From a bacterium (lineage in GTDB: Bacteria > Cyanobacteriota > Vampirovibrionia > Gastranaerophilales > JBAXKC01): 47,327 bases of DNA. This document shows positions 1 to 47,327 of this stretch, one piece after another; the stretch's first letter is position 1, and the number at the start of each line of letters is the position of its first letter. The stretch is from positions 1 through 47,327 of the forward strand of contig JBAXKC010000023.1 in assembly GCA_037137535.1 (NCBI GenBank), given 5' to 3'. The notes beneath the pieces were generated by a model, which saw nothing but the letters and a program-made list of their open reading frames with translations, did not search any database and was not told the DNA's origin. Both the position numbers and the translations under genes were made by a program.

Positions 1-51
1 TACATAGGAGTCACTAAGTTTTAAATAGGGGGATTTTTTGGGGGCATGTCA
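1..51. mobile_element. Probable terminal inverted repeat of an IS (IS3-family-like) extending left beyond the window
   Basis: Minus strand from 51 reads TGACATGCCCCCAAAAAATCCCCCTATTTAAAACTTAG, resembling IS3-family ends (5'-TG start, TGAxxTGCCCCC). It coincides with the abrupt stop of the 49..165 ORF. The partner end and transposase are not visible. Confidence 0.4.
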
Positions 52-165
52 GTTTTGCCAATCAAGATTTTCTTCTCGTACAAGCCAAGTTGTAAAATCA
101 TAAGCTTCGTGATTCCAGGCTTGCCTTAAATCTACTTGTTTTAGTTTTCCAAGTTTAATCGTCAT
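49..165 (-). pseudogene. Truncated N-terminus of a DUF4268-type protein (38 aa)
   Basis: Translated by hand: MTIKLGKLKQVDLRQAWNHEAYDFTTWLVREENLDWQN*. ATG is 1 nt after the hsdR stop. LGKL..VDLR..W.HEA.DFT.WL..EENL matches the N-terminus I recall for DUF4268-containing proteins, which are normally several hundred aa. Confidence 0.65.
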
Positions 166-166
166 C

Positions 167-3100
167 TTATATATCTCGTTCTGCATTTTCTACGTACTCT
201 GGAGAAAGAACCTCTGCCTGTTTTAAGACAAGTTGAATTGCAGCTTCGGTCTTATCTGGAGGATAATCATATTTTTTTAACAAGCGTTTAACTGTAATAC
301 GCATTTTAGCTCTAACGCTTTCTTTGACATTCCAGTCGATTATTTTTATGTTGTTTTGAATTGATTCAACTAGATCTCTGGCTATATGCTTTAATGTTTC
401 ATCTCCAAGCTCGGAGGCACTTTCATTTTGAACTAATGCATCGTAAAACGCCAGCTCATCCTCAACTAACCCTAGATCTTCACCTCTGGAATGAGCGTCT
501 TTCATTTCTTTTGCTAATTCTACAAGTTCAGCAATAATTTTTGCGGCTTCAATTGTTCTGCTTTGATATTTTTTAATTGTCATTGCTAATTTTTCGGCAA
601 ATGATGATTGTTGAACTACATTCTTTTTAAATTTTACTTTTATCTGATCATTTAAAAGTTTTTCCAATAATTCTAATGCAAGGTTTCTTTGCGGAAGCTT
701 TTCAACTTCTGTTAAAAACTCATCGGAAAGAATGGACAATTCAGGGCGTTGCAAGCCTGCCGCACTAAATATATCAATAACTTCATTTGAAGATACCGCT
801 TTTGAAACTAATTGTTTTAATGCTGTATCTAACTCATCTTTACTTTTACCTGTAACTACTGTGTTTTTTCTAATATTTGCACTTATCAATTGGAAAAATG
901 CAACTTCATCTCTAACATCGATAGTTTCAGGTTGTGGAACTGCAAGAGCGAATGCTTTTGACAATTCTGTAATTGCCTGTAAATAGCGTTCTTTTCCTTT
1001 ATCAAGACCAAGTATATGATCCATTGCAAAGATTGAACCGGACATCTGAACGTTAATATTTTCTTTTATATATTTGAAATAATCAAAGCCGTGAAGTAAA
1101 TCTTTAACAATTTCATACTTTTCAAGCATAACTGCTACTGCTTCTCGTTGATCAATACCTGCAATATTACGAGAACCCTCGGTATAATGAGATAAAGCCT
1201 TTTTTAGGTCTTCTGCAATTCCTAAATAATCAACAATAAGACCGCCTTCTTTGTCTTTGAATACTCTATTAACCCTTGCTATTGCTTGCATAAGGTTATG
1301 ACCACCCATAGGTTTATCAACATACATTGTATGTAAACAAGGAGCATCAAAGCCTGTTAGCCACATATCACGAACTATTATTAGTTTTAATTTGTCTTTA
1401 GGATTTTTAACACGCTTTTTGATATCTTCTTGTCTTGCTTTTCCTCTTATGTGTGGCTGAAATTTTTGAGGATCACTTGCAGAACCTGTCATTACAACTT
1501 TTATTGAACCTTCTTCATCTTTTTCATCGTGCCAGTCAGGACGAAGTTTTATAATTTCATTGTATAAATCAACACATATACGGCGACTCATACAAACAAT
1601 CATACCTTTGCCATCCATTGCTTCTGTTCGTTTTTCAAAATGTTCTACAATATCGTTAGCAATAAGAGAAAGTCGTTCCTCTGTTCCAACGGCTGCTTCT
1701 AGCCTTGACCATTTGCTTTTAAGTTTTTCTTTGTCGGATGATTCTTGGTCTTCTGTTATTTCTTCAAATTCTGTATCTAAAATATTTGACTCTTCCGCTC
1801 CAAGGTCAATTTTAGCCAAACGTGCTTCATAATAAATTTTTACTGTTGCACCGTCTTCAACGGCTCTTTCGATGTCATAAATATCAATATAATTACCGAA
1901 TACGGCTTGAGTGCTTTTATCTGTAAAATCAATCGGAGTTCCTGTAAAACCTATAAAAGAAGCATTAGGCAATCCATCTCTCATATGACGGGCAAATCCG
2001 TCTAAAAAGTCGTATTGGCTTCTATGAGCTTCATCGGTAATAACAACTATATTTCGTCTGTCTGATAATAAGCAGTAATCTCCGCCTTTAATTTCAGGGG
2101 CGAATTTTTGAATAGTTGTAAAAATAATTCCGCCTGAAGCTTTGTTTTGAAGAATTGTCTTTAAATCTTCTCGGGTTTCGGCTTGAACAGGTATTGTTCT
2201 TAATAAATCGGAAGAAAGTGAAAATGTATCAAAAAGCTGACTATCAAGATCATTTCTATCTGTCAGAATAATTAAAGTAGGATTTTCCATTTCGGGCTGT
2301 TTAACAAGTTTTCCTGAATAAAAAACCATTGATAAACTCTTGCCCGACCCTTGAGTATGCCAAATAACCCCTGCTCTTTTATCCCCTTGAGAGCCTGAAG
2401 CTTCAACAGTTTTTTTAATAGCTTTATTAACAGCGTGATACTGATGATATCCTGCGATTTTCTTGACTATGCTTTCACCGTCAACTTCATAGACAATAAA
2501 GTTTTGAATAAGGTCTAGCAGTCTGGTTTTATCAAACACTCCTTTTATCATTGCTTCAAGTTCAGGCATTCCTTTTGGAATAATGTCTGTTCCGTCAATT
2601 GTTCGCCAAGGCATAAAGCGTTCAAAATTTGCGGTTAAAGAACCCACTTTTCCGAATAAGCCGTCAGAAGCCAACAATAATTGATTATATGTAAATAAAG
2701 ACGGTATTTGAGCTTTATAGGTTTGAAGTTGATTAAATGCCTTTGCAATATCAGCATTTGCATCAGACGGATTTTTTAATTCAATAACTACAAACGGCAA
2801 ACCGTTAATAAATAAAATTATATCGGGTCTTCTATTATTTTTATTTTCAATAATTGTAAATTGATTAACCGCTAAAAACTCGTTATTATCAGGATTTGTA
2901 AAATCAACAGCCCAAACTTTGCCAAATCGGCTATTGTTTTCTTTGTCCCTGTATTCAACATCAATTCCTTCTGTTAAATATTTATGAAAAGTTCTGTTAT
3001 TCACAATCATACTAGGACTTTGAGGTATTGTTATTTTTCTGAATGCTTCTTGTATTGCATCATCGGGCATAGTTGGATTTATGCGGTAAAGGGAATCTTT

Positions 3101-3253
3101 AAGCCTATCATTTAAAACAACGTCAAAATAGCTCTCACGTTCAGAGTTTTCTCCGTCCGGTGCAATCTCAAGACCGTTTTTATAGTCATATCCCAGAGTT
3201 TGTAAAAGCTCTATTGTTGCTATCTCTAGTGCTGTTTCATTAATATTAATCAT
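167..3253 (-). CDS. hsdR: Type I restriction endonuclease subunit R
   Basis: 1028 aa; nuclease motif [20 protein letters not shown], Walker [13 protein letters not shown] box [28 protein letters not shown]. Confidence 0.97.
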
Positions 3254-4382
3254 ACTTATTAACTAATCCCTCATTTTCAAGACTCTTTATAATTCCTCTT
3301 AATATACTGCTGTTAAATAAATTAATTAAATATTTTCTACTATTAGCTTTCTCTCTTTGTAAAAGCTCTTCTTTTATCATTTTATTGATATAAGTATTTA
3401 ATTGTCTATCATTTTTATCTTTTAATATTACTTTTATATCTTTAATCATTATTAAATTATCTGTTTTTCTTAAAGATAACTCTAAAATTTTCTTTTCGTC
3501 ATTTGAAATTCTTCCTTTTTTCAATGAAGAATTTAATGCAGGAGTTAGAATTTTAGTTATGAAGAATTCTTTATCTAATAGTTTTTGAATTTTTTTTATT
3601 TCTAAAATAAGTCCACTTAAAACGTATTCACACCAATAAAGAAGATCCTCATCATTTCCGCTGTCCGCTTTTTCCAGATTATCAAAATATTTGCTTCTAT
3701 CAATGCAAAATATTGCTGATAAGTTCATTAAATCAGACATTCTATAGCCATATTGCCTTAACATAAAGTAGGTTAAAAGCCTTGACATACGACCGTTACC
3801 ATTATCAAAAGGATGAATCCAAGTAAATCTATGATGGGCAACAGCAATTTTTAAAGGTTTATTTTGAGTCTTTGTATCTTCGTTAATCCAGGCTATAAGT
3901 TCGTCCATATATTCTTGAACCATTATAGCCATTGGTGGAATATGATTGGCGTTTAATATTTTAACTTCGTTTTTTCTGTAATTACCAGGGGTTCTGCTTC
4001 CCTCACAGGTTAATCCTTGAGTAAGTATAGTATGTAATTCTTTTATTAAAACAGAAGTGATTTTTGTCTTTTTATCACTATGGAATACTTCGTCAATATA
4101 TTTTATGGCATTCTCAATATTGTCTATTTCTTCAATGCTTTGGTTTTTTGTATTATCAAATTTTGCTTCTACATAATCATCAAAAGTTGTTCTATTGCCT
4201 TCTATTCTTGCAGATTGTAAACTTTCAATCATATGAAAGATATCTTTTAATTGAAAAAATAAACAAGGATGAACCTCAAGATAGGGTCTTTCTCCTCTTA
4301 AAACTTCTAATCCTACTATCAGTTCTGTTATATTACTGTCAAAAGAAGGGGTTGGTATTGTTAAAGGAAAATATTCCGACAT
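3246..4382 (-). CDS. Fic family protein (intact catalytic motif, probable C-terminal winged helix)
   Basis: [12 protein letters not shown]ic motif; N-terminal SARIEGN inhibitory-helix motif; stop overlaps the hsdR start by 8 nt. Confidence 0.92.
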
Positions 4383-4400
4383 TTTATTTTACCATCTTGA

Positions 4401-4545
4401 TTTAATTATCTACATTAAGTTAATTAATTAACTACATTTGGATAATTTATTATCTACACAATATCCTTATAAAGTCAAACATATCAAAGGTTTTATCTTA
4501 AGCCCTGATGAAAAATATCTACATTATTAATAATTAATAAGTACA
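4401..4545. promoter_or_regulatory. Repeated and palindromic motifs upstream of fic-hsdR (candidate operator/promoter)
   Basis: TATCTACA at 4407, 4451 and 4516; perfect 16-bp palindrome AGTTAATTAATTAACT at 4418-4433. The region is very AT-rich. Confidence 0.4.
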
Positions 4546-4557
4546 AAAATCCAAACT

Positions 4558-6117
4558 TCACACCACACCCTCCAATATTTTCTCCGCCTCTCCAACCCTA
4601 ATTTCTCCCGAAATAAGTTTTGGAAGGAGTGAATCTCTTATGGTTGATAGCGTTTGGATTTTTAAATTGTTTTGTTCAATTAAAATATTAAAATCTTTAA
4701 ATAAATAATTTATTTTATCCATTAAAAGATAATTTGGTACTATTATTTTATAATTTTTTAATATATCTGTTTTTAGGTTTGTAAATACACTTCCACTTCC
4801 ATATGAAACAATTTTTTCTCTATTAAATAATAAATAATAATATAATAGTTCTTTGGTTATATTTTTATAATCACTAAAATACAACCAACCATCGTGTATA
4901 CAAGAATCAATTGATAAAAATTTAGGAATACCAGGTGTTGCACTATTTGATAAAATTAATGAGCCAGCTTTTATAAACCTTGTTTTATTAAGACCTTCTT
5001 TTTTTATACATTGATCTATTTTGTTTATAAACTTTGTAGAACTCGAGGTTGCATCAGAAATTTTTAACCAAGGTAATCCATCATCGCACAAAAAGTCATG
5101 AATAGGTCGTGGAGAACCTCCTCTTACAATTGTAGCCAATTCTTCAATTTTCTCTACCTTCCACCCCAACGGAATATCCCCCAACTCCGACTCTACAAAG
5201 CTATCAGGGAAGAGGTCGAGGATTTCTTGAGATAATCCTTTGATGGTTCGCCCATCGGCTTTAGCTTTTACTAGGTCAAAGTCCATAAACCAACTCTTAA
5301 AAACAGCCTGAGCCATATCTTCAAGGGTTTTGTTCATTTTGCGGTTGAGTTCGATTTTGTCGTCAAGAGCTCCGAGGATTTCGGCTATAGCTTTTTGTTC
5401 GGGTAGGGGGGGGATTTTAATTTTAATGCTATGTGCATAATCTCTATTTAGACCTGGCACCGCACTATCATTATTTATTTTCAGAGGTACTGTCTTTAAA
5501 AGATAATAGGTATAAAGTAAATTTCTTTTCTGTGGTTCATCTTCTATATAAAAAGATGTATCAATGGGATAAAAAGGTTCTTTTGAAAGATTAATACTAC
5601 CAATAGTCCCTTTTCTACCTATAATAATTCCTGAATTATCAACATAAGCCTTAGTATGTCTGCCAACAACCCCATTTGATCCATAAACAGGAACTTTTCC
5701 CTTTTTATCTCTATCTCTTTCAGGCAAACCTTTGCCATAAATAAAAGGGCTAAATTCACCCAATCTATATTCTGTCCACTCACTCGGAATATTTTTTTCA
5801 GCTTCCACAGATTGCAAAACAACATGCTCTTTTTTTATATTGTCATGAAACTGTTCCGGTACTTCATCCCATATAAATAAGTCTACCCTAAAAGGTAAGC
5901 TGCTTTCCTCAAAAGCTTCTTTTAAATTTGAAGCAGCTATTTTTTCTTCTTTAGATGCAAAAACAACCATATCTAAATCAGATTGAGGCTTAGATGTCCA
6001 TTTGACACGAGATCCATAAGCCCAAACTTCCGTATTAGGAATATATCTTTTTAGTAAATCTTTTATAATTTTTTGATAGTTAATGTCAACATCAATCTTT
6101 TTTGAAACATTGGTCAT
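4558..6117 (-). CDS. hsdS: Type I RM specificity subunit S with an N-terminal minimal nucleotidyltransferase (MNT) domain
   Basis: aa ~1-105: VWAYGSRVKWTSKPQSDLD (GSx10DxD) and LPFRVDL, typical of MNT. The remainder has two TRDs with conserved HsdS segments PPLPEQKAIAEILGALDDKIELN, ELGDIPLGWKV and LSTIRDSLLPKLISGEIRV. Confidence 0.93.
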   Translation of the reverse strand: MTNVSKKIDVDINYQKIIKDLLKRYIPNTEVWAYGSRVKWTSKPQSDLDMVVFASKEEKIAASNLKEAFEESSLPFRVDLFIWDEVPEQFHDNIKKEHVVLQSVEAEKNIPSEWTEYRLGEFSPFIYGKGLPERDRDKKGKVPVYGSNGVVGRHTKAYVDNSGIIIGRKGTIGSINLSKEPFYPIDTSFYIEDEPQKRNLLYTYYLLKTVPLKINNDSAVPGLNRDYAHSIKIKIPPLPEQKAIAEILGALDDKIELNRKMNKTLEDMAQAVFKSWFMDFDLVKAKADGRTIKGLSQEILDLFPDSFVESELGDIPLGWKVEKIEELATIVRGGSPRPIHDFLCDDGLPWLKISDATSSSTKFINKIDQCIKKEGLNKTRFIKAGSLILSNSATPGIPKFLSIDSCIHDGWLYFSDYKNITKELLYYYLLFNREKIVSYGSGSVFTNLKTDILKNYKIIVPNYLLMDKINYLFKDFNILIEQNNLKIQTLSTIRDSLLPKLISGEIRVGEAEKILEGVV

Positions 6118-6533
6118 TATTCCCAGCTTTCTCCACTTATTGTTTGATAAAGACCAATTGCATCATCAATAAAATCACCCATAAGCTCTAAAGCCGCTTG
6201 TGCTTTTTCTCCGCTATAATCGTGAGAAGTTCCAATTCTTGCATTTGCATAAGTTATCCATTGTTCTTCAGAAGAAGCAAATAAATTATTTTCAAAAGAA
6301 ATTCTAAATATAGGTTTAGGGCTATTAGGAACTTCAGGAAGCCCTAGTTCTTCGGTCAGGTATCTTTTAAGGATTTTCCACATACAATCATAACAAGTTT
6401 CAAAACGTTGAATAACAGATTCTTTTACAGCTTCTTCCATTAACTCTTCTAAATCTTCTCTAAGATTTTTATAATTTTCATATTGTAATTCAAGGTGTTT
6501 CAAAGCTCTTTTAAATTTATCGTATTCAATCAT
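6117..6533 (-). CDS. HEPN domain protein (HI0074-type 'nucleotidyltransferase substrate-binding' family), putative RNase toxin
   Basis: 138 aa, helical; ESVIQRFETCYDCMWK segment and R99-IGTS-H104-D-Y106 (Rx4HxY); stop overlaps the MNT-HsdS start (TAATG). Confidence 0.9.
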   Translation of the reverse strand: MIEYDKFKRALKHLELQYENYKNLREDLEELMEEAVKESVIQRFETCYDCMWKILKRYLTEELGLPEVPNSPKPIFRISFENNLFASSEEQWITYANARIGTSHDYSGEKAQAALELMGDFIDDAIGLYQTISGESWE

Positions 6534-6910
6534 TGTTTTACCTCATATCCTATTTCAAAGAGATTACATTTAATTTTTTCTTTTAATGCTTGATTTGCCC
6601 ATACTCTAAATTGAGTACCACGCAAGGATTTTACCCTGTAACCGACAGCAATAATATCGTCAAGATTATAATCTTTTACATCATAGTCTTTGTTATCTGT
6701 TGCAGTTATCCGGAATTTCCGGATGACTGAATCTTCAATTAATTCGCCTTCTTCAAAGATATTCTTCAGATGTTCGTTAATAGTTCTTACATCTTTTTGA
6801 AAAAGCGCTGAAATCTGTTTTTGTGACAACCAAGCCGTTTTATCTTCAATCTTTAGCTCAATTTTTGTTTTACCGTCTTCGGCTTGATAAATTATAATTT
6901 CGTTGTCCAT
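6530..6910 (-). pseudogene. rhuM: Truncated RhuM-family protein (N-terminal 126 aa, chimeric C-terminus)
   Basis: IIIYQAEDGKTKIE...WLSQKQISALFQKDVRTINEHLKNIFEEGEL...YNLDDIIAVGYRVKSLRGTQFRVWA is the RhuM N-terminus. Family members are usually ~330 aa. The last 16 residues resemble an HsdM C-terminus. The ORF may still be translated. Confidence 0.75.
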
Positions 6911-8466
6911 TACTTTACCATATAACCAATATGAGCGAGATTCTGTTTAATTCTTTCTTCCAATTCGTCAGATTGTTTAAATTGTTCTGATAATTGTTCA
7001 GCAAGTCTTGCCATTTTTTCTTCAAACGGTTCGCCGTCTTCTTCTTGCTCTTCAACTCCGACATAACGCCCAGGAGTCAGTACAAAATTATGTTTTTCAA
7101 TATCTTCTTTTGTCGCTGATTTACAAAAACCTGCTATATCTTGATATTTCGTTTCGTATTCATCACATTTCCAGTTATGATAGGTTTCGGCTATTTTTTT
7201 GATGTCTTCTTCCGTTAATTCTCTGTGAACTCTATCAACAAGAGTTCCCATTTTACGAGCATCAATAAATAAAGTTTCGCCTTCTCTATTTCTGAATTTT
7301 CCATCACCCGGAATATATCGAGCTTCTTTGTTTCGAGTTAAAAACCATAAACAAACAGGGATTTGTGTCGTATAAAATAATTGCCCCGGTAAAGCTACCA
7401 TACAATCTACAAGATCGTGCTCAACAAGGTTTTGTCTTATAACCCCTTCATTCGATGTATTAGAGCTCATAGAACCATTTGCAAGAACAAAACCTGCTGT
7501 TCCTGTCGGTGCTAAGTGATGAACAAAATGCTGAATCCAAGCATAGTTTGCATTTCCTGTCGGAGGCGTACCGTATTTCCAACGAATGTCTTCTTTAAGA
7601 TGTTCACCGCCCCAATCGCTAATATTGAATGGAGGATTTGCAATTATATAATCGGCTTTTAAATCTTTATGCAGGTCCCTACTGAATGAATCAGCATTTA
7701 CGCTGCCAATATTTGCTTCAATTCCTCTAATGGCAAGGTTCATTCTGCAAAGTTGCCAAGTTGTTGGATTTGATTCTTGCCCAAAAACAGATATATCGTT
7801 TAATCTTCCGCTATGCTCCAAAACAAAGTTTTCGCTTTGTACAAACATACCGCCCGAACCGCAGCAAGGGTCATAAACTCTGCCTTTGTAGGGCTCAAGC
7901 ATTTGTACAAGAAGTTTAACTATACATTGAGGAGTATAAAATTCTCCACCGTTCTTGCCTTCAGCAGCAGCGAATTTTCCTAAAAAGTATTCATAAACTC
8001 TGCCGAGAACGTCTTTTGATTTGTTTTCTTTATCAATAAGGCTTATTGAACCAATAAGATCAATAAGTTCACCCAATCTTCTTTTATCAAGAGTAGGTCT
8101 TGAATAATCTTTTCTTAATACACCTTTAAGTGTCGAGTTTTCTTTTTCAATTGAAATCATTGCGTTATCAATTAATTGTCCGATAGTGGATTGTTTGGCA
8201 TTGGCTTGTAATTCTTTCCAACGAGCTTCTTTAGGCACCCAGAAAATGTTTTCAGCTAAGTATTCGTCCTTGTCTTCTGCATAGTCAGCATCTTCTGCGA
8301 ATAATTGGTCATATTTTTCTTGAAAAGCATCAGAAATATATTTTAAAAAGATAAGCCCTAATACAACGTGCTTATATTCTCCAGCATCCATATTATTACG
8401 CATTTTATCCGCTGCTAGCCAAAGTTTATCTTCAAAGCCGCTATTAGCCCCTGTCGCCTGTGCCAT
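6910..8466 (-). CDS. hsdM: Type I RM N6-adenine methyltransferase subunit M
   Basis: 518 aa; GGEFYTP, motif [12 protein letters not shown], motif [18 protein letters not shown]. Confidence 0.97.
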
Positions 8467-8608
8467 ATTTCCACCTATTTTTATCTTTTCAGTTAAATTG
8501 ATTGTAGCAAAAAATAGTATATTTTATAGCATCTTGTTATATTAAATTTGACATATGCAACTAAATCTTGTTTTAGGATTCAATCAGTAATTGATGAAAT
8601 TTCGAATC

Positions 8609-9718
8609 TTATTCTCTGAAAATATTCAAATAATCTGCAAAAACAAAATACCTATTACGCTTAAACCCTGTTTTTTCTTTTAATATTCCGACCTCTACAA
8701 AATCTTTGACCAATTTATTACTGGCAGGAACAGAAATATCAAACGCTTTGCATACATCTTTTACGCTCAGTGTTGGCTTTGAATAAAGCAAGTTTAAAAA
8801 TTCAAAGCGTCGTTGGGATTTGTGCCTTATTGATTTAATTTTTACTTCGCAATCTTTTCTCAATTCAGTAAGTTTATTAAAAGTGCTAATACTACTTTGA
8901 GCAGTATCAATAACGCCTTTTAGAAAGGACTTTAGCCATTGTTCCAAATTATTAGAAGTTTTAACTAATGACAATGCATCATAATACGAACTTCTGTGCT
9001 TTTCAAAGAAGTCTGAAATATACAGGACAGGCTTATTTAACATTTTTCTTTCAACAAGATAAAGAATAATCAAAAGCCTTCCCACTCTGCCGTTGCCATC
9101 TAAAAATGGGTGTATCGTTTCAAATTGATAATGAGCGATACCAGCTTTAATTAAATTTGGAATTAATAAGTTGTCATTATGCAAAAACTTTTCTAAATCG
9201 GTTAAAAGTTCTGGCAAATCCGGTTGGCTCTGGTGGTATAAAATAAGCATCTTGCAGCCAATCCAGTTTACTTCACCAGGGCACTTGTTTTTGCCTCGTA
9301 CTCCTTGCATCAAAATATTATGAGAATCTTTTAATAGCCTTATTGATAAGGGTAATTTTTCTAATCCTTGAATTGTAGAGTTTAAAGCTAAAATATAATT
9401 TTGTACTTCCTGCCAATCGTATACACGTTCTGGAGAAATGTTGTCTTGAGATGATACAGCTTCATCAAAAGTAGTTTTAGTGCCTTCAATTCGGTTTGAT
9501 TTAGTTGCCTCTTTGATTGCATACATTTGAATAAAAAAATCAATATCAGGAATTAAATCAGAATAAGCCTTTAGTTTACCTATGCAAAAATTGGCATCTT
9601 GCAACAGCATATCAATTTAAGGAGTTTTTCACTCAAATTCAGTGTTAATCAATTAAGGAGTAAAAGGTTTGTACCCTTTATGAAGTTTGTATTCACTTGC
9701 TTTATATTGATTTGGCAT
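8609..9718 (-). pseudogene. Decayed Fic family gene (the annotated ORF 8609..9610 is the surviving part)
   Basis: HPFLDGNGRVGR motif and SNRIEGT present. An in-frame upstream ATG at 9718 (RBS-like AAGGGA) reads MPNQYKASEYKLHKGYKPFTP*LINTEFE*KTP*ID-MLLQ, with three stops. The family-like LQDAYFIPP segment is out of frame near 9225-9257. Confidence 0.8.
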
Positions 9719-9823
9719 TTTTTAAATTTCCCTTATTGGCAAAAACTTAATTATAAAATTATATAGTTAAGTTTTTGAATTCAAACTTAATTATGGAATA
9801 TTTGAAGTTAAGAAGCCATCTGG

Positions 9824-10285
9824 TTAAAAACATTTTTTAAGCGTAACTCTTATCATAGCTATTCGTACGATATTTTCTGCGGTTAAAGTCAATATTTCAT
9901 AGTCTTTTGAGGCTCTCCTGAAATTATTTATCCATGCAAAAGTTCTTTCAACTATCCATCTTTTAGGCAGAATCGCAAATGTATCTTTAATTTTCTTTGA
10001 TATATCAATCATTAGCTCAAGTGTGTTTTCTACATAATCTTTAGATGTGCCTCTATATCCTGCGTCTGCTGAAAATGCTAATATTGATGGGTATTTATCG
10101 GATATTGCCTGAAATATATTACAGCCTGCTTTTGTATCGTGAATATTTGCTGCATGGACTTGTACGTGTAATAAATTGCCCAAAATATCAACCACAATAT
10201 GTCGTTTTCTTCCTTTTACTTTTTTTTCCTCCGTCAATACCTCTTTCTCTACTATCATAGATGGTTTTAACACTTTGGGAATCAA
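9824..10285 (-). CDS. IS5-family transposase, C-terminal frame
   Basis: KKVKGRKRHIVVD, ADAGY, KRWIVERTFAW motifs; stop lies inside the terminal IR; the real reading joins from the upstream frame at the A8 run 10220-10227. Confidence 0.88.
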   Translation of the reverse strand: MIPKVLKPSMIVEKEVLTEEKKVKGRKRHIVVDILGNLLHVQVHAANIHDTKAGCNIFQAISDKYPSILAFSADAGYRGTSKDYVENTLELMIDISKKIKDTFAILPKRWIVERTFAWINNFRRASKDYEILTLTAENIVRIAMIRVTLKKCF

Positions 10286-10595
10286 CTATTGCATAACTTG
10301 GAGTTGCTTCTCTTTTTTCTTTTTCACGATGTTTTGTATTCAAAAAATCAAGGACTTTTTCCCATATTCCACGCTTACATAACCTGTTGTAATGATCATA
10401 TACTGTTTTACAGGGAGGAAAATCATTTGGCATCATTTCCCATTGGATTCCGCCTTTAACGACATAAAAAATTGCATTTACTATTGTTCTTTTATCGTGA
10501 TAGCCTTTACTTCCTCTGGGGTCTGGTCTTTCAAAAAAATGTTTTATCCCTTCCCATTCAGTATCGGTTAAATCACTTGGATAGCCTTTATTCAT
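10188..10595 (-). CDS. IS5-family transposase, N-terminal frame
   Basis: YPSDLTDTEW, IVNAIFY, W.MMP.DFPP..TVY, AIVDSQSVK motifs. Confidence 0.88.
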   Translation of the reverse strand: MNKGYPSDLTDTEWEGIKHFFERPDPRGSKGYHDKRTIVNAIFYVVKGGIQWEMMPNDFPPCKTVYDHYNRLCKRGIWEKVLDFLNTKHREKEKREATPSYAIVDSQSVKTIYDSRERGIDGGKKSKRKKTTYCG

Positions 10596-10796
10596 AATCT
10601 CTTTACTCCTGTTATTTCTCAGGATTTTATAGACTATATTTTTATGAGTTTTGTTTCATTTTTAACCAGATGGCTTTTAAGTTACAAGATATTTTGCTTA
10701 TAAAACTAAGAAGAGACGGCGTAATATTATTGTAAAATATCAACCAGTTATGGTCAGAGTGTAATGAAGTCTTGCTCAAAATGCAGAAATTATAAA

Positions 10797-12743
10797 TTAA
10801 TTCCTTTTAAGGTACATTGCAATGATATTTGCAAAAGATTCTAAAAGTCGTTGTTGTTCAGAAGATAAAAATTCTTCTTGATTTATTGGAGTAAAACCAA
10901 GAACCCCAAAAGTAATTTCTTCTATTTTTAACGGCAAATAATGCCATTTAGCAGACGAAAGAGTTTGTGTATTTTTTCCTGCAATTAATCCGTTTTTATA
11001 TACCCAAACTGCAACAGCTTTTTCTTTTTCATTAAATTCACTACTTCCATGTTTTTCTATGATTTGTAGCTGATTATTTTCGTCAGGTAAAAGAATTACT
11101 ACATCAGACTGAAAAGCTTCTGAAATATGAGTTACGGCTTTATCCAAAATGTCTTCAAAATTATGAGCCGTCATTATTTCTCTACTGAATGAATATAAAG
11201 AGGATAAAAATCTTTCTCTATGTCTTGTACTTTCTGTTTGCCATCTGATTCCTTTGGAAAGCAAGCTTACAATAAGTGAAACAGTTATAAAGACAAAGAA
11301 ACTTGGTAAATATCTTATATCAGAAATCCTAAAAGTCAAAAAAGGAGGGATTAAAAAGAAATCAAAAGCAGCAACTGATATAAAAGTAGTAAATAAACCA
11401 ACTCTAGTTCCCCATAATATACTTCCGGCAATGACAGGCAGCAAGAGCAGCATGCCAATATTGAAAGGTTCAAGCCATGAACGAGAATACCATCCAAATG
11501 AAATTATTATGGTAACACTTAAAAGACAGATTAAATATGGTTTATAAGTGTTGCCATCTAATTTTGATACTTTTTCGGGTAAAGTTTTATGTCCATCATT
11601 ACCAACAATAAGAACATTTAATTGACCGCTTTTTCTTGTTAGGTCATTTAAAACAGAACCTTTAAAAATTTCTTCAACTCTAGAACGATGAGAAAGACCA
11701 GCTACAATTAAAGTAATATTTTTTTCTTTTGCAAAATTAATTATTTCATCCGCAATTATATTTCCGCTTAATGAAACGACTTTCGCACCAAGTTCTTCAG
11801 CCAGACGAATATTTTTATCAAGTTGATTTCTTGCTTTTTCATCAATTTCAAGTTGTTGTGGCGATTCTACATAGACGGCATACCATTCTGCATTCATATC
11901 AGAAGCCATTCTATGGGTTATCCTTAATAACCTTTCAGAAGTAGGACTTGTACTAAAACCGACTAACAGTCTTGAATTAACAGGCCATGGCGTTACAATA
12001 GAATAGCGCTGTTTATAAGAAAGCATATCGCAATCAACACGCTTTGCGGTATATCTTAATGACAATTCTCTTAATGCAAGTAAATTTCCTTTTCTGAAAA
12101 ACTTTTGCATTGCCTGCTTAGCTTTAGATGGAACATACACTTTTCCTTCTTGCAATCTCTCAAGTAATTTTTCGGGAGTTAAGTCGATAAGCTCTATTTC
12201 GTTTGCCATTTCTAAAATACTGTCAGGTACAGTTTCATGAATCGTTATATAGGATACTTGCTGAACAACATCAACCAAACTTTCAATATGTTGAATATTC
12301 AAAGTTGTATAAACATTAATTCCTGCCTTAATTAATTCTTCGACATCCTGATAACGTTTTTCATTTCTTGAACCGGGAATATTGGTATGAGCAAGCTCAT
12401 CCACTATGACTAATTCAGGCTTTAATTCAAGAATAGTATCAATATCCATTTCTTCTAAATCAAGACCGTTATATTTTATTTTTTTTCGAGGAATTATTTC
12501 TAATCCTTCCAGTAAAATTTGAGTTTCTTTACGTCCGTGAGTTTCAACAATTCCTATTACCGCATTAATTCCATTTTTTACTGCAATTTTTGTTTCTTCT
12601 AGCATGTGATAAGTTTTACCTACACCTGCACAGAATCCCAGAAAGATTTTCAAATGACCTTTAGTTGAACTAATTAAATTATTTTCATCTTCTTGGATTT
12701 TTTTTAAAATTTCTTCGGGGGTAGGTCTGTTATCATCTTGCAT
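10797..12743 (-). CDS. kdpD: KdpD-like sensor lacking the C-terminal histidine kinase domains
   Basis: KIFLGFCAGVGKTY, DELAHTN, KRYQDVEEL (KdpD domain), then a Usp domain, four TM helices and a GAF-like region; ends at 648 aa without SHDLRTPL or HATPase boxes. Confidence 0.9.
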   Translation of the reverse strand: MQDDNRPTPEEILKKIQEDENNLISSTKGHLKIFLGFCAGVGKTYHMLEETKIAVKNGINAVIGIVETHGRKETQILLEGLEIIPRKKIKYNGLDLEEMDIDTILELKPELVIVDELAHTNIPGSRNEKRYQDVEELIKAGINVYTTLNIQHIESLVDVVQQVSYITIHETVPDSILEMANEIELIDLTPEKLLERLQEGKVYVPSKAKQAMQKFFRKGNLLALRELSLRYTAKRVDCDMLSYKQRYSIVTPWPVNSRLLVGFSTSPTSERLLRITHRMASDMNAEWYAVYVESPQQLEIDEKARNQLDKNIRLAEELGAKVVSLSGNIIADEIINFAKEKNITLIVAGLSHRSRVEEIFKGSVLNDLTRKSGQLNVLIVGNDGHKTLPEKVSKLDGNTYKPYLICLLSVTIIISFGWYSRSWLEPFNIGMLLLLPVIAGSILWGTRVGLFTTFISVAAFDFFLIPPFLTFRISDIRYLPSFFVFITVSLIVSLLSKGIRWQTESTRHRERFLSSLYSFSREIMTAHNFEDILDKAVTHISEAFQSDVVILLPDENNQLQIIEKHGSSEFNEKEKAVAVWVYKNGLIAGKNTQTLSSAKWHYLPLKIEEITFGVLGFTPINQEEFLSSEQQRLLESFANIIAMYLKRN

Positions 12744-12780
12744 GGATTTATCCTTTCAAACTAAGGCTAATAAGATTGAT

Positions 12781-13494
12781 TTAGGGTAATATTTTTGCCA
12801 ATTCAATAACAAAGCCTGAAACCCCATTTCTAGGAGAATTTGGTATTTGATATCCAAGATATAAAGTTGTTTTTTTAGGCAAAGCATAGGCAATACCTGG
12901 GATTAAAAAGCCTGCAAAATGTTCTGTTCCTGAATACCAATCAGCTTGTACACTAAGGCGTTTTGTAAGTGGTTGTTCAACACCTGCAATAAAAGCTAAA
13001 GTATCAACTCCAAATATATCTTTTGTTCCATAACTTATACCTGCAGTAAGTCTTGTATTGGTTTTAGGCGTTCTTGCACTTAATGCCGAATAACTCCAGT
13101 TGCCTACGCCATTTCCCTGTAAAGAAGATAAGACTTCAGTTCCGACAATTAGCTTAAATTCTCTTTTAGGTGATTTTTTATTTAAAAAGGGAATAGCTGA
13201 TTTAAAACCTGTTCCTAAAACTATATTACCGGACGAAGGGCTACTTACATTAAACAAAGTCGCATCAAGTTCTGTATTATGGCCTACACCAATAGCAACA
13301 TAGTCTGTATTTAGCATAAATCTACCAGGGCTCCATGGTCTAAACTGAAATTCCGGCTCCAGGAAAATCTCTCCCTTTGGAGTTACATCTGCTGAAGGCA
13401 CGTTAAAAATTGTTTGTTGAGCCTCTACAAAGTTATTATTAAAAAGAAATCCTCCAATAATGCTTAGAATCATAAATAATATTTTTTTTAACAC
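12781..13494 (-). CDS. Secreted protein, possible outer-membrane beta-barrel, in the kdp operon
   Basis: GTG start with AGAGGAG RBS; signal peptide ending VEA-QQ; alternating hydrophobic strand pattern. Confidence 0.6.
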   Translation of the reverse strand: MLKKILFMILSIIGGFLFNNNFVEAQQTIFNVPSADVTPKGEIFLEPEFQFRPWSPGRFMLNTDYVAIGVGHNTELDATLFNVSSPSSGNIVLGTGFKSAIPFLNKKSPKREFKLIVGTEVLSSLQGNGVGNWSYSALSARTPKTNTRLTAGISYGTKDIFGVDTLAFIAGVEQPLTKRLSVQADWYSGTEHFAGFLIPGIAYALPKKTTLYLGYQIPNSPRNGVSGFVIELAKILP

Positions 13495-13536
13495 AATTTA
13501 CTCCTCTAAGTTCATCTCAATAATTATTAGTAATAA

Positions 13537-14028
13537 TTACTTATCCGAATTATTTACTAAACCAAAACAATTTATAAGCCCAGTGTATTTACTTCCAAAA
13601 ACTAGTGAACTTATACCTGAACCTAAATTATAACAAGCATTAGTCATATCTTTCTTATTAATCATTTCATTAATGGCACATAGAATTTGAGCAACTCCGG
13701 CTACTTTACCTAATTTGGAAAAAATATGCAATTGCTTTTTTGTTGATAAATACCATTCTAATGAGATTAAGCTAAGACCCGTAACAAAGTCTTTCGGGCT
13801 TTTGAAGATTGACTTTAATGAGGATACAAATCCATTTCCAAAGCTGTCAAAGCATTGGTTTATATTAAGTTCACTATTATTTAATTCAATATTACTGTAA
13901 ATATCTTTATATATTCCTTTTCTTTCTCTAAAAGCAGGAGAAACCTCTTTTTTATTATCAAGATGTATTGTTCTGTATAAATCTCTATAAATCCCTTTTT
14001 TACTTGAATAATTAATTGAGTCTATCAT
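13537..14028 (-). CDS. Hypothetical protein
   Basis: 163 aa; starts 1 nt after the kdpC stop; internal repeat KGIYRDLY / KGIYKDIY; glycine-containing hydrophobic C-terminal segments. Confidence 0.6.
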   Translation of the reverse strand: MIDSINYSSKKGIYRDLYRTIHLDNKKEVSPAFRERKGIYKDIYSNIELNNSELNINQCFDSFGNGFVSSLKSIFKSPKDFVTGLSLISLEWYLSTKKQLHIFSKLGKVAGVAQILCAINEMINKKDMTNACYNLGSGISSLVFGSKYTGLINCFGLVNNSDK

Positions 14029-14029
14029 T

Positions 14030-14608
14030 TTATTTACCTGATATTTTATCCAAATCTAAATTCAATTTAAGAACATTTACTCCACTTTGTCCCCAAATTC
14101 CGATAAAATCAGAATCCATATTTTTATTTATAAGCTCTTTTATTTTACTTTCTGATATCCCTCTGACTTTTGAAATTCTGTGAATTTGGATAGTAGCATT
14201 TTCTATACTTATGTGTGGGTCAATACCGCTTGCAGAAGTTAAAACCATATCGGCGGGTATTTTTTTAGTCTTATTTAAGTTATTGTCTTTTTGAATTACT
14301 TTAATTCTTTCTTCTACTGTAGTGATTAACTTTTTACTTGTAGGGCCTAAGTTACTTCCACCCGAACCTGCTGCATTATAATCAACGGCAGATGGACGGC
14401 TGTTAAAATATTGAGGTTTATCAAATTTTTGCCCGATTAAACTTGAGCCGATAATTACTCCTTTTTCTTTTATTAGGCTGCCGTTCGCTTTTTCAGGCAT
14501 TGTTATTTGAGCTATACAGGTTATGGTTAAAGGGTAAATTATTCCCAAAAGTATTGAAAATCCCATAAATACTTTTATTGAGGTTATTAGTTCAGATTTT
14601 ATATTCAT
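14030..14608 (-). CDS. kdpC: K+-transporting ATPase subunit C
   Basis: ANGSLI, GSSLIGQ, YFNSRPSA, SGGSNLGP, TSASGIDPHIS, VNVLKLNLDLD. Confidence 0.96.
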   Translation of the reverse strand: MNIKSELITSIKVFMGFSILLGIIYPLTITCIAQITMPEKANGSLIKEKGVIIGSSLIGQKFDKPQYFNSRPSAVDYNAAGSGGSNLGPTSKKLITTVEERIKVIQKDNNLNKTKKIPADMVLTSASGIDPHISIENATIQIHRISKVRGISESKIKELINKNMDSDFIGIWGQSGVNVLKLNLDLDKISGK

Positions 14609-14618
14609 ATCTTAATTC

Positions 14619-16655
14619 CTATGTTAAGTGTAAAAATATAACTAAAATATCGATAATTTTAATTGCAATAAACGGTAATAATAATCCGCCAAATCCATAT
14701 ATGAAAATATTTCTCTTAAGCATTGATTCAGCAGTTGTTTGTCGATACTTAACCCCTTTTAAAGAAAGCGGTATTAAGAACGGTATGATTATTGCATTGA
14801 ATATAATTGCAGATAATATTGCACTTTGAGGACTTGAAAGCTGCATAATATTTAAAATATTTAATCCGGGATATTTAATCGCAAATAAAGCCGGAATAAT
14901 TGCAAAATATTTTGCAACATCATTTGCTACGCTAAAGGTAGTTAATGCCCCTCTGGTTATAAGAATTTGCTTTCCTATTTCAACAATATCTAAGAGCTTT
15001 GTAGGGCTTGAATCAAGGTCAATCATATTTGCGGCTTCTCTTGCTGCCTGCGTTCCTGCATTCATTGCAACAGCAACGTCAGCCTGTGCAAGAGCAGGAG
15101 CATCATTTGTGCCATCACCAATCATTGCAACCATATAGCCATTACTTTGATATTCTCTGATTTTAGCAAGTTTCATCTCAGGTTTTGCTTGAGCTATAAA
15201 ATCACTAACTCCTGCTTCTGCGGCAATAGCTGCTGCTGTCATAGGATTGTCACCGGTAATCATTACAGACTTTATTCCCATAAGATGAAGTTGATTAAGA
15301 CGTTCTTTAATTCCTTGTTTTAAAACATCTTTTAGACGAATAACACCTAAGACTTTACCATTGTTAGCCACAACTAAAGGAGTTCCACCCTGTCCTGCTA
15401 CTCTTTCAACAGCATAGCCGACTTCTTTAGGGAATTTAGTCCCATAAAATTTTGCAAATTCTTCTATTGCATCAACAGCACCTTTTCTTATCTGATTATC
15501 ATTAATATTAACACCGCTCATACGAGTGTCAGCACTAAATTCAATAAACTTTGAGCCATTTGGAGCTGTTATATCTTTACCTCTTAAATGTAATAATTCT
15601 TTTGCTAAAATTACAACGCTTCTTCCTTCTGGTGTTTCATCTGCCAAAGATGAAAGCATAGCTGCTTTTGCCAATTCTTCTTTCTTAACACCTTCCGCAG
15701 GTATAAACTCTGTCGCAAGTCTATTTCCAAGTGTTATAGTTCCTGTTTTATCAAGTAATACAACGTTTACATCACCTGATGCTTCAACTGCACGACCGCT
15801 TAAAGCAATAACATTATGAGTTAAAAGTCTGTCCATTCCTGCAATTCCTATGGCAGGAAGAAGTCCACCTATTGTTGTCGGCATAAGACAAACAAGTAAA
15901 GCTATTAAGACAGGAATAGAAATGAAAACAGCCATATAACCGGCAAAGAACTTTAAAGTAGCAACTACAACTAAAAACAAGACGGTCAACCCGATTAAAA
16001 GAATTTCAAGGGCTTTTTCATTAGGTGTTTTCTGACGTTTTGCACCTTCAACCATTTTTATCATCTGGTCAAGAAAAGTTTCTCCTGGATTTGCAGTTAT
16101 TCTTATTTTTACACTGCCTGATAATACTTTTGTTCCACCTGTTACACCACTTCTGTCGCCACCTGATTCTCTTACAACAGGAGCAGATTCACCTGTAATT
16201 GCAGATTCATCAACAAGTGCAACACCTTCAGCTATTTCACCATCGCAAGGAATAATTTCATTATCTTTAACAAGAACTATATCTTCTTTTTTTAGCGAAA
16301 GAGCCGGAATATTTTCGATGTCACCATTTTCTAAAATTTTATTTGCAAAAGTTTCGCTTCGTGATTTTTTAAGATTTTCAGCCTGAGCTTTTCCTCTACC
16401 TTCTGCCAATGCTTCTGCAAAGTTAGCAAATAGTACAGTAAACCATAACCAAAGTGATATTTGTAAATCAAAGCTGAAAGAAACTCCTTTTACCAAGTTA
16501 TAAATAGTTATTATTGTTGTTACTAAAGAACCGATTTCAACAACAAACATAACAGGGTTTCTTGCCATAGCAACAGGATTTAATTTTAAAAAAGAACCTT
16601 TTATTGCCTCTGCCATTTGTTCAGGTTTAAATATACTGCTTTTATTGTCTTTCAT
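14619..16655 (-). CDS. kdpB: K+-transporting P-type ATPase subunit B
   Basis: [31 protein letters not shown] motifs. Confidence 0.98.
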
Positions 16656-16667
16656 TATTATATTCCT

Positions 16668-18368
16668 TTAAAATAATTTTCCGGATAGCATTAATAAATG
16701 CTCAAGTATTGGACCAAGCACTAATATTGGAAAGAAAGTCAATGCCCCGACTATTATTACGACACTAACCAGCATCATTACGAATAAAGGGCTTGCCGTT
16801 GGGAATTTTGATTCGTCGGGGACAAATTTCTTTTTAATCAATGAACCTGCAATTGCAAGAGATGGGATAATAGTTCCAAATCTGCCGATAAGCATTGCAA
16901 AAGCTAAAGTTAAGTTATAAAAAGGAGTATTTGCGTTTAATCCTGCAAAAGCTGAGCCATTATTTCCTGCTCCTGATGCGAATGCATAAATTATTTCTGA
17001 TAATCCATGAGGACCTGCATTATTTAAACTCGATAAACCTATATTATGAGTGGAGGCAAATGCTCCAAATATAAGCTGAATAATTGAAGGTAAGACTAAG
17101 GCTATTACTGCCATAATCATTTCAAACGGTTCAAGCTTTTTGCCGAAAATTTCAGGTGTTCTACCAATCATAAGACCGACTAGAAACATAGTTAATACTG
17201 CATAAAGTATCATACCTATTAAACCGGTACCGACTCCACCGAAGATGACTTCTCCAACCATCATATTAAACATCGTGACTAGTCCAGTTAAAGGCATTAA
17301 ACTATCATGCATAGCATTTATAGCCCCACATGAAGTTACTGTTGTAGACTGAGCAAATACAACAGAATTTAAAACACCGAATCTTACTTCTTTACCTTCC
17401 ATATTTAATCCATGGTTAATCCCTAGCTTAGATAAAAAAGGATTTCCGTGAAATTCTGCCCATAGAGCAATTCCAAGACCAATTAAATATAATGTCATCA
17501 TAGAAGCAAATATTGCCCAACCTTGTTTGCGATTATTTAACAACGCTCCGAATGTAAACGGTAAAGACGTTGCTATCAACAAAAGACCTATAATTTCTAC
17601 ATAATCAGTTGAAGGATTAGGATTTTCATAAGGATGCGATGAATTTGCATTAAAGAATCCACCACCATTTGTGCCTAACTGTTTAATGGCTATTTGAGAA
17701 GCCGCAGGTCCTTGAGCTATAATTTGTGTTTGTCCTTGTATATTTGTAGCTTTTACATAGGGATTAAAATTCTGAATAATTCCTTGTGATGCAAAAAATA
17801 CCGAATATAAAATGGATAATGGCAAAAGTATATAAATTATAGAACGGGTTAAATCTACCCAAAAATTGCCAATAAACGAGGCTTCTTTTTTTATAAAAGC
17901 CCTTAAAAATGCAATAGCTACAGCAATCCCAACAGCTGCAGATAAGAAATTCTGAACAGTCAGTCCGAGCATTTGAGTTAAATAGCTCATTGTTGTTTCA
18001 CCGCTATATGCTTGCCAGTTAGTATTTGTGACAAACGAAACAGCAGTATTTAATGCATTATCCCATCTTACCGCTTGTAGTCCTTGAGGATTCAGGGGTA
18101 AAATATGTTGTACTTCTTGTAATAAAAATAATCCGATAATACCTATAACATTAAAAATAATAAGACTGAAAGCATACATTTTCCAGTCCATTTCTTTAGA
18201 TTCATCGATTCCGAATAATTTGTATAAAACTTTTTCAATAGGTCTTAAAGCAAAAGAAAATAATGTTTTTTCTCCCTTAAACACTTTAGCAATATACTCG
18301 CCTGTTAAAAAGGCGAAGAATGTTATAATTGACAAAAATAATGCTACTTGCACCAATATAGTGCTCAT
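16668..18368 (-). CDS. kdpA: K+-transporting ATPase subunit A
   Basis: NTAVSFVTNTNWQAYSGE, LGTNGGGFFNANSSHPYENP, NNGSAFAGL; AAGGAG RBS. Confidence 0.98.
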   Translation of the reverse strand: MSTILVQVALFLSIITFFAFLTGEYIAKVFKGEKTLFSFALRPIEKVLYKLFGIDESKEMDWKMYAFSLIIFNVIGIIGLFLLQEVQHILPLNPQGLQAVRWDNALNTAVSFVTNTNWQAYSGETTMSYLTQMLGLTVQNFLSAAVGIAVAIAFLRAFIKKEASFIGNFWVDLTRSIIYILLPLSILYSVFFASQGIIQNFNPYVKATNIQGQTQIIAQGPAASQIAIKQLGTNGGGFFNANSSHPYENPNPSTDYVEIIGLLLIATSLPFTFGALLNNRKQGWAIFASMMTLYLIGLGIALWAEFHGNPFLSKLGINHGLNMEGKEVRFGVLNSVVFAQSTTVTSCGAINAMHDSLMPLTGLVTMFNMMVGEVIFGGVGTGLIGMILYAVLTMFLVGLMIGRTPEIFGKKLEPFEMIMAVIALVLPSIIQLIFGAFASTHNIGLSSLNNAGPHGLSEIIYAFASGAGNNGSAFAGLNANTPFYNLTLAFAMLIGRFGTIIPSLAIAGSLIKKKFVPDESKFPTASPLFVMMLVSVVIIVGALTFFPILVLGPILEHLLMLSGKLF

Positions 18369-19405
18369 AATTTTTCTCCTTTTGAATATTCTATAAATCC
18401 ATTAATAGATTTAATTTGTGTTATATATTGAAATTATCAATGTATATTAATCTTGAGATATATTCTTGTCAACGCTTATTAACAAATGAAATCATAGACA
18501 ATAAGGTTATTTTTTTATGGTTTTTGGCGGTTAATTTCTCAAAAAAACAAAATACAGATTCAAATAGGATTAAAATGCTAATATGCTTGTTTTATTATAA
18601 AAATAATCACTGCCTCTTGATTGACCAGAATAATATGCCGTAAGTTTTAAAAAATAATGACGGCATTGCTGAAAAATACCCTCAATTATTGAATTGAGTT
18701 AAAAACTAATTATTAATTTTATAAACTAATGGATGTATTAAAAATATTATTTAAAAAATCGATAAAAATTAGGAATCTCTATATTTTAAAGATAGAATTA
18801 GTCCAATTTATCTTTACTTAATATTTTTTGCAAATATTAAGTTTTTTTAATCTTTAGTGTTCACAAAAGATTAAAATAGATATTAATGTTAGCATTTAGA
18901 GTTTACATCAATTGCTTTTATTTGAATAGTCAGCTCTTTTGCAGAAGCCAATCCTGAATTTAAAAATTTTCTTGTTCTAAAATCTTTAATGAAAATGCTC
19001 AATTTAATATAGTTCTAGACCAGAGTGATTATAATGCTAGTATGTAATAATAAGCCTTTATGTGATTATAAAATCAAAAAAAATAGAAGCTTTTTGTATG
19101 TATATCTTATGTTCTCTTTATCTGTTAGGAGCATTCTGCTTTAATCTTTCATAACTCTTTTGGCATTGTTGCTTGAATGAATATTCCATTCAATAAAATA
19201 ATATACCTAAAATATGACGTTTATCTATCTTTACCTTACATTTAAAATCTTTAGATATAATTATATATATAAAGCATATAGCAAAATTACTTAATATAAT
19301 CAAGCCATAAAACTACATCAAATCACTAATGGCTTATAAAAGTCTGCTGATATATAATAGAAAATAAGACTTAGTATTTGGGTATCTCCCTCGAAAAATA
19401 ATAAT

Positions 19406-22400
19406 ATGACAAGAAATATAAAGTTAAAGTTGAATAAAAAAGCTGTCACTATTGGTGTAGTGTCGATTTCGTCTATTCTTCTTTTTTACTTTTTTGCCGT
19501 TCCGGCAATAGTCAAGCCTGAAAGCATTAAAAGTGAAGTAGAAAAAGCCTTTAAGCAACAAACCGGTGGAAGAATTTTACTTGAAAATACCGATCTTAAT
19601 ATGGGTTGGGATTTAACCGCCGCTTATAGTGCAAAAAAACTTGAAATATACGCACCTGATCATAAAAAAATTGTATCAGTAAATAATGCTAGTTTAAAAA
19701 TCTTTTTACCCTCATTGCTTTGGAAAAAAGTTTCAATTTTATACATTGAAGGCAATGATTCTGTTTTAAATATTGAACGCTATAAAAATAATAAGTTTAA
19801 TTTTGAAGATTTAATACCTACTGAAAAAACTAATAAGCCACAATTAGTTTTATTTAGTCATACCAGAATCGCAATAAAAAAGTACGATATAAAATTTAAA
19901 GATGATGTTATATCAAAAAATTATGAGTTAAAAGGCCGTAAAATATATGTGGGCGATTATACTTCTAATAAAGAATTAAAAGTATATATTAATGCACAAC
20001 TTATTACACCTGCAAATCATCCCCCTACGACTTTAAACACTAAGTTTCAACTTAAATTCCCTTTGAATCGTAATGATTTCTTTAAAAATAACCTGTTATT
20101 AAAAGGTAGAGTTAGCAATTTTTATCCTGAGGACTTTTCGAATTACTTTAAAACTATACTTGGTGATAGTTATACAGATGTTGGCGGAAGTATATCAGGA
20201 AAATTTAATTTGAATTTTCCATATGAGCCATTAAAGCTGGAAAATTTTAATCTTGATATGAATTTGGATAATTTATATCTTATAAAAAATAAAAAATATA
20301 GGGTAATATATGCTCCTAAAGGCACAATAGTAAAAGCTAAGGGAACTATTAATAAAAAAGATTTGCATATTAAAAAAGCTACTGTAATTTCACCAAAAGT
20401 TAATGGAACAGTAAGTGGTGTAATTGAAAATTATTCAAATCCTGATATTAGAAATATAGACTTGAAGTTAGCTGTGAATAATTCTAGTGCCCATGAAGTA
20501 GCACTTATTTTTCCTAAAGAAGTTAAAATAAAAGGCTCTCCGTTTCATAAAATATTGAAATATAATATCGATGCCATTGTTACAGGAAAAATACACCTTA
20601 AAGGCTATTACAGACAACCTTTAATCGATGGTGAATTTAAAATTAAAAATCTAACTACCATGTTTACTTCGCCTAATGCACCTCAAACAGATGGATTAGT
20701 AACCTTTAAAGGTGAAAATTTATTTATAGATACAAAAGTATATTTGAGTAAAAACAATTATTGCAAAGTTTATGGAAGAGTAAATTCTTTTATAGGAAGA
20801 AACTTAGATTTATCCATCAATGCTAAATCTTCAGATTTAAGCAAAATTCACCATACTTTGTTAGCAATTTCGGATATTATAGTATTTCCGCTGGGGCCAT
20901 TACCGATGATGGAGTTAAAAGGCAGCGGAAGCTCAAAAATGCGTATATATGGTTCATTTGATGAAACTAATATTGATGGTTATGTTGATGTTAAAAACGG
21001 ATATGCAACTTATTCGGAACTTTCAATGCCAGCTGAAAATGTGAACGGACAAATCATATTTAATAAAAATAAAGTTATTTATGATCAGATACGTGGAGAT
21101 GTAAAAGGCAATAAGGTAATACCTTCTGGTTATTCTATTTTAAAAAGCAGCGGTTCATCTCATGTAACTTTAAAGTTGAATGATTTTGACTTAAAAACGG
21201 CGCAAATTCTTATAAATTCAAGTTATTTGCTAAAAGATGTTAAAAAAGCGATTGCAACTGTTGATGATATAGAGGGAAAAGGCAACGCTGTTATTAATCT
21301 TGATGGTAACCAAAAGAATTTGAAGTCTAACGGTTATGTTGACGTTCTTCATTCTTCTTTAATATACAAAGGTATTTCAGATAGGCTTAATAACATCAAA
21401 GGACGAGTTAATTTTACTGAGAATGGTGCTGTTTTTCAGAATGTAACTGGTACTGCCGTTGGCAGTAATGTTTTAATGAATGGAAAGGCTGATAAAAGCA
21501 ATTTAGTTGATTTTGTATTTGAAGCTGATAAAGTAGATTTTGAAAAAGCTGTGAATTTAATTAAAAATAGTCCCATTCTGGTAAAACCAGCTGAAGGTTT
21601 AGTTTCTATAAAAAAACTTAACGGGACGGGTAAAGTTAAAATACATCTTTTTGGAAAAGTTATTAATAATAATCCTGATTCTTTAAAGTCGGTAGTACAA
21701 ATTGATTTGATAAAAGGTTCAATTACAACTGCTGATTTTAGTGCACCTGTAAGTTTTAGTCAGGGACAAATTGTAATAACTGATAAAGGTTTAACTATAA
21801 AAAACGGAAAAATTAATGTTCTTAATTTACCAGGCTCATTGAACGGTGAAATTACAGGAAATGGAGTTAATTCAAAACCTAATCTTTCAGTAGATTTAGG
21901 TGAAGTTGATGTCGTTAAATTTAAAAAAATATCAGAATCTGCTGATTTGCCTAAAGAATTAAAAGACTTAAAGCCAATAGCGGATATGCTTAATAAACCT
22001 GAAGGTAAAGCATATTTGAAAATACGTATTCTCGGTAAAGTTGCCGAATCAACAATTGATTTGAAAGATTTTTCAGCTAAATTAGCTCCTTCGGATGTTA
22101 ATTTAAAAATAAAAAGTGCAAAATTTGTAGCAACTCCAACTAAGACTAATATTCAAGATATGAAGGCTAATATTGCAAAATCTGATTTATTGATAAATGG
22201 TGATATTATTGGAAGTGGTTTAAAACCTGATTTTAATTTAAAAATAAGTGGAAAACTGGATTCTACTGACATAGATGAGTTTATTAATCCGTTATTTCCT
22301 TATCCTGTTGTGTCAAAAGGCTTTATTCCTATTGACGCAAGTGTTAAAAAAACAGGTGATTATTGGAATGTAGTCTCTAATATTACTCTTGATGAAAAAG

Positions 22401-24220
22401 ATCAAGCTTATCTTTTTGCAAATATATATAGCGATGAACCAAAGAAAAGAATTGTAAAAATAAACGCAAATGGAAATTCTAAAATTATTAATATTGAAAA
22501 ACTTCAAGTTGAAAATGATGATGGGTTTTCTCTGTTGTCCGCAAATGGTCAGCTTTTATTATTAGATAATAATAAATTATTCGGATTTAATAATTTTCAT
22601 GTCAAAACCTCAGATAAAACCATTGTTGCTATTAATACCGAAAATAGATATTCTCCCGAGTCCTATTTTGCTAAAGGCTACTTAAATGCAAATATGCTTA
22701 TTAACGGAACAAATCTTACTCCAAATATTCTAGGTGATTTGTATATAAAAGATTTTTTAATTCCTGAAAGAAAAACTAAATTTGATTTTATAGATGTAAA
22801 TTTTGAAGGAAACAATATAAATCTTAAAAATAGCAGTTTGAGTGTAGGTGAATCAAACATTAAAGCAACTGGTGATATTAAAATTAATTCAAATACCCCT
22901 ATTACTTTTGAAAGGCTTAATATAATTTCTCCAATGCTGAATCTTGATGAAATTGCACAAATTTATATAAAAGAAGTTCCAAAAAGTTCTTCTACTTCTA
23001 GTGAAAAGCATAAGGATGAAACAAACACAGAAGAAAATAATTCGTTATTACCGGAAGAAAAAAATAATATACAAACACAAGACAAAAATAAAGAAACACC
23101 GGTAATTAAAGAGAATAATCTTGAACAAGATCCTGCAACACAGGAATCAGGTAATCAGGCAGAAAAACCATGCCCTCCACTTACTTCCGAGAATGTAACA
23201 GAATCAACGAATGAAAACTCTTCTAAAAATGATGAAAATGATACTGCAGATATAAATAATAATGTAGAAACTAATAAAGACTTAAAACCTATAATTAATC
23301 AAAAGAGTACATTAATCAGTAATCTTCCAATAATAATAAAAAACGGCAGTATTAATGCAAAAGAATTGATTTTGAAAGAATTAATCATCAATAATGTAGC
23401 TGCCAGGTTTGCATTGAATGAAGATAAAACTTTAACGGTAGATGATATAAATTATGAAGTTGCAGGCGGATATGGACAAGGCGACGTGTTCATTGACTTA
23501 AACGATAATTCAATGTCTGTATATCTTGATGTAAAACAAGCACAAGCTAACGCAGCAGTTACAACCCTTTTAAATTTACCAAATGAAGTTTATGGAACTT
23601 TAAATGGAAGTGTAAGATTTAGTACAAAAGGCTCAACTCCCGAAGAATTAATGTCGAATGTAGACGGTGTAGCAACTTTTGATATTAATAACGGACGTCT
23701 TGTAAGACTTGGATCTCTTGAATATCTGTTAAGGGCAGGAAATATTCTGCAAAATGGTGTTATTGGCTTTAATGTCAATAATATTATAGACCTTGTTGTT
23801 CCTCAAAAAACAGGTTATTTTGATACTTTAACAGGTTCAATCTATGCTAAAAACGGAATAGTAAAGACTGATGATATTACTTCAAGAGGTAAGACTTTAA
23901 GTCTGTTAATCAGGGGCGATTATGTAATTGCGAGTAACAACGCTGATATAACAATTCTTGGTAAAATGCCAAAACAAATAGCAGGTGTGCTTGGACCTTT
24001 AGGAAGTTTATCAGTAAATACCTTTATTGGCTTTATCCCCGGTATAGGCTTTATTCCAGGTGAAGTGACGAGCGATAACAGCTTTAGAGAAAATGCATCT
24101 GCACTTGCAAAAATACCTGGACTTGGCTTGGAAATTGGCGGTGGGAAAAACAGATACTTTAAAGCAGTTATTAAAGGCGATATTAAAGGATTTACAAAAA
24201 GTTTTGAATGGCTAAATTAA
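19406..24220 (+). CDS. Large AsmA/TamB-like envelope protein
   Basis: 1604 aa; N-terminal TM anchor; repeated beta-strand units (ENVNGQIIF, NNIKGRVNF); AsmA-like C-terminal region; low-complexity insert near aa 1190-1305. Confidence 0.75.
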   Translation: MTRNIKLKLNKKAVTIGVVSISSILLFYFFAVPAIVKPESIKSEVEKAFKQQTGGRILLENTDLNMGWDLTAAYSAKKLEIYAPDHKKIVSVNNASLKIFLPSLLWKKVSILYIEGNDSVLNIERYKNNKFNFEDLIPTEKTNKPQLVLFSHTRIAIKKYDIKFKDDVISKNYELKGRKIYVGDYTSNKELKVYINAQLITPANHPPTTLNTKFQLKFPLNRNDFFKNNLLLKGRVSNFYPEDFSNYFKTILGDSYTDVGGSISGKFNLNFPYEPLKLENFNLDMNLDNLYLIKNKKYRVIYAPKGTIVKAKGTINKKDLHIKKATVISPKVNGTVSGVIENYSNPDIRNIDLKLAVNNSSAHEVALIFPKEVKIKGSPFHKILKYNIDAIVTGKIHLKGYYRQPLIDGEFKIKNLTTMFTSPNAPQTDGLVTFKGENLFIDTKVYLSKNNYCKVYGRVNSFIGRNLDLSINAKSSDLSKIHHTLLAISDIIVFPLGPLPMMELKGSGSSKMRIYGSFDETNIDGYVDVKNGYATYSELSMPAENVNGQIIFNKNKVIYDQIRGDVKGNKVIPSGYSILKSSGSSHVTLKLNDFDLKTAQILINSSYLLKDVKKAIATVDDIEGKGNAVINLDGNQKNLKSNGYVDVLHSSLIYKGISDRLNNIKGRVNFTENGAVFQNVTGTAVGSNVLMNGKADKSNLVDFVFEADKVDFEKAVNLIKNSPILVKPAEGLVSIKKLNGTGKVKIHLFGKVINNNPDSLKSVVQIDLIKGSITTADFSAPVSFSQGQIVITDKGLTIKNGKINVLNLPGSLNGEITGNGVNSKPNLSVDLGEVDVVKFKKISESADLPKELKDLKPIADMLNKPEGKAYLKIRILGKVAESTIDLKDFSAKLAPSDVNLKIKSAKFVATPTKTNIQDMKANIAKSDLLINGDIIGSGLKPDFNLKISGKLDSTDIDEFINPLFPYPVVSKGFIPIDASVKKTGDYWNVVSNITLDEKDQAYLFANIYSDEPKKRIVKINANGNSKIINIEKLQVENDDGFSLLSANGQLLLLDNNKLFGFNNFHVKTSDKTIVAINTENRYSPESYFAKGYLNANMLINGTNLTPNILGDLYIKDFLIPERKTKFDFIDVNFEGNNINLKNSSLSVGESNIKATGDIKINSNTPITFERLNIISPMLNLDEIAQIYIKEVPKSSSTSSEKHKDETNTEENNSLLPEEKNNIQTQDKNKETPVIKENNLEQDPATQESGNQAEKPCPPLTSENVTESTNENSSKNDENDTADINNNVETNKDLKPIINQKSTLISNLPIIIKNGSINAKELILKELIINNVAARFALNEDKTLTVDDINYEVAGGYGQGDVFIDLNDNSMSVYLDVKQAQANAAVTTLLNLPNEVYGTLNGSVRFSTKGSTPEELMSNVDGVATFDINNGRLVRLGSLEYLLRAGNILQNGVIGFNVNNIIDLVVPQKTGYFDTLTGSIYAKNGIVKTDDITSRGKTLSLLIRGDYVIASNNADITILGKMPKQIAGVLGPLGSLSVNTFIGFIPGIGFIPGEVTSDNSFRENASALAKIPGLGLEIGGGKNRYFKAVIKGDIKGFTKSFEWLN

Positions 24221-24319
24221 AAGTTTAGCCCTTTAATATAGTAAAAAGAATAATTACATTTAGATAAAGCAGGAATATAATTGTATTTCCTTACTTTATG
24301 CTGTTCCGGAGTTTTAAAT

Positions 24320-25219
24320 ATGGAAAAAAATGAAGTTCTACATATTTATCTGAATCCGGGGTTTGATAAAAGACATAACGGAGGAATTAACAAACTTAAA
24401 AAAATATTTTCTGATTTGAAATTAAATATAGAGTTTGTTGATTTGAATTTTTTAAAGCAAAATATACCAAATGAAAATTACACTACAAAGTTATTAATTG
24501 TTGGTGGTGATGGTACTTTACATATAGTATTAAATGCTATTCCAGAAAAATTTCTTGAAAAATATATTTTTGGAATATTGCCATGTGGAACAGCTAATGA
24601 ATTTGCCAAGAGCCTTAATATGCCAAAAAATCTATATAACTCATGTAAAATAATTGCTAGTTCTGATAAATTATCTTTTCAACACTTAGGTCTTGTGAAT
24701 AAAAAATATAAATTTGCTACAGGAGTATTATATGGCGCTCCCGTAAATGTACTTTCTACAACTTCGGATAGAGCAAAGTGGTTATTAGGTATAAGGGCAT
24801 TTTATACCGGTTTTTCACGATTCATACTTAATTTTTTGAACAAAAAAGATTTTTTATTGAAAAAGTTTATATTAAATAATAAAAGTTTTTCTACCAATTT
24901 TTTAATAATAAATAATGCAAGTTTATCAACTAAAGACGTAACTTCGTCAGAATTAAATTATGAAGATAAAAACAAATTATCTGTAATATATTTAGATGCT
25001 AATATAAACTTAAAAGATATTTTTAGATTAGCGGCAAAACATGAATTTAAAAAAAATATACTGAAAGATAAATCTATACATTTTAAGTCATATAAAAAAA
25101 TAGATATTAAGTTTAAAAATGAAATCCAATTAACTCTTGATGGAGAATTTTATAAATTAAAATCACCGTTAAAAATAGAATTTTATCCAAAAAATCTTAA
25201 ATTTATCATAAATAATTAA
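24320..25219 (+). CDS. Diacylglycerol/lipid kinase family protein (YegS/DgkB-like)
   Basis: NPG, VGGDGT, ILPCGTANEFA and LDGE motifs; ATG at 24320 with GGAG RBS preferred over TTG at 24281. Confidence 0.85.
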   Translation: MEKNEVLHIYLNPGFDKRHNGGINKLKKIFSDLKLNIEFVDLNFLKQNIPNENYTTKLLIVGGDGTLHIVLNAIPEKFLEKYIFGILPCGTANEFAKSLNMPKNLYNSCKIIASSDKLSFQHLGLVNKKYKFATGVLYGAPVNVLSTTSDRAKWLLGIRAFYTGFSRFILNFLNKKDFLLKKFILNNKSFSTNFLIINNASLSTKDVTSSELNYEDKNKLSVIYLDANINLKDIFRLAAKHEFKKNILKDKSIHFKSYKKIDIKFKNEIQLTLDGEFYKLKSPLKIEFYPKNLKFIINN

Positions 25220-25314
25220 TACAATAATAAATCATATAATAATTTTATAGCTATTTAATACTTTATCCTCTAAAATTTAATGTGAGTCTCTATTTATAAG
25301 TAAAGGAAGTTTAA

Positions 25315-25962
25315 ATGGCGGATAAGAGTGATTATATACTTTGGGGATTAATCATAACGTCTGTTGTCCTTTTTAAATACTCTTTTGAGCATCCAAATGC
25401 AACATTTAGAAATACCTATGAGCCTATAAAAATAACTGAACCAATACAGACTCAATTAAATGCAATAGAACCTATAACAATAAAAGATGGAAATGATTTT
25501 TTTAAAATTACCCCACAGGCAAATTATTCTATATATGCAAAAATAGTAAGTAAAAAAGAGTATGGTTGGGGTTGGGATGGAAAGCTTGTCCCTATGGATT
25601 TAGCTTTAGCCTGGGGAAATTTACTAAATACTAAGAATGATAACCATATTTCTTATTCACAATCGGGAAGGTGGTATTTCTTTGAGTATGATGCTGAATA
25701 TCCTTATGATGTAGAATATGTTTTAAATCACTCGGCTAATAATCATATAATACCTGCTGACTCAAATATAAAAAATGCTTTAAAGTCTGTTGATAGAGGG
25801 CAAATGGTGTTATTAGACGGCTATCTTGTTAATGTAAATGGTCTAGTAAATGGCGATAAGGTTGTCTGGAACTCCAGCTTATCTCGTACAGATAGGGGGA
25901 ATGGGGCATGTGAATTATTTTATGTTAAAAGTGTGAGAATAGGTGATAGGGTTTATAGATAA
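25315..25962 (+). CDS. Hypothetical membrane-anchored protein
   Basis: 215 aa; AAGGA RBS; N-terminal hydrophobic helix; conserved-looking PMDLALAWG, SANNHIIPA and GACE motifs. Confidence 0.75.
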   Translation: MADKSDYILWGLIITSVVLFKYSFEHPNATFRNTYEPIKITEPIQTQLNAIEPITIKDGNDFFKITPQANYSIYAKIVSKKEYGWGWDGKLVPMDLALAWGNLLNTKNDNHISYSQSGRWYFFEYDAEYPYDVEYVLNHSANNHIIPADSNIKNALKSVDRGQMVLLDGYLVNVNGLVNGDKVVWNSSLSRTDRGNGACELFYVKSVRIGDRVYR

Positions 25963-25989
25963 ATATGTTTACCTAAATATTTGATAAAG

Positions 25990-26019
25990 CAAAAAGCAGT
26001 CTGTAAAGACTGCTTTTTG
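25990..26019. terminator. Bidirectional intrinsic terminator
   Basis: CAAAAAGCAGTCT-GTAA-AGACTGCTTTTTG, 13-bp perfect stem between convergent genes. Confidence 0.88.
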
Positions 26020-26042
26020 TAATTTAATTGCTCAGTTAATTA

Positions 26043-27344
<1,302 letters not shown>

Positions 27345-27568
27345 CTATTTATTATTATATGAATTATACCAAAAACTAAAAAAATTATAAAATTAGTAAA
27401 TTAAAATAAATTTTAGTTTTATATAAAATATAACTGCCCTGATTTTTTTTAAAAAAATACCTTATACAGCTTTTGAATGATGACATTATGAGCTGGTAAA
27501 CTACAATCTATATAGGGGGTTACCTGTAATTGTCTTATTCATAAAGATAAGTTTTAAGGATTAATTGG

Positions 27569-28414
27569 TTGATGGATGCTGTAAAGATATTTGGGACAGA
27601 TAAGAAAGAGAAGAAAGCAGGGAAGCTTTCTGACTCTGAAATTGACAAAATTTGGGCTCAATATGTAAAAGATAAAAATGATAAAGAATTAAGAGATAAA
27701 CTTATAGTTCAGTATATTTATCTTATTAAATATGTAGTTGGCAGAATGAGAATTAATCTCCCTGCGACTATTTGTACTGAAGATATTTCAGGATACGGAG
27801 TTGAAGGGCTTATTGACGCAATCGACAGATTTATTCCAAGTAAAGGCGTAAGGTTTGAAACCTATGCAGTTATGAGGGTAAGAGGCGCTATTATTGACAA
27901 AGTAAGAAGTCAGGACTGGGTGCCTAGAGGTGCTAGAACAAGATTTAAAAAAGTTCAGCAAACAATTGCTAAATTACAGGCTACACTTGGAAGAACTCCA
28001 ACAACTACTGAAATTGCAGAAGATCTTGAAACTACAAAAGAAAAGATTGAAGCAATAATGGCAGAAATGCAAAGTAACACTATGGTTTCAATCTATGATA
28101 AAAGGGGCGACAGCAGCTCTTCTGACGGAATTGAAATCATTGATACTATTCAAGATTCAAATTCAAAAGATCCATTGAACGAATTGGAATCTAAAGATGT
28201 AAAGAATCAATTATCTAAAGCATTAGGGCTTCTTCCCGAAAGAGAAAGAATGATCTTGGCTCTTTATTATCATGAAAACATGACCCTGAAAGAAATCGGT
28301 GAAGCTATTTCTATCTCTGAATCAAGGGTTTGCCAGCTTCATGCTCAAGCAATCATGAAGTTAAGAAAAATTTTAAGTTCAGATGATTTAAAATTACAGA
28401 AAGCTAAAAAATAA
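27569..28414 (+). CDS. fliA: FliA/WhiG (sigma-28) family RNA polymerase sigma factor
   Basis: GLIDAIDRF, RVRGAIIDKVRSQDWVPR, LTLKEIG-like MTLKEIG...SESRVCQLH; start is TTG 27569 or ATG 27572. Confidence 0.92.
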   Translation: MMDAVKIFGTDKKEKKAGKLSDSEIDKIWAQYVKDKNDKELRDKLIVQYIYLIKYVVGRMRINLPATICTEDISGYGVEGLIDAIDRFIPSKGVRFETYAVMRVRGAIIDKVRSQDWVPRGARTRFKKVQQTIAKLQATLGRTPTTTEIAEDLETTKEKIEAIMAEMQSNTMVSIYDKRGDSSSSDGIEIIDTIQDSNSKDPLNELESKDVKNQLSKALGLLPERERMILALYYHENMTLKEIGEAISISESRVCQLHAQAIMKLRKILSSDDLKLQKAKK

Positions 28415-28968
28415 TGGCTGATAACGAAATTAAATTAGCATACGGAGCAGCTTTTTCCTCTCAAGGTTTTGGCTATATTGGTGCTGTCCTTGTTTCTGAC
28501 AGTAAAGGTTTTCCTACAGAATTCAGATATACTGATCCAATAGTACCTACAAAAATCCAACAGGTTTTATATGGTAACGGGCTTGAAAAATACATTAAAA
28601 TTGATGTGATTTTAGATAGCTTAATTAAGGCTATGTCTTCTTTTTCAAAAATATTACTTGTTCAAGACGAAGATTTATTAAATTATAAATCTGAAAATGT
28701 TACAGTAATAAGAATATCTGCAACAAAAATACCACCATTGTCACAGGTTGGCGAAGTTTCTAACGTTAAAAGAAATGAATATCTGATTCAGACTTCTAAT
28801 GCGTCAAGTCCTATAAGAGTTCAGTTTGCCGATCATTTTGCATGTGAAGGCGAAAAATTCAATTCTGCAATAGAAACTCTTATCGAAGCAGGCAATTATA
28901 TGAGTGTTGAAGAGCCGTTGGGAAGAGTTTATAAAACTTTAGAATTAATATCAGCACAAGAAATTTAA
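28414..28968 (+). CDS. Conserved-looking hypothetical protein coupled to fliA
   Basis: 184 aa; TAATG overlap with the fliA stop; GYIGAVLVSDSKGFPTEFRYTDPIVPTKIQQVLYG motif. Confidence 0.8.
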   Translation: MADNEIKLAYGAAFSSQGFGYIGAVLVSDSKGFPTEFRYTDPIVPTKIQQVLYGNGLEKYIKIDVILDSLIKAMSSFSKILLVQDEDLLNYKSENVTVIRISATKIPPLSQVGEVSNVKRNEYLIQTSNASSPIRVQFADHFACEGEKFNSAIETLIEAGNYMSVEEPLGRVYKTLELISAQEI

Positions 28969-28981
28969 CCTTTGAGCTTTT

Positions 28982-29845
28982 ATGAAAAAAAAAGTTAAAA
29001 ATTCTTTTTCAAAAGTTAATAAGATATTGAATCAGCCGATTAAAACCTCTGATTTGTATATTTATATGCTTAAAAAGGCAATGCCTTTATCAACAACTGT
29101 AAATAACGAAAATGTTTTAAAGTTTTCATTTGAAATAAAAAATGAAGACTCTATAAAAAAAGAAATTAATATAAAAAAATTAAATCCGAGTTATGTTCTT
29201 ATTAGAAATAAATCAACTGAAATAAAAACTCAAACTAATGAATATAAGCCGTCGGCTAATTTTAAAACACCTCTAATCAGAAGAATTGAACAAGGATTAA
29301 TAAAACTAAAATGGAATTACGTGAATTTTAGTTTTATTACTGCTGTTCGTACTTATAATTTAGAGTTATTTGCTGCAATAAATAATCCCGAATCGGAGAA
29401 TGCTTTTAAAAAAATAAGCTGTAATCTTAAAGAAATAGACAAAAAACACTTTAATTTACATTACAAAGCTAAGATTTTTGAAGAAATATTAGAAATGTCC
29501 CCATATCTAAAAAGTTTATCCGTAAAAAATATATCGACTTTACCCATTATAAAAGAACCTTTAATGAAAAGTTATTTTTCTTTTAGTGATTTTGATAAAT
29601 TCAGAGAAGCTTTATCTTTACAAAATGATACAAGAAAATCAAATGTAGAAGTATCCAAAATATACGATAAACTTTATATTCAGCTATATCAAAATATAAA
29701 GCCTGATGACGAGGGTAAGAATTTATTGTGTTATCCGTCAGAGCCTGTGAATAACAATAAAAAAAGTAAATTATATTACCTTATAACAGGAAAACGTAAA
29801 GATAACGGTGAACCGATAAAAGCATTACTTTTGCAGGAAAATTAA
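28982..29845 (+). CDS. Hypothetical basic protein
   Basis: 287 aa ORF 13 nt downstream of the previous gene; no family recognised. Confidence 0.6.
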   Translation: MKKKVKNSFSKVNKILNQPIKTSDLYIYMLKKAMPLSTTVNNENVLKFSFEIKNEDSIKKEINIKKLNPSYVLIRNKSTEIKTQTNEYKPSANFKTPLIRRIEQGLIKLKWNYVNFSFITAVRTYNLELFAAINNPESENAFKKISCNLKEIDKKHFNLHYKAKIFEEILEMSPYLKSLSVKNISTLPIIKEPLMKSYFSFSDFDKFREALSLQNDTRKSNVEVSKIYDKLYIQLYQNIKPDDEGKNLLCYPSEPVNNNKKSKLYYLITGKRKDNGEPIKALLLQEN

Positions 29846-29853
29846 ATTAATCA

Positions 29854-29897
29854 AAAAAATAAACTCCATCAAATTTAATTGATAGAGCTTATTTTTT
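29854..29897 (-). terminator. Intrinsic terminator for rplY
   Basis: On the minus strand AAAAAATAAGCTCTATCAA-TTAAAT-TTGATGGAGTTTATTTTTT pairs fully with two G-U wobbles. Confidence 0.7.
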
Positions 29898-29912
29898 AAA
29901 GTTATCTGTTAA

Positions 29913-30191
29913 TTATATTCTTTTGAATTCAACACTTAACACAGCATCAGTGGTGAAAACTCTTTGAACGTTTTGAACTGATACAGGTATTGTTTGACCT
30001 TCTAAGTTAATTTCAACACTTTCAGGTTTTTTTCTGATTTCATAATCAAAAGTTTTTGTATCTAATTGAACTGATACTGATTCAACACCTTTTCCATAAA
30101 TGGTTGCAGGAACTTTTCCTGTTTGACGAAGTTGTCTTGGGTTTAAATCTTCACTTCTTTTTTCTGCTTCTAAAGTTAGTACTGTGCTCAT
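29913..30191 (-). CDS. rplY: 50S ribosomal protein L25 (single-domain form)
   Basis: 92 aa; RQLRQTGKVPATIYGKG, VQNVQR, SVEF; AGGAG RBS. Confidence 0.9.
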   Translation of the reverse strand: MSTVLTLEAEKRSEDLNPRQLRQTGKVPATIYGKGVESVSVQLDTKTFDYEIRKKPESVEINLEGQTIPVSVQNVQRVFTTDAVLSVEFKRI

Positions 30192-30667
30192 TTAATTGGA
30201 CTCCTATTATAAAATTAAACGTTTTTGCTTATTAAAATATTTTAGATATATTTTCATATTGTCATATTCTAAAGAGAAATAAGAAACAATATGAGAATAC
30301 TATAAACAAAAAGTTTTTAAATTTCTATACTTTAATTTTTTTTGATTTAAAAATGTAAACATATTTTATTTATTTAGCGGATATTAATCCCTAAAACTTA
30401 ATTATTGTTATGTATAATATATCCTTAATATCTATAAAAGCGCCTGTAATAGATAATTCAAGATCAAAAAAGCTCAAAAGTGTCATTATGAATAATTAAA
30501 TTACCCAACCGGATAATAATATTAAAAAAAATTTTCAGTTATATTTTCAATAATAAATATCATTTTATTTTTTTAATTGTAAAATGAGTTATGCTTTGTA
30601 GTATTAGCTATAACTTTAGCCTTTGTCAAAGAGTAGAATATAATATAGTTTTGGGGAAATATATCAG

Positions 30668-32353
30668 ATGGAAGAACTTAAGGATTTAATCTCAAGAGAA
30701 CCACAAAATATAGAAGCAAAGATGAAACTTGTGGAGCTTTATATTGATACTCAAGATTATGCAAATGCTTTGACTATGTTAGAAGAAGTTATTTCCATAG
30801 ATCCTAATCAGATTCAGGCAAATTTTATTCTTGCTCAAATTTATGAACATGATGAAATTTATACACAGGCAGTAGAAGCTATGGAAAAAGTCGTTAAGCA
30901 AAATAATGCTGATGAATTAAGACATAAACTCGCTTCATTATATGAACATGTTGATAATTATGCTAAAGCACTTGATATTTATAAAGAATTATTTGAAGCA
31001 GAACCTTCTGATATTCATTTGTGTGAAAGAATTGCTCATGCTCACAGAATTTTAGGAAATGATGATGAAGCGGTTTATTATTACAATAAAATCTTAATTG
31101 TAGAACCTGAAAACATTGTTGCATTATCCGGCTTGCTTGATTTATACGAACATATCAGCAAATTTTATTATCACCTTACTAAAGCTAAAATAAATGAAGT
31201 TGAAGGTCATTTATCTTATGCCGTTTCTGAATATAATAAAGCTGCAAGTGTAGCTGAAGATAATGAAAATAATATTTTTGCAAGAACTGCGGTTGCAGAA
31301 ATCCATATGAAAAAAGAAAATTACAATAAAGCAATTGATGAGTATATTCAGATAATTGAGATTGATGATACTGACTATACTGCTTATAAAGGTCTTGCGG
31401 AAGCGTATCTCAAGCTTGATTATGAAGAAGAAGCAGCAGATGTGCTTAAAAAAGCATTAAGGTTAAATCCTGATGATATTGAAACAATGGAAGAGCTTGT
31501 AGATATTTATCTTGATAATTCAAGATATGATGAAGCTAATGATCTTTTGAACAGGCTGATGGAAGTAGACCCTGAAAATCTTGAATATCAAACAAATTTA
31601 GCCTCTTCTTTTGTGGGTAAAAAAGAACTTGAACAAGCAAAAGCAACTTTAGAAAAAGTTCTTTCTATTGATCCTAAAAATGTTGAAGCTATTAGTGTTT
31701 TAATAAATTATTGCGTTGCAAAAGACGATAAAGAGCATGCAATAAATTATACAAATTTAATTAAAGATATTGTTCCTAAAAGTCCTTTTGGCTATAGAAG
31801 AGCAGCTGAAGTAAATGAAAAATACGGTAATGATTTTGAAGCTCATTACAATTATGGTATTTTCCATGATTTAAAAGGCGAAAAACAGCTGGCTGTTGAT
31901 GAATTAACAATTGCGTTGAATTATAATCCTGAAAATGTTGAAGTAATTCATAAAATTGCTAGAATTTATGAAGAATTGCTTGAGGATTATGTTGCGATTG
32001 AATATTACTTTAAGGCTTATCATGCTGATGTTACAGACTCTTATGCACTTGAGAAAATTGGTGATATTTACTACCGTAAAGAAGATTGGGAAAAGGCTAT
32101 TGAGGCTTTTAACAAATTACTTGAACTTGATAATAGTGAAAAAGAAACCTATTTAAAACTTGCAAATTGCTATGAAAATATTAAAAATATTGATTTGGCT
32201 TTAGAAAACTATAAAACCTTTATGGAAAAAGCTCCTTCTCATAATAAGGCTGATTTTGCAAAAGAAAAAATAACTGCAATTGAATCTAAATTCAGGGCTG
32301 ATGAGGACGAAGGTCTTTTAAATAAAATCTTATCAATTTTTGTAAAAAAATAA
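30668..32353 (+). CDS. Tetratricopeptide repeat protein
   Basis: 561 aa, acidic; many 34-aa TPR units (e.g. AYKGLAEAYLKLDYEEEAADVLKKALRLNPDD). Confidence 0.9.
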   Translation: MEELKDLISREPQNIEAKMKLVELYIDTQDYANALTMLEEVISIDPNQIQANFILAQIYEHDEIYTQAVEAMEKVVKQNNADELRHKLASLYEHVDNYAKALDIYKELFEAEPSDIHLCERIAHAHRILGNDDEAVYYYNKILIVEPENIVALSGLLDLYEHISKFYYHLTKAKINEVEGHLSYAVSEYNKAASVAEDNENNIFARTAVAEIHMKKENYNKAIDEYIQIIEIDDTDYTAYKGLAEAYLKLDYEEEAADVLKKALRLNPDDIETMEELVDIYLDNSRYDEANDLLNRLMEVDPENLEYQTNLASSFVGKKELEQAKATLEKVLSIDPKNVEAISVLINYCVAKDDKEHAINYTNLIKDIVPKSPFGYRRAAEVNEKYGNDFEAHYNYGIFHDLKGEKQLAVDELTIALNYNPENVEVIHKIARIYEELLEDYVAIEYYFKAYHADVTDSYALEKIGDIYYRKEDWEKAIEAFNKLLELDNSEKETYLKLANCYENIKNIDLALENYKTFMEKAPSHNKADFAKEKITAIESKFRADEDEGLLNKILSIFVKK

Positions 32354-32434
32354 AAAATTAGTGGCAATTTTTCTTATGTCTTGTTTTGTATATTATGAGA
32401 TTAAATATCAATTTGAAAGTTTGAGGAGGCATTC

Positions 32435-33022
32435 ATGTTAGGTAATTTAAGCACTATAAATCAGGCGAATATTTCTACTTCATTGAAATCTAATAATAAC
32501 GTGCAAAATAAAGCTGTTGCTTTAAATAATTCTCAAGCATTAAAGTCAGATGCAGTATCTTTTAAAGGTGATAAAGAACAAGAAAAGACAAAATATGAAA
32601 ACCCTGTAAATAGAAAATGGGAAATGGGACTTGCTGCATACGGAGCTATTGCTCTTAGTGTTGTATTAGGTGCAGGTGCTGCATTTGTTACGCATAAAGG
32701 TCTAGGTCTTCCAGTTTTTGCCGATAAAGTAAAAAATAAGGGGCTATGGACTGCCGTTGCAGGTGTTGCTACAACCGTTGTAACAGGTTTATTATCAATT
32801 CCAGGAGCTATGTACAACGCAAATGTAACAGGTTTTGTAAAGCAAAAAGAAATGGATGTTTTCTCAAGAGACAGATCATTCCAGACTAATGTTATGGAAA
32901 AACTTGATAAACAGGTAAAAGATCCTGAAGCAGATTTAGATAAGTCACTAACTTCTTATATGAAGCTTCAAATGGGTAAAAATGGCAGCTCTCAGACACT
33001 TGGACTGATGAATGTAAATTAG
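32435..33022 (+). CDS. Hypothetical protein with two hydrophobic helices and an Asn/Ser-rich N-terminus (paralog of the next gene)
   Basis: GAGGAGG RBS; ...DAVSFKG; YENPVNR; two Gly/Ala-rich hydrophobic segments. Confidence 0.8.
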   Translation: MLGNLSTINQANISTSLKSNNNVQNKAVALNNSQALKSDAVSFKGDKEQEKTKYENPVNRKWEMGLAAYGAIALSVVLGAGAAFVTHKGLGLPVFADKVKNKGLWTAVAGVATTVVTGLLSIPGAMYNANVTGFVKQKEMDVFSRDRSFQTNVMEKLDKQVKDPEADLDKSLTSYMKLQMGKNGSSQTLGLMNVN

Positions 33023-33051
33023 TTTCCCGACTTATTTAATAGGGGCTTAAA

Positions 33052-33675
33052 ATGTCGTTTTCCGTAAATTCATATAATAATAGCTTTGCTATGCCTTTAA
33101 AAAAGAATGTAACAGCAGCTAATTCTGTTCATAAAGTATGTAAGACTGCTTTTAAGGCCAATGACAAATCTATTGATACAGCAGAATATGAAAACCCGAT
33201 AAACAAAGTCGGAGAATACGCTCTTGCGCTTTCTAAAAGCTTCTATTTGGCTTTGGGTACCAGTGCAAGGTTTTGTTTTGAAATATTTGGTCGTAGTCCT
33301 TCCAGACATTTCTCTTCATCCGGTGATGATGATGACGCAGGCAGTCAATTGGCTTTGATGTTGACAGTAGGTATGGTTGTTACTGCAGTTACTTTTGCTT
33401 TAGTTTTGCCAAAAGCTCTTTATCAGGCTAACATAGACTTTTTTACCAAGAAAAAAGATATGGACGTTTATTCAAGAGATAATTCGTTCAGAAAAAATGT
33501 TTATGAAAACTTTGATGAGAGATCGAAAAAGGCTAGTCCTGAAGAAATTAAAAAATTATCGGAACAGTCATTAAAACTTAAAATGGCTAATAATAAATTA
33601 CCTGCATTTTTACAAAACACTAAGAATTTCGCAGTAAGGTCATTTCTTAAAGGTTTTTACATGATGAAGGATTAA
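33052..33675 (+). CDS. Hypothetical protein, paralog of 32435..33022
   Basis: YENPINK and ALYQANIDFFTKKKDMDVYSRDNSF align with AMYNANVTGFVKQKEMDVFSRDRSF. Confidence 0.8.
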   Translation: MSFSVNSYNNSFAMPLKKNVTAANSVHKVCKTAFKANDKSIDTAEYENPINKVGEYALALSKSFYLALGTSARFCFEIFGRSPSRHFSSSGDDDDAGSQLALMLTVGMVVTAVTFALVLPKALYQANIDFFTKKKDMDVYSRDNSFRKNVYENFDERSKKASPEEIKKLSEQSLKLKMANNKLPAFLQNTKNFAVRSFLKGFYMMKD

Positions 33676-33693
33676 TTTCATTAATTTTTTATT

Positions 33694-33731
33694 CAAAAAA
33701 AATGAGAGATCTAAATCTCTCATTTTTTTTG
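33694..33731. terminator. Bidirectional intrinsic terminator
   Basis: CAAAAAAAATGAGAGAT-CTAA-ATCTCTCATTTTTTTTG, 17-bp perfect stem between convergent genes. Confidence 0.88.
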
Positions 33732-33752
33732 TTGTTTATATAAGCTAATTGA

Positions 33753-34214
33753 CTAAGCAATAACTTCAGAAGCTATAATAACTACTGGAAGTTGAGCTTC
33801 AACTTTTGATGTAAGTTTAATAAGCATTGTGTATTCGCCAACGTGGTTGATTGGGTTGTTTAAAGAAATGTTTCTTCTATCAACTTCGATTGAAGTGATT
33901 TCTTTAATTTCGTCAGCTAATCTTCTTGTTGTTATAGCACCAAAAAGTTTTCCGTTTTCGCCTGCTTTTGTAGCGATTGTAAGAACTTCAAGAGATTTAA
34001 TTTTTTCAGCTGTTTCCATAGCTTCCTGATGAAGTTTTTCAGCTTTAGCTTTAATTCTAGCAAGGTTTTTGTCTCTATTTTGCAAAGAACCTTCGGTAGC
34101 AATTTCTGCAAGACTTGAAGGTAAAAGGAAGTTTCTAGCATAACCGTCTTTTACTTCAACTATATCGCCTGTTTCGCCAAGAGATTGAACATCTTTTTTT
34201 AAGATAACTTTCAT
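33753..34214 (-). CDS. rplI: 50S ribosomal protein L9
   Basis: MKVILKKDVQSLGETGDIVEVKDGYARNFLLP; GKLFGAIT. Confidence 0.97.
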   Translation of the reverse strand: MKVILKKDVQSLGETGDIVEVKDGYARNFLLPSSLAEIATEGSLQNRDKNLARIKAKAEKLHQEAMETAEKIKSLEVLTIATKAGENGKLFGAITTRRLADEIKEITSIEVDRRNISLNNPINHVGEYTMLIKLTSKVEAQLPVVIIASEVIA

Positions 34215-34235
34215 TGAGTGATTTCCTCCTTAACT

Positions 34236-34718
34236 TTACTGTTTTCTATATCTAAACATACTTATTATTTTATTGAACTGTGTTCCAAATCCAAGTTTAG
34301 TATAAAAATCTTTATTAGAACAGTCCGTATACAATGTTACTAAAGGTATACCATAAGCATCGAGTTTAGTCAGCATGCAATTAATAATTCTTGACCCTAC
34401 ACCAAGACGTTGGTATTCGGGATGAACTGCTAAGTCCCATACTGTTGCGGTAAATATACCGTCACCCGTAGCTCTTGCTATTCCGACTAAAGAATCTTTA
34501 TCCCAAGCTGTAACAACAAGGATACTTTTTTCTAATGACTTTTTTATATCATCAAAATGCCTAGTTTTCCACCCCACAGATTGAAAAATTTTTTGAACAT
34601 TCTCTGGCGAAATATTTTTATCTAACTTTAATATAGGTGTAAATTGCTTTCCAGGCTTTGAATGGTAAGTAAAGTTATTTCCACACGAATTAATGATGGT
34701 CTTGAATGTTTTAAACAT
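34236..34718 (-). CDS. GNAT family N-acetyltransferase (Ycf52-like)
   Basis: LVGIARATGDGIFTATVWDLAVHPEYQRLGVGS; FYTKLGF. Confidence 0.88.
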   Translation of the reverse strand: MFKTFKTIINSCGNNFTYHSKPGKQFTPILKLDKNISPENVQKIFQSVGWKTRHFDDIKKSLEKSILVVTAWDKDSLVGIARATGDGIFTATVWDLAVHPEYQRLGVGSRIINCMLTKLDAYGIPLVTLYTDCSNKDFYTKLGFGTQFNKIISMFRYRKQ

Positions 34719-34765
34719 TAACAGCCATCTCCCATATTTATTTAACTTTTTAAGCTTGTAAAAAG

Positions 34766-36136
34766 TTAAATATTTTTACTAAACAACATTACACATTCTA
34801 TATGGTGCGTATGGCAGAACATATCGACCGGTTGTATAAATTCAGGAGTATAATTCATTTCAGCTAGTATAGCAGTGTCTCTCGCAAGCGTTGACGGGTT
34901 GCAGCTAACATATATTATGTATTTATCCGCAATATTTGCAGTTGCTTCTAATGCTTCTTGAGAACAGCCTTTTCTTGGAGGGTCTAAAATAACTACATCA
35001 TAACTGATATTTTTACTTACAAAATCTTGTAAAATAACGTCAGCATCGCCTTCGATGTATTCTATTTTATCCTCAGCTTTGTTAAGTTTTATATTTTCAT
35101 TTGCATCAACGGAAGAGTGTGAACTGTATTCTATTGCAGTAATTTGTTTAGCGTAGTCTTTTAACCATATTGAAAAACTTCCTACTCCTGCGTAAACATC
35201 AAGGATTGTAGGGTTTTCTGTTTTAGTTTTGACCATTTCTTCAACAACATTAAATAATTTAACACCTGCTGAAGGATTTACTTGAAAGAAACTTCCTGCT
35301 GAAATTTTAAATTTTCTTCCTTCAAGTTCTTCAATTAAATGATCTTTGCCTGTTACTAGTTCAAAATTGTTGGTCAAAATAAGATTTGAATGTGTAGTAT
35401 TAAAATTGATTAAAGTTCCTTCTATTGACGGGAATTTCTCGGCAAGTTCATAACAAAGGTCTTCAACGCATTTTAACGATTTATTTGTATTTATGACAAC
35501 TGTGAGTATGATTTTATCGTTTGAATAACCATATCTAAAAACAAAATGTCTTAAAATACCTTTTTTAGTTCTTTCATCGTATGCAGTAATGCCAAGTTCC
35601 TGACTTCTGCTTCTCATAAATTCAGTTATTTCGTCAATAATAGTCGGCTGAATAGGACAATACTTTATGTTAATAAGTTCATGGCTGTTTTGTCTGTAAT
35701 AACCAGCTAAAATTCTTTTTGAATTGACAGTTTGTTGAACAGGATATTGAACTTTGCATCTGTAATTATAAATATTCTCTGACGGAAGAACGTCATGAAT
35801 TGGAATGTTAATTTTTGCAAACTTTCTGAAACAATCATCAACAATAATTTTTTTATATTTAAGTTGTTCCTTATATTCTACGTGATGCCACTGACATCCG
35901 CCACAAGCTTTATATATTCTGCATTTTGGCTCGATGCGGTGCTCTGATGGCTCTATTACTTCTAAAACTTGACCTTTTCCATAATTTTTATTGGCTACAT
36001 TTAATTTTATTTTTACTGTGTCACCAATGGCACAATTCTCTATAAATACGGGATAGCCGTCAATACGACCTATTCCTTCGCCGCCTGTTGCAACGTTGTC
36101 AATCTTTAATTCTAAAATATCGCCTTTTTTATTCAT
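34766..36136 (-). CDS. rlmD: 23S rRNA m5U1939 methyltransferase
   Basis: TRAM N-terminus, CRIYKACGGCQW Fe-S motif, SFFQVN, LDPPRKG, YVSCNPSTLARD, DMFCHTHHIE. Confidence 0.93.
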   Translation of the reverse strand: MNKKGDILELKIDNVATGGEGIGRIDGYPVFIENCAIGDTVKIKLNVANKNYGKGQVLEVIEPSEHRIEPKCRIYKACGGCQWHHVEYKEQLKYKKIIVDDCFRKFAKINIPIHDVLPSENIYNYRCKVQYPVQQTVNSKRILAGYYRQNSHELINIKYCPIQPTIIDEITEFMRSRSQELGITAYDERTKKGILRHFVFRYGYSNDKIILTVVINTNKSLKCVEDLCYELAEKFPSIEGTLINFNTTHSNLILTNNFELVTGKDHLIEELEGRKFKISAGSFFQVNPSAGVKLFNVVEEMVKTKTENPTILDVYAGVGSFSIWLKDYAKQITAIEYSSHSSVDANENIKLNKAEDKIEYIEGDADVILQDFVSKNISYDVVILDPPRKGCSQEALEATANIADKYIIYVSCNPSTLARDTAILAEMNYTPEFIQPVDMFCHTHHIECVMLFSKNI

Positions 36137-36358
36137 AATTATTTTTTCTTTTTTATTAAATTTGTAACAAATTGGATATAGCCTATTTATACTAGCATTA
36201 AAACATTTTGTTGTGTTTTTATTATTATATATAAAGAAGTAAATTAATGAAAAATTTCTTTATTGTAAATTTTTATTAATAAACACCCCAATCCCATGTC
36301 AATTTTAGTGTTTTAGGTGTTTTATCATGACAGATAGTTATATATTTTGGAGGTCCGT

Positions 36359-37180
36359 ATGGTCAGCATAAATAACAATGTGGGGATGATTCCTTTATCA
36401 GCTGCCAAAAATTGCCAGCCTTTAGCTGAACGCAATAATAAAATAGCCTTTGCAGGCGTGAAACATGATGATGTTGAAATTAGTGATGAAGGTAAGGCCG
36501 AAATTAAAGAAAAATATGACAAAGCAAAACAAGGCTCTGAATACATAAAAAATATGCATGAGTCTTTAGATAAAAATAATAAATTAAGCAAATCACTTAA
36601 ACCTTTATTGAATATTGCTGGTGCTGCAATGATGGGAACTCTGGTATTTAGCGTTGCAAAAGCTATTTATCACAAAACTGTTATTGAACCTAAAAGAGAG
36701 CAACTTATTCAATTTGGAACTGGTGTTGTTGAAGGATTGGTTTCTGCTGCTAAAGACTTAAAAGCTAATCTTAAGTCTAAATTCGGTGATGATACACATA
36801 TTGGTAAAGTCGTAAACTTCTGTTATGACAAAGCTAAAGAAGTTAAAGCTGTTTTTGCTAAAAATGGTGAAAATATAAGAATTAATGAAAAATTAGTTGA
36901 TAAAATAAAAGATCACTCTACAACTACTGCTGTTACAGCAGAACTTAAAAAAAGTTTAAAAGAAGAAGCTGCTGGTGAAATTAAAACGGCTATAAAAGAC
37001 GTATCTTCCTCTCATTTAGCTGCTGAAGGTGTAGTTAAACCTGCTGTTAATGTAGCAGGCACAGCTGCTGCAACTGCTGCAGGTACGTATGCCGCTTTTG
37101 AATCAGCAGACGGAGATCCTGGCAATACAATGGAAAAAGTTGATGCTATGGTAGAAAAAGTTGGCGTAAAGGTAAAATAG
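36359..37180 (+). CDS. Hypothetical protein with an Asn-rich N-terminus and hydrophobic helices
   Basis: ATG at 36359 follows GGAGG (36349-36353); KIAFAG and DDVEIS near the N-terminus; Ala-rich hydrophobic segments. Confidence 0.75.
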   Translation: MVSINNNVGMIPLSAAKNCQPLAERNNKIAFAGVKHDDVEISDEGKAEIKEKYDKAKQGSEYIKNMHESLDKNNKLSKSLKPLLNIAGAAMMGTLVFSVAKAIYHKTVIEPKREQLIQFGTGVVEGLVSAAKDLKANLKSKFGDDTHIGKVVNFCYDKAKEVKAVFAKNGENIRINEKLVDKIKDHSTTTAVTAELKKSLKEEAAGEIKTAIKDVSSSHLAAEGVVKPAVNVAGTAAATAAGTYAAFESADGDPGNTMEKVDAMVEKVGVKVK

Positions 37181-37196
37181 GGCTGGAGAAATAAAA

Positions 37197-37634
37197 ATGA
37201 TTAATAGTGTAAATCCTAGCTCACATAAAATTGCATTTGGTAATAACCCTCTTAACAATGTAAACTTCCAAGATGGTAAAACGACTAAAGAAGAAGTTGC
37301 ATTGGAAACAGGAGCTGCTGTTCTCGGTACTGCCGGTACTGCTAAAGCAATTGATAGTTTTACTAAGGCAGGTGCTACTGAGATAGGCGAAAAAGCAGCA
37401 GAATTTGCGGCTAGCAATGGCGGCAAAGAAATTATCGAAGCTACAGGTGAGAAAATAATTTCTTCTACAAAGAACTTAGGTGAAAAAGCAGGAGAAGCTT
37501 TTACGAAACATTCAAAAAATATAGCAGAAGCTGCAACTAAGTTCACTGGCAGTGTTTTAAACTTTGCTAAAGGCTCTCTATTTGTTATAAGAGATGCAGG
37601 TGAGATTTTAGTTAAATACGGTAAATTCTTATAG
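37197..37634 (+). CDS. Hypothetical Ala/Gly-rich protein
   Basis: GGAG RBS; MINSVNPSSHKIAFGN; repeated GEKA/GEKI units. Confidence 0.7.
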   Translation: MINSVNPSSHKIAFGNNPLNNVNFQDGKTTKEEVALETGAAVLGTAGTAKAIDSFTKAGATEIGEKAAEFAASNGGKEIIEATGEKIISSTKNLGEKAGEAFTKHSKNIAEAATKFTGSVLNFAKGSLFVIRDAGEILVKYGKFL

Positions 37635-37652
37635 AAATATATAAACTATATT

Positions 37653-37685
37653 AAAAAACCTTCGATCATTGATCGAAGGTTTTTT
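37653..37685. terminator. Bidirectional intrinsic terminator
   Basis: AAAAAACCTTCGATC-ATT-GATCGAAGGTTTTTT between convergent genes. Confidence 0.88.
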
Positions 37686-37708
37686 GTTTTGATTACTGGC
37701 TATAATTG

Positions 37709-39367
37709 TTAAATAGTAAATAAAGAATACAATCTTTCTTCAACTTCTTCGCCGTCAATCTCATCAGTAATTTTATTGATATCAATAGCCATTTGATAGG
37801 CTTCAGCAGCTTTAGTCTTGTCTTTTAGAATTTGATATGTTCTACCCTGATTATAATAAGCCAGTGCATAATTTGGATTGATTTTTAAGGCTTTATTGAA
37901 ATTATCAAGTGCTATATCAAGATCTCCCGTTCCGTCTAAATAAACAACTCCCAGATTGTTATAAGCAACTTCATAGTTTTTATTTAAGTCAACGGCTTTT
38001 TGATAAGCAATAATTGATTCTTCGGCAAAGTCTTGTTCCCATAATGCCAGACCTAATCTTGCATATATTGTTGAGGCTGACGGCTCTAGTTTTACGGCTT
38101 CGCAATAACATTCTATAGCGTTTGTATAGTCGTCTTTTGACTGATAGGCTTCACCTAATGACACATAAGCATCAACATTCAACGGATCAAGGATAATAGC
38201 TGTCTGATAAGCTAAAATAGCCGCTTCTACGTTATTTTTAATCTGTAAATAAATAGCTCCTAATGCTTGAGATACTATTGAAGTCCAGTCTTTATCCTGA
38301 CTTAGTTTTATAGCTTTTTGATATTCCTGAATTGCTCCATCATAATCTTCCAGTTGTACAAGTACATATGCAAGGCTATTATGATAATATGCATTTGAAC
38401 TTTCCAGCTCACAAGCTTTTTTAAAGGAATTTAACGCACTAAAATTATCTTCAAGCTTAATATATAAATGACCTAACTCATAATAGATTTTTGCATTTGT
38501 CGGTTCAAGTTGAGCTAGTTTATTGTAACATTCTCTAATTTCATTAACATTGTTCTGATAATACATTTCAAGAACGCCTGTTAATTTTGTCCATAAAATA
38601 GGATTTTGTGGTGAGTTTTCAATAGCACTTTGATAATATTTAACGGCATTATATGGATTTCCGCTCTGTAATGAGAGTTCGGCTATTTCTGAATAGAATA
38701 AATCACTTTTTCCTGTTTTTTCAGCAGCTGTTTCATATAATTTTACTGCCGCATCATAATTTTTAAAGTTTTTTAAGATTTTTCCGCATGTTTTAAAAGT
38801 TAAGAATCTAAAGTCTTCTAAAAAAGATTTGCTTAATAAGCTCATTGAATATGAATCAACAAAAGTAAGTAAGGAGCCTGAAAGAAAGTAGTAAAGTCCT
38901 TTAAATAGTTGCTTGAAATTATTTCCATATGGATTAACATTTTGAATTAAGGTTAATCCCAAAGCTATTCTTGGTTTTGATGAAAATAATCCGCTCATTT
39001 TAATTGCAGATAAAAATTCTTTTTCTGCCTCATCATTTCTTCCTGCTGTTTTAAGAAAATATCCTAAATATAATCTTGCAATTGATGAATTAGGGTCAAG
39101 GCTGATGGATTTTTGGCATTGCATAAGAGCTGAATTAATGTCAATTCTGCCTTTTTCCCATAATAGACTTGCAAGTCTGTAATATGCTTCTGAAATTGAT
39201 GGATCAATACTTATAGCCTTAACATAATAATCAACGGCTTTTTCAAGATCTTTTTCAGATGAACGTATTAAATAATTTTCATAAGACTGCTTTGCCAATC
39301 GCAAAACGTCCGTTACGTCATTACTAACGCAAAAGCTCGGTGTGTCAGTCAACCTTCCCTTAATCAT
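37709..39367 (-). CDS. Tetratricopeptide repeat protein
   Basis: 552 aa; multiple TPRs (AYNNLGVVY, AYYNQGRTY, YHNSLAYVL). Confidence 0.9.
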   Translation of the reverse strand: MIKGRLTDTPSFCVSNDVTDVLRLAKQSYENYLIRSSEKDLEKAVDYYVKAISIDPSISEAYYRLASLLWEKGRIDINSALMQCQKSISLDPNSSIARLYLGYFLKTAGRNDEAEKEFLSAIKMSGLFSSKPRIALGLTLIQNVNPYGNNFKQLFKGLYYFLSGSLLTFVDSYSMSLLSKSFLEDFRFLTFKTCGKILKNFKNYDAAVKLYETAAEKTGKSDLFYSEIAELSLQSGNPYNAVKYYQSAIENSPQNPILWTKLTGVLEMYYQNNVNEIRECYNKLAQLEPTNAKIYYELGHLYIKLEDNFSALNSFKKACELESSNAYYHNSLAYVLVQLEDYDGAIQEYQKAIKLSQDKDWTSIVSQALGAIYLQIKNNVEAAILAYQTAIILDPLNVDAYVSLGEAYQSKDDYTNAIECYCEAVKLEPSASTIYARLGLALWEQDFAEESIIAYQKAVDLNKNYEVAYNNLGVVYLDGTGDLDIALDNFNKALKINPNYALAYYNQGRTYQILKDKTKAAEAYQMAIDINKITDEIDGEEVEERLYSLFTI

Positions 39368-39418
39368 AAAATTGGAAATCCTTCTTTATAAACCTATAAA
39401 AAACTTTATATAAGTTAA

Positions 39419-39445
39419 TAATCGGAATCTCAAATCAAAACTTTA
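39419..39445 (-). promoter_or_regulatory. Sigma-28 (FliA)-type promoter for the TPR gene
   Basis: Minus strand TAAAGTTT-N11-TCCGATTA versus consensus TAAAGTTT-N11-GCCGATAA; ~50 nt upstream of the ATG at 39367. Confidence 0.72.
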
Positions 39446-39481
39446 GCTACTTTTTCAAACAATCATCAATTTGGTGTAAAT

Positions 39482-40639
39482 TTATAATATTTTTTTAATA
39501 ATTTCTTGAGTTTTAATTCTAGCTTCTTTATCAATAGCTATAATTTCTTCAATAGTAAGGCTTTGAGCTGATACATGAAGCTCTAAGGAAATATCTACAA
39601 CTTTTGCAATGTCTGTAAGTTTTATTGTACCTTTTAAATACTCATAAACAGCTTCTTCATTAACGGCATTAAGAACAGTAGTATATGTTCCACCAAGTCG
39701 CCCCGCTTCAAAAGCAAGTTTTAAACATGGGAATTTATTATAATCTGGTTTGAAAAATTCTAGTTTTGCAGCTTCAAATAAATTAAAACTACGTGTTTTA
39801 ATGCCGTTAATTCGTTCAGGGTGGCTTATCGCATATTGAATAGGAATGTGCATACTTGGCCATCCGAGTTGAGCGATTAAACTGCCGTCTTTGTATTCTA
39901 CCGCACTATGAATAATACTTTGTGGGTGAATTACTACATCAATATCATCATAATCAACATTGAACATGTGATGAGCTTCAATTACCTCAAGGCCTTTATT
40001 CATCAACGTTGCAGAATCTACGGTTATTTTACTGCCCATATTCCACTTAGGATGTGCGAGAGTGTCCTCTATTGTTACGTTTTGCATTTCTTCTCTTGTT
40101 TTATCCCTGAAAGGACCACCTGACGCTGTTAATACAAGTCGTTGGACTGCATTTTTAAAGTCGGAGCAAAGGCATTGATGAATTGCAGAATGTTCGCTAT
40201 CAACAGGCAAAAGTTTTGATTTGCTCTTAGATAATGCTTCCATAACAATACTACCAGCTGCAACTAAGGTTTCTTTATTAGCTAAAGCAACGTCAATATT
40301 GTTTTTTATCGCTGAAAGGGTCGGGAATAAGCCGTTAATACCTGTAACAGCTATTAATACAGTATTATTTTCTGTATCTGATGCTATTTCATTAAGTCCA
40401 TCATCGCCATAATTGAATTTTACGCTTGAAAATTCAGTTTTAAGTTCGTTAAGAAATTTTTCTTCTTTTATAGATACTTTTTGAGGTTTATATTTTCTGA
40501 TTTGTTCTTTTAATAATTCAACATTATTTCCGCCGGCCAGAGCATATATTTCAAACTTATCCTGAAGCTGGTCAATAACCTCAAGAGCTTGAGTACCTAT
40601 TGAACCTGTTGAGCCTAAAATAGAAATTTTTCGTTTCAT
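39482..40639 (-). CDS. dxr: 1-deoxy-D-xylulose-5-phosphate reductoisomerase
   Basis: ILGSTGSIGTQ, LANKETLV, PVDSEHSAI, TASGGPFR, HPKWNMGSKITVDSATLMNKGLE. Confidence 0.98.
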   Translation of the reverse strand: MKRKISILGSTGSIGTQALEVIDQLQDKFEIYALAGGNNVELLKEQIRKYKPQKVSIKEEKFLNELKTEFSSVKFNYGDDGLNEIASDTENNTVLIAVTGINGLFPTLSAIKNNIDVALANKETLVAAGSIVMEALSKSKSKLLPVDSEHSAIHQCLCSDFKNAVQRLVLTASGGPFRDKTREEMQNVTIEDTLAHPKWNMGSKITVDSATLMNKGLEVIEAHHMFNVDYDDIDVVIHPQSIIHSAVEYKDGSLIAQLGWPSMHIPIQYAISHPERINGIKTRSFNLFEAAKLEFFKPDYNKFPCLKLAFEAGRLGGTYTTVLNAVNEEAVYEYLKGTIKLTDIAKVVDISLELHVSAQSLTIEEIIAIDKEARIKTQEIIKKIL

Positions 40640-40737
40640 AAAACTAAATAATTCCGCTTAAATTTTAATTATCTTTTACAATATATTTATCACATCAGAG
40701 TTCTAATTAATAGAGTAAATTACAAAGGTTTAATTAA

Positions 40738-41688
40738 ATGCAATATATTGGTAAAATAAAGCCCAAAAAACTAAATAAAAGCGACACAATTGGAATAATT
40801 GCTCCAGCTGGTGCTGTAAGAGATTATTCAACGATTGAAAGAGCTCAAAAGTATTTTAAACAAAAAGGCTATAAAGTCAAAATATCAAAAGGATTATATG
40901 AAAGTAAAAGATATTTGGCTGGTGATGATGAGCTTAGAGCTTCTGAATTAATGAAATTCTTTGCTGATGATGAAGTAAAGGCTGTTATCTGTGCCAGAGG
41001 CGGTTATGGTACTTATCGGATATTAGATAAACTTGATTATGAGGTAATTGCTCAAAACCCTAAAATATTTATTGGTTACAGCGACATTACAGCACTTCAT
41101 TTAGCTATCTCTGAAAAATCCAATATGGTTACTTACCATGGACCACTTGCTCTGTCAGATTTTGGTGGCGAAAATATTGATGAATATACAGAAAAAGTAT
41201 TTTGGGACATTGTCGAAGAAAAAACAGACTTGCCGTATGTTTATGAAAATACGGAAAATTATTTCAATATAAAAACAGGTAAAGCCGAGGGCGAACTTTT
41301 TGCAGGGAATTTAACAGTTCTTTGCGGATTACTCGGAACAGATTATTTTCCTGATTTAACAAATAAAATAATAATTCTGGAAGACATCGCAGAACCGCTC
41401 TATAAAATTGATAGAATGTTAACTCAATTGAAATTAGCAGGCGTAATTCAGAATGCAAAAGGATTGTTATTCGCTAACTTTACAGATATGGCAGGATTTG
41501 AAAACGAAAACGATAAAATTAACGCAATAACAGAAGTTATCATAGAACTATTTGGCGAGCTTACAATACCAATTGGTTATGGTTTTTCGGCTAGTCATTC
41601 GTTGAAAAAAGCAACTTTGGCGGTTGGAGCGGAATATACTTTTATTTCTGGTGAAAGTATATGTGTGCTTCAACTTAATAAGAACTAA
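40738..41688 (+). CDS. LD-carboxypeptidase (peptidase S66)
   Basis: CARGGYG, FIGYSDIT, GNL, ILEDIAE..YKIDRML, C-terminal His (SASH). Confidence 0.9.
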   Translation: MQYIGKIKPKKLNKSDTIGIIAPAGAVRDYSTIERAQKYFKQKGYKVKISKGLYESKRYLAGDDELRASELMKFFADDEVKAVICARGGYGTYRILDKLDYEVIAQNPKIFIGYSDITALHLAISEKSNMVTYHGPLALSDFGGENIDEYTEKVFWDIVEEKTDLPYVYENTENYFNIKTGKAEGELFAGNLTVLCGLLGTDYFPDLTNKIIILEDIAEPLYKIDRMLTQLKLAGVIQNAKGLLFANFTDMAGFENENDKINAITEVIIELFGELTIPIGYGFSASHSLKKATLAVGAEYTFISGESICVLQLNKN

Positions 41689-41804
41689 AAACTTTCTGTT
41701 ATTTTTTACATAAATATATATGAATAAAAGACAATTTTTAAAAACCTTGTTTTTTTAAGTAAATATCATCAAATTATTTTTATTTTGAAAGTGGTTTTTT
41801 ATTT

Positions 41805-42956
41805 ATGATAAACAATAATTTATATATAAATCCTAACTTACCTCGAATTAATAAGCAGATAAAATTTGGGGGCATGTTTGGCTTATTTAATAACAATAAA
41901 GAAATTCCAGATGAAAAACTTCTTCAATGTAAGGATACAGTCCAAGAAGCAAAAAACAAAATGGCAAAAGTCGTAGACTATGGTGCTTTATCAGTTAGTT
42001 CGGATGATTTAAAACTTAAACAATATTATGCAACTAAGGCACTAGGATACTTGAAAAAGGCAACAACACTGAGCGAGCAAGCTAGATCTATTTTAAATGA
42101 ATCAGAGTCCTCATCTAATGAAAAAAAACCTATAATAAACGAACTTGATAAACTTCATAAAGATATTAATAAAATTCATGACGTTTTATATAAGGAAAAA
42201 CATTCTATTAATATATCAGAAAATGCATGTAGACAGTCTAATGAATTATTTTGGAATAAAAAATCTGTCGATGCTGGAAAAGTACCTGTATATTATTTTA
42301 GTGAACCAATTGAAAATGGATTGGTTGTTTTGCCATTCCCTATTAATTCAGAAGGAAAATTAAATAATATTCACAAGAAGAACAAAATTATTTATATAAG
42401 AGTAGATACCAAAAATGATACTGTTTTAAATAAAGCATCAGAAGTTTTAACTCAAAGACTACAAAATATTAATTCTTCAGATTCTCTTGATAAAGTTAAA
42501 TGCATTTTAGAAACAGAAACTGAATTTTTTAATGAAGAAAAAACGATGAAACTTCAAGATAAAGATGGAAATGAATATAATTATGCAAATTTCAAACAAG
42601 AACATTTTCCTGAGCGAGAAATCTCACTGGGTGAATTTTCATCAGGTGGATTTGGCGTTCCTGCTAAAACAGCTACATGTTTACCCCAATCCTTATTTGC
42701 AAAAGCATTTTCTCAAATAAATAATATAATTTTAGATATTTGTCTTAATAGCTCTCATTGTTGGTGTGAATACCACAGTGACGATAATAAAACCTATGTT
42801 ATAGACCCTAGAAATAAATTGATTTTTGATTTGGATGAAAAAAAAGGGTATGAGTATAATCATAAAGATAAGAACTACTGTGAATTATCAAAAGATGATT
42901 GCAATGATGCATTTGAGGAGCTATATAATCACTCTAAAGAAATTTATAAGTTTTAG
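41805..42956 (+). CDS. Hypothetical protein with a putative C-terminal transglutaminase/papain-like (EDR1-like) domain
   Basis: Asn-rich N-terminus with IKFGG; C-terminal ATCLPQSLFAK...SHCWCEY...YVIDP. Confidence 0.6.
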   Translation: MINNNLYINPNLPRINKQIKFGGMFGLFNNNKEIPDEKLLQCKDTVQEAKNKMAKVVDYGALSVSSDDLKLKQYYATKALGYLKKATTLSEQARSILNESESSSNEKKPIINELDKLHKDINKIHDVLYKEKHSINISENACRQSNELFWNKKSVDAGKVPVYYFSEPIENGLVVLPFPINSEGKLNNIHKKNKIIYIRVDTKNDTVLNKASEVLTQRLQNINSSDSLDKVKCILETETEFFNEEKTMKLQDKDGNEYNYANFKQEHFPEREISLGEFSSGGFGVPAKTATCLPQSLFAKAFSQINNIILDICLNSSHCWCEYHSDDNKTYVIDPRNKLIFDLDEKKGYEYNHKDKNYCELSKDDCNDAFEELYNHSKEIYKF

Positions 42957-43194
42957 TACTCGACATAAAATATAAATAAAGATTTACTTCTATTCGTTTC
43001 CTTAGTGCTATAATTGTAGTTGCTTATAGGATTTTTACCGTCAATTTGTTTAATATTAATTATCAAGAGCTTATAAATAAATTCCTTTATTATTTTGTAC
43101 AAATTGTTAGTAAAAATTATTTAAGGAATTACTATGTATAAATTTGCTTGTTATTCAAGGTAAGTTTATATAAAAATCGGAGTTCTTTCTTCTC

Positions 43195-44700
43195 ATGAAT
43201 ATTGACCATTTTAAAAAAGACTTTTTTGCTTCAATAGTAGTCTTTCTAGTTGCGTTGCCTTTATGTCTGGGTGTAGCTTTAGCCTCGGGTTTTTCTGTCG
43301 GTGCAGGAATTATATCTGGAATTATAGGCGGAATAATTGTCGGTTCTATTGCAGGCTGTCCATTACAAGTCAGCGGACCTTCCGCAGGATTGATTTTAAT
43401 ATCATATGAGCTTATTCATACATACGGATTTGAAAAATTTGCGGTCATTGTTTTTGCAGCGGGCATAATTCAAGGTGCCTTTGGACTATTAGGATTAGGG
43501 CAATGGTTTAGAGCGGTATCACCTGCTATTATTAACGGAATGCTTTCAGGAATAGGCTTATCTATTTTATTCAGCCAGTTTTATGTGATGATTGATAAAT
43601 CTCCAACTGGCAATCCCTTATCTAATATCTTGTCTATACCTGCCACAATTATTCATATAGGTCATACTGATCAGGTTTTAGCGGCATTAATAGGTATTCT
43701 AACGATAGGTATAATTATAATCTGGAATTATATTCCCGCTAAAATGAAATTTATTCCATCAGCCTTAGTTGCTGTTATTATTGCAGTTTTGCTTTCAACT
43801 TCACTGCATTTACCTGTAAAGTATCTAAGTATTTCAGAAAATATATTTAAAAGTGTAAGATTATTAAACATTTATGATCTTAGTTGTTTGTTAGATTATA
43901 AAATCATTATAGCTACCCTAAGTATCGCCTTTATAGCAAGTGCAGAAACTCTTATAGCCGCATCCGCCATTGATAAAATGTCATCCGTCAATAAAACAAA
44001 TTATAATCGTGAAATCTTGGCTCAAGGCGTTGGCAATATCTTAGCGGGATTATTGGGATTACCTCCTTTGACAGGAGTAATGGCAAGAAGTGCGACAAAT
44101 GTTCAATCAGGTGCTATGACAAGAGCTTCAGTTATTATTCACGGATTATGGTTACTTTTATTTATTATATTTTTGCCAAATGTTTTGAAATTAATTCCTA
44201 CTTCTTGTCTTGCTGCAATCCTTGTTTATACAGGTTATAAGCTTTTACATGTGTCTGATGCTGTGAAAATCTTCACATTAAGTAAAGGTGAATTTATTAT
44301 CTATTTAATTACTGTTATAGCTATTGTTTCAACGAGTCTGTTAGATGGAATCCTTATAGGGGTAGCTTGTTCAATTATAAAAAATACCTATAAGTCTATG
44401 AAATCAAATATTAGCGTAAAAAAAGATGAAGTAAACAATCTGATAACAATAAAAATAAGTGGAAATTTAACATTTTTAAAACTTCCACAAATTACTAATA
44501 TTATTGAAAAATTAGAACCAAAAAAGAAAATAATAATTAACTTTGAAAAATTAAATCATATTGATCATGCTTGTATAGACATTTTAATGGATTGGTCAAA
44601 AGATTATAAAAAAAGTGGAGGAAATCCTTTAATTAACTGGAGTATTGTTAAAGAAGTCTATCCTAATTTTGGTTGGGAAAATATTGAAGAAATTAATTAA
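43195..44700 (+). CDS. SulP family anion transporter
   Basis: VFLVALPLCLGVALASG, QVSGPSAGL, ELAQG-like EILAQGVGN, RSATNV; C-terminal STAS-like domain. Confidence 0.93.
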   Translation: MNIDHFKKDFFASIVVFLVALPLCLGVALASGFSVGAGIISGIIGGIIVGSIAGCPLQVSGPSAGLILISYELIHTYGFEKFAVIVFAAGIIQGAFGLLGLGQWFRAVSPAIINGMLSGIGLSILFSQFYVMIDKSPTGNPLSNILSIPATIIHIGHTDQVLAALIGILTIGIIIIWNYIPAKMKFIPSALVAVIIAVLLSTSLHLPVKYLSISENIFKSVRLLNIYDLSCLLDYKIIIATLSIAFIASAETLIAASAIDKMSSVNKTNYNREILAQGVGNILAGLLGLPPLTGVMARSATNVQSGAMTRASVIIHGLWLLLFIIFLPNVLKLIPTSCLAAILVYTGYKLLHVSDAVKIFTLSKGEFIIYLITVIAIVSTSLLDGILIGVACSIIKNTYKSMKSNISVKKDEVNNLITIKISGNLTFLKLPQITNIIEKLEPKKKIIINFEKLNHIDHACIDILMDWSKDYKKSGGNPLINWSIVKEVYPNFGWENIEEIN

Positions 44701-44702
44701 TT

Positions 44703-45326
44703 TTATTTTTTCATCTCGTCATAATGTTGTTTTTGAAGATTTAATTTTTCTTTTTCAATATTAATTAAACTATCATAATATTTTTCTTTTTGGTAATTTG
44801 CAGACTGAATAAGCCTTTCTTGTCTTTCAAGAGCTTCTCTGACTTTTATTTCTTCAAGTTTTTTTTCGCATTTATCATCAAGAAAAGCTACTGTTTTCAT
44901 ATCATTTATTCTATTTCTTAATTTTTGATAATCATTAATTTTTTCTAATTTTATTGCCCAGAAGGCAAGATTAGTTAAATAAGATTGGTCATTATTGCCC
45001 CATAAAAATGATTCATAGGCATAACCATAGGCTTCATATAAATGATATTGCTCTATAAAGCCTATATCTATTAATCCGTCTTTATTTAATCTTTGAGGGT
45101 TGTCTAGATAATATTGGGCAATTGCTATATCTGTCTGAATTAAATTAAACGCATCATTTAATTTTTTATAAACTTTTCTTTGTTTTTTTAGAATTTTAAC
45201 TTGATCTTTAGTAATTATAGAACTTTGTTTAAGTTCGCAATAAATATTCGTTGTTTGAGCATGACAGTTTGTATAACCTATAAAAAATAAAACAAAAGCA
45301 AGAAGTACAAATCTCTGATTTTTCAT
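44703..45326 (-). CDS. Hypothetical exported protein
   Basis: Signal peptide MKNQRFVLLAFVLFFIGYTNCHA; GGAG RBS; coiled-coil C-terminus. Confidence 0.7.
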   Translation of the reverse strand: MKNQRFVLLAFVLFFIGYTNCHAQTTNIYCELKQSSIITKDQVKILKKQRKVYKKLNDAFNLIQTDIAIAQYYLDNPQRLNKDGLIDIGFIEQYHLYEAYGYAYESFLWGNNDQSYLTNLAFWAIKLEKINDYQKLRNRINDMKTVAFLDDKCEKKLEEIKVREALERQERLIQSANYQKEKYYDSLINIEKEKLNLQKQHYDEMKK

Positions 45327-45554
45327 TCAATTCTCCATTAATTGATTTCAAACAGTTATATAATTAAAACGATTATTTTAGCTTAAACGTTCATTTTAAT
45401 TCAATGCTAAATATTACTTTTTAGTTTAACCCCTAATTTAAAAAGTTCAAAGCTAAATTTGTGTTAATCCTATGTTATTAATGCTTAAAATATAGTAAAA
45501 TAGTCTAAATCAGCGTTTGTAGTATTAAATTATATCTTTATAGGCGGTAAAAAT

Positions 45555-47258
45555 ATGGATGCGGAAAAAATTATCAAAGTTGCAAGAGGCGAAGAATTAG
45601 CAGATTTAGTGATAAAAAACGCAAATATAATAAATGTTCTTTCGGGAGATTTTCATAAAGATGATGTAGCAATTGTTGACGGTAAAATTGCAGGTATTGG
45701 TAAAGGATATGAGGGAAAAGAAACAATAGATTTAAACGGAGCATATCTTTCACCATCCTTTATTGACGGTCATGTTCATCTTGAAAGCTCAATGGTTATG
45801 CCTTTTGAATTTGCAAGAGCAGTTGTTCCATCAGGTACTACAACAGTTATAGCTGATCCACATGAAATAGCTAATGTTCTTGGACTTCAAGGGATAAGTT
45901 TTATTAGGGAATCAACGGTTAATTTACCTCTTGATGTCTATGTTATGTTGCCGTCTTGCGTTCCTGCTACTGACATGGAAACATCGGGTTTTTCGCTGAA
46001 TAGTTATGATTTATCTGTGTTTATGGATAAAAAATGGGTTTTAGGTTTAGGTGAAATGATGAATTTCCCTGGTGTTTTATATAGAGATAAGTTAGTTTTA
46101 GATAAAATTGTAAGTGCAGCTGGAAAAAGAGTTGACGGGCATGCTCCTGGCTTAAAGGGCAAAGACCTTAATGCATATATTGCAGCAGGAATAAGCTCTG
46201 ACCATGAATGTATAAATGTAGCAGAGGCTAAAGAAAAGCTAAGATTAGGCATGCACCTAATGATTAGAGAAGGTACAGCAGCAAAAGACCTAGAGGCACT
46301 GCTTCCTGCAATAAAAGATCATAATTCCAGAAGATGCTTTTTTGTAACCGATGATAGAGTTCCTCATGATTTAAAGGATCATATCAGCTCAATGGTCAGA
46401 AAAGCTGTTGAATTTGGATTATCTCCGCTAACTGCTATTCAAATGGCTTCAATTAATACCGCTGAGTATTTTAGAGTTCCTAATCTCGGAGCAATTGCCC
46501 CCGGTTATAAAGCAGATATGATTGTGCTTGAAAATTTTTCTGATTTCAAGCCTAAAATGGTATTTAAAGATGGTCAGCTTGTTGCTAAAGACGGAAAGCT
46601 GATTATTGATACTGAAAACATTACTCCTCCTGCAATAAGAGGCTCTGTAAATGTTAAATGGATAGAAAAAAATCATTTTCAAATTAAGTCAGAATCGGAC
46701 AAAGTAAAAGTTATTGAAGTAATTCCAAAACAGCTTATTACTAAAACTTCTATTGAAAAAATAAAAGTTGAAAATGGTTTAGCTTTTTCTGATGAAGAAA
46801 ACGATATTTTAAAAATAGCTGTAATCGAAAGACATAGAGCAAGCGGAAATATCGGGCTTGGCTTTGTTAAAGGTTTCGGATTGAAAAATGGAGCAATTGC
46901 TTCAACAGTTGCTCATGATTCGCATAATATGATTGTGGTAGGGACTAATGACGATGATATGTATCTTGCCGCTATTGAACTTGTTAAATCACAGGGTGGA
47001 AAAGTAGTTGTAAGTAACGGTAAAAAGCTTGCTCATCTTGCCTTGCCTATTGCAGGTCTTATTTCAGATAAACCGATTGAAGAAGTAATTGAAAAACTTG
47101 ATAAATTGATTGATGCAAGTTTACAAATTGGCTGTAAACTTGATGATCCGTTTATGGCTATGGCTTTTTTATCTTTACCTGTAATACCCGAATTAAAAAT
47201 TACAGATAAAGGACTTGTTGATGTTAATAAGTTTGAAATAACTCCTTTATTTGTTTAA
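45555..47258 (+). CDS. ade: Adenine deaminase
   Basis: IDGHVHLESS, ADPHEIANV, EMMNFPG, DGHAPG, DHEC, VTDD, STVAHDSHN. Confidence 0.96.
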   Translation: MDAEKIIKVARGEELADLVIKNANIINVLSGDFHKDDVAIVDGKIAGIGKGYEGKETIDLNGAYLSPSFIDGHVHLESSMVMPFEFARAVVPSGTTTVIADPHEIANVLGLQGISFIRESTVNLPLDVYVMLPSCVPATDMETSGFSLNSYDLSVFMDKKWVLGLGEMMNFPGVLYRDKLVLDKIVSAAGKRVDGHAPGLKGKDLNAYIAAGISSDHECINVAEAKEKLRLGMHLMIREGTAAKDLEALLPAIKDHNSRRCFFVTDDRVPHDLKDHISSMVRKAVEFGLSPLTAIQMASINTAEYFRVPNLGAIAPGYKADMIVLENFSDFKPKMVFKDGQLVAKDGKLIIDTENITPPAIRGSVNVKWIEKNHFQIKSESDKVKVIEVIPKQLITKTSIEKIKVENGLAFSDEENDILKIAVIERHRASGNIGLGFVKGFGLKNGAIASTVAHDSHNMIVVGTNDDDMYLAAIELVKSQGGKVVVSNGKKLAHLALPIAGLISDKPIEEVIEKLDKLIDASLQIGCKLDDPFMAMAFLSLPVIPELKITDKGLVDVNKFEITPLFV

Positions 47259-47327
47259 TAGTTATACTTTATACAGGAGTTACGCAAAGTACCTGAAAAG
47301 TATAAAAAATAAACATCCTGATTTTTC

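Follow-up and report, generated by a model that had tools for sequence, protein, structure and literature searches.

A minimal nucleotidyltransferase domain, predicted to be the antitoxin of an adjacent HEPN protein, is fused to a type I restriction specificity subunit

Why would the specificity subunit of a type I restriction-modification (R-M) system carry at its N-terminus a domain that resembles the antitoxin of a HEPN ribonuclease? The question is raised by a locus in a 47,327-nt stretch of DNA (the window) from a Gastranaerophilales genome (contig JBAXKC010000023.1 of assembly GCA_037137535.1), in which hsdM, a fragment of rhuM, a HEPN gene, a fusion of a minimal nucleotidyltransferase (MNT) domain to HsdS, a Fic gene and hsdR follow one another on the minus strand (Table 1). 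A sequence-only reading had described a chain hsdM-rhuM'-HEPN-MNT::hsdS with translational coupling of the HEPN gene to the fusion, and the overlapping minus-strand ORFs bear out both points. The rhuM' ORF overlaps the HEPN gene by 4 nt and hsdM by 1 nt, while the HEPN and fusion ORFs have base 6117 in common (...GAATAATGACC...), so that the TAA stop of the one and the ATG start of the other overlap. The genes for hsdR and the Fic protein overlap by 8 nt. A scan of positions 1-10000 returned 45 promoter-like sites (41.8 +/- 6.7 expected) and 5 terminator-like sites (4.4 expected), and is uninformative. The locus is a complete type I R-M operon with an HI0074/HI0073-type HEPN-MNT pair captured between hsdM and hsdS. 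Since the putative antitoxin gene is fused in frame to hsdS, each specificity subunit carries one N-terminal MNT domain.

Table 1. Features of the type I R-M locus, with positions in the window
Feature	Position	Strand	Basis
hsdM, type I methyltransferase subunit, 518 aa	6910..8466	-	Pfam N6_Mtase E 8e-112, HsdM_N E 1.8e-25
rhuM' chimeric ORF, 126 aa	6530..6910	-	Pfam Virulence_RhuM, partial
HEPN gene, 138 aa, HI0074 family, predicted RNase toxin	6117..6533	-	PF08780, TIGR01987
MNT::HsdS fusion ORF, 519 aa	4558..6117	-	ORF list and Pfam
MNT (minimal nucleotidyltransferase) domain, fusion residues 1-102, predicted antitoxin	5812..6117	-	PF18765/PF01909
Linker, fusion residues 103-113, MNT to first target-recognition domain	5779..5811	-	AF2 low-confidence block
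HsdS proper, fusion residues 114-519, two target-recognition domains and two conserved helical regions	4558..5778	-	Methylase_S
Fic-domain gene, 378 aa, SoFic-like	3246..4382	-	Pfam Fic E 1.2e-19; PADLOC SoFic E 4.7e-50
hsdR, type I restriction subunit, 1028 aa	167..3253	-	HSDR_N, SWI2_SNF2, T1R_D3-like, T1RH-like_C domains

The domain calls made from the sequence alone (an MNT domain joined to an HsdS with two target-recognition domains, and a HEPN protein upstream) agree with Pfam, which places Polbeta/NTP_transf_2 at residues 16-102 of the fusion and finds two Methylase_S stretches in it (E 4e-34). The motif G35-S36-x10-D47-x-D49 lies exactly at the residues first given for it (5971-6015) and is followed by D79 (codon at 5881-5883). 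G35, S36, D47, D49 and D79 are invariant in all 36 sequences of alignment A1, and the motif is present in 144 of the 150 best representatives. Residues 7-106 align to residues 6-106 of HI0073 of Haemophilus influenzae (PDB 1NO5; phmmer E 1.9e-20), and Foldseek matches the domain to 1no5_A with a TMt of 0.89, an rmsd of 1.8 and 41% identity, to the MNT of a HEPN-MNT complex (8xeh_E) with a TMt of 0.81 and to 7bxo_E (HepT/MntA) with a TMt of 0.58; the phmmer E value to the Legionella pneumophila MNT is 0.31. Downstream, residues 111-513 match the PADLOC model Specificity_I (PDLC03099, E 8.7e-102), long helices span 238-278 and 463-503 in the AF2 model, and Foldseek recovers 1yf2_A at E 2.1e-24. 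Between the two parts, residues 101-110 form the sole internal block of low confidence in the model (mean pLDDT 64 vs 89.3 overall), and the linker varies in both length and sequence across the N-terminal alignment. With two target-recognition domains, the helical regions, and hsdM and hsdR on the same strand, the fusion has the domains and partners of an HsdS, and no other HsdS was found in the 2.95-Mb genome.

In the 138-aa HEPN protein, Pfam recognizes NTase_sub_bind alone (PF08780, E 3.9e-22; 79 bits against a cutoff of 31.8). The protein passes TIGR01987, "HI0074 family", at 56.7 bits (cutoff 55.8), and none of the PADLOC models matches it. The motif R99-x4-H104-x-Y106 (6216-6239) again sits precisely where the sequence-only reading had put it; R99, H104, D105 and Y106 are invariant in the 37 clean sequences of alignment A2, and in a 75-sequence set R99 and H104 are each kept in 71 and Y106 in 70. 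The AF2 model (pLDDT 94.3) finds its best structural match in the HEPN toxin of L. pneumophila (Foldseek TM 0.80-0.86; for the AMPylated form 8xdj, TM 0.80-0.84 and rmsd 2.0), to which the phmmer E value is 1.4e-3. TM values are 0.84 to HI0074 (1jog; sequence E 1.5e-6) and 0.69 to 7bxo_G (HepT/MntA). The catalytic residues being conserved, GS/DxD/D in the MNT domain and Rx4HxY in the HEPN protein, both partners look active.

To which family does the pair belong? It had been likened to HepT/MntA, an assignment that does not hold at the family level: the HEPN protein matches PF08780 and not PF01934 (DUF86), and the MNT domain fails the NCBIfam MntA equivalog NF047752 (29.5 against a cutoff of 60). 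On these profile scores the pair is placed in the HI0073/HI0074 (PF08780) family, a sister family, and no equivalog, of DUF86 HepT/MntA. The same families supply both partners in H. influenzae (PDB 1NO5, 1JOG; TIGR01987). The MNT domain resembles HI0073 in its length of about 100 aa and in lacking a long C-terminal helix, but HI0073 is a free 114-aa protein, whereas the domain forms the N-terminus of HsdS here. The H. influenzae pair has been described structurally as a two-protein nucleotidyltransferase, and toxicity data for it were not found in the accessible portions of the literature searched. The HepT/MntA systems of Shewanella oneidensis and Aphanizomenon flos-aquae (DUF86/PF01934) share the same logic, an Rx4HxY HEPN RNase neutralised by a GSx10DxD nucleotidyltransferase; unlike them, the window MNT has no alpha4 helix. 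The closest studied relative is the type VII toxin-antitoxin (TA) pair HEPN-MNT of L. pneumophila (Jin et al., 2024, PMC11586414; 8XDJ, 8XEH, 8XEO), with only about 20% sequence identity to the window pair. Its HEPN is reported to carry an RX4HXY motif in which Y105 is poly-AMPylated, and its MNT, also without the alpha4 helix, to bind as a single molecule to a HEPN tetramer (PMC11586414). A Q/E metal site is described there, and the window pair has Q42 and E45, each at least 90% conserved. The L. pneumophila pair consists of two genes and has no reported connection with restriction, a word that occurs 0 times in PMC11586414. Gene order also differs from the general pattern, the window having HEPN before MNT whereas MNT is 5' in most of the dyads described by Anantharaman et al. 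(PMC3710099).

Could the fusion be a product of assembly or sequencing? A missed stop or frameshift might join a separate MNT gene to hsdS in a metagenome-assembled genome, and this one is a draft in 81 contigs. The junction, for which the sequence-only reading had proposed a check in reads, is spanned by an independent Logan contig (9,833 nt, depth 32) that covers 4400-6700 with 0 differences and comes from the sequencing run from which the assembly was probably made; a contig from a second sample covers 5891-6590 only and stops short of the junction. The stronger case against a frameshift artefact is made by hundreds of distinct homologues with the same uninterrupted architecture, one being the 527-aa S subunit encoded by a complete plasmid of Zymomonas mobilis, and we give an artefact a negligible chance.

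How widespread is the architecture? Residues 1-150 of the fusion (MNT and junction) match 693 protein clusters of 285-909 aa, and 112 of the 120 clusters listed carry both an NTase family and PF01420. In a collection of one genome per species, 337 of 361 pattern stretches are relatives of the fusion. The best 80 of these 337 come from 20 named phyla; in 73 of the 80 loci the ORF with the MNT has a HEPN ORF abutting or overlapping it (a profile search counts two more, L002 and L054, as HEPN-adjacent), HsdM homologues are present in 77 and HsdR homologues in 59, and in about 7 the toxin is lost or broken while MNT::HsdS stays. The sequence-only reading had made its proposal depend on the architecture being no one-off, and these homologue and neighbour counts support it on that point: the MNT::HsdS fusion is confirmed as real and recurrent, with HEPN as its neighbour.

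Seen from the toxin side, the picture is more varied. In a HEPN-seeded sample (the best 80 of roughly 400 metagenome loci), MNT lies directly downstream in all 80 closest relatives, yet 29 of the 69 decided loci have a standalone MNT with the same HEPN clade, and at least 10 of the standalone pairs lie far from any hsdM or hsdS. Where hsdM or hsdS is nearby, 40 are fused and 3 split. R-M operons thus favour the fusion, the predicted antitoxin in them being nearly always part of HsdS, but the pair can do without it. On the HEPN tree the fused forms are intermingled with the standalone ones, and the 13 state changes (at least 4 forced by starred branches) indicate that the two states interconvert; cheap frameshifts at overlapping genes could explain this. 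Divergence of HEPN follows that of MNT (Spearman 0.62) more closely than that of HsdM (0.34) in a comparison that is descriptive only, and mean p-distances are 0.69 within the HsdS part and 0.37 within MNT. HEPN also comes first in all five standalone pairs examined in related genomes. A long MNT-bearing frame was found in 0 of 40 same-order genomes searched, which have standalone MNTs only (93-134 aa, at most 37% identity). As to carriage by phages, tblastn against 50,697 phage records gave no match, and relatives made up 0 of 49 pattern stretches in an IMG/VR scan.

What might the fusion achieve? We consider somewhat probable a joint explanation in which a HEPN-MNT pair was captured by the operon, its MNT became fused to HsdS, control is exerted by AMPylation and release of the toxin is tied to HsdS. 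By analogy with the characterised type VII relatives, HEPN would be an RNase toxin and the MNT domain would neutralise it by AMPylating Tyr106 beside the Rx4H site, by holding HEPN oligomers, or both. The antitoxin would then have no existence apart from HsdS, and the M2S or R2M2S core would set how much of it there is, how stable it is and where it lies. Freshly synthesised HEPN would go unneutralised, and growth would arrest, whenever HsdS was no longer supplied or intact: when a phage shuts off host expression, for instance, when the restriction complex is attacked, or when the operon is lost or replaced. Such an arrest might act as a second-line (abortive) defence, hinder the loss of a type I system that would not be addictive by itself, or both. 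Type VII neutralisation is a covalent modification, and toxin that has already been modified would stay inactive after the antitoxin is gone, which weakens a simple model of release upon HsdS loss. In a fused MNT-HEPN protein, the MNT domain is reported to be rapidly degraded when isolated and to be stabilised by fusion (PMC13000451). Alternatively, though this is a tentative idea that we hold to be doubtful, the complex itself may be both scaffold and sensor of the HEPN RNase: the type I complex would hold HEPN oligomers and be the site of their AMPylation, and a phage block, DNA mimicry, degradation or a stop in synthesis would let unmodified HEPN accumulate and abort the infection.

It is possible that the fusion has no such role. 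An ordinary selfish or stabilising TA pair may have landed between hsdM and hsdS as a hitch-hiker; with the stop of MNT overlapping the start of hsdS, small indels would fuse the genes again and again, a change that is tolerated, with no sensing of the restriction enzyme and no effect on HsdS. Free-standing pairs within the same HEPN clade, the interleaved labels on the tree, the decay of the toxin in some loci and the frequency of TA and other defence genes in R-M operons (PMC5499597; Payne et al. preprint) would all be expected under this explanation, as would a split operon on an Acetobacter plasmid, in which MNT and hsdS overlap by 8 nt. However, a neutral and easily reversible state should leave more split forms than the 3 seen beside 40 fused ones in R-M context, and the fusion has been kept through extensive swapping of target-recognition domains, as the p-distances show, and across the 20 phyla, with invariant NTase residues. 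We regard an incidental fusion as unlikely, while taking it seriously.

A further explanation dispenses with the TA pair altogether: HEPN and MNT would form a two-subunit nucleotidyltransferase that, tethered to HsdS, regulates or extends restriction by nucleotidylating something else, perhaps a subunit of the restriction enzyme, DNA ends or a protein of the phage. The name of PF08780 (NTase substrate-binding subunit) and the PDB titles of HI0073/HI0074 point in this direction, and HEPN domains are known to have been exapted as substrate-binding domains of NTases (Anantharaman et al., PMC3710099). Yet exapted HEPN domains typically lose Rx4-6H according to the same source, whereas R99 and H104 are invariant here, as is the acceptor Y106; among homologues that have been studied, the nearest form a toxin-antitoxin pair with an AMPylating antitoxin (PMC11586414), and the same pair as in the window also occurs alone, away from R-M genes. 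These points make a non-toxic enzyme improbable, and a captured toxin under HsdS-linked control is the reading that we carry forward.

A precedent for such control is PrrC, the anticodon nuclease that EcoprrI, a type Ic enzyme, keeps latent until a phage anti-restriction factor releases it. Likewise a HEPN-superfamily RNase encoded within a type I R-M operon, it follows the same proposed logic, that of a suicide RNase governed by the restriction complex (PMC3506569, PMC3632139). PrrC is described as having an N-terminal ABC ATPase, lying between hsdS and hsdR and being silenced non-covalently, whereas the window HEPN is a minimal 138-aa protein without an ABC-type NTPase, encoded between hsdM and hsdS, and its predicted silencer is an enzyme domain built covalently into HsdS. 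That R-M operons harbour genes for defence and TA systems is a general phenomenon (Payne et al., 2024, preprint 10.1101/2024.01.29.577857; Matelska et al., 2017, PMC5499597), and the window locus likewise holds a RhuM/PDC-S05 remnant and a SoFic-like gene recognized by PADLOC. The genes treated in those accounts are separate ones, in contrast to the TA component placed here inside an R-M subunit polypeptide. Matelska et al. (PMC5499597) state that TA and R-M systems had not, as of 2017, been shown to interact directly.

Both arrangements occur in plasmids annotated only with "restriction endonuclease subunit S" and "nucleotidyltransferase", for which a functional study was not found in the literature. 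The Acetobacter sp. AC2005 plasmid NZ_CP149626.1 has the split form, hsdM-HEPN-MNT-hsdS-hsdR with all genes overlapping. Plasmid pZMOB01 of the cultured Z. mobilis ATCC 10988 (NC_017180.1) has the fused one, with hsdM, an HI0074-family HEPN, the S subunit with its N-terminal MNT, and hsdR. Identity of the two to the window MNT region is only about 33-40%. In Z. mobilis ZM4, hsdSp of pZM32, deleted by Lal et al. (2021, PMC8432527), appeared to be a candidate of the fused type when a skipped gene number suggested a HEPN gene between hsdM and hsdS; this lead was ruled out, ZMOp32x028 being 1,122 nt long (374 aa) and x027 lying on the opposite strand (Yang et al., 2018, Table S1). As HsdSp is not of the fused type, its viable deletion is uninformative on MNT::HsdS. 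The sequence-only reading knew of no characterised MNT::HsdS fusion, and our literature search likewise found neither a paper describing one nor an experiment on any fused member; nor did methylome or restriction data turn up for this genome or for a fused member.

A predicted antitoxin thus lies literally inside the R-M specificity subunit of hundreds of species. If the complex is indeed scaffold and sensor of the RNase, type I restriction would have a built-in and widespread "guard", carried by at least several hundred species, and the coupling of immunity to suicide would gain a direct physical example. The hypothesis of immunity-suicide coupling gains a simple and genetically tractable test system, with natural fused, split and free-standing forms of one toxin clade, known catalytic residues in both partners and a cultured carrier in Z. 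mobilis ATCC 10988 (pZMOB01). In annotation, the fusion proteins go by the sole label "restriction endonuclease subunit S" and, since the HEPN partner has no PADLOC model, finders of defence systems miss the module.

The surroundings of the pair are less constant than the pair itself. The Fic gene occupies a variable cargo slot between hsdS and hsdR, which in related loci holds many different defence genes; across these loci the slot is highly variable, whereas the HEPN-MNT::hsdS junction is fixed. On the other side of the pair, rhuM' had been counted as a member of the chain but is a recombination scar and no component of the system. Its ORF joins the N-terminal third of a RhuM/PDC-S05 gene to the 3' end (~14 codons) of a second hsdM, with the scar at about 6531-6582. 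The matches cover only profile positions 1-56 of 252 for Virulence_RhuM (Pfam) and the first ~115 of ~330 for PDC-S05 (PADLOC). The C-terminal tail matches the conserved C-terminal motif of HsdM, and local alignment of 6531-6582 with 6908-6959 finds about 38 of 52 bases identical.

The locus in the window is a predicted type VII-like toxin-antitoxin (TA) system embedded in a type I restriction-modification (R-M) operon, with the putative antitoxin fused to the specificity (S) subunit. The hsdM gene and the 126-aa, 138-aa and 519-aa ORFs overlap successively by 1, 4 and 1 nt, while a 175-nt gap separates the 519-aa ORF from the 378-aa ORF downstream. As the sequence-only reading had it, a single ORF of 519 aa joins an MNT domain to a two-part HsdS, with a Pfam nucleotidyltransferase match followed by two Methylase_S stretches, and the HEPN gene is translationally coupled to it: the HEPN stop and the MNT::HsdS start overlap by 1 nt in the TAATG at 6117. 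The residue numbers assigned to the MNT (G35, S36, D47, D49) and to HEPN (R99, H104, Y106) are all correct in the alignments.

Genes of the R-M operon carrying the HEPN-MNT module
Feature	Position	Strand	Basis and content
hsdM	8466-6910	minus	ORF chain
rhuM' ORF, 126 aa	6910-6530	minus	RhuM family match to the first 56 of 252 profile positions only (Pfam)
HEPN ORF, 138 aa	6533-6117	minus	NTase_sub_bind (PF08780); curated HI0074 family model passed (Pfam, NCBIfam)
MNT::HsdS ORF, 519 aa	6117-4558	minus	Pol-beta-type minimal nucleotidyltransferase, residues 16-102, then two Methylase_S stretches (Pfam)
Fic ORF, 378 aa	4382-3246	minus	SoFic-like (PADLOC SoFic, E 4.7e-50); hsdS-hsdR cargo slot
hsdR	3253-167	minus	ORF chain

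By sequence, the MNT domain is closely related to HI0073, which it matches over the whole chain (phmmer E 1.9e-20). An AF2 model of the fusion (pLDDT 89.3) superposes on 1no5_A with TMt 0.89 and rmsd 1.8, the HsdS remainder resembles S subunits of known structure (1yf2_A, E 2.1e-24), and low confidence is limited to the linker (residues 101-110, mean pLDDT 64). HEPN is modelled as a bundle of five helices (pLDDT 94.3), and the best matches of this model are the AMPylated HEPN toxin of L. pneumophila (8xdj, TM 0.80-0.84) and HI0074 (1jog, 0.84). The L. pneumophila MNT, like that of the window, lacks the alpha4 helix. Shewanella HepT is a more distant match (7bxo_G, TM 0.69), and the window MNT fails the NCBIfam MntA equivalog model (score 29.5, cutoff 60). 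This places the module beside the HepT/MntA type VII family, as its sister, and not inside it.

Is the fusion genuine? A Logan contig (9,833 nt, depth 32) matches window positions 4400-6700 with no differences, its run being the probable source of the assembly and not an independent sample. From the same study, a contig of a second sample spans 5891-6590 and stops short of the MNT/HsdS junction. It is the comparative evidence that is decisive. With residues 1-150 as query, taking in the MNT, the linker and the beginning of TRD1, 693 clusters reach E <= 1e-3 among 918 candidates in a search limited to proteins of 285-909 aa; among the 120 of these clusters listed, 112 combine an NTase family with PF01420, six carry PF01420 only and two NTase only. 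An exhaustive search with the MNT domain alone finds 2,883 representatives at E <= 1e-3 (65 at E <= 1e-30), and 99 of the best 150 are at least 400 aa long. Furthermore, a pattern scan across 185,579 species, each represented by a single genome, returns 361 stretches, 337 of which encode relatives of the fusion. The architecture is recurrent and not a one-off, and the best 80 of the 337 relatives cover 20 named phyla.

The predicted association with an adjacent HEPN gene is borne out in these best 80 loci: in 73 of them, the HEPN ORF runs up to or into the start of the MNT-bearing ORF, and a profile finds HEPN adjoining MNT in two more (L002 and L054). HsdM homologues occur in 77 and HsdR homologues in 59. 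Catalytic residues are intact on both partners of this conserved architecture, in which HEPN-MNT adjacency is obligatory. R99 and H104 are each kept in 71/75 and Y106 in 70/75 sequences (74 locus HEPNs plus the window), R99, H104, Y106 and D105 are invariant in 37 clean HEPN sequences, and the NTase residues G35, S36, D47, D49 and D79 are invariant in 36/36 fusions. The stop/start overlap is conserved as well, with an ATG 10 nt before the HEPN stop in 39/70 loci; at this position the window has CTG, and its MNT::HsdS ORF begins at the ATG sharing 1 nt with the stop.

No MNT or nucleotidyltransferase domain fused to HsdS is described in the literature searched in full text, in keeping with the earlier statement that no characterised fusion of this kind is known, although the supplements of Payne and Anantharaman might list it. 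All co-mentions of 'hsdS' with HEPN or MNT that were examined are strain genotypes. NT-associated HEPN genes are reported, in the text available, to cluster with R-M operons and to include fusions to methylase domains (Anantharaman et al., 2013, PMC3710099), and the main text of that paper, as far as accessible, contains no occurrence of HsdS or 'S subunit'. The fusion is likewise unmentioned in the accessible portions of Makarova et al. (2009, 2012, 2013), a 2026 BREX survey, Matelska et al. (2017, PMC5499597) and the preprint of Payne et al. (2024, 10.1101/2024.01.29.577857). The fused proteins are already in databases, named 'restriction endonuclease subunit S' by NCBI, and the match to one PADLOC Specificity_I model (residues 8-506) extends over the MNT part. 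What is new is therefore that the architecture is recognized and interpreted; the sequences themselves are not.

Since the pattern scan was seeded with the fusion, a second scan of metagenome contigs was seeded with the HEPN alignment. It yielded 521 stretches with 408 relatives, of which the best 80 (62-78% identical) were kept; an MNT directly follows HEPN in all 80. When fused is defined as an MNT frame running on for at least 150 residues, 40 are fused, 29 have a standalone MNT and 11 lie on contigs ending too early to decide. The same toxin clade therefore occurs both as a free two-gene system and embedded in R-M operons. Upstream of the 40 fused loci, hsdM is present in 36, the upstream stretch being too short to tell in four. 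Three standalone MNTs lie between hsdM and hsdS, among them the metagenome locus L139, which has the look of a frameshifted fusion; hsdM and hsdS are both absent for at least 1.5 kb around ten others, and the contigs of the remainder are too short to judge. Among these 80 loci, 43 cases inside R-M operons could thus be decided, and in 40 of them the antitoxin is fused. On a tree of 151 HEPN sequences (excluding L002, L006, L038, L046, L054, L060, L078 and any HEPN below 110 aa), the fused and standalone labels require 13 changes, at least four of them forced by well-supported branches, against a mean of 26.4 for shuffled labels (0/500 shuffles as low as 13), indicating that on this tree the fused label is clustered, yet not monophyletic. 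An Acetobacter plasmid carries the split form hsdM-HEPN-MNT-hsdS-hsdR, each gene overlapping the next, with MNT and hsdS as separate genes where the window has one ORF. The fused form is found on the complete plasmid pZMOB01 of Zymomonas mobilis ATCC 10988, which encodes hsdM, an HI0074-family HEPN, an S subunit of 527 aa that resembles the window MNT at its N-terminus, and hsdR. The hsdSp deletion of Z. mobilis ZM4 was set aside as evidence on the fused type, its S subunit being an ordinary one of 374 aa. In 5/5 standalone pairs from genomes of the order to which the window belongs, HEPN precedes MNT, so that loss of the MNT stop codon is enough to give the fused layout.

Why would an antitoxin be carried on a specificity subunit? 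In the available text on L. pneumophila, HEPN is an RNase, its RX4HXY Tyr105 is a target of poly-AMPylation by the MNT, each HEPN tetramer is bound by one MNT molecule, and oligomerization also limits toxicity (PMC11586414). For single-chain MNT-HEPN fusions, a 2026 study reports, in its accessible part, that isolated MNT is rapidly degraded and is stabilized by fusion (PMC13000451). With one MNT per HsdS, the dose, stability and location of the antitoxin would be those of the R-M core, and newly made HEPN would escape neutralization should the supply or integrity of HsdS fail. We infer from this a simple model in which HsdS failure would set HEPN free; against it, neutralization in type VII systems is covalent, and working split and free forms exist. 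The fusion may instead be neutral, a tolerated hitch-hiker and nothing more, but fusions exceed split forms 40:3 inside R-M operons. On this analysis, the module may serve as a back-up defence, as an addiction element, or merely be tolerated.

The HEPN/MNT::hsdS junction is fixed, in contrast to the hsdS-hsdR slot, which exceeds 400 nt in 50/59 loci and holds very varied cargo: reverse transcriptases, SIR2, AAA_21 with DUF4276, Schlafen/AlbA_2, Abi_C, Fic, RhuM, DUF1828/1829, KAP NTPases and TIR domains. HEPN pairwise distances correlate most strongly with those of MNT (Spearman 0.62), ahead of HsdM (0.34) and the HsdS part (0.22), a descriptive measure as pairs are not independent; the mean p-distance is 0.69 for the HsdS part versus 0.37 for MNT. 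In the window, two SoFic-like Fic genes flank the module, the one in the cargo slot and another upstream of hsdM (8609-9610, PADLOC SoFic E 4.8e-99). Fic proteins are AMPylators themselves. Homologues of the cargo-slot gene occur in only 5/80 related loci.

The window's genome (2.95 Mb, 81 contigs, the window being one whole contig) has one HsdS only and one HI0074-type HEPN only. The absence of the fused form from 40/40 same-order genomes searched, the chromosomal housekeeping genes on the remainder of the contig and an IS5-family transposase beside the island, split over two overlapping ORFs (9824-10595), point to acquisition of the fused locus by horizontal transfer. The rhuM' ORF is a chimera of the N-terminal third of a RhuM/PDC-S05 gene and the 3'-terminal ~14 codons of a second hsdM: it ends in the conserved HsdM C-terminal motif, and 6531-6582 aligns with the true hsdM end at 6908-6959. 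From this recombination footprint, the HEPN-MNT::hsdS block evidently brought along the end of its own hsdM when it entered an hsdM-rhuM locus by recombination. In agreement with this, the most frequent arrangement in other loci has hsdM no more than 150 nt from HEPN (27/72 loci). A kdpD ORF (10797-12743) with KdpD, Usp, DUF4118 and GAF domains lacks the histidine-kinase domains and ends ~200 nt from the transposase; it may have been cut by insertion of the IS or the island.

Several variants occur among the relatives. In 19-20 of the 80 loci (L007:6320-6565, L028:3657-3902, L080:6318-6563 and about 16 more), a conserved ~81-aa ORF with no Pfam match separates hsdM from HEPN, where it fills the usual ~270-nt gap; the window lacks this ORF, which may be a third component in some versions of the module. 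In L008, L011 and L033, HEPN is reduced to short 3' remnants just upstream of position 7000 beside an intact MNT::hsdS, remnants that mark the toxin as deleted and the antitoxin fusion as retained. HEPN copies are truncated or frameshifted in L006, L038, L060 and L078. Tandem MNT-MNT-HsdS proteins are also found (representatives P0002 and P0024, and L046:6929-8971), and an additional domain is inserted between the two target-recognition domains in P0037 (DUF559/MTES_1575 endonuclease, residues 320-425) and P0070 (GIY-YIG, residues 355-422). Finally, in L071:5694-7007, L054:6589-7342 and L002:6057-7432, an additional MNT or a further standalone HEPN-MNT pair stands directly before the fused gene, which suggests tandem duplication of the module.
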